From contig JAGVWJ010000003.1 in NCBI GenBank assembly GCA_018304385.1, forward strand, positions 1-35,400: a stretch of DNA of 35,400 nt, read 5' to 3'. Source of the DNA: Candidatus Micrarchaeota archaeon (GTDB lineage: Archaea > Micrarchaeota > Micrarchaeia > Anstonellales > Bilamarchaeaceae). Within the stretch, counting starts at the first letter, position 1; each line of letters begins with the position of its first letter. Shown piece by piece: positions 1-35,400 of the stretch. Made by a program: the position numbers and the translations under genes. The notes under the pieces are model-generated. The model searched no databases and was not told the origin of the DNA. It saw only the letters and a list, made by a program, of their open reading frames with translations.

Positions 1-1358
1 TATTTCTAACACCTACTAAGCCGCTAGCAAAGCAGCATTTTGAATCTGTTAAAAATATTTTAGGCTTGGATGAAACGAACGTAACTTTGGTTACCGGCGA
101 AATGAAGCCTGAAAAGCGCATAAAAGAATATGAAAAGTCGATTGTAATCACTACGCCGCAAACAATCCGAAATGACTTTGAAGAAAATAGTTTAAACGCG
201 CATTTTGCGCTCTGTATAGTAGATGAAGCGCATAGGTCAGTTGGGGACTACGCATATGTTTACGTAGCAAATAAAATGAAAGAACAAAATGCGCTAATTG
301 TTGGTTTAACCGCTTCGCCCGGAGGCAAGGCAGAGCGCATAAAAGAAGTTTTGGACAATTTACACATTCAAAATATCGAAATTCGAACGAGCTTAGATGA
401 GGATGTAAAACCATACGTGCAGCAGAGCTTCATAAAATGGATTCCAGTTATGCTTTCACCAACACTTAAACTAATTAAACTTACGCTAGATGAAATGATT
501 TCGAAATACGCGCACGCACTTGGAGCTTTGGGTTTTCCACCGCCATTAAGAAACAAAGGAATGTTCATGAAGCTGCGTGAGCACATTCTAAATATCCCAC
601 ATGGTATCAAGTATCCTGCCTTAGTAAATTATTCCGTTCTCTTAAATCTTTTACATATGAGCGAATTAATAGAAACGCAAGGTATGCATGCCTTGCGAAG
701 ATACACTGAAAAAGTAAAAGAAAAAACAAGCAAATCAGGCAAGCTATTGCTAAAAGAACCAAATTTCGCAAAAGTTCTAGAGTTGCTCAATAGCGATGAA
801 GAGCATCCAAAGTTAAAGGTATTAATTGATTTAATAAAATCGCTTCAAAACAAAAAAATAATCGTATTCGCGCAGTATCGTGATCAGGTTAAGCTTATTG
901 AGCAAGAGCTAATTAAGCAAGGTATTACAGCCAAACAATTTGTAGGAAAAAAAGATAGTTATACAAGAAAAATGCAAGAAGAAACTATTGCTGCATTTCG
1001 CAATAATGAATTCAATGTTATGGTCTGTTCATCTGTTGGCGAAGAAGGCATTGATGTTCCAAGTGTTGATACAGTTATTTTTTATGAGCCAATTCCAAGT
1101 GAAATCCGTAGCATCCAACGTCGTGGTCGTGCTGCGCGTTTGAAAGAAGGGGAAATCTATATTCTTATGACAAAAGGTACGCGTGATGAATATTTCTATT
1201 GGTCTGCATTTAACAAAGAAAAAAAGATGAAGGCAATTATTGCAAGTTTGCAGAATAGGTTAAGAAAAGAAAGGCCAGGGCTATCAAAACACACAACTCA
1301 AGACCCACAACCCATAACCAATTTACAAGGCCAGACAAAGATCGGACATTTTGTTTAA
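1..1358 (+). CDS. hef: Hef/FANCM-like SF2 DEAH helicase, 5'-truncated by the window edge, with no C-terminal ERCC4 nuclease domain
   Basis: The frame is open from the window start (FLTPTKPLAKQH, motif Ia). It also shows IVDEAHR (II), GLTASPG (III), SVGEEGIDVP (V) and QRRGRAAR (VI). The protein ends about 70 aa after motif VI. Confidence 0.9.
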   Translation, partial: FLTPTKPLAKQHFESVKNILGLDETNVTLVTGEMKPEKRIKEYEKSIVITTPQTIRNDFEENSLNAHFALCIVDEAHRSVGDYAYVYVANKMKEQNALIVGLTASPGGKAERIKEVLDNLHIQNIEIRTSLDEDVKPYVQQSFIKWIPVMLSPTLKLIKLTLDEMISKYAHALGALGFPPPLRNKGMFMKLREHILNIPHGIKYPALVNYSVLLNLLHMSELIETQGMHALRRYTEKVKEKTSKSGKLLLKEPNFAKVLELLNSDEEHPKLKVLIDLIKSLQNKKIIVFAQYRDQVKLIEQELIKQGITAKQFVGKKDSYTRKMQEETIAAFRNNEFNVMVCSSVGEEGIDVPSVDTVIFYEPIPSEIRSIQRRGRAARLKEGEIYILMTKGTRDEYFYWSAFNKEKKMKAIIASLQNRLRKERPGLSKHTTQDPQPITNLQGQTKIGHFV

Positions 1359-4300
1359 TCCCCAGCCTTTTTCAATTTTTTAAACTCGCGTGGCCTTTCT
1401 TTTTTTCCAGAGAATTTAAACATATAAACAACTAGCGCAGCTATTATCAATAGTGCAGTTGCACCTAATATAATCAAAGAGTTATCACCGCCACCACCAG
1501 CTTTTTTCAAATCCCCAAGTATAATATCACTTGCCTTAAGTGCATTGATATATTCGCCATTATCAATTAGCTCTCGCATTCGTGCTAATTTATTTCTAAT
1601 TTTGTTTTTCTCCTCTCCACTCAGCTGCGCAGCGTTAAATATATTCTCTAGATTAGCTAACTTGTTTCTAGCATCATTTTCCAAATTACTTACTATTTCT
1701 TCTATATCTTCAGCTTCTATTTCTGTTTTTTCTAGTTCATCAGTATTTCCAAGATTTTTCTCCAGGTTTTTAATTTTTTTATCTAGTTCTCCAGTATCAA
1801 TATCAAATAAATAAGCATATTTTGTTGATTTTGCATCCTTTGCCTGCTTTTTATAAATTTCAGATGATTTCTTCAACCGATTTTTAATCTCATCAATCCT
1901 ATTGCCTAACGCATCTTGTTTACTGCTTCTTTCTTTTTCCAACTTTTGTGCATCTAGTTTTGCATTCTCTAATTTTTCAGCAGCTTCTATTATATCATTC
2001 AGATCTTGTGTATCTTTTGCTGCAATAAGCGCATTCTCAACATCCTTAAACGAAGATGGCATTTCTAAAATACCAATTTTAAATATTCTCTCTTTCAAAT
2101 CGTTAAACTCTTCAGAAAGTTTTTTTCTTAATTTCTTAACTCATTAACTAGATTCTTTTCATAAGATTTCTCTAGTTGTGCTAGTTTCTCTATTGCGTCT
2201 TCAGATGGTATTTTGTAATTATTTAGTGATCCATTAATCTCAGTGATCCTTAATTCTATTTTTTCATTTATTTCGCTACTTACATTCTTGCCTTTAGCAT
2301 TTTCCAGTGCCCTTTCCAATTTTCTCAGTTCATTGTTTAGTTCGTTAACTAATTTCTGGTGTTTCACTTCAGATTTTTGTTTTTGACCATTGTCCTTTTC
2401 TATATTTCTTTCAATTTCAACAATTTTCTTAAGCGCAGTTTCACTATCATTTTTGGTAAATTTATCCTTAGCTTCTTCTAGACGGAGTTTATCATCATTA
2501 CTTAGATTATAAGAATCAAAAAGAGCTATTTTTTCATTTATATAATCAGAAACATCCTCAATGTTATAGATAACTCTTACTATTGCGTCGCTATCTGCAT
2601 CTATATCATTCACATCAAACAAAACAATTCCATTATCTAACTTTTTTATATTATTTAAGCGCTCGCCACTAAGTTTCTAGTTTGTGTTTTCCTTTCTCTA
2701 GTTCTGCACCATTGTATTGTAATCCATCTATTTCTACTTCGTCACCAAGCCACATTGCCGCATTTATTTCCAATTCAAAATCTATATTTTCCTCTATATT
2801 AGCGCTTCCATCAGCATTCCCAACTGCACTGACCCTTTTATTTATACTTCTTGCCAGAATTTCCTGTTTTTCAATTTTTATTATATAATTAGCATATGGT
2901 TCAATTTTACTAAGAATTATTTTTATTCTACCTTTAGTTTTTATTACCTCAACATCATTATCATCATTCATATCACTTTTGAAAATCTCTAAATCATAAG
3001 GAAACTCAAAATCAATTGCTGTGTTCTCAGCACTAAAACCCAAATTATTTGAAACCGCAAAAATAATTTTGATATCCGTCGGTTTATCTAACTCTACTAT
3101 ATCAAAACTAAGATCGCTAGTTTTTTCTAGAGCATTTAATACTATGTCTTTGCGAGATTTCCCTAACTCTACTTCTATTTCATTATATGCGTTCCTGATC
3201 TCTTTTAGCTTTCCAATTGCTTTTCTATAATTTATTCTTCCATCTGAATAAAAAGCATCTTGCTCAGTGCCAGCCAAGGTCGTCTTTAGATCTGCAGTTG
3301 CTTCTTTTCCTAGTTTTATTTGTTTTAACAGTTCCTTCCTTTTATTTTCTAAATTTCCATACAATATTTTAGCTTTCGTTAGTATGCTATTTTCAATGTT
3401 TTTTACATTCTCCAAAACCCAAGTTTGCTCTGTTTTTTCAATTAATTTTATCTCTTCATTTTCATAACTAGCATCTATCCCATCGTTTTCCGCAGCCTTT
3501 ATTAGTTTTTTAACATCACTAATAGCAGCCTTTATGCTAACTATCTTTTCCAATGGTTTGTTTTCAAAAATGTTTATTGCAAACCGTACATTTGTTGCAG
3601 CTTGATCAAAATATTCAAACTTATCGCCAAGTGCGCTAGCATCATTTGCCTTTTCAAAAGCTACCTTTGCTTTTTCATAATTTTTTGTCGCCTCATCATG
3701 GATAAAATTATCTTTTGTTATTTTTTCGAATTCTTCTAATAAGGTACTTGCTTCTTTTTGTTTTTCCTCAACCATTTCTTTGAGTTTATCATTTATTGTA
3801 TTTATGCTCCCATCAATGTTATGGTATGTTTTTTCAATATCCTTGAGCACGGTAACTGAGTTTTTAATATACCCAAGTTTCTTTGTCATATACGTTTTTT
3901 TCGCATCATCAAACTCTTCTGCTGCTTGTTCAACATTTGTTTTTATCTCAATAAACATATTACTGATAGTTTCCTTTTTCTCATTGCTGAGCGTTTCACT
4001 TATTACAAAACTCGCAGTTATCTTCTCTGGTATTTGCTTTTTCAATTCATCTAATTTTTTATTAGCCTTAGCTTCCAGTTCTTCTGTTTGTTGGAACAAT
4101 ACCTTGGTATCATCCTCTGCTTCATTTAGCTTTTGTTCTGCAAGCGTTACAATACTTTCAGCCTCCTTTATAGCGCCAGTATCGTTCCATATGATATCGA
4201 TGAGTTCGCTATAAGCTGTGGTGTTTGGCAAAGATTTAGAAAATCCGCTTTTCAGATCGTTTTGGAGTTTTATTATCTGCTGCGAGCTCGTTCCATATTT

Positions 4301-5083
4301 TCCATTTGCTCCAGTTTCCATTATGTCCTCAATATAATTACACGCTTCTCTGCCAGTTGAATAGTAATCATTATCGCAAACGCCAGTATACTTTAATTTT
4401 TTATACGCGTCTGCTGCTTCATTCCATTTATTTTCAAGCTCTTTAAATGAATAATCAATCGCATCAATTGCGCTATCCATTAAAGCGCGCCATTTTTTAC
4501 CGTATTCTGAGCATGTTTCAGCAAGTTCTATAATTCTATCATCTTTGGTGTTCGAGAATAGAGCTCCAAATATGTTAGATAACCCACCGATTGCACCTCC
4601 AACAACAGCACCAACAATGCCACCTACCACAGCACCTGGTACGCTAAAAACCCCGCCACTAGGAAGACCAAAGATAAGAGCGCCAGCGGCTGCACCAACA
4701 CTTGCCCCATTTAGGGCATCACCTGCGCTTTTATTTAATATTTCATCAAGTTTTTTCGTTGGGTTTTTCTGAATATCAGCATAAACATCTGCGCATTTCT
4801 TAGCTGCAATTGAGGTTTCTTCTTTATTTTTTATAGCAGTGTTTATTAGACTCTTAAAATTAGAATCTCCTATGTCTTTAATTTTATCCAGCCTTAATTC
4901 GTTTATTGGTATATTAAGCAATCCAGGAAACCAAATATCCTTGTTGCTAGCATATAGTATATTGGGGTTATTTACAAGCCATGCTTGATCATGCCATGGT
5001 CGTGGAAAAGCAGAAATTGCAATCTGGCAAAAAAGGAATAATAAAATTAGCAGCGCGATTCTAGTTCGCAAGTTACCTCCCAA
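1355..5083 (-). pseudogene. Large secreted, membrane-anchored coiled-coil protein (~1240 aa if restored), split into three ORFs (2669-5083, 2128-2622, 1355-2098)
   Basis: ORF1 has an N-terminal signal peptide and glycine zipper, and only ORF3 has a C-terminal TM. Removing a 7-nt imperfect duplication (2672-2685) and an 8-nt perfect duplication (TTTCTTAA x2, 2124-2139) gives a continuous frame. Confidence 0.8.
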
Positions 5084-5162
5084 GTTATTAGCTAGCTAAA
5101 GGTTTTATATATTTCTGTTTATTATATGTTAAGAATAATAAACGCTTAGAGGGTGGACTAAT

Positions 5163-6227
5163 ATGAAGATTCTAATTGCTGATAAGTTAGATGAAGGTTC
5201 ATTGGTCAAATTACATAGTGCTTTTGATTTAGATCGTGCGGAAGTAGTTAATGCGCCTGCACAAGAATTAGGTCTTGATCGCGAGGGAGGTTGCGCTAGG
5301 AATCGTAGGTTCCTGGCATTTGAGCAGGAGTTGGCTACAGCTGATGTACTCATTGTTAGAAGCACGACAAAAGTGAATGCAGATCTTTTAGCCTATGCAC
5401 CAAATCTTAAACTGGTAGTAAGAGCTGGAAATGGAATGGATAATATAGATCGCGCCGCATGTTCTGCGCGTGGCATAGAAGTTAAAAATGCAGCTGACTT
5501 CCGCGCAGTTACAGAAGCAACAGTCTATGCGATTATTGGGCTGCTTAGGCAAATACCAAGAATACACGCTGCAATGGTTGATGGGCGATGGGAAAAAATT
5601 ATGGGTGCAGAGCTCGCAGGAAAAACAGTTGGCATAGTTGGCTATGGAAAAATAGGAAGCAGTGTTGCTAAAGTGCTTTCTGCGCTTGGTGCTAATGTAA
5701 TATTTTCTGATGTTGTTCCTAAAGAAACAAATGGAGTTGCAATAAAGCAGGTTGCGCTGCCAGAGCTATTAGCTACGAGTGATATTGTATCATTGCATTG
5801 CGATCTAACTGCTGATAATAAAGGTATGATAAATGCTAGTGCACTTGATAAAATGAAAAAAGGTGCATTATTAGTTAATTTTGCGCGTGCAGAGCTAGTT
5901 CATACAGATGCAGTTTGCATTGCTATAGAAACTGGCAAGCTAGGTGGTGCACATCTTGATGTATTCGAACGTGAGCCAAAAGAGCAAAAAGCAGCATTTG
6001 ATGCAGGTAGGATTCGTGCACTAGCACAACGAGGGTTTAATGTTTCATTATCGTCTCATATAGGTAATCAAACTAAAGAGGCGCAATTACGCATTGCAGA
6101 TGAGGTCGTTTCAATAATAAGAAATTTTATTGACGCAAGAAAGCTCGTAACAGAAAGGCGACCTATTAGACTGCCAGCAACACAAGCAGCTGCCGGACAA
6201 CCTGGCCGTACACAACATTCCGGTTGA
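5163..6227 (+). CDS. serA: D-3-phosphoglycerate dehydrogenase-like D-2-hydroxyacid dehydrogenase (short type, no ACT domain)
   Basis: Motifs DVLIVRS, VRAGNGMDNID, GKTVGIVGYGKIG, LDVFEREP and SHIGNQTKEAQ. It carries an ~18-20 aa insertion near the N-terminus. Substrate specificity is not proven. Confidence 0.75.
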   Translation: MKILIADKLDEGSLVKLHSAFDLDRAEVVNAPAQELGLDREGGCARNRRFLAFEQELATADVLIVRSTTKVNADLLAYAPNLKLVVRAGNGMDNIDRAACSARGIEVKNAADFRAVTEATVYAIIGLLRQIPRIHAAMVDGRWEKIMGAELAGKTVGIVGYGKIGSSVAKVLSALGANVIFSDVVPKETNGVAIKQVALPELLATSDIVSLHCDLTADNKGMINASALDKMKKGALLVNFARAELVHTDAVCIAIETGKLGGAHLDVFEREPKEQKAAFDAGRIRALAQRGFNVSLSSHIGNQTKEAQLRIADEVVSIIRNFIDARKLVTERRPIRLPATQAAAGQPGRTQHSG

Positions 6228-6258
6228 TTATTTAAACAATTCCATCTATTTTCTTTTT

Positions 6259-6909
6259 ATGAAATCTATCTTTACAGGAGTTTATTTATTAGATAATAAA
6301 CTGGCAACTCTTAATGCTGTGCCCGGCAAACAGGTTTACAATGAACACTTAATTAAAAGAGAAGGTAAAGAGTTTCGCCTTTGGGATCCATTTCGCAGCA
6401 AGCTTGCAGCAGCAGTAAAAAAAAGCCTGAAAACGTTTCCATTTGTAGCAGGTTCCAAGGTGCTTTATCTAGGTGCATCTACTGGTACAACTGTTTCTCA
6501 TTTAAGTGATATTATTGGCAATGGTGAAATCTTTGCTATAGAAATATCAGCGCATGTTATGAAAAGCCTGCTTAGGTTAGCTGATCAACGCAATAACATT
6601 ATTCCGATTCTTGCAGATGCAAACAAGCCAAGAGAATATAGAGATGTCGGACAGGTTGATGTGTTATACCAAGATGTCGCACAGGCAAATCAATCTGAGA
6701 TATTAATAAAAAATGCACAGCAATTTCTCAAACCAGAAGGCATTGCAATGCTTGCAATAAAAAGCCAGAGTATAGATGTAACGAAGAAGCCAAGCGAGGT
6801 ATTTGAGCAGGAATTAAGAAAATTATCTGAATTTTTTGAAGTGCTGGAAACGTTTGAGTTGGAGCCATTCGACAAAGATCATCTTTTTGTTGTTTTAAAA
6901 AAGCTATAA
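6259..6909 (+). CDS. flpA: Fibrillarin-like rRNA/tRNA 2'-O-methyltransferase
   Basis: WDPFRSKLAAA, VLYLGASTGTTVSHLSDI, NIIPILADA and YQDVAQANQ are typical fibrillarin motifs. Confidence 0.96.
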   Translation: MKSIFTGVYLLDNKLATLNAVPGKQVYNEHLIKREGKEFRLWDPFRSKLAAAVKKSLKTFPFVAGSKVLYLGASTGTTVSHLSDIIGNGEIFAIEISAHVMKSLLRLADQRNNIIPILADANKPREYRDVGQVDVLYQDVAQANQSEILIKNAQQFLKPEGIAMLAIKSQSIDVTKKPSEVFEQELRKLSEFFEVLETFELEPFDKDHLFVVLKKL

Positions 6910-6990
6910 TTTTCGAGGAAAAAATCCTCAAAAAAAAAACGAAAGATTTATAAAGCTTATTTACTTACTTATTCCGAAGGTGACTTTACC

Positions 6991-9180
6991 ATGGTGCAAA
7001 AAGGAATTTTATTGATTTTTTTAGGAATTTTATTAGTTTCTAATATTGGATTTACGATGTTTGTTGGTGGGATTGTAGCACACGTTACTAATTGTGCAAC
7101 AGAAGCTATACCAACTGGGAATAGTGTACCGGGGGCCATAAGTTCAGCTGCAGTTACTGGCAACGCAACCGGAAATTGGACGCTTGGAGCAAACTTATCT
7201 GTGTCTACCTCTGGTTATGGCAGTGGAAGGGTTGTTTTTAATACTACTGGTTCTACCATTGCTGCATGTATTAACATAACTGCTGATAACGTTGTATTCG
7301 ATATGAATGGTAGTGTGATTCAACTTTCTAATGCTGCTGGATCAACTCCAACCGTAGTAGGTATAAGGGTGGAAGGTGCTAATAATGTGACTATTAGAGA
7401 CGGTTATATTAATGTGAGTACTACCAGCGTGACAGAGGCAACAGCCAACTATTTCGGTATTATGATAAATGGCAGTTCGAACGTAACTATAATAAATGTT
7501 AGTATGACTTCAATGAGTGGTCCAAATGTTCCTGTGACAACCAGTATTGGTATTAATATAAGTAATCTAGATAATGCAATTGGGTCTACCCCTGGTGGTA
7601 TTTTAATAAACAACACCAATATTTCAAATGTTAGTACAGCCGGAATTAAAATAGAAAATTCAACAAACGTTACTATTCTTAATTCTTGGTTTAATGCAGG
7701 AGGTTCGGGAACCTGGTTGAATGGGGTGCCTGCAATAAGTGCAACCCACCAAAATGTGACTAGTGGTACTAATGGTGGCGATAGATACGTAAATGTAACA
7801 ACCACTATGTTTAATTCAACACTAGCAAATGTCACCGTCTTCTTTTATGGCAATCTTTCATTTGGTCCGCAGCACCTTATGCCACTTCCAGATAATCTGC
7901 CTGCAGGTGGTGGAGCCATAGGTGGAACAAAGAAATGGTTTGGACATATATTAAACTTTAGCAGCTCAGATAGTGGTTCAATTGCAAACATTACCTTCCA
8001 TTATACAACCAGCCAGATAACAACAGCCCCAGCTGAAGACAGGTTGACCATACATAGGTTGGGTTCATCAACCGGTGACGTCTGGTCTCTTCCTATGGAT
8101 GTAACAAGGAATCTATGGTATACCAATTCAGTAACAGCTACAAACGTTGAATTATTCAGTGCATTTGCGTTATTTGGTGACGATACTTATAATAATCCAG
8201 ACTCCTCAACTACTAGCAATCCATATTCAGGCAAATCAGACGTTCCAAATCCAACACTAGATTATTCATGTTCTGATAAGAAAATAACAGTAAAAACTGA
8301 AAGCGAGCTTAGTGGTGGCAGTATTAGTATGAAATATTATTGCGCTGCTTCAGCTTCATGTGGAAGCTGCAATGGAGGTGCAGTAGGTAATTATGACTCA
8401 TCAATAAGCTCTGACGGAACAGCAACATTTGATTACTTTGGTCCAGGTGAATATCAATTTGAAGTTACTTCTGTTGGTTCTAGTGAAAACTACAGACCAA
8501 CTGTTTGGTATAACTCCAATTGGGCATGCTACAAACCAGATGAATCATGTACAAAAGAATGTACTCCAACAAAAGAAAGCTGTGCAGATGGTAGCTCAAT
8601 AGAAACTAAGAGTTGCGATGCACAAGGAAACTTAGTTCCAACAAACAATGTTTGTCCAAAGTCAGCACCACCACCAGCGCCAGAACCTGAACCAGAACCT
8701 CAACCAGCACCTACTCCAGCACCAACACCATCTCCGACCCCTCAGCCACCGCCACAACCACCAAAAGTAACCTTAGATCTTACAACTCCTGATAAAGCAG
8801 AGGTAGGAAAAGAATTTGTAGTAAAGGCAACAAAAGATGGCAAGGCTTGTACAGGGTGCTCATTAGTTGTAAAAGGTCAGGATGGTAAAGAGACAAAATT
8901 CACAACTGACAAGAATGGGGAAGCAAAGGTTACACTTGCAAATAAAGGGTCTTATGATCTATCATTATTAACTGACCAAGGAACAGTTGCAAAGAAGAGA
9001 ACTGTTAGTGTAGAATTAGCACTTGGCACAGCAGGGCCAGAAAAGAAAACTGGTGCAGGATTCCTTGAAGATCCAGGCGTTCAAACAGGCTTAATTGTAG
9101 TTGTTGTAGTCCTAGTGCTTGCAGCAGTTTATTTTTGGTTCACTGGTCAAGGTAAAGGAAAGCCTGCTTACAAGAAATAA
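6991..9180 (+). CDS. Large cell-surface glycoprotein/adhesin: beta-helix-like Asn/Thr-rich region, Cys-rich region, Pro-rich linker, Ig-like domain, C-terminal TM
   Basis: Signal peptide, many N-x-S/T sequons, repeated NVTI strands, a PEP/PAP/PTP linker (~8665-8765), a TDKNGEA Ig-like motif and a hydrophobic C-terminal anchor with basic tail. Confidence 0.75.
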   Translation: MVQKGILLIFLGILLVSNIGFTMFVGGIVAHVTNCATEAIPTGNSVPGAISSAAVTGNATGNWTLGANLSVSTSGYGSGRVVFNTTGSTIAACINITADNVVFDMNGSVIQLSNAAGSTPTVVGIRVEGANNVTIRDGYINVSTTSVTEATANYFGIMINGSSNVTIINVSMTSMSGPNVPVTTSIGINISNLDNAIGSTPGGILINNTNISNVSTAGIKIENSTNVTILNSWFNAGGSGTWLNGVPAISATHQNVTSGTNGGDRYVNVTTTMFNSTLANVTVFFYGNLSFGPQHLMPLPDNLPAGGGAIGGTKKWFGHILNFSSSDSGSIANITFHYTTSQITTAPAEDRLTIHRLGSSTGDVWSLPMDVTRNLWYTNSVTATNVELFSAFALFGDDTYNNPDSSTTSNPYSGKSDVPNPTLDYSCSDKKITVKTESELSGGSISMKYYCAASASCGSCNGGAVGNYDSSISSDGTATFDYFGPGEYQFEVTSVGSSENYRPTVWYNSNWACYKPDESCTKECTPTKESCADGSSIETKSCDAQGNLVPTNNVCPKSAPPPAPEPEPEPQPAPTPAPTPSPTPQPPPQPPKVTLDLTTPDKAEVGKEFVVKATKDGKACTGCSLVVKGQDGKETKFTTDKNGEAKVTLANKGSYDLSLLTDQGTVAKKRTVSVELALGTAGPEKKTGAGFLEDPGVQTGLIVVVVVLVLAAVYFWFTGQGKGKPAYKK

Positions 9181-9184
9181 GCCA

Positions 9185-9260
9185 TGAGTTTTGAGCAACG
9201 AGTTTGGAGTTAGGGATAGTGAGTAACTCAAGACTCAGAACTCACGACCCATAACCAATC
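9185..9260. repeat. Degenerate heptamer array forming an imperfect inverted repeat, possibly a terminator
   Basis: TGAGTTTTGAG...CTCAGAACTCA can pair over 11 bp with one G-T. The right arm has units AACTCAA/GACTCAG/AACTCAC/GACCCAT/AACCAAT. Confidence 0.6.
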
Positions 9261-9316
9261 ATCTATTTTTATTTTTTTTCTTTCTAATTTTATACTAGTG
9301 CTGAATTAATATTATA

Positions 9317-10555
9317 GTGAGATCCATGAATTTTGATGTTATTGTAGTAGGTGGAGGGCCAGGTGGCAGTACAACTGCATCGTTCCTAGCTAAAAAATAC
9401 AATAAAAAAGTCTTATTGCTTGAGAAAGAGCAATTCCCTAGGGATAAACCTTGTGGAGATGCAATATCTGGAAAAAGCATGTCAGTGCTTGCTGATTTGG
9501 GGATAAAATCCAATGTTGAAGAAGTAGATCCTATTAGGACGCATGGTGTCATAATAAGTTCGCCAAACGGTACGGTGCTTGATATTCCTTTCAAATCAAA
9601 AGATCCAAATCGCCATAGCTATGGTTATGTATGCAAGCGTTTTGTTTATGACAATGTACTTTTTCAGCATGCAAAATCATTGCCAAATGTAACAACTATA
9701 GAGAGTTTTCATGTGAACGACTTAATATTTGAAGGTACTCAGCTAGTTGGTGTTAATGGAAAGGATTTAACAAGCGGTAAAGAGCATGAGTTTCGTGCTA
9801 AAATAATTGTTGGTGCAGACGGTGCAAACGGATTTGTTGCAAACAAGCTTAGCGTTGGCGGCTTGAACGAGTGGCATAGTGTTGTTTCTATACGTGCATA
9901 TTATGATGGTGTAGAAGGAATGAAACCTGCAATAGAAATACATTTTGTTGATTCGCTCATTCCTGGTTATTTCTGGATATTTCCAACAAGCAAAAGCGAA
10001 GCAAATGTTGGCGTTGGTATGATAACTGCCGATATGAAAAAGAAACGTGTAAACCTGCAAAAAGCAATGTTTGATATTATTGAGAACAATGCATTGCTTT
10101 CGCCTCGCTTTAAAAATGCAAAAATAACATCTGAGATAAAAGGCTGGAATCTTCCGCTTGGATCTAAAATAAGAAAATGTAGCGGTAATGGATACTTGCT
10201 CGTAGGTGATGCAGCCTCGCTTATCGATCCATTTAGTGGTGAGGGCATTGGCAATGCAATGTATTCTGGCAGATTAGCTGCGCGCATAATAAATAACGCA
10301 TTTGAGAATAATGATTTTACAGAAGCAACACTTGGTGAGTATGAGCGCAGATTGCATGAAGAACTTGACTATGAGCTGGGTATTTCATATAAGCTTCAAA
10401 AGCTTGGTCAGAATAAGTTTTTGCTTAATTGGGTTATAGGCAAGGCAGCGCGCAGCGAACACGTGCGCGAAACGCTTTCTGGTATGCTTGCGAATACACA
10501 AGCTAAGAAAGGTTTGGTTAATCCGCTATTCTATTTGAAGCTGTTGTTTGCTTAA
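9317..10555 (+). CDS. Geranylgeranyl reductase family FAD oxidoreductase (DGGGPL reductase-like)
   Basis: DVIVVGGGPGGS, FPRDKPCGDAI, IVGADGANG, GYFWIFP and LLVGDAASLIDPFSGEGIGNAM. Confidence 0.9.
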   Translation: MRSMNFDVIVVGGGPGGSTTASFLAKKYNKKVLLLEKEQFPRDKPCGDAISGKSMSVLADLGIKSNVEEVDPIRTHGVIISSPNGTVLDIPFKSKDPNRHSYGYVCKRFVYDNVLFQHAKSLPNVTTIESFHVNDLIFEGTQLVGVNGKDLTSGKEHEFRAKIIVGADGANGFVANKLSVGGLNEWHSVVSIRAYYDGVEGMKPAIEIHFVDSLIPGYFWIFPTSKSEANVGVGMITADMKKKRVNLQKAMFDIIENNALLSPRFKNAKITSEIKGWNLPLGSKIRKCSGNGYLLVGDAASLIDPFSGEGIGNAMYSGRLAARIINNAFENNDFTEATLGEYERRLHEELDYELGISYKLQKLGQNKFLLNWVIGKAARSEHVRETLSGMLANTQAKKGLVNPLFYLKLLFA

Positions 10556-11610
10556 GCAGTAGCTAGCTCAGCTAAACTTCTTTCCGTCTTTGCCAGCAGA
10601 CTAAGATTTTTTGCAATTGTTTGTTCCATGTCGTGTATGCCTTCTAATAATCTAGCCTTTTTCTTTTTTAGTTGCTCAATTTCTAATACTCTCTCTGCCT
10701 CTTCTCTGCCGTTGACTAGTAAAAGTGTATATAAATTATCATCCAATTTTCCCACACTCCCGTTTATCCTTCCTTCTAATGAAGGGGTTAGTGGTTTACC
10801 AATATTTTTTAATGAGTCAATTGCGCGCAAACGGATTTTACTACAACAATCCCGTAGTAATGTTTCAAATATTTCTACTGCATTCTTAGTTTCCATACTC
10901 ATGCATGCGTCTAATAATTTATGCTTAACTTCTGTGGTTTCCTCCAGCCATTTCTCATCTTTGTGTTTTATTGATTCTATAGATCTTATTATGCCTTCTT
11001 CTACTTGCTTCTCATGTTTTACGAATATTCGATCTAGTTTTGCTATATATAACGGCTTACAAATAAATCTTGCTAGTTTAAAAGATGCATATAAAACTGG
11101 CAAAGCGCAAGCGCCAACAATAAAGCCTAACCATCTTGCCCCGGTTTTTATTTGATCTATTATATCTAGTGCAATTCCACTCTTAGGAACTATCATTTGC
11201 TGAGACATGTCAAATAAAGATGGGTCAGCTATTCTAAGTAATAAATCTCCAGTATAATATGCAGAAATTGCACCTAAAATTGCAGTAGCATATACTGCAC
11301 CACCTGTTATGAGAATATAATTCATGATAAGGTCCTCAGTTGTTGTCTCTCTGCTGCGCGAAGATCTAGATGGCATAGCTATTAATCTTTTAACAAGTGA
11401 ACCTGCTTCTCTATGTTTTTCTTTAATTCTTATAGGTGTTATCCCTTCTCCTTCGTTATAATCAAATCTATTTGGTAAAAGTGCAACAGCCAAATTCCGT
11501 AATCTGTCAGGATCTAATTTATAACCAGTTAATGTTTCCCTAGCTATAAGCCCTTTGACTGTCTCGGATTCGAATCCTTTCCTAGTTTTTAGCAGTTTCA
11601 TCTTCTTCAA
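10552..11610 (-). CDS. Hypothetical membrane protein (2 TM, a HEAT-like motif and a C-terminal coiled coil)
   Basis: 352-aa ORF with an ATGA overlap with the upstream permease, two hydrophobic segments and IRLRAIDSLKNIG. Confidence 0.6.
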   Translation of the reverse strand: MKKMKLLKTRKGFESETVKGLIARETLTGYKLDPDRLRNLAVALLPNRFDYNEGEGITPIRIKEKHREAGSLVKRLIAMPSRSSRSRETTTEDLIMNYILITGGAVYATAILGAISAYYTGDLLLRIADPSLFDMSQQMIVPKSGIALDIIDQIKTGARWLGFIVGACALPVLYASFKLARFICKPLYIAKLDRIFVKHEKQVEEGIIRSIESIKHKDEKWLEETTEVKHKLLDACMSMETKNAVEIFETLLRDCCSKIRLRAIDSLKNIGKPLTPSLEGRINGSVGKLDDNLYTLLLVNGREEAERVLEIEQLKKKKARLLEGIHDMEQTIAKNLSLLAKTERSLAELATA

Positions 11611-12920
11611 GCTCCCTGGATCAATGCGCCAATTAGCAATAACACTGTTGAGATTACCATGTACAAGTCGATTTCTGATTTTCTTCCTGAGGCTACAAGA
11701 CCAATTATATATACAACAAATCCAACTAACAATGCCTTGTCAATTGCAAATGTGTAGATAACCGTAGCTATCATTAGCAGCATTGTAACTATTTCGGTTC
11801 CATGATATGCCCCAAGCTCTTTTCTTGATGGAAATAAAGTTATCCCGACCCAGAGCAATGTGCCTGTTGTTGCGATTACAGGAACTAGCGCTACTAGCGG
11901 CGTGAGCACTATGAATAGCAACATAAGTATGCCGCATACAATCGCAGTTAATCCTGTTCGCCCGCCTTCTCCGATGCCAACAGCGCTTTCCACATAAGTA
12001 ATAATGCTAGTTGTTCCGAGCATAGATCCACCAACAGTTCCAACTCCATCAACTGTAAGCGCTTCTTTCATCTGTGGCATTGATCCATTTTTATCCAGAA
12101 TTGTTGTGTTTTTTGTTAATCCTATAAACTTAGCCACGCTTCCGTAAAAATCAACTAGAAACAGCACAAGAATGACATTTAGCATGCGCACATCAAAGAT
12201 TACATTGAAGTTTAGTTTCATTATGCCATCTAGCATATCCTCTGATACTGTAACCATTTCGCTTGCTTTATTCGCAAGCCCGAGCGCATGCGCAAAAATT
12301 GAAGCGATTATAATGCTGATTAATACTCCGCCCCTTATTCTGAATTTTTGCAATGCCAAAACCACTACTAAACCCAAATAAAAGACATACGCAGCAGGAC
12401 TGATTAATATTCCTAAACTAGAAAGACGAACGCCTTCATATGTTATTATCCCAGCTAATCGTAATGCTATTAATCCAAGAAAAACACCAACACATAGTGA
12501 TAATCCCGTTTTCATTTTATCGGGTATTGCACGGATTATTTTTACCCGAATATTTGTCAGCGTTACTACTAAACAGATAATACCGGACCAGAATACTGCA
12601 CCAAGCGCTTCCTGCCATGTAAACCCTAACTGATTTATTACATAGAATGCTACGTAGGCATTCATCTCCATACCTGGCGCTAGCACTAGAGGTTTTTTAG
12701 CCCAAAAGCCCATTAGTAATGTTGTGAGCGCTGAAGCTATGATTGTAGCAAAAAGCACAGCACTTCTATCAAATCCGCCTTCAGCAAGAATTGCTGGATT
12801 AACTACAAAAATATACGAAAGTGCTAGGAATGTTGAGAACCCAGCGAGTACCTCAGTACCAAAGTTTGTTTTGTGTTTTGCAAATTCAAAATATTTTGAG
12901 ATGCTATCTAGGATTTTCAT
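11607..12920 (-). CDS. NCS2 family (AzgA/PbuG-type) purine nucleobase permease
   Basis: TNFGTEVLAGFSTFLALSYIFVVNPAIL, LAPGMEMNAY, GTTSIITYVESAVGIGEGGRTGLTA and multiple TM segments. Confidence 0.92.
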   Translation of the reverse strand: MKILDSISKYFEFAKHKTNFGTEVLAGFSTFLALSYIFVVNPAILAEGGFDRSAVLFATIIASALTTLLMGFWAKKPLVLAPGMEMNAYVAFYVINQLGFTWQEALGAVFWSGIICLVVTLTNIRVKIIRAIPDKMKTGLSLCVGVFLGLIALRLAGIITYEGVRLSSLGILISPAAYVFYLGLVVVLALQKFRIRGGVLISIIIASIFAHALGLANKASEMVTVSEDMLDGIMKLNFNVIFDVRMLNVILVLFLVDFYGSVAKFIGLTKNTTILDKNGSMPQMKEALTVDGVGTVGGSMLGTTSIITYVESAVGIGEGGRTGLTAIVCGILMLLFIVLTPLVALVPVIATTGTLLWVGITLFPSRKELGAYHGTEIVTMLLMIATVIYTFAIDKALLVGFVVYIIGLVASGRKSEIDLYMVISTVLLLIGALIQGA

Positions 12921-13615
12921 GCTTGCCCCTCCTTTTTGAGTTTGAATATTACAAAATCGCTGATTATCCGACCGCTAACTGCCTCATATTCTGGTGTAAA
13001 TATTATGTCACTTATTTGCACGCCTACTGCATGGAAAACTCCACTGTACCAGCCTATTGGCCTGTGCGTTTCTTCAATCTGATAGCCACCTTCTTTTTTT
13101 GTTTTCATGTATTTGTGATTATCCTCATAACCTTGGCCTGAAGAATGCCTGAAGTCTATCAATGATTCTGGAACATCAAAAATTCGTGGATTGCAGAATC
13201 CGACATACGCAGTGCCAGTAGCAGCCAGTAGATTTTTTATATTTCTTATAATTAGAACTACTTCGTCATCAGGAACAATACAAAGTACTAGATTGCACGT
13301 TACTATATCAAAACTGCTAGTTGGAATTCTATCTAATGTATCATATGCCCTCTCAGCACCTATTCGTTCAGCAGCAATTCGAAGCATTTCTGGAGATATG
13401 TCATATACATTAATGTCAGCGCCTGCCTGTAATGCTCTGCCAGCTATTATGCCCGGCCCTGCACCATAATCTAAAATTCTTTTTCCTTTTAATTCACCAC
13501 AGGCATCCAATAATTTATTATCATATATTTTTTGTTTAAGATCTTCTCCTTGCAGTTCGCCTGCCACTCTTGCCCATTCGCGCATCTTTCCAATTGTTTT
13601 TTGTTTTAGTACCAT
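12917..13615 (-). CDS. Class I SAM-dependent methyltransferase
   Basis: Motif I ILDYGAGPG, post-I VYDISPEM and FDIVTCNLVL. A GGTGG SD at 13621-13625 supports the ATG at 13615. ATGA overlap with the permease. Confidence 0.88.
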   Translation of the reverse strand: MVLKQKTIGKMREWARVAGELQGEDLKQKIYDNKLLDACGELKGKRILDYGAGPGIIAGRALQAGADINVYDISPEMLRIAAERIGAERAYDTLDRIPTSSFDIVTCNLVLCIVPDDEVVLIIRNIKNLLAATGTAYVGFCNPRIFDVPESLIDFRHSSGQGYEDNHKYMKTKKEGGYQIEETHRPIGWYSGVFHAVGVQISDIIFTPEYEAVSGRIISDFVIFKLKKEGQA

Positions 13616-13758
13616 AATTCCCACCATCTATAACAACTTAACCATTTCATAATATTTAATCTCTTTTAATAAAAAACGCAAGAAATCCGAAAAATATATA
13701 AATAAATTAGGATAATTAACAATACACGTATACTGAAGCAATAAAACTAGCAAGTAAC

Positions 13759-13794
13759 TATATTATGTGTTTATAAATATTTACACATAATATA
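13759..13794. promoter_or_regulatory. 12-bp perfect inverted repeat flanking a TATA box; putative antitoxin operator
   Basis: TATATTATGTGT-N12(TTATAAATATTT)-ACACATAATATA, 15 nt upstream of the antitoxin ATG. Confidence 0.6.
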
Positions 13795-13809
13795 CTTATC
13801 GGTGGTAAA

Positions 13810-14034
13810 ATGACAACAATGACTCTGGCCGTGCCGGCTGAATTGAAACTAAAACTAGAGGAGTTTCCAGAAATAAACTGGAGCGAAGTAGCTAGGCAGG
13901 CTTTTATGCAAAAAATAAAAGACCTGGAATTTCTAAAGCAGTTCAAAGCTGAAAGTAAAATGACAGATGAAGAAGCTTTGAAGCTGGGTAGAGAAGTAAG
14001 AAAAGGAATTGCAAAAAGAGTTCGAGGAGAATAA
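13810..14034 (+). CDS. RHH/CopG-like antitoxin (VapB-like)
   Basis: TMTLAVP...INWSEVARQA ribbon-helix-helix pattern, GGTGG SD, lies directly upstream of a PIN gene, and is a paralog of 34718-34939. Confidence 0.8.
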   Translation: MTTMTLAVPAELKLKLEEFPEINWSEVARQAFMQKIKDLEFLKQFKAESKMTDEEALKLGREVRKGIAKRVRGE

Positions 14035-14035
14035 C

Positions 14036-14362
14036 GTGGAGATTGTAATTGATGCAAATATTCTTTTTGCTATTATGATAAAGAGCGGTATTACGGAAAG
14101 AATTTTGCTTGCAGATAATTTACATACCTATGCTCCAGAATATATTTTTTTGGAATTTAAAAAGCACAGGAATGCTATTTTAAGGATTACGAGCAGGGAA
14201 GAATCAGAAGCATTAGTACCTGATAAAGATGATGCTGCGTACCTTGCGGTTTGCATTGCGAAGAGAATGCCCTTGTGGAGTAATGATAACCATTTTGCCC
14301 ACCAAGACAAAGTAAAAGTTTTTACAACCCAGGAGCTAATTAAATATCTCGGAATAGAATAA
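14036..14362 (+). CDS. PIN-domain toxin (VapC-like) with an apparent ~30-aa internal in-frame deletion
   Basis: IVIDANILF, PDKDDAAYLA and LWSND. GTG start after a GAGGAG SD. It is 108 aa versus 137 aa for the paralog at 34936. Confidence 0.8.
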   Translation: MEIVIDANILFAIMIKSGITERILLADNLHTYAPEYIFLEFKKHRNAILRITSREESEALVPDKDDAAYLAVCIAKRMPLWSNDNHFAHQDKVKVFTTQELIKYLGIE

Positions 14363-14376
14363 TTTTAGGTACTTAT

Positions 14377-15336
14377 ATGGCACTTGACAAGAAAGACAAG
14401 GAATTACTCACTTTACTTTATCTTAACTCGCGCGAAAGCTTTACCCAGCTTGGTAAAAAGCTAAAGCTAAGTAGCTCTGCGGTTGAGCGAAGAATGCGCC
14501 AGCTAAAGGATGCAGGTATAATTTCGCTATTATTTGCAGATGTAAATCTTGCAAAGCTTGGTTTTAAGGCATACAGGATTTATCTAAAATTCGATGTGTT
14601 TGATGTAAATACAGAAAAGCAGGTGCTTGCCTTATTCGAGGCATATCCGCAAACGCTTTGGGGCGTTGTATGTGAAGGGGAGTATGATGTACTTTGGCGC
14701 ATTGTTGCACGAGACGAGTTAGAAGTAGAAGATGCAATAAACACAATGACAGAAAAATTCGGTAAGAGCATTGTTGAGAAAACTGTGATTACTACTACTT
14801 ATCAAACATATTTATCCTGGAATCGTGCACTTGGCGGCGAGCGCCATCCAGAATTTCCACTTGAACGCGTTACACAATATGAAAAATTAGACAATATCGA
14901 TATGAAAATTCTATCATTGCTTTACAATAATGCGCGCGCAACTACAGTTGATATGGCGAGCATTGTTGGCTTAACACCAGATGCAGTTAGCTATAGGATA
15001 AAGAAGCTCACAAAGGAGGCGTTTATTCTTGGTTATACTGCCTGGTTTGATGCAAAGAAACTTGGATTTGAATATTATAAGATTTTAATTAATTTCAGGG
15101 CAATGACACATAATAAAGAGACTAAATTTTTGGATTTTTGCCTTGAGCATGATAATGTTATTTTCTTAAACAAGTGTATAGGCAGCTGGGATATTGAAGT
15201 GGATATACTAGTTGAAAACACATTAGAACTCCATAAATTTATTACAGAAATAAAAACAAAATTCGGCCATATAATTGGAAATCATAAATACGTATCAGCA
15301 ATAGAAGAACGAATGCTTAATCCACTCAGGGCTTAG
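14377..15336 (+). CDS. Tandem (double) Lrp/AsnC family transcriptional regulator
   Basis: Two HTH-RAM units: LDKKDKELL..NSRESFTQLGKKL..CEGEYDVL and LDNIDMKIL..NARATTVDMASIVG..CIGSWDIEV. Confidence 0.88.
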   Translation: MALDKKDKELLTLLYLNSRESFTQLGKKLKLSSSAVERRMRQLKDAGIISLLFADVNLAKLGFKAYRIYLKFDVFDVNTEKQVLALFEAYPQTLWGVVCEGEYDVLWRIVARDELEVEDAINTMTEKFGKSIVEKTVITTTYQTYLSWNRALGGERHPEFPLERVTQYEKLDNIDMKILSLLYNNARATTVDMASIVGLTPDAVSYRIKKLTKEAFILGYTAWFDAKKLGFEYYKILINFRAMTHNKETKFLDFCLEHDNVIFLNKCIGSWDIEVDILVENTLELHKFITEIKTKFGHIIGNHKYVSAIEERMLNPLRA

Positions 15337-15367
15337 AGTTATAAATAATTTCTATCAACTTCTATTC

Positions 15368-16447
15368 ATGGAATTCAAAAATATTTTACTCGCACCAGGT
15401 CCAGTCAAGGTTTTACCAGAAATATTACAAGCGCAAGCACGCGAAATGATTACACATCGCAGCAGCGAGTTTTCTGCATTGTATAAAGATTTAGTTGAGC
15501 GTTTACGTGCTTATTTTCAGAGTGAAGAAGCTTATGTACTAACTGGCAGCGGCGCGCTCGGTTTAGAAACGCTAATTGCTAATTTATGCTTGCCTAATGA
15601 AAAGATAATATGCCTCACTAATGGAGAATTTGGAGATAAACTCGTTGAAACTGCCAATATTTATACTAATGCAATCGTACATAAACAAGATGATGGGAAC
15701 GGTTGGAACCTAGAAAGAGCGAAAAAAGCAATTGATGAAAGCGAGGCACAAGCATTGGCAATGGTTTATAATGAAACTAGTTACGGAGTGCGTAATCACA
15801 TAAAAGAAATATGTGCTTATGCGAAGAAGAAAGGAATGTTTGTAATTATTGATGGCATTTCTGCTTGGCCAGGAACTCCGTTTAACTGTTTCGAGTTTCC
15901 AGTTGACGGTTTTGTTACTGGAAGCCAAAAAGGCATTGGTGCACCTCCGGGTATGGCAATGATTGGATTAAGCAAGGCTGCAGTTGAACGCTACAGTAAT
16001 CGCAAACACATTCCTAGTTATTATCTTGATCTTAGAAGGCATCAGAAACGCTATCAAAAGGATCAGCAAACTCCGAACACACCAGCGATCTCACTTTATT
16101 GGGCTTTACAAAAAGCGTTTGATGTTTTAGATAAGAATGGTGGATTATTAGCATGCATTAAGCGCCACATGGATTTTAGCGAATACGTTCGTAAGCGAGT
16201 TTTAGAATTGGGGTTTAAACTAATTGCAGAAAAAGGATTCGAAAGTTATACTGTTACTGGATTTTATGCTGATTCTGCCGAGCGTGCCAAAATGATAAAA
16301 GATAAGCTCGCGAAAGAATACAAAATAAAAATCGTTGGTTCTCGCGGCAAGTTTAAGGATAATGGATTACGTATTGCGCATATGGGAAATGTAACTAAGC
16401 AGGAATTGGATGCTTGTTTGAATGCGATCGAAAGGATATCTGAGTGA
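15368..16447 (+). CDS. Class V PLP aminotransferase (alanine-glyoxylate/serine-pyruvate or phosphoserine aminotransferase-like)
   Basis: LLAPGPV, ITHRSSEF, YNETSYGV, IIDGIS, the PLP-lysine motif TGSQKGIGAPPG, PNTPAISL and LRIAHMG. Confidence 0.9.
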   Translation: MEFKNILLAPGPVKVLPEILQAQAREMITHRSSEFSALYKDLVERLRAYFQSEEAYVLTGSGALGLETLIANLCLPNEKIICLTNGEFGDKLVETANIYTNAIVHKQDDGNGWNLERAKKAIDESEAQALAMVYNETSYGVRNHIKEICAYAKKKGMFVIIDGISAWPGTPFNCFEFPVDGFVTGSQKGIGAPPGMAMIGLSKAAVERYSNRKHIPSYYLDLRRHQKRYQKDQQTPNTPAISLYWALQKAFDVLDKNGGLLACIKRHMDFSEYVRKRVLELGFKLIAEKGFESYTVTGFYADSAERAKMIKDKLAKEYKIKIVGSRGKFKDNGLRIAHMGNVTKQELDACLNAIERISE

Positions 16448-16453
16448 GGTTTC

Positions 16454-18064
16454 ATGGGAAATTCTTTAAGAAAAAAAGAGCCGGGATCTTTAGATAGCGT
16501 AGAAAGCCAGAGGAGAAACATTATTGTAACCATTGATAAAATAAAACCTCCTTTAACAAAAGAACAGCGTCAATCATTTCAACAAATAGTTGATATGGTT
16601 TTGAAATATGGCAGCAATGCCGAAAAGTTAAAAACATTAGGCGATTTAGAACAGTTTGCTAAAATGCCTGATTTTTCTAAATTTATAGATGCTTGTAAAT
16701 TATTTGTTGAAAGAACTGGAGAAAATGTTCATCGTGGTACTTATGCTTTTTTTGATTACTGTGTTAGAAAATCATCTGACAAAGAATTGCCAGTAAAAGA
16801 GGAAGTATCTATAATTGCAGATATAATAAATGAGATGGGAAAGGAATGTGATCCTGTCGATAGGGCGCGTGCGCCCATCGTTTTTTCCAACCTCTTTATA
16901 CATCATTCCTCTGGTTTTGATCTCACTAATTTACCCACACTCAAGTCCATTGTTCAAGAATCAGTTAATAACTATTTGCTTGGATCACTTTATCTGTCTA
17001 GTGCTATTTCAGAACGGTTTGGTCCCTCTTCTTTTAATAAACTAAAGATACCTATGTTAGATGCTTACAGAGTGCTTGCTAATACTGATTTTAAGGCCAT
17101 TGATAGGCTCAAACCTCTAGTGAGGCGTAGTGATTTTAGTATTTCTGAAGTCGAGAATTTATTTTTAAACTTAAAGACCTTGGCCTTAACATCTCCTGAG
17201 CAGTTAGACGAGGCTTTGGGTGGTGCAGCACTTGGAGTGTACCGCTTAACACAAACAGGCATCGTCCATGCAAAAACTCTAGTTGCTAGTTTAGAAGTTA
17301 AAGATGCTAACCTCGAGACGTATATAAATTTTGCTTATGCATTAGATGTTTTGGGAGAAGGAAAGACTAAGGAATTATATAAAGAATACGGAATTACTTA
17401 TTTTCTAAGATATGGTAAAAAAACTTTGGAGGAACTTTATCAAACTTATAAAAATCCCGTTCCAAAGGGTAAATTACCAGATAAACCTGTTTTATTAGTT
17501 GTGTTTAATAAGAATGACTATAATGGTGCTTTTTATAGTGAAGGGCGCGAAATTGATGAATTTGCTAAGGTGTATAGAGTTCATATCTTTGAAACAGATA
17601 GTGAAAATGGGTTTTATAATTCGATAGAAAAAATAGGTAGACAAGGTGGCGTTGATGTTTTGATAATTGGTGGTCATGGTGAAGAAAGTCATGTTCTTTT
17701 GGGCACGCCAAGGAATATTCGGAGTGATGACCACATTTTGGATCTATCAGATGAAGCAGAAATAGAAGAACACAGGTTATCCAACTGGATGACGCCAAGA
17801 TCCAAACTAATTCTAGCTTCTTGTTCTACAGGAAAAAATGAAAAGGCAATTGCAGCAATGTTCTCACGTATTCTTGGTGTAGAAAGAGTATTTGCACCTA
17901 GGGAACCTTCTTCTAAGACATTTTATCAACTAGGCAAAGATGGTTTAATAGAGGATGTAACTTACGAGGTAGTTACTTCTTCAGAACCAGAAGGTGCAGA
18001 ATTTAGAAAAGGCGTTATGGGATTAGTGCCCCATAAAACTAGTAAAAAGAATAAACCTGCTTAA
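16454..18064 (+). CDS. Orphan protein with a C-terminal caspase/clan-CD-like His-Cys peptidase domain
   Basis: NDYNGAF, strand-HG (VLIIGGHG, His408) and strand-SC (LILASCSTG, Cys457), following a long helical N-terminal region. Confidence 0.6.
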   Translation: MGNSLRKKEPGSLDSVESQRRNIIVTIDKIKPPLTKEQRQSFQQIVDMVLKYGSNAEKLKTLGDLEQFAKMPDFSKFIDACKLFVERTGENVHRGTYAFFDYCVRKSSDKELPVKEEVSIIADIINEMGKECDPVDRARAPIVFSNLFIHHSSGFDLTNLPTLKSIVQESVNNYLLGSLYLSSAISERFGPSSFNKLKIPMLDAYRVLANTDFKAIDRLKPLVRRSDFSISEVENLFLNLKTLALTSPEQLDEALGGAALGVYRLTQTGIVHAKTLVASLEVKDANLETYINFAYALDVLGEGKTKELYKEYGITYFLRYGKKTLEELYQTYKNPVPKGKLPDKPVLLVVFNKNDYNGAFYSEGREIDEFAKVYRVHIFETDSENGFYNSIEKIGRQGGVDVLIIGGHGEESHVLLGTPRNIRSDDHILDLSDEAEIEEHRLSNWMTPRSKLILASCSTGKNEKAIAAMFSRILGVERVFAPREPSSKTFYQLGKDGLIEDVTYEVVTSSEPEGAEFRKGVMGLVPHKTSKKNKPA

Positions 18065-18097
18065 TCATAAATCAAAAAAAATAATAAAAAAATAAAA

Positions 18098-18625
18098 CTA
18101 TTGTACTTCCAACGTTGCTTGTATCACAGGATGAGTAGATCCAAATTTTCCTTTAAATCCATCATCATCATTGCATGTTTTGCAGTATATTTTAAAGCTG
18201 CCAGTTTTATCTGCAACAAATTCTATTTTTACTGGATTGCTTTCATCACTGGATTGTACTGCAGTATTTATTCCATATTCATCTATTGTAAACCCATGCT
18301 TATGTACTTCTTGACCTTTTGGTGTTGTTGCTAATATGCGAACTGTATCACCTTTATTTACAGTGAATTTTGCAGGACTATAACTAGTATGCTGAACAAC
18401 TGCTTTGAATTCTTTTACTTCACCATTCGCGCTCGGCGGAGCTGGTTGTGGTGTAGGAGTCGGCGTGGGGGTTGCGCTAGGGGTCTCCCCTGGCACTGGA
18501 TTTGGTTGACCTGATGGCGCAGGACTTGGTGCGGGTGCAACTGTCCCGCCTGTTGTGCCACCTTGCTGCGAACAGCCTGCAATTAATAAAATACCAAATA
18601 GAAGTAATACTAACATAAAACGCAT
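18098..18625 (-). CDS. Cupredoxin-domain secreted/lipoprotein
   Basis: Signal peptide ending in LIAGC, Pro/Thr linker, FTVNKGDTVRI, HGFTID and FVADKTGSFKIYC. Confidence 0.8.
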   Translation of the reverse strand: MRFMLVLLLFGILLIAGCSQQGGTTGGTVAPAPSPAPSGQPNPVPGETPSATPTPTPTPQPAPPSANGEVKEFKAVVQHTSYSPAKFTVNKGDTVRILATTPKGQEVHKHGFTIDEYGINTAVQSSDESNPVKIEFVADKTGSFKIYCKTCNDDDGFKGKFGSTHPVIQATLEVQ

Positions 18626-18680
18626 TTAATCCACCTCAAATAGATAACAAGAAAAAAGTTTATAATGCTTACCAACACCT

Positions 18681-19133
18681 CTAGAATTCCCTAAACATTG
18701 CTTCCATCTCTTCATCTATATGCTTCGCAAGCTCGCGCAGCTTTCGCATTCTTCGTAGCATATCCTGTTCTAATTCTTCTATTGTTTCATCTAAACTCGC
18801 ACTTCTTAAGAAATAGCGTCTGCCTTGTTTGATTACTAATCCATGGCTCATGAACATATTAATATGATATACGATCGCACCTTGCGTTACTTTTTTGTTC
18901 GTTTTCTCGCTATCAACTATTTGTCTAGTAGTTATGCCTTCTCGTCCTTTTGTTGCGCGTAGCAATTCTTTAAAAATGTCCTTCGCAATATCATTCTCGC
19001 TATCTGATAAGCCTAGGCATTCACATACCCATTCTATATCTTTATCAATAGAATGCTCAGCAGGTTTTTCCACAGGCTCGCGTATGGACATTTCTCTTAA
19101 ATAGCGTTGTTTCTGTTTTTGCCCCTGTTTCAT
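18681..19133 (-). CDS. Winged-helix (ArsR/TrmB-like) transcriptional regulator
   Basis: GITTRQIV...TQGAIVYHINMFMSHGLVIKQGRRY winged HTH plus a C-terminal coiled coil; divergent from grpE. Confidence 0.7.
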   Translation of the reverse strand: MKQGQKQKQRYLREMSIREPVEKPAEHSIDKDIEWVCECLGLSDSENDIAKDIFKELLRATKGREGITTRQIVDSEKTNKKVTQGAIVYHINMFMSHGLVIKQGRRYFLRSASLDETIEELEQDMLRRMRKLRELAKHIDEEMEAMFREF

Positions 19134-19148
19134 GTTTTAATTAAAGAA

Positions 19149-19170
19149 CGAAATATTTAAAAATATTTCG
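19149..19170. promoter_or_regulatory. 10-bp perfect inverted repeat in the divergent HTH/grpE promoter
   Basis: CGAAATATTT-AA-AAATATTTCG. Confidence 0.5.
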
Positions 19171-19213
19171 ATTTATTTAATAATCTGTTAAAATTTTAGC
19201 ATTTTGTGGTTTT

Positions 19214-19753
19214 ATGGATTTACCGAAAGAAGAGAAAAGAGAATTGCTGGAAGAACAGCAAAAGCAGGAAAAGCTAGCAACAGAGGAGCATAAGCTGCTA
19301 AAAGAAACAGATACACAACGCGTTTCAGATTTAGAAGATATGCTTAAGCGTGTGCAGGCAGATTTCGATAATTTTCGCAAGAGATACGAAAAAGAAAAAG
19401 AAGAGCTTATCGAGCAAGGAAGCGCAATGATAATATCAAAAATGCTTCCTGTTGTTGATGAACTTGAGCACGCACTTAATGAGGCAAAAAAACATAATGC
19501 AAAAGAGCATGCAGCGCTGGAAGCAACGCACAAAAATTTAATGAAGCTACTAGACGGTGAAGGTATCCGCGAAATGAAATGCATTGGCGAAAGTTTTGAT
19601 CCTTATAAGCATGAAGCAATCAAGAGCGAGCCAAGTGATCTACCAGAACGCAAGATTATTTTGGTATTGAAAAAAGGGTATTATATGCATGATCGCATTC
19701 TAAGGCATGCGATTGTAATAGTAAGTAGTGGAAAGAAAAGCAATGAGCCTTGA
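19214..19753 (+). CDS. grpE: Nucleotide exchange factor GrpE
   Basis: RVQADFDNFRKR, FDPYKHEAI and KGYYMHDRILRHAIVIVS; upstream of dnaK. Confidence 0.95.
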   Translation: MDLPKEEKRELLEEQQKQEKLATEEHKLLKETDTQRVSDLEDMLKRVQADFDNFRKRYEKEKEELIEQGSAMIISKMLPVVDELEHALNEAKKHNAKEHAALEATHKNLMKLLDGEGIREMKCIGESFDPYKHEAIKSEPSDLPERKIILVLKKGYYMHDRILRHAIVIVSSGKKSNEP

Positions 19754-19931
19754 GCAATGGGCAGTGAGCAAGAGGCGACAAAAGATGAATGAAATAAAAG
19801 TAAACGAAAAAACAAATGAATTAAATAAGAAAATTCACGAACTAGGTTTCGATAGCGAAAGCGAGTATAAATTATATTTACAAATCAAAGAATCGCTAAA
19901 ACAAAAAATAGTTATTGGGATAGCGAGTTGA
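19743..19931 (+). CDS. Small hypothetical protein between grpE and dnaK
   Basis: 62-codon ORF overlapping the grpE stop, with charged helical composition. Confidence 0.45.
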
Positions 19932-19954
19932 TAAATTACATTAAAGGTGGTATT

Positions 19955-21799
19955 ATGACAAAAATAGTAGGCATAGATTTAGGCACCAGTAATTCGGCAG
20001 CATCAGTTTTGCAAGGAGGAAGGCCAGTTATTATTCCAAGCTCAGAAGGAATAACGCAATATGGAAAGGCATTTCCAAGTTATGTTGCAATTACAAAGGA
20101 CGGCCAAAGAATAATTGGTGAGCCTGCACGTCGTCAGGCAGTTACAAATCCCGAGGGCACGTTAACTGCATTCAAGCGAAAAATGGGAACTGATTTCAAA
20201 TATAAAATCTGGGGCAAGGATTATAGGCCGCAAGAACTTAGTGCAATGCTCTTGCAAAAAATAAAGCAAGATACTGAGGCATTTCTAGGCGAACCAGTTA
20301 CCAAAGCAGTAATTACTGTACCAGCTTATTTCAATGATAATCAGAGACAAGCAACTAAAGACGCTGGCGAAATAGCCGGTCTTGAGGTCGTGCGTCTTGT
20401 GAACGAGCCAACTGCTGCATGCCTAGCCTATGGTTTGGATAAAACAGGCAAAGAAATGAAAATAATGGTATTTGATCTTGGTGGCGGAACGCTAGACGTT
20501 ACTATAATGGATTTTGGGGGCGGGGTATTCGAAGTAAAATCCACTTCAGGCGATACACAATTAGGCGGAACAGACATGGATAGAATTCTAACAGAATTTC
20601 TAGTTGATCAGTTTAGAAAAGAAAGTAGTGCTGATATTTCTAAAAACGAACAATCAATGATGAGACTGCGTGAGGCAGCAGAAAAAGCAAAAATAGAACT
20701 ATCCACAACGCTTTCGAGCGAAATTAATCTACCTTATTTGCACGAGCAGAAACATTTTAGATTTACGCTTACGCGTGCAAAGCTAGAGGATTTAGTAAGG
20801 CCAATAATTGATCGCTGCCGTCAGCCAGTTGAGCGCGCATTAAAGGATGCAAAATTATCTCCAGTACAAATAGATAAAATAATTCTAGTTGGCGGTCCAA
20901 CTCGTATGCCAATAGTTCAGAAATTCGTAGAGGATCTAGTTAATAAAAAAGTAGAGCGTGGCGTTGACCCAATGGAATGCGTTGCAATGGGTGCAGCGAT
21001 TCAGGCAGGCGTGCTTGCAGGCGAAGTAAAAGATATTTTACTTTTGGATGTAACACCACTTAGCTTGGGCATTGAAACACTTGGTGGCGTTAACACAGTG
21101 CTGATTACAAGAAACACTACAATACCAAGTAAAAAATCACAAACATTTAGCACAGCAGCAGATTTCCAGCAAGCAGTAGATATCAAGGTTTATCAAGGTG
21201 AGCGTCCGATGGCAAAAGACAATGTGCTATTAGGCGAATTCCAGCTATTAGGTATTCCACCTGCACCTCGTGGTGTTCCACAGATAGAAGTTTCATTTGA
21301 CATAGATGCAAATGGAATAATGCATGTTGGTGCAAAGGATTTAGGAACTGGAAAAGAGCAGAAAATGCGTATTACTGCACCGACTAAAATGAACAAGGAT
21401 GAAATAGAAAAGAAGATGAAAGAGGCAGAAGAGTTCGCAGAGCAGGATAAAAAAACACGCGAGCTTGTTGAAACAAAGAACGAAGCTGAATCGCTAATAT
21501 ATACTGCAGAAAAAACAATTGCTGACCTAAAGGATAAACTGCCCAAGGATAAAGTAGAAGCAATAGAAAATGCATCCAAGAAACTAAAAGAAACAATTTC
21601 TAGTGATGATGTCGGTAGAATACGCAGCGAGAATGAAAACCTAAAGAAAGTTTTACAAGAAGCTGGCAGCTATATATATCAGCAAGCTGGAGCACAAGGT
21701 GGAGATACAGGACCGAAGACCGAAGACGTAGGACCTGGGGCCGGAGACGACAAGACTGTAGATGCAGATTATGAGAAAGTTGATGATGATAAAAAATAG
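19955..21799 (+). CDS. dnaK: Chaperone DnaK (Hsp70)
   Basis: [28 protein letters not shown] and [17 protein letters not shown]; GGTGG SD before ATG 19955. Confidence 0.98.
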
Positions 21800-21843
21800 T
21801 TAAATTAAAACTCTATGCTAGGGATATTTTCCAGGTGATACTA

Positions 21844-22848
21844 ATGGCATTAAAACAAGCAATGAGTGGCTCAGAATTAATTATTAATAGAAAAACAGGC
21901 ACGCTCTACCATATTAATTTGTCTCGCCAAGATGGTTTTCCATCACGCTTCTTATTAGTTGGAGACCCACAGCGCGTCCGCGAAGTTGCAAAGTTTTTTG
22001 ATGACGGAATAAAGGGAGAGCGCTCTAATCGTGAATTTGTTTCTGTTTGGGGTACATATAAAGGATTGCCAGTTGCTGCAATGGGGACAGGCATCGGGCC
22101 AGATAATACTGAAATTGGTCTAGTAGAAATGCACGCTGTTTTTGAATATGATAATGAGAGGGATTTGTGGACACCACCAAAGGACCCAGTTACTCTTATT
22201 AGAATCGGCACGAGTGCTTCTCCTCAGCGAGATGTCAAACTTGGAACACTCGCAATAACTGAGCATGCAATAGGATTAGATAATACTGGATTGTTCTATT
22301 TGCATAAGCCGTTGGGAGACTATTCGGATTTAGACGATATTATGTTTACTCCAAATAATCCAACTGCAAGAAAAGTTTGGGAGCAACTAACAAGAGTTTT
22401 ACCATTAGCTGTACTTAGTATAATTCGTCCTTATGTGAGTACGGCAACTCCAGATGTTGTAGCAGCACTTAGGGAGTCAGTTGGATTACGTCCTGATATA
22501 CGATCTGAATCTGGGTTAACAACCACTGCACCTGGATTTTTTGCTCCGCAAGGAAGGAGAATTGGACGATTGAGCAATATTTTGGTTCCAGATTTACAAG
22601 AGAGACTTGCGCAATTAACAATAAGGCGCCATCTCGGAATAGAAGATAATATTCGAGCTGCAAATAATGAAATGGAAACAAGCGTACTGTTACGTGTTGC
22701 AGCGGAAATTCTAGGTTATCGTGCAGGTGCAGTATGCCTAGTTATTGCTAATCGCGCTGAAGGTGAATTCATAACACCAGAACAATATGCGCGAGGTGTT
22801 GATGCAGCTATTGTTACTGGGTTAGAAGCGCTTCATAAATTGGGATAG
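21844..22848 (+). CDS. udp: Uridine/nucleoside phosphorylase (NP-I family)
   Basis: [23 protein letters not shown] and NNEMETS; AGGTGA SD. Confidence 0.8.
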
Positions 22849-22849
22849 T

Positions 22850-23224
22850 ATGCAATCATATTACAAAATTCTTGGTGTCAAGCGCAATGCTAATGCTGAT
22901 GAAATAAAATCAGCATATCGCAAGTTAGCATTAGAGCATCATCCAGACCATGGCGGCAATGAGGAAAAATTCAAAGAAATAAATGAAGCGTATTCTGTTT
23001 TAAGCGATAATAAAAAAAGAAAATTATATGATGAGTTCATAGAAACTACTCCATTTGCACAAAACATATACTCGTCATGGCTCGCATATCTAGAAAGATC
23101 AGTAAATATACACAAACAAGAATGCCATATATGTAGAAGCGGATACATGAGATGCGATATTGGCGATATGTTCAATTCAATAAAAGAAGTAGTAAAAGAT
23201 AATAAGAACAATGCGTATAGATAA
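22850..23224 (+). CDS. Small J-domain protein with a C-terminal CxxC
   Basis: YYKILGV...[24 protein letters not shown] with the HPD motif intact, followed by ECHICRSG. Confidence 0.85.
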
Positions 23225-23226
23225 AA

Positions 23227-23292
23227 GTAAGGCTATTTTATAAAAATCCTTACATTTTTAAATCTTTCCTTACATAAATAATATTTGTAAGG
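23227..23292. promoter_or_regulatory. Array of four CCTTAC/GTAAGG half-sites; putative AbrB-antitoxin operator
   Basis: GTAAGG at 23227, CCTTAC at 23248, CCTTAC at 23268 and GTAAGG at 23287, spaced about 20 bp apart. Confidence 0.6.
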
Positions 23293-23300
23293 TGGTAAAT

Positions 23301-23537
23301 ATGGAAATCGCAAAGGCTAAAATAACTTCAAAAAGACAAATAACTATCCCAAAGGTAGTTAGCAAAGAACTGGATTTAGATGAGGGAGATGAAATAGTTT
23401 TTCTCGTGGAAAGAAAAAACGTGAGTTTGATTAAAAATCCCAAAGACCTAATGAAAGCCATGGACAACTTCTCAGAAGGGAAGAGTTTTCCTGATATAAG
23501 TCACGAACTACAAAAATCGAGAAGAGAATGGAAATAA
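23301..23537 (+). CDS. AbrB/MazE/SpoVT family antitoxin
   Basis: AKITSKRQITIPKVV..ELDLDEGDEIVF; GGTGG SD. Confidence 0.9.
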   Translation: MEIAKAKITSKRQITIPKVVSKELDLDEGDEIVFLVERKNVSLIKNPKDLMKAMDNFSEGKSFPDISHELQKSRREWK

Positions 23538-23550
23538 ATAGGCGACCTCT

Positions 23551-23970
23551 ATGGAAAACATACTATTAGATGCATCTGTTTTTTTAGAATATTTTTTAAA
23601 AGGCGCAAAATTAGAAAAATCTAGAAAATATATAAACGAATTACTCGAAAATAAAAATCTTGGTATAATAAGCACTATGTGTATTCTTGAAGTAAAGTAT
23701 CATATTATAAGAAGACTTGGGCATGAAAAGGCAGAGGAAGCAGTTTTTTTCATTAAAAATTGTAAGAATCTTAAAATATGCGACTTAGATGATAAAATAG
23801 CTGAAATCGCTGCTGACATAAAAATAAAATACTACAACAAAGATGAGTCTCCACTTTCTTTCGCTGATGCTATTCATGTGGCAACTGCAATTCAAAATAA
23901 ATGCAGAAAGTTAGTTACTACTGATTCTGATTTTAAAGGAATTAAAGAGATTAAAGCTGAACTTTACTAA
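23551..23970 (+). CDS. vapC: PIN-domain toxin (VapC-like)
   Basis: ILLDASVF, ILEV, SFADAIHVATA and LVTTDSDF; the acidic catalytic set appears intact. Confidence 0.9.
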   Translation: MENILLDASVFLEYFLKGAKLEKSRKYINELLENKNLGIISTMCILEVKYHIIRRLGHEKAEEAVFFIKNCKNLKICDLDDKIAEIAADIKIKYYNKDESPLSFADAIHVATAIQNKCRKLVTTDSDFKGIKEIKAELY

Positions 23971-23987
23971 ATCTAAAAGTGATAAAA

Positions 23988-25106
23988 ATGGCCAAACGAG
24001 ATTACTATGAAATTCTAGGTCTTTCAAAAAATGCAAGCGTAGACGATATAAAAAAAGCATATAGAAATTTAGCAATGAAACATCATCCAGATAAAGGTGG
24101 GGATGCAGAAAAGTTCAAAGAGCTAAGCGAGGCATATGCAGTGCTTAGTGATCAACAAAAGCGCGAGGCATACAACCAGTTTGGTCATGATGCATTTAGT
24201 CAGCAATATAGTCAGGAAGATATATTCCGTGGCGCAGACTTTGAAGGTTTTGAAGAGTTATTTAAGCGAGCAGGTTTTGGCGGATCGCCATTCGAAGACT
24301 TGTTTGGCCAGTTTTTTGGCTTTGGTCGCAGTCGTGGTGGAAGACGAAAACAATATGGTGCTGATCTAATTACTGATATTGAAATAAGCTTAGAAGAAGC
24401 AGCAAAAGGTGTGAAGAAAGATCTGAATATTAATCATACAAGGGCTTGTATTCATTGTAAAGGTTCGTGCGCAGAGCCAGGCAGCGAGAAAAAAACATGT
24501 GATACATGCAAAGGTAATGGTCAGGTGCAGCATGTTCGTAGTAGTGGCATGATGCGCTTTGTTTCTGTAAGCACATGCAACAAATGCAGGGGCGAGGGTG
24601 TAATCATTACGCAAGCATGCAAAACTTGTAGAGGCAGTGGAGTACAATATCAAGAAGAAACTGTTAAGGTAGATATTCCAACAGGTATAGAGAACGGAAT
24701 GCGATTGCGATTAGATGGAATGGGAGAAGCAGGTCATGATGGTTCTGGAGATTTATATGTTAATGTATTTGTAAAGAAACACAGCCTGTTCGAGCGCAAC
24801 GAAGATGACCTATATTTAAAGATTCCAATAAGCTTTGCACAAGCTGCGCTTGGTTGTGATCTAGAAGTTCCAACATTATTTGGAAAAGCAAGACTACATG
24901 TTCCAGCAGCAACACAATCCCATACAATGTTCAGGTTGCGGGGGGAAGGTGTGCCTAATCTGCGCAGCCATAGCAAAGGCGATCAGTATGTGCAAGTTGT
25001 TGTAAAAGTTCCAGATAAGCTTTCAACTAAACAAAAAGAATTATTAAAGGAGTTTGAAAGCGAAAGCAATAAGAAAAAGGGTTTCTTTGATAATTTATTT
25101 TGCTAA
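23988..25106 (+). CDS. dnaJ: Chaperone DnaJ
   Basis: J domain with HPD, G/F region, four CxxCxGxG-type zinc motifs and a C-terminal domain. Confidence 0.97.
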   Translation: MAKRDYYEILGLSKNASVDDIKKAYRNLAMKHHPDKGGDAEKFKELSEAYAVLSDQQKREAYNQFGHDAFSQQYSQEDIFRGADFEGFEELFKRAGFGGSPFEDLFGQFFGFGRSRGGRRKQYGADLITDIEISLEEAAKGVKKDLNINHTRACIHCKGSCAEPGSEKKTCDTCKGNGQVQHVRSSGMMRFVSVSTCNKCRGEGVIITQACKTCRGSGVQYQEETVKVDIPTGIENGMRLRLDGMGEAGHDGSGDLYVNVFVKKHSLFERNEDDLYLKIPISFAQAALGCDLEVPTLFGKARLHVPAATQSHTMFRLRGEGVPNLRSHSKGDQYVQVVVKVPDKLSTKQKELLKEFESESNKKKGFFDNLFC

Positions 25107-25152
25107 GTTTTGGCTGCAACTTTTATAAGCATATCTATACTAATTATGCAAC

Positions 25153-26148
25153 ATGAGAAGACTAGCCTTGGGCCGTGAGCCTTGTGCAGTGAGCGCTATA
25201 CTACATGCAAATGATCCCTTTAGACGATATAAACCAGAACCAACTCATGAAGTAAGAAAACCAGGTATTACAGGCCAATCATTTATAGAACAAGCAAGAA
25301 GAACAAGACAAATGCTAAAGGAAATGGACCCAGAAGTAGCAAAACAACAAATTGAATTTCACAGAGATTTAGATCTATTCGAAGCTTTTGCATTAGCAAA
25401 AAGAGAAGGAGAACTAATAGTTCCAAACATTGTTCATGACAAAATTCTAATCAGAACAACAGGTTGGAGATATTCAGACCAAAATTATCCCGTATGGACA
25501 GGTACTTTAATTATTTATGAAAAACCAGATACGCCATTTGAAGATAAGGTTGTATTTATTCGGAAGAATCTTTTCAAACAGGATAACGTATATTCTATTT
25601 CCTTCAAAGTCCCAGATCAATTCCAAGGTAAACCAAACTGTGCATTAGCAATAGAACATCCAGACTTTGATTTGATAGAGTTAGGAAAAAACAAATATGA
25701 AATTAAACTGGTAGAAGGAGCAGATGTCCATCTAATAGAAAACTTTCCTAAAGAACACAGTTGGCACATGCCACATGCTGAAACAGGAATCCCACAAGGC
25801 GAACCAGTAGAAGGAGCATACAAAGTAAGATATTTATGGAGAACTTCTTATTCTTACATTGGTCCTTTGGTTCGCGGCTTCGTTGACATCTTCGGTGGAA
25901 GGCCAGGTGTCGTTGCGAAGGAGCACGATGTTTTCGATCGTTTTGGGATGGCAGTAGTCAGTATTGGTCGTCCTGAAGAGCGGAGCTCTCCCGATTGTTG
26001 CGTTGCGCAACAATTGGTATCTTGTCGCAACGCGACAAGTTTGTTGGGAGGTCGAGAAGTACGCAGTATTTCGAGAGATTTGTCCGTAGGACAAACAGAT
26101 CGTGACCGAAGGTCACTGGACGACGCGCCCGCGCTGAAAAACGACTAG
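25153..26148 (+). CDS. Probable DGR variable (target) protein with a C-terminal CLec-type variable region; remote target
   Basis: The C-terminal YIGPLVRG-xxxxxx-GR-xx-V-x-A-xxxxxxx-RFG-x-AVV pattern resembles DPANN DGR variable regions. NNY codons occupy the putative variable positions, GC content rises locally, and a GGA-loop hairpin lies ~30 nt downstream. Confidence 0.7.
   Translation: MRRLALGREPCAVSAILHANDPFRRYKPEPTHEVRKPGITGQSFIEQARRTRQMLKEMDPEVAKQQIEFHRDLDLFEAFALAKREGELIVPNIVHDKILIRTTGWRYSDQNYPVWTGTLIIYEKPDTPFEDKVVFIRKNLFKQDNVYSISFKVPDQFQGKPNCALAIEHPDFDLIELGKNKYEIKLVEGADVHLIENFPKEHSWHMPHAETGIPQGEPVEGAYKVRYLWRTSYSYIGPLVRGFVDIFGGRPGVVAKEHDVFDRFGMAVVSIGRPEERSSPDCCVAQQLVSCRNATSLLGGREVRSISRDLSVGQTDRDRRSLDDAPALKND
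25967..26124. repeat. Closed multi-hairpin palindromic element (six triloop hairpins)
   Basis: Stems at 25977-89, 25991-26017, 26021-39, 26052-74, 26079-95 and 26102-16, enclosed by GTCGTCC/GGACGAC. Confidence 0.85.
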
Positions 26149-26157
26149 CAGTCATCT

Positions 26158-26571
26158 CTATTCTAATACTTTAAAACTATCCCTTGCTCTCTTATAAATG
26201 ACAGCAAATTTATTCATATCTTTTTGTAAAACACTATAGCTTAAGATATAGAATCTGGCCTGCGGTTCGTAATGAATTATTAAATTAATTATTACTGCAT
26301 CTGTTTTTTTACCATTAACAATAGCATCTGCTTTGAAAACTGTTTGTACAGAAGGTAGCTTATCTACGCTGCTATTTTCTCTTGAGATTAATTTATATTT
26401 ATTATTTTTTTTCATACCTGCGATTAAATCTCCACTAAATTTATCTAAATTAGAAAAAAGCGCAGAAATTGAGCGAATCGCAAGCACACCTTGCTGTCTA
26501 TATCTGTCTGAGAAAATATAGCCATACTCATTGCTGATATCAACTACTTTCCAATCAGCAGGTATCTCCAA
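26158..26571 (-). CDS. PsbP/Mog1-like hypothetical protein, possibly 5'-truncated
   Basis: The frame extends upstream to ~26673 (..FKEFKNKDEKYSLEIPADWKVV, typical of PsbP-like N-termini) without an ATG or signal peptide. Confidence 0.45.
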   Translation of the reverse strand: MEIPADWKVVDISNEYGYIFSDRYRQQGVLAIRSISALFSNLDKFSGDLIAGMKKNNKYKLISRENSSVDKLPSVQTVFKADAIVNGKKTDAVIINLIIHYEPQARFYILSYSVLQKDMNKFAVIYKRARDSFKVLE

Positions 26572-26719
26572 AGAATATTTTTCATCCTTATTCTTGAATT
26601 CCTTAAAATGGAAACTACCTTCTGTTTTTCTTCTTAGCAGCGCGTCAATTATGGACAGAGAAACACCATATATCTATGAAAATGCTAATCTATATAAACT
26701 AGATAGCAGAAAGGTTTTT

Positions 26720-28141
26720 ATGAAACATTTATTACTTATTTTGATTTTTTCCGGTATCTTTTTTGCAGCTGATTTAGATAAATATAATCTAGATCCAGAT
26801 GATTCATATATCTACATTTCAAGAAGTGGAGATGGCGAAGAAAATTTTTATAGTTGGGACGTAAAAGAGAGCATATTGATTAAAGGAAAATTGAAGAAAG
26901 AAGTTCCTAATTATTATCTGAAAGCAGATTATGATGTAGCAGTTTATATCTTAGATGATGCAACGGTTATATGGAACTTAGATGATAAGTCAAGCGAGGA
27001 GTTTACAGGTACTGGAGTTAAAACCGCCTCTGGAATAGATTGGATAAAACCTCCATGTGGCATGACAAAAACAACACAAGACAGCGGAACAAAAAAATTA
27101 GAGGAATTAGACAGTTTCACTGAGTTGGTTGGAGGAAAGATGACTACATTTAGAATAAGCGAGACCCGAGAGAGTGGAGGAGGCGGAGGGTCTTACAAAT
27201 GGACAGGCAGATTTTTGTTGGTAGTTAGAGAGAGACAAGAATATTTACCTCCAGCTTATACTACTGCGAAGTCTTCTTATTATTACGAGATAAACACTGG
27301 TTTTATTCTTAACCCAACATTAAATTATGAAACAAACTGCAAGAATGATGCTCCTTATTCTAAAGTACAAAACTTAGAGTATTATTTCGCTCCTTTAAGC
27401 AATGCAACTGCGCTAGGGGTTGATACAATTAACGGTTCTCTATTGTTATCTCCATTTAATGATTATAGCATACCAAAAGAAGCTATTGGAAATAATTTTC
27501 TAACTTATCAGCTTAGAGAACCAGACGGGTATACACCAGTAGGAAACAAAATGATAAAATTCAATACACAATGGAGACTTGTTTTACCTGAAAACATTAA
27601 AGCAAGTGCACCTAGTGGCTCAGACGCTACTGGTTCTAATGGTGGAGATGACCTAGGAACAAGTGGAACTGATGGGGGTGCAGGCACAACAGGGAATAAT
27701 GATGGTGGTAGGGACACTCAATCAGGTGGTCAAGGCAGTGGCTGCATTTTCGAAACCTGCAGTGTAAACGTTATTGCAGAACCAACTGATAATAACGAGG
27801 GTGGCATAGAGGTTACAGATAGCAGTGGAAATTCAGTACCTAATGTCGAAGTAAAGGTTATTGACCCAGTAGGTAGTTCCACTTCTTATTATACAGATGG
27901 GAATGGTCAGGCAGTAATAAATTTTAAGGCTGGCCCGGGAGAATATAAAATAATAATTGCAAATAAAGAATTAAAGAAAATTAAAATAGAACCAAAAGCA
28001 GGAGATATAGAGAAAAAACCAACTACATTTTTAGAAGATGAAAATACAAGAAATATGTTAATTATAGTTATAGTTGTAATAATTTTAGTTGCATTATATA
28101 TGAAATCTAGAAAATCCTCAGCGCAAGTTCCACCAAGCTAA
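26720..28141 (+). CDS. Secreted surface protein with a Gly/Thr linker, Ig-like domain and C-terminal TM anchor
   Basis: MKHLLLILIFSGIFFAA signal at ATG 26720, G/S/T/D linker, TDGNGQA motif and a hydrophobic C-terminus with basic tail. Confidence 0.75.
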   Translation: MKHLLLILIFSGIFFAADLDKYNLDPDDSYIYISRSGDGEENFYSWDVKESILIKGKLKKEVPNYYLKADYDVAVYILDDATVIWNLDDKSSEEFTGTGVKTASGIDWIKPPCGMTKTTQDSGTKKLEELDSFTELVGGKMTTFRISETRESGGGGGSYKWTGRFLLVVRERQEYLPPAYTTAKSSYYYEINTGFILNPTLNYETNCKNDAPYSKVQNLEYYFAPLSNATALGVDTINGSLLLSPFNDYSIPKEAIGNNFLTYQLREPDGYTPVGNKMIKFNTQWRLVLPENIKASAPSGSDATGSNGGDDLGTSGTDGGAGTTGNNDGGRDTQSGGQGSGCIFETCSVNVIAEPTDNNEGGIEVTDSSGNSVPNVEVKVIDPVGSSTSYYTDGNGQAVINFKAGPGEYKIIIANKELKKIKIEPKAGDIEKKPTTFLEDENTRNMLIIVIVVIILVALYMKSRKSSAQVPPS

Positions 28142-28414
28142 TTATGCTGCTTTTTTTGCTTGCTCCGCATCAATGTAACTCCATCTAACTCCTTTCCCAG
28201 TCAGTATATTTGCGATTGTTTCTCCACTTAGCAATATCCATCCATGTGTTGGATTACGTAATACATTTCTATATTTACGTAATCTTTGCAATAAGTAATC
28301 TGGTGTTGTGCCTAGGATACGTGCAGCTTCTTCTAGTATATAAAACCTATTTAGCTCTAAGCACATCTCTCTTCTTCTTGGTGCATGTGTCTGAGCATGT
28401 CTTAGTATGGCCAT
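28142..28414 (-). CDS. Small HTH_17/excisionase-like DNA-binding protein
   Basis: FYILEEAARILGTTPDYL resembles MerR/Xis-type HTH starts. Confidence 0.45.
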   Translation of the reverse strand: MAILRHAQTHAPRRREMCLELNRFYILEEAARILGTTPDYLLQRLRKYRNVLRNPTHGWILLSGETIANILTGKGVRWSYIDAEQAKKAA

Positions 28415-28458
28415 TGATTAATTAGAGATTATAAACTATTTAAATAAATGTCCCAAAA

Positions 28459-29283
28459 CTATACTAGCTTTTTCTTTGGTACCTTGTCTAGGAAAGCACC
28501 TTTTTCACTATCGAAGTCTATTTTTGTTGTTACAGGTATAATCCATGGCGCCCATACCATCTCTACTTTTGGTCCTTCAACTGTTATCTCAATTGGATAG
28601 TGTCCTTTAGGTACCCGTGCATCACCAAAAGCTATGCCTTCTCCACCTTCTTGAAATTCACTTGGCCTCTGTAATCCTATCTCTCTTTGTACTGCCTCAC
28701 CAAATGTTTTAGCTATTGCTTCATAACCCTCCTCAAATGCGAATGGGGCAGGTGTACTCATACTGCCCTTGAATCCATTTCTCAGGATAAGACTAACATT
28801 TTTTACAAAATCGTCCTTGGTAGATTTAATAAAATCAGTGCTTGCCACGACCTCGAATGTTGAAATTACTTTAATTTTTATCCCATTTTGACCTGCATCT
28901 TCAATAACTTTAGCCATTTCGCTAAAGCTTTCAGCTAATGATAGATCTTGATTATCACCTATCTCTTGAAGTCTTTTTAGATATTCATCAAGCTGTTCTT
29001 GAGTTCCTCCCCTAGCTTCTAATTTAGACCCCTTTAAATTAATTGGCACATATACAGGAGCACTTTCTAAGATTTTAGCTAATTTTCCAACATCTGTTCC
29101 GGCATCTTTTAATTTTTTTCTATAATCTTTTGACTCTTGTTGGATTTTTGTTTCAACTACTGCCACAGCTCGGTCAAATGCAGCAGCAAGTCTTTTCTCT
29201 AGCTCTTGACTTTTTATCTGCGGTGTTAAATCCTCTAAGCGTATTCCTGTTTGTTTTGCAAATGCTGGTTGTGGCTCACCCAT
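28459..29283 (-). CDS. Hypothetical protein
   Basis: 274-aa ORF with GGTGA SD and no recognisable motif. Confidence 0.6.
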   Translation of the reverse strand: MGEPQPAFAKQTGIRLEDLTPQIKSQELEKRLAAAFDRAVAVVETKIQQESKDYRKKLKDAGTDVGKLAKILESAPVYVPINLKGSKLEARGGTQEQLDEYLKRLQEIGDNQDLSLAESFSEMAKVIEDAGQNGIKIKVISTFEVVASTDFIKSTKDDFVKNVSLILRNGFKGSMSTPAPFAFEEGYEAIAKTFGEAVQREIGLQRPSEFQEGGEGIAFGDARVPKGHYPIEITVEGPKVEMVWAPWIIPVTTKIDFDSEKGAFLDKVPKKKLV

Positions 29284-29300
29284 TTAAAATCACCAAATAA

Positions 29301-29879
29301 TTATGTTTTCTTACTCTTTAAAAATTCTTTGCTATCAGCCAGTCCAACGCGCATAACTGGTTCCGTCGGTTTATCAACATCAACTCGCCAAACAACACCG
29401 CTTTCAGTGACAATTGTTAGGATATTTTCAGATACCATGGCAGCAATAATATTCCCGCTTTCAAGTGGCGCAATGCCCAAAACAACAACATTTTCCGGAC
29501 GGAAGCGATCGTTTGCATCTGGTAGCGCTCCGATCATTTCCATACCCGCAGTAATATCATCATAACCAAGCGAACGAATAATCTTATCCCCAGTTACAAT
29601 TATGGTTCTTCTTCTTTGACAGAACAATGCTATTGGCTTAAATTCGTTGACATCAAGTTTGATGCTGCTTCTTTGGCCAGCACGTTCATAAGATAATATA
29701 ATATCTCCATCATGATCTTCTAAAGCGCAGCGCGTTTCCTGTATTCTTGGCTTTTCTATATGCCTTTGAGGTACTGCACAAGAGAGTAGTGGAAGAATTA
29801 AGCTAATAGCTTTCAATAGGTTTGGGATTCTTACTGGAGGTTTAGAAGAAGAAATTCGGTTCAGCAACAACCCCTGCAT
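29301..29879 (-). CDS. Hypothetical protein, possibly a lipoprotein
   Basis: 192-aa ORF with a hydrophobic segment ending LLSC, followed by a beta-rich region. Confidence 0.5.
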   Translation of the reverse strand: MQGLLLNRISSSKPPVRIPNLLKAISLILPLLSCAVPQRHIEKPRIQETRCALEDHDGDIILSYERAGQRSSIKLDVNEFKPIALFCQRRRTIIVTGDKIIRSLGYDDITAGMEMIGALPDANDRFRPENVVVLGIAPLESGNIIAAMVSENILTIVTESGVVWRVDVDKPTEPVMRVGLADSKEFLKSKKT

Positions 29880-29903
29880 GTGACTATATATGGTAAGATA
29901 TAT

Positions 29904-30611
29904 TTATAAAGCAACCTCGGCCGCGATTTGGAGACATTCCTCTTTTGTTAATGTCCTTACCCTTCTGTTATCATTAATTCCATAATCCTTTAATGCATTT
30001 TTTACTGTTTTATTTTTGTGTTGGAATAAATTCCTGATTATATCCTCTTCAAACTTGCTTAATTTAACTCCAGTTGGTTTTATTCTTATCAATGCAGAAT
30101 CAACTTTTGGTATTGGTGAGAAAGACATCTTCTGAACAGTTCGTAAATACTCAACATTGAAGAATATCTGCGATGTAACGCTAAGTCTGCCATAATTTCT
30201 ATCATTTGGCTTTGCAACCATTTTTTCCGCGAATTCTCTCTGTACCATTAAAACTGCATGTTCGAATTTTAGGTCTTTTAATTTGAAAATTATTGGTGAT
30301 GAGATATAATATGGAATATTTCCTATTATTACATCAACTTCTGGAATTTCGTATTCTAGAAAATCCGCATTTACTATTTCAATTCTATAATCACTTGAGA
30401 ATTTTTCTTTTAACAATTCAACAAAGCGTGTATCCTTTTCAATTGCTATTAACTTTTTAGGATTACAATCTAATATCCTTTGTGTTAATCTCCCGTCTCC
30501 TGGCCCTATCTCCAGAACAGTTTTTCCCTCAACCTGTGCTAACCTTACTTCATTTTCCAGTATTTTTGGGTTATTGAGAAAAACCTGGCCCAATTTCTTA
30601 AACTTCCTCAT
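29904..30611 (-). CDS. rsmA: 16S rRNA m6,2A dimethyltransferase KsgA/Dim1
   Basis: KKLGQVFL, VLEIGPGDG, GNIPYYISSPI, YGRLSV and FSPIPKVDSA. Confidence 0.96.
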   Translation of the reverse strand: MRKFKKLGQVFLNNPKILENEVRLAQVEGKTVLEIGPGDGRLTQRILDCNPKKLIAIEKDTRFVELLKEKFSSDYRIEIVNADFLEYEIPEVDVIIGNIPYYISSPIIFKLKDLKFEHAVLMVQREFAEKMVAKPNDRNYGRLSVTSQIFFNVEYLRTVQKMSFSPIPKVDSALIRIKPTGVKLSKFEEDIIRNLFQHKNKTVKNALKDYGINDNRRVRTLTKEECLQIAAEVAL

Positions 30612-30843
30612 GTTTTTTACCCTCAATAATCAGTATTCCATCTATTATTCCAAATGCATAATTCGCTGCCCCAAATGCTGAATAATAATCTTTTTTATTA
30701 TAGAAATGTTCAGCATCATGCAAATAATTCTCTACCCATTGCAGTATTTGAGGATATTTCTCATGCAATGCTAGTTTTTTGAATTCCGCAAGTATTTTTC
30801 TTAGTTTATCTATGTCAACTTTTGCGCGTTTTGTTTCTTCCAT
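30598..30843 (-). CDS. DUF357 domain protein
   Basis: NYLHDAEHFYNKKDYYSAFGAANYAFGIIDG. Confidence 0.85.
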   Translation of the reverse strand: MEETKRAKVDIDKLRKILAEFKKLALHEKYPQILQWVENYLHDAEHFYNKKDYYSAFGAANYAFGIIDGILIIEGKKHEEV

Positions 30844-30920
30844 ATTATATTTTTTAATCAAAACCAATTTAAGTACTATCGCAGCCATGTTTTTAAACTT
30901 TATTACACACAGCTACTATA

Positions 30921-31493
30921 ATGGGTGGATTTACTAGCAGCGGTCTTAGACTAAGAGCTGACGAAAGAGAACGAACTACTAGAAGAAATGGCGTAGTACA
31001 TTATGATGTTGCTACTGAAGATATTAGAAGACATTGGGACGAGAAGGTGGTTGACATATCCTTTAGATCTGACGGAGATTATCTTCTAATAAAAACCCCG
31101 TTTACGGATATTGATTATAGATTAAAAAAGATATTTAGTAGTCTAGAGTTAGATGCCATTCTAAATGCATTAGAATATTTACGTTCTTCAAGTTTACTAG
31201 CTGAAACAATGGTCCCAATAAGAAGAGAAGGTAATGGCCAAAATGGCATCCTTAAGAGAAAAGGTTCATGCCTCCTTTGTAGGAGAAACAGAATGCTTAG
31301 TTCCCATCACATTATTCCAAAATCACTAGGTGGTATTGATGGAAATGGCAATATCGCAACATTATGCAGGCCCTGCCATGATTTTGTTGAAGATGTCATT
31401 AGAGCTATGGAGCAAAGAACTTTAGCAGAGCGCATTCCTTTGTTTTATTTGGATTACCTTGGTGTTATTGTGGCTGCGAAAATTAGGTTATAG
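30921..31493 (+). CDS. HNH endonuclease domain protein
   Basis: CLLC..HHIIPKSLGG..NIATLCRPCH. Confidence 0.85.
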   Translation: MGGFTSSGLRLRADERERTTRRNGVVHYDVATEDIRRHWDEKVVDISFRSDGDYLLIKTPFTDIDYRLKKIFSSLELDAILNALEYLRSSSLLAETMVPIRREGNGQNGILKRKGSCLLCRRNRMLSSHHIIPKSLGGIDGNGNIATLCRPCHDFVEDVIRAMEQRTLAERIPLFYLDYLGVIVAAKIRL

Positions 31494-31519
31494 ACCATAG
31501 TTCCTTAAGAGTTTCGAGT

Positions 31520-32203
31520 TCAAAGCGCACCATTTATCTTTCTAGCAAGTGTTTTTAGTGCTTCCCTATATTTTTCTATTTTTGATTCATCTGAAGAGTC
31601 TGTTAGATAATATGTTATCACCACTATGTTGCTCCTCCGAAATATTAATTGCCCCATACGAAGAATAGCATAGCGACCGTTTTCATTTAATATATCTTCG
31701 TCACCTATATTCAATTTATTGATTTCCTTAGTACCAACAGCAGAAAATTCCAGGGGTGCTTCACTGAATAATCGAAGAGCATTATCTTCGTCCCGCATAT
31801 TAACTATCATCACAGAGAAGGATAATGTATATTTTGGATCTCGATCATTAGTAATTACGTGGGCACAGTTAACAATACTATTATTGAAATCGTTAAGAAG
31901 ATAAAGTTCATCTATACAATCTTCAGTTGAATTGAATTTTTCATAATTAAATTCGGATAGGTGATAATTTCTGAAGCTTTGCTCACTGGGCAATAAATCT
32001 TCAATTACAGTAATATTAATTATGTGTCCAGTCCTCTTCCTTTCAGTTTCCAATTTTTTTGTGTCAGGAGTTTTACCAGTTATTTCTTGAGTTTCCTTTG
32101 TTTCCTGTGTTTTAGAAGAAGGTTGTTCATTCTGATTAGAACTACATCCAGCTGCAAAAAGTATAATTACTAATAAGATTATGAAATTGATCTTCGACAC
32201 CAT
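31520..32203 (-). CDS. Hypothetical lipoprotein/secreted protein
   Basis: Signal peptide ending FAAGC, then a low-complexity linker and an alpha/beta domain. Confidence 0.6.
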   Translation of the reverse strand: MVSKINFIILLVIILFAAGCSSNQNEQPSSKTQETKETQEITGKTPDTKKLETERKRTGHIINITVIEDLLPSEQSFRNYHLSEFNYEKFNSTEDCIDELYLLNDFNNSIVNCAHVITNDRDPKYTLSFSVMIVNMRDEDNALRLFSEAPLEFSAVGTKEINKLNIGDEDILNENGRYAILRMGQLIFRRSNIVVITYYLTDSSDESKIEKYREALKTLARKINGAL

Positions 32204-32310
32204 AAAGATATCTATCAATCTAACTTTAAAAATATTTCTAGTAGCAGAGAATCATAAAATAAGAATTCTAAACCAAAATCGAGAACCCGAAACGATCATT
32301 GATTAGATAA

Positions 32311-32427
32311 GTGCCAGCAGCAGTGCGCTTTCGCAGTCATAGACCACTACAAGCAACACCGTGAAGGGTCTTAACTTCTGAGTTCGATACGGGATCAGGT
32401 GTAACCCCCTTCCTATGGCCGCTGAAC
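32311..32427 (-). rRNA. rrf: 5S rRNA (stand-alone)
   Basis: The minus strand reads UCAGCGGCCAUAG..ACACCUGAUCCCGUAUCGAACUCAGAAGUUAAG..GCUGCUGG. Helix I and the conserved loop C (CCCG..UCGAAC) are present. Confidence 0.95.
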
Positions 32428-32459
32428 AACATATATTATTAAGAATCTGTTTTTAAATG

Positions 32460-32975
32460 TTATTGATTGGTCAAAAGCGGAACTATTCTATAGCCAAGTT
32501 TCGAAAGAATAGTGAGCTTTCTATCATCTATAGTTCCAAACTTTGTTCTTATCCTTATCGAGTAAATACAGCTATCAGTTGTTTGTAAATGCAGCGAGGC
32601 CCTTCTACCTACCAAATCAGGAAGTGTATACATATAATTAGCAGTTCCACTTAATGGCTCACCAATCTTTTCTTTTTGATTCCATGTTATAGTCTTCTCT
32701 TTTTTAAACTCGCTCCATTTTTTCTGTACACATGGTTTTAGATCTATAAAAATACTAACAGTTTCTACTTCTTTTTCACTATCAACTCCATCTAGTGAGC
32801 ACATATATTCATTACTCCACTCAGATATCGAAAATTTATATCCTAGTGTCTGTTCAGTTACATTCAAAATCGCTTCGCATTTTTTTAATAGGTTGATTTC
32901 TCTTGCAGGTTGCTTTTCCGTGCAACCAGATATAAAGAGTATCGCAATCAAAATAAAAACCACAAACAATCGCAT
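32460..32975 (-). CDS. Hypothetical lipoprotein/secreted protein
   Basis: Signal peptide ending FISGC, with several Cys in the mature part. Confidence 0.6.
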   Translation of the reverse strand: MRLFVVFILIAILFISGCTEKQPAREINLLKKCEAILNVTEQTLGYKFSISEWSNEYMCSLDGVDSEKEVETVSIFIDLKPCVQKKWSEFKKEKTITWNQKEKIGEPLSGTANYMYTLPDLVGRRASLHLQTTDSCIYSIRIRTKFGTIDDRKLTILSKLGYRIVPLLTNQ

Positions 32976-33055
32976 AATTTTTATTCATTTTAAAGATTTT
33001 TAAATACATAACCCTCGATTTGCGCTTTAAAAATATTTGTTAACTAAATAGTTTC

Positions 33056-34621
33056 ATGACTTCTGAGCATAAACACTGGAGCGAACAGCTTGCAGACCGC
33101 GTAATTAGCGAGAAGAAGGAACCGTATTCTGTTACATCTGGCATGACAACGAGCGGACCTGCGCATTTTGGCACTATTTGCGAGTTTTTATTTCCATTTA
33201 CTATAAGCAAGATGCTTGAAGCAAGAGGCAAGAATGTTACATTCTATTTGGTCGGTGATATCCTAGATGCATTTGACAGAATCCCTATTCCAATGGAAAA
33301 ATATAAAGAGCAACTAGAACCGCACTTGGGCAAGCCGCTTTGTGATGTTCCTGATCCAACTGGCAAAAGCAAAAGTTTTGGCGATTATTTCTTAGATGAG
33401 GTGCGCGAGCTAATGAAAAAGCTCAATGTAAAATGCAATATTCTATGTGCAAACGATATGTATGCTGCAGGTCAGTTCGATGAATGGGCAAAATTCTATT
33501 TAAAAAATGAAGAAAAGGCAAAAGAGCTTGTTGAGCGAACTAGCGGAAGGCAATTACCAAAGGATTTTTCAGTAATAATGCCAATTTGCGAAAAATGCGG
33601 CAAAATCGCGACTACGCGAGTAACAAAACATGATGTTGATTCTTATGAATATGCATGCGACAAAGATGCGAAATATACAAAAGGCTGCGGCTATATTGGT
33701 AAGGCCAAAATAAGCGATCACAAGTATAAAATACTATGGCGATTGCACTGGCCAGCTTGGAAGCAGATACTGAAAACAAGCATAGAAGGTGCTGGCGTTG
33801 ATCATCATACTCAAGGCGGAAGCGAGGATACTTGTAAAGCTATTACGCTAGAATTAATGAAAAAAGATTATCATATTCCTTATCGCTATGGGTTTATTCT
33901 ACTGGAAGGAAAAAAATATTCAAAAAGCAAAGGATTAGGTATTGGTGTTAGCGAATTGCTTTCTTTGATACCACCAGAGATTCTAAAATATCTGCTCTTG
34001 CGTCCTGATTTAGAAGAAAATATCGATATTAACCCAACTCCAGAAAATCTATTGCGTGCTTATGAAGAATTTCAACAGGCAGGCGAGCTAGCAAAGAAAA
34101 ACATTGATGAGCTGAACCGTGCTGATAGAAAGAAAGCACTAGCATTTACGCTTTCAACAGATAAGATGAATCGATCAGCAGTAGGCGATCAAATATCTCG
34201 AAATCATGATTTCTCGATGCACTGGCAAGCAGCATTTCTAGATGTTCTTCTATACTATCAGGTCTATTATGACTGGAAAAAGGTAGGAGAGGCGCTTAAC
34301 GATAGCAATGGAGTAGAATATCTTAAACCCTATGTAGAAGAGTGGCTAAAGCGTTCGTTCGTTCCAGAAGATTATAACTTCAAATATCAGCCTAAGAAGG
34401 CAGAAGGAAAGGTGCATGATTTCATTTCACAGTTAAATGAAAAAATGGATGCGCTCGCTATTCATAATGCTGTTTTCGAGTTTGCAAAATCAAATGGTAT
34501 TGAGCCAAAAGAATTTTTCAAGCAACTCTATCAAACATTAATCGGAAAAGATCGTGGTCCACGATTAGGTAAGTTGATTTTTGCGCTAGGTGTTGAGAGA
34601 TTAAAGAAGGATTTGTTATAG
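33056..34621 (+). CDS. lysS: Class I lysyl-tRNA synthetase
   Basis: SGMTTSGPAHFG (HIGH-like), WRLHWPAWK, KYSKSKG (KMSKS-like) and GKDRGPRLG. Confidence 0.96.
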   Translation: MTSEHKHWSEQLADRVISEKKEPYSVTSGMTTSGPAHFGTICEFLFPFTISKMLEARGKNVTFYLVGDILDAFDRIPIPMEKYKEQLEPHLGKPLCDVPDPTGKSKSFGDYFLDEVRELMKKLNVKCNILCANDMYAAGQFDEWAKFYLKNEEKAKELVERTSGRQLPKDFSVIMPICEKCGKIATTRVTKHDVDSYEYACDKDAKYTKGCGYIGKAKISDHKYKILWRLHWPAWKQILKTSIEGAGVDHHTQGGSEDTCKAITLELMKKDYHIPYRYGFILLEGKKYSKSKGLGIGVSELLSLIPPEILKYLLLRPDLEENIDINPTPENLLRAYEEFQQAGELAKKNIDELNRADRKKALAFTLSTDKMNRSAVGDQISRNHDFSMHWQAAFLDVLLYYQVYYDWKKVGEALNDSNGVEYLKPYVEEWLKRSFVPEDYNFKYQPKKAEGKVHDFISQLNEKMDALAIHNAVFEFAKSNGIEPKEFFKQLYQTLIGKDRGPRLGKLIFALGVERLKKDLL

Positions 34622-34657
34622 TTTTTTAAATATTTGCATGCACATATTACAAATACA

Positions 34658-34680
34658 GTGTTCCAATAAACTTGGAACAC
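34658..34680. promoter_or_regulatory. 9-bp perfect inverted repeat; putative antitoxin operator
   Basis: GTGTTCCAA-TAAAC-TTGGAACAC upstream of the RHH gene. Confidence 0.6.
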
Positions 34681-34717
34681 GTTATACCCAACTTTTCAGT
34701 TGGTCATAGGTGATAGC

Positions 34718-34939
34718 ATGGCGAATATGACATTAGCGATACCAGAAGGGCTTTACAAAGAGATGCAACAACACCCAGAATTCAAATGGAGTGAAATTGC
34801 TAGAGAAGCCTTTGAAAAGAAAATCAAGGAACTGCATTGGATTGATCACATATTAAGAAACAGTGAACTAACTGAGCAAGATGCAGAAAAGATCGGACAT
34901 AAAATTAAGAATGAAATGGCAAAGAGGTTTCTGAAGTGA
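34718..34939 (+). CDS. RHH/CopG-like antitoxin (VapB-like)
   Basis: NMTLAIP..EFKWSEIAREA; GGTGA SD; GTGA overlap with the PIN gene. Confidence 0.8.
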   Translation: MANMTLAIPEGLYKEMQQHPEFKWSEIAREAFEKKIKELHWIDHILRNSELTEQDAEKIGHKIKNEMAKRFLK

Positions 34940-35349
34940 AGCCAAAATTAATAGTAAACACTAATAGAATTATTGCAGCATTAATAAAAGATTCATTCTC
35001 TAGAAATTTATTATATCACTTAGAGGCGGATTTTCTTGGCGTAGGATTTAGTAAAAAAGAGGTTAATAAATATAAAGATTACATTATTAAAAAGGCAAAA
35101 ATAACAGAACAGGAGTTTGAGAATTTATTAGAAAAAATATGCAGTAGAATTATTTTTATAGATGAAGAACTACTGAAACTATATAGAGAAGAAGCAAAAA
35201 ATATAATGCTGCATATCGATCCTGGTGACGTTGTTTTTATTGCTGCAGCATTGGCTGCTGGTGCTGATATTTGGAGCGATGATCCACACTTTACAAAACA
35301 AAAGAAAATAAAGGTTTGGAGAACAGCAGAACTATCGAATTTATTGTAA
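34936..35349 (+). CDS. PIN-domain toxin (VapC-like) with the first catalytic Asp replaced by Asn
   Basis: LIVNTNRII (normally DTN/DAN), DPGDVVFIA and IWSDDPHF. Confidence 0.82.
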   Translation: MKPKLIVNTNRIIAALIKDSFSRNLLYHLEADFLGVGFSKKEVNKYKDYIIKKAKITEQEFENLLEKICSRIIFIDEELLKLYREEAKNIMLHIDPGDVVFIAAALAAGADIWSDDPHFTKQKKIKVWRTAELSNLL

Positions 35350-35364
35350 TATGATTGCAGGATC

Positions 35365-35385
35365 AAAAACCCGCAGGTGGTTTTT
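35365..35385 (+). terminator. Stem-loop with T tract after the TA pair
   Basis: AAAAACC-CGCAGGT-GGTTTTT. Confidence 0.4.
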
Positions 35386-35400
35386 AATGACAGAAACTAT

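Follow-up and report, generated by a model that had tools for sequence, protein, structure and literature searches.

A probable mobile twin-hairpin repeat as the source of a 17-residue in-frame insert in a Micrarchaeota lysyl-tRNA synthetase

The window analysed here, a 35,400-nt stretch of contig JAGVWJ010000003.1 from a Candidatus Micrarchaeota archaeon (assembly GCA_018304385.1), carries the gene lysS for a lysyl-tRNA synthetase (LysRS; Table 1). The encoded protein matches the Pfam model PF01921 at E=2e-77, with the catalytic-domain match spanning residues 6–360, scores 266.3 bits against the NCBIfam model TIGR00467 (cut-off 147.55), and matches the P. horikoshii LysRS-I structure (PDB 1IRX) at E=1.8e-44. 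The 1.5-Mb source genome, binned from a metagenome, comprises 65 contigs and is 89% complete; in it, one class I LysRS copy was found and a model search detected no class II LysRS above cut-off. The lysS product is therefore the sole LysRS seen in the 89%-complete genome.

Within lysS lies an in-frame stretch of 51 bases that sets this gene apart from its relatives. Searching 40 related genomes, we recovered and aligned 28 LysRS sequences, and the 17 residues are missing from every one of them, including that of the same-genus genome G001, which is 78% identical; such a gap had been predicted in a preliminary description of the window. At the DNA level the G001 gene reads GAC AAG ATG CAC TGG, and here 51 extra bases follow the ATG. 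As that description had stated, two copies of GATG stand 51 nt apart, start to start, and deletion of 51 nt restores ..TDKMHWQAAF.. with the frame kept. This direct repeat leaves the register of the insert free by 4 nt, such that it can be shifted back to 34165–34215. Because all of the outgroups are without the 17 residues, the indel is an insertion.

Table 1. Features of the lysS locus and related repeat copies. Positions are those of the window except where a contig (C) or locus (L) is named.
Feature	Position	Strand	Basis
lysS, class I archaeal-type lysine--tRNA ligase, 521 aa	33056–34621	+	ORF, PF01921, TIGR00467, 1IRX
In-frame insert, 51 nt, 17 aa (residues 372–388)	34169–34219	+	missing from 28 relatives and P0002; R1 alignment
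Left GATG of direct repeat; its ATG is the ancestral Met codon	34165–34168	+	G001 orthologue
Right GATG, coincident with the element's conserved 3' end (..CTCGAT(C/G))	34216–34219	+	copy alignment
Weak hairpin 1 on two GATC palindromes, replacing the family GTTTG..CAAA hairpin	34173–34190	+	folds; 17-nt insertion in model alignment
Hairpin 2 (CTCGAAA..TTCTCGA) without the 4-nt loop, including the 14-nt palindrome	34197–34217	+	match to C6:8042–8075
Canonical twin-hairpin copy in hairpin array	26045–26106	-	R1 71.5 bits, E=2e-17 genome-wide, third best match
Leader copies	C4:23057, C6:8040–8075, C35:11025–11088, C40:11152–11214, C56:2561–2631 (G000, this genome); L090:1470–1532		

The empty form of the same protein is also on record. 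A public 504-aa protein, P0002, is identical to the 521-aa LysRS at 504 of 504 shared residues and is without exactly the 17 residues; it is recorded from three contigs (JGI/Logan/ENA). Ten contigs (NCBI, JGI, Logan, ENA) carry the insert-bearing 521-aa protein, and one further contig encodes a 292-aa fragment in which the insert is present. These records establish a true presence/absence polymorphism among near-identical genomes, rather than an artefact, and the insertion appears to be recent, as judged by protein identity. A further public record, P0071, is a predicted gene of 134 aa whose first residue is the very Met that follows the insertion site; it occurs on two contigs from ENA, of which one measures 110,894 nt. 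Most likely the record reflects a contig edge, with assemblies broken where the polymorphism lies; a possible alternative is a variant of the insert that breaks the frame and so divides lysS in two.

An AlphaFold2 model of the 521-aa protein, computed from the 28-sequence alignment, has a mean pLDDT of 91. The insert falls after the catalytic-domain match to Pfam and before the helical C-terminal part of LysRS; here residues 372–385 have a pLDDT below 50 and lie in the region's single long coil, with helices 355–367 and 394–404 on either side. The insert is thus predicted to be a disordered loop separating two helices, which need not disturb the fold; the preliminary description had proposed modelling whether it sits in a surface loop, and the model does place it in a low-confidence loop. 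The loop at the insertion site has the same length in 27 of the 28 relatives, which makes its extension here unusual, and it adjoins the nearly invariant W390. We presume the longer LysRS to be functional.

The insert is a member of a dispersed repeat family, for which we built a covariance model, R1, from 12 aligned copies with the lysS copy excluded. A canonical copy of this twin-hairpin repeat measures ∼45–51 nt and consists of hairpin 1 (GTTTG..CAAA), a TCT linker and hairpin 2 (CTCGAAA..TTCTCGA), with conserved ends, NTC on the left and AT(C/G) on the right. The 12 copies align well, with compensatory changes in 10 of 15 predicted stem pairs, and none of the copies has an Rfam match at gathering or at E<=1, save for one irrelevant 20-bit match. 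Further copies in the genome had been predicted from the window, and they exist: the pattern originally proposed occurs 3 times, a loosened version of it 11–13 times, and R1 gives 32 matches at E<=1, of which 19 are at E<=0.001. We put the family in this genome at about 20–30 copies. At E<=0.001 there are 34 copies in G002, 29 in G005 and 4 in G001, against the 19 here, and none in 24 of the 41 genomes searched; G001, G002 and this genome (G000) belong to one genus, and G005 to another. Stop-free frames are common in the family, numbering 91 of 144 versus 52 in shuffles, and three copies are open in all six frames, versus 0.3% of random genomic 51-mers. Two contigs of the assembly end in or beside near-identical copies (C42:1–56 and C65:6564–6651), one of these being a tandem pair. 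Since these contigs end at the repeat, it seems to have broken the assembly, and true copy numbers are probably above our counts.

R1 aligns to the lysS insert from end to end (34164–34224) with a weak score of 17.1 bits, corresponding to E=0.16 genome-wide and 0.004 in 42 kb, and the limits that it sets agree with those given independently by the protein alignment. A sequence profile made from the 11 other copies, again without lysS, matches 34186–34218 at E=0.0057 over the 1.5-Mb genome. Of the parts that define the family, linker, hairpin 2 and both ends are preserved in the lysS copy, while hairpin 1 is replaced. By whole-genome blastn, 34190–34219 is identical at 30 of 30 aligned bases to C6:8042–8075, which has 4 extra loop bases (E=0.006), and the 5' 21 nt of the insert have no blastn match elsewhere in the genome. 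The RNA fold of the lysS copy, at -8.3 kcal/mol, is no better than that of shuffled sequences (z=+1.7). The lysS copy is a degenerate, loop-less member of the family. We also note that insert bases 34171–34180 are complementary at 9 of 10 positions to lysS bases 34120–34129, 41 nt upstream; the probability of this by chance is roughly 0.07, and it may either record a switch of template or be meaningless.

Kinship between the insert and the hairpin array of the same window had been proposed earlier from a few short matches, and the sequence facts behind that proposal all check out: the insert holds a perfect 14-nt palindrome (at 34200–34213), its bases 34191–34204 match the reverse complement of 26068–26081 at 13 of 14 positions, its TTCTCGA recurs at 26052–26058, and both places form a TCGA-closed stem with the same 2-nt bulge. 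The kinship itself is supported, with one qualification. Profile and model assign insert and array to the same family, but the insert's nearest relative is a copy of the leader subfamily described below (C6, ∼8042–8075), not the array copy, which is read through in the tail of the ORF 25153–26148. Allowing up to 2 mismatches, the 14-mer occurs 5 times in the window versus 0.88 expected, a number that none of 100 shuffles reaches. The lone 13/14 match is in our estimate near chance level, and the relationship between insert and array is carried by the family evidence. A match to the 14-mer at window position 14342 is isolated and has no hairpin, and was treated as chance.

The leader subfamily consists of copies that bear a Shine-Dalgarno sequence. 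The lysS insert has a CAAATAT linker and a right arm ending in CTCGATG in common with copies on contigs C4, C6, C35, C40 and C56. In these five, loop and right arm together read GGTGAT, 7 nt, ATG, and that ATG opens a long ORF; the genes downstream are mutually unrelated. A sixth leader copy is found in the same-genus genome G002, at the start of a 299-codon ORF, and in all six the last bases are exactly the start codon of a long ORF, while four other relatives contain none. The leader element thus seems, from its position and sequence, to supply the ribosome-binding site. Its left arm can pair with the GGTGAT-containing part and might occlude it. The lysS copy is without the 4-nt loop and therefore without GGTGAT, and for want of this loop we rejected the idea of an internal translation start at the Met after the insert. 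A hypothetical lysS copy with the 4-nt loop would be 55 nt in length, which would break the frame.

It had also been proposed that the palindromic family enters essential genes in frame, on the strength of lysS only; four more cases with exact empty sites now support this for important genes of the lineage. The lysS gene of G005, in the other genus, has its own 16-aa insert at a different site, between the conserved TRVxxHD and YEY motifs, which is an antisense copy of the repeat (R1 E=9e-12) and is missing from all other LysRS compared. The remaining three are in this genome: type 2 IPP isomerase (IDI-2) carries a 16-aa insert that is missing from proteins 91–92% identical to it, a carbon-nitrogen (CN) hydrolase carries a 15-aa insert missing from 10 relatives, and NurA carries a 16-aa insert missing from G002 and most others. 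The CN-hydrolase insert is read in the same element frame as that of lysS (..QISRN..), and again stands before a conserved Met codon. All five in-gene inserts are multiples of three (51, 48, 48, 45 and 48 nt). Taken together, the comparisons support a small palindromic family whose copies enter important genes of the lineage with the reading frame kept. Two observations on the orthologues may be added. The NurA orthologue of G001 (L133) has a different insert of ∼10 aa in the same loop, which seems prone to repeated insertion; and the CN-hydrolase orthologue of G015 (L081, G015:C4:58005–58928) has its own lineage-specific inserts of 8 and 18 aa at other positions, which have no R1 match and may belong to another repeat family.

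At the junctions of the in-gene copies, the direct repeats measure 4 nt in lysS, 3 in the CN-hydrolase gene, 3 in G005 lysS, 1 in IDI-2 and 8 in NurA, and each of the five overlaps the element's own terminal bases. A fixed 3-nt duplication at ATC/ATG, as suggested by the two lysS genes and the CN-hydrolase gene, fails on IDI-2, on NurA and on a wider set of 56 aligned copies from six genomes. In that set, left and right flanking trinucleotides are identical in 24 cases versus 20.5 expected (P=0.05); given that this is barely above expectation, they are mostly conserved element ends and not duplications. Variable junctions of this kind argue against a cut-and-paste transposase with a fixed stagger, and are compatible either with insertion into targets that mimic the element's end or with microhomology-primed copying. 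Searches of the 89%-complete assembly for a mobilising enzyme returned no Y1_Tnp domain (PF01797; control genomes were positive) and no TnpB zinc ribbon (PF07282), and with these two models no parent insertion sequence was identified. Nor does a small GIY-YIG nuclease track the repeat: PF01541 matches are confined to ORFs of 527–566 aa in 10 of the 41 genomes, and the element-rich G000, G002 and G005 are not among these 10.

Our preferred reading of these results, to which we would give a probability of roughly 80%, is that the 51 bases were inserted recently and represent a degenerate copy of a mobile but non-autonomous miniature element of Micrarchaeota, twin-hairpin in structure and specific to the lineage. 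That the repeat is mobile DNA at all we infer from its distribution and from the empty sites. The lysS copy would derive from a young subfamily, normally located at gene starts, that has both GGTGAT and a terminal ATG in hairpin 2. A leader-type copy would have landed on an internal Met codon of lysS, and the GATG repeat would have arisen from the overlap of the target ATG/GATG with the 3' end of the element itself. Because the junction repeats vary from 1 to 8 nt, priming by microhomology is a possible mode of integration. It is the missing 4-nt loop that makes the lysS copy a multiple of three, and the insert would be translated as a 17-residue extension of the loop. It can survive in the lone LysRS gene, as we understand it, because it is a multiple of three, has a stop-free frame and lies in a disordered loop.

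A more far-reaching version of this reading is speculative, and we regard it as rather doubtful. In it, the repeat spreads without a dedicated transposase, by copying that is primed by microhomology, its own end pairing with the target, and the young Shine-Dalgarno-bearing subfamily is a movable cassette for starting translation whose landing sites are ATG codons; genes hit at their start would gain a ribosome-binding site from it, and in lysS and the CN-hydrolase gene it would have struck internal Met codons. If true, the cassette would spread by itself, altering how translation is initiated in DPANN archaea and at times remodelling essential enzymes.

Among explanations that need no mobile element, the one to which we give most weight is a one-off accident of repair or replication, in which microhomology primed the copying of a C6-like leader to mend a break or a stalled fork in lysS, with no need for regular mobility. 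The junction repeats are indeed short, variable and always over the element's own end, the transposase searches (Y1_Tnp, TnpB zinc ribbon, GIY-YIG) were negative, and the insert has both a unique 5' part of 21 nt and the 10-nt stretch complementary to sequence 41 nt upstream, all of which speak for such an accident. Yet at least five separate in-frame insertions of one family are seen in four genes and two genera, and the copy number differs between 4 and 34 within a single genus. Repeated insertions and differing copy numbers indicate a recurrent process, so the accident survives just as a mechanism of spreading, and as an account of the insert in its own right we consider it unlikely. Less likely still is an adaptive extension of the LysRS loop, selected for some new interaction and using the repeat just as raw material. 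The insert form does outnumber the empty form on record, by 10 contigs to 3, but contig counts are not allele frequencies; and while the insert adjoins the nearly invariant W390, 27 of 28 relatives keep the loop length, disorder is predicted for the insert, and similar peptides occur in unrelated enzymes.

Two further possibilities would remove the insert from the protein or from the genome, and we give each of them very little credence. At its junctions an archaeal BHB intron shows a 4-bp helix with a 3-nt bulge on either side. A clean 51-nt indel could in principle mimic such an intron in the lysS mRNA, whose removal by the tRNA-splicing endonuclease would yield a 504-residue protein; however, in none of the five registers are there 4/4 central-helix pairs or flanking helices around 3-nt bulges. 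The insert is moreover in frame and stop-free, which a spliced intron would not require, and the four other in-gene copies are likewise multiples of three. An artefact of assembly or amplification, such as a palindrome formed from chimeric reads, might be suspected from the perfect, loop-less palindrome within the insert and from the origin of the genome as a metagenome bin of 65 contigs. Against this, the same 521-aa protein is recorded from ten contigs in four sources, with the 292-aa fragment on another, the sequence is recognisable as a genomic repeat family, and the frame is kept.

In-frame colonisation of housekeeping genes by palindromic sequences is a textbook curiosity of Rickettsia. 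The Rickettsia palindromic elements (RPEs; Ogata et al. 2000) are described in reviews (PMC2229807, PMC10969869) as dispersed palindromes of ∼100–150 bp, confined to Rickettsia and fused in frame into many conserved genes. The twin-hairpin repeat resembles them in being a dispersed palindrome with open frames, found between genes and in frame inside housekeeping genes at fold-compatible sites, in a small, reduced host genome and with no transposase known. It differs in that its inserts are 45–51 nt, a third of the size, with two short, covarying hairpins, whereas an RPE of ∼100–150 bp is a single long palindromic stem; in its DPANN archaeal host, for which no sequence kinship with elements of the bacterium Rickettsia is expected; and in that the lysS case has an exact empty allele, the protein being otherwise identical, on record. 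Another known group, REP/REPIN elements, owes its mobility to RAYT (Y1) transposases, and by definition a REP lies outside genes. With these and with IS200/IS605-derived hairpins the present family shares short imperfect palindromes, conserved stem-adjacent bases, many copies and no regular target duplication; unlike REP/REPIN elements, it comes from a genome in which Y1 transposase and TnpB were not found, and it is also read through in genes. The palindromic repeats with coding potential of Methanocaldococcus jannaschii (Suyama et al. 2005, cited in PMC2229807) are likewise an archaeal family with open frames fused into protein genes, in a lineage and with a sequence that differ from ours. 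MITEs of archaea and bacteria (reviewed in PMC10969869) are similarly small, non-autonomous, multicopy and patchy among close genomes, with empty/filled polymorphism, but the twin-hairpin repeat is far shorter and has neither the usual terminal inverted repeats nor a duplication of fixed length (1–8 nt). The comparison with RPEs and Methanocaldococcus repeats offered in the preliminary description is therefore apt as regards behaviour, the two being analogues and not relatives; by this analogy, we would describe the twin-hairpin repeat as an RPE-like phenomenon in DPANN archaea, and as a member of neither family.

A full-text literature search for palindromic repeats in Micrarchaeota returned only CRISPR-related and unrelated papers. 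The same outcome as in Rickettsia is now seen in DPANN archaea with a much smaller element, and what is new is the insertion in lysS together with an exact empty allele of it, an independent insertion into the lysS of a second genus, the tie of the insert to a Shine-Dalgarno-bearing subfamily, and the junction analysis of the in-gene copies. The case is an unusually clean one, as the organism's lone LysRS is public in two forms that differ solely by the 17-residue insert. This pair of alleles makes it testable whether the insert is neutral, costly or useful to an aminoacyl-tRNA synthetase, at what rate such inserts arise, and whether a 50-nt hairpin element, in genomes that show no recognisable transposases, moves with or without the help of an enzyme. 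For annotators, the implication is that a loop confined to one lineage in a DPANN protein may be an inserted repeat.

Elsewhere in the window, a 5S rRNA gene lies at 32312–32426 on the minus strand (Rfam RF00001, 62.9 bits). Immediately downstream of lysS (34700–35349), a 79-aa ORF with no Pfam match is followed by a 137-aa PIN_2 protein (PF10130, E=2e-24) whose start overlaps the end of that ORF, a layout that looks like a toxin-antitoxin pair of the VapBC type.
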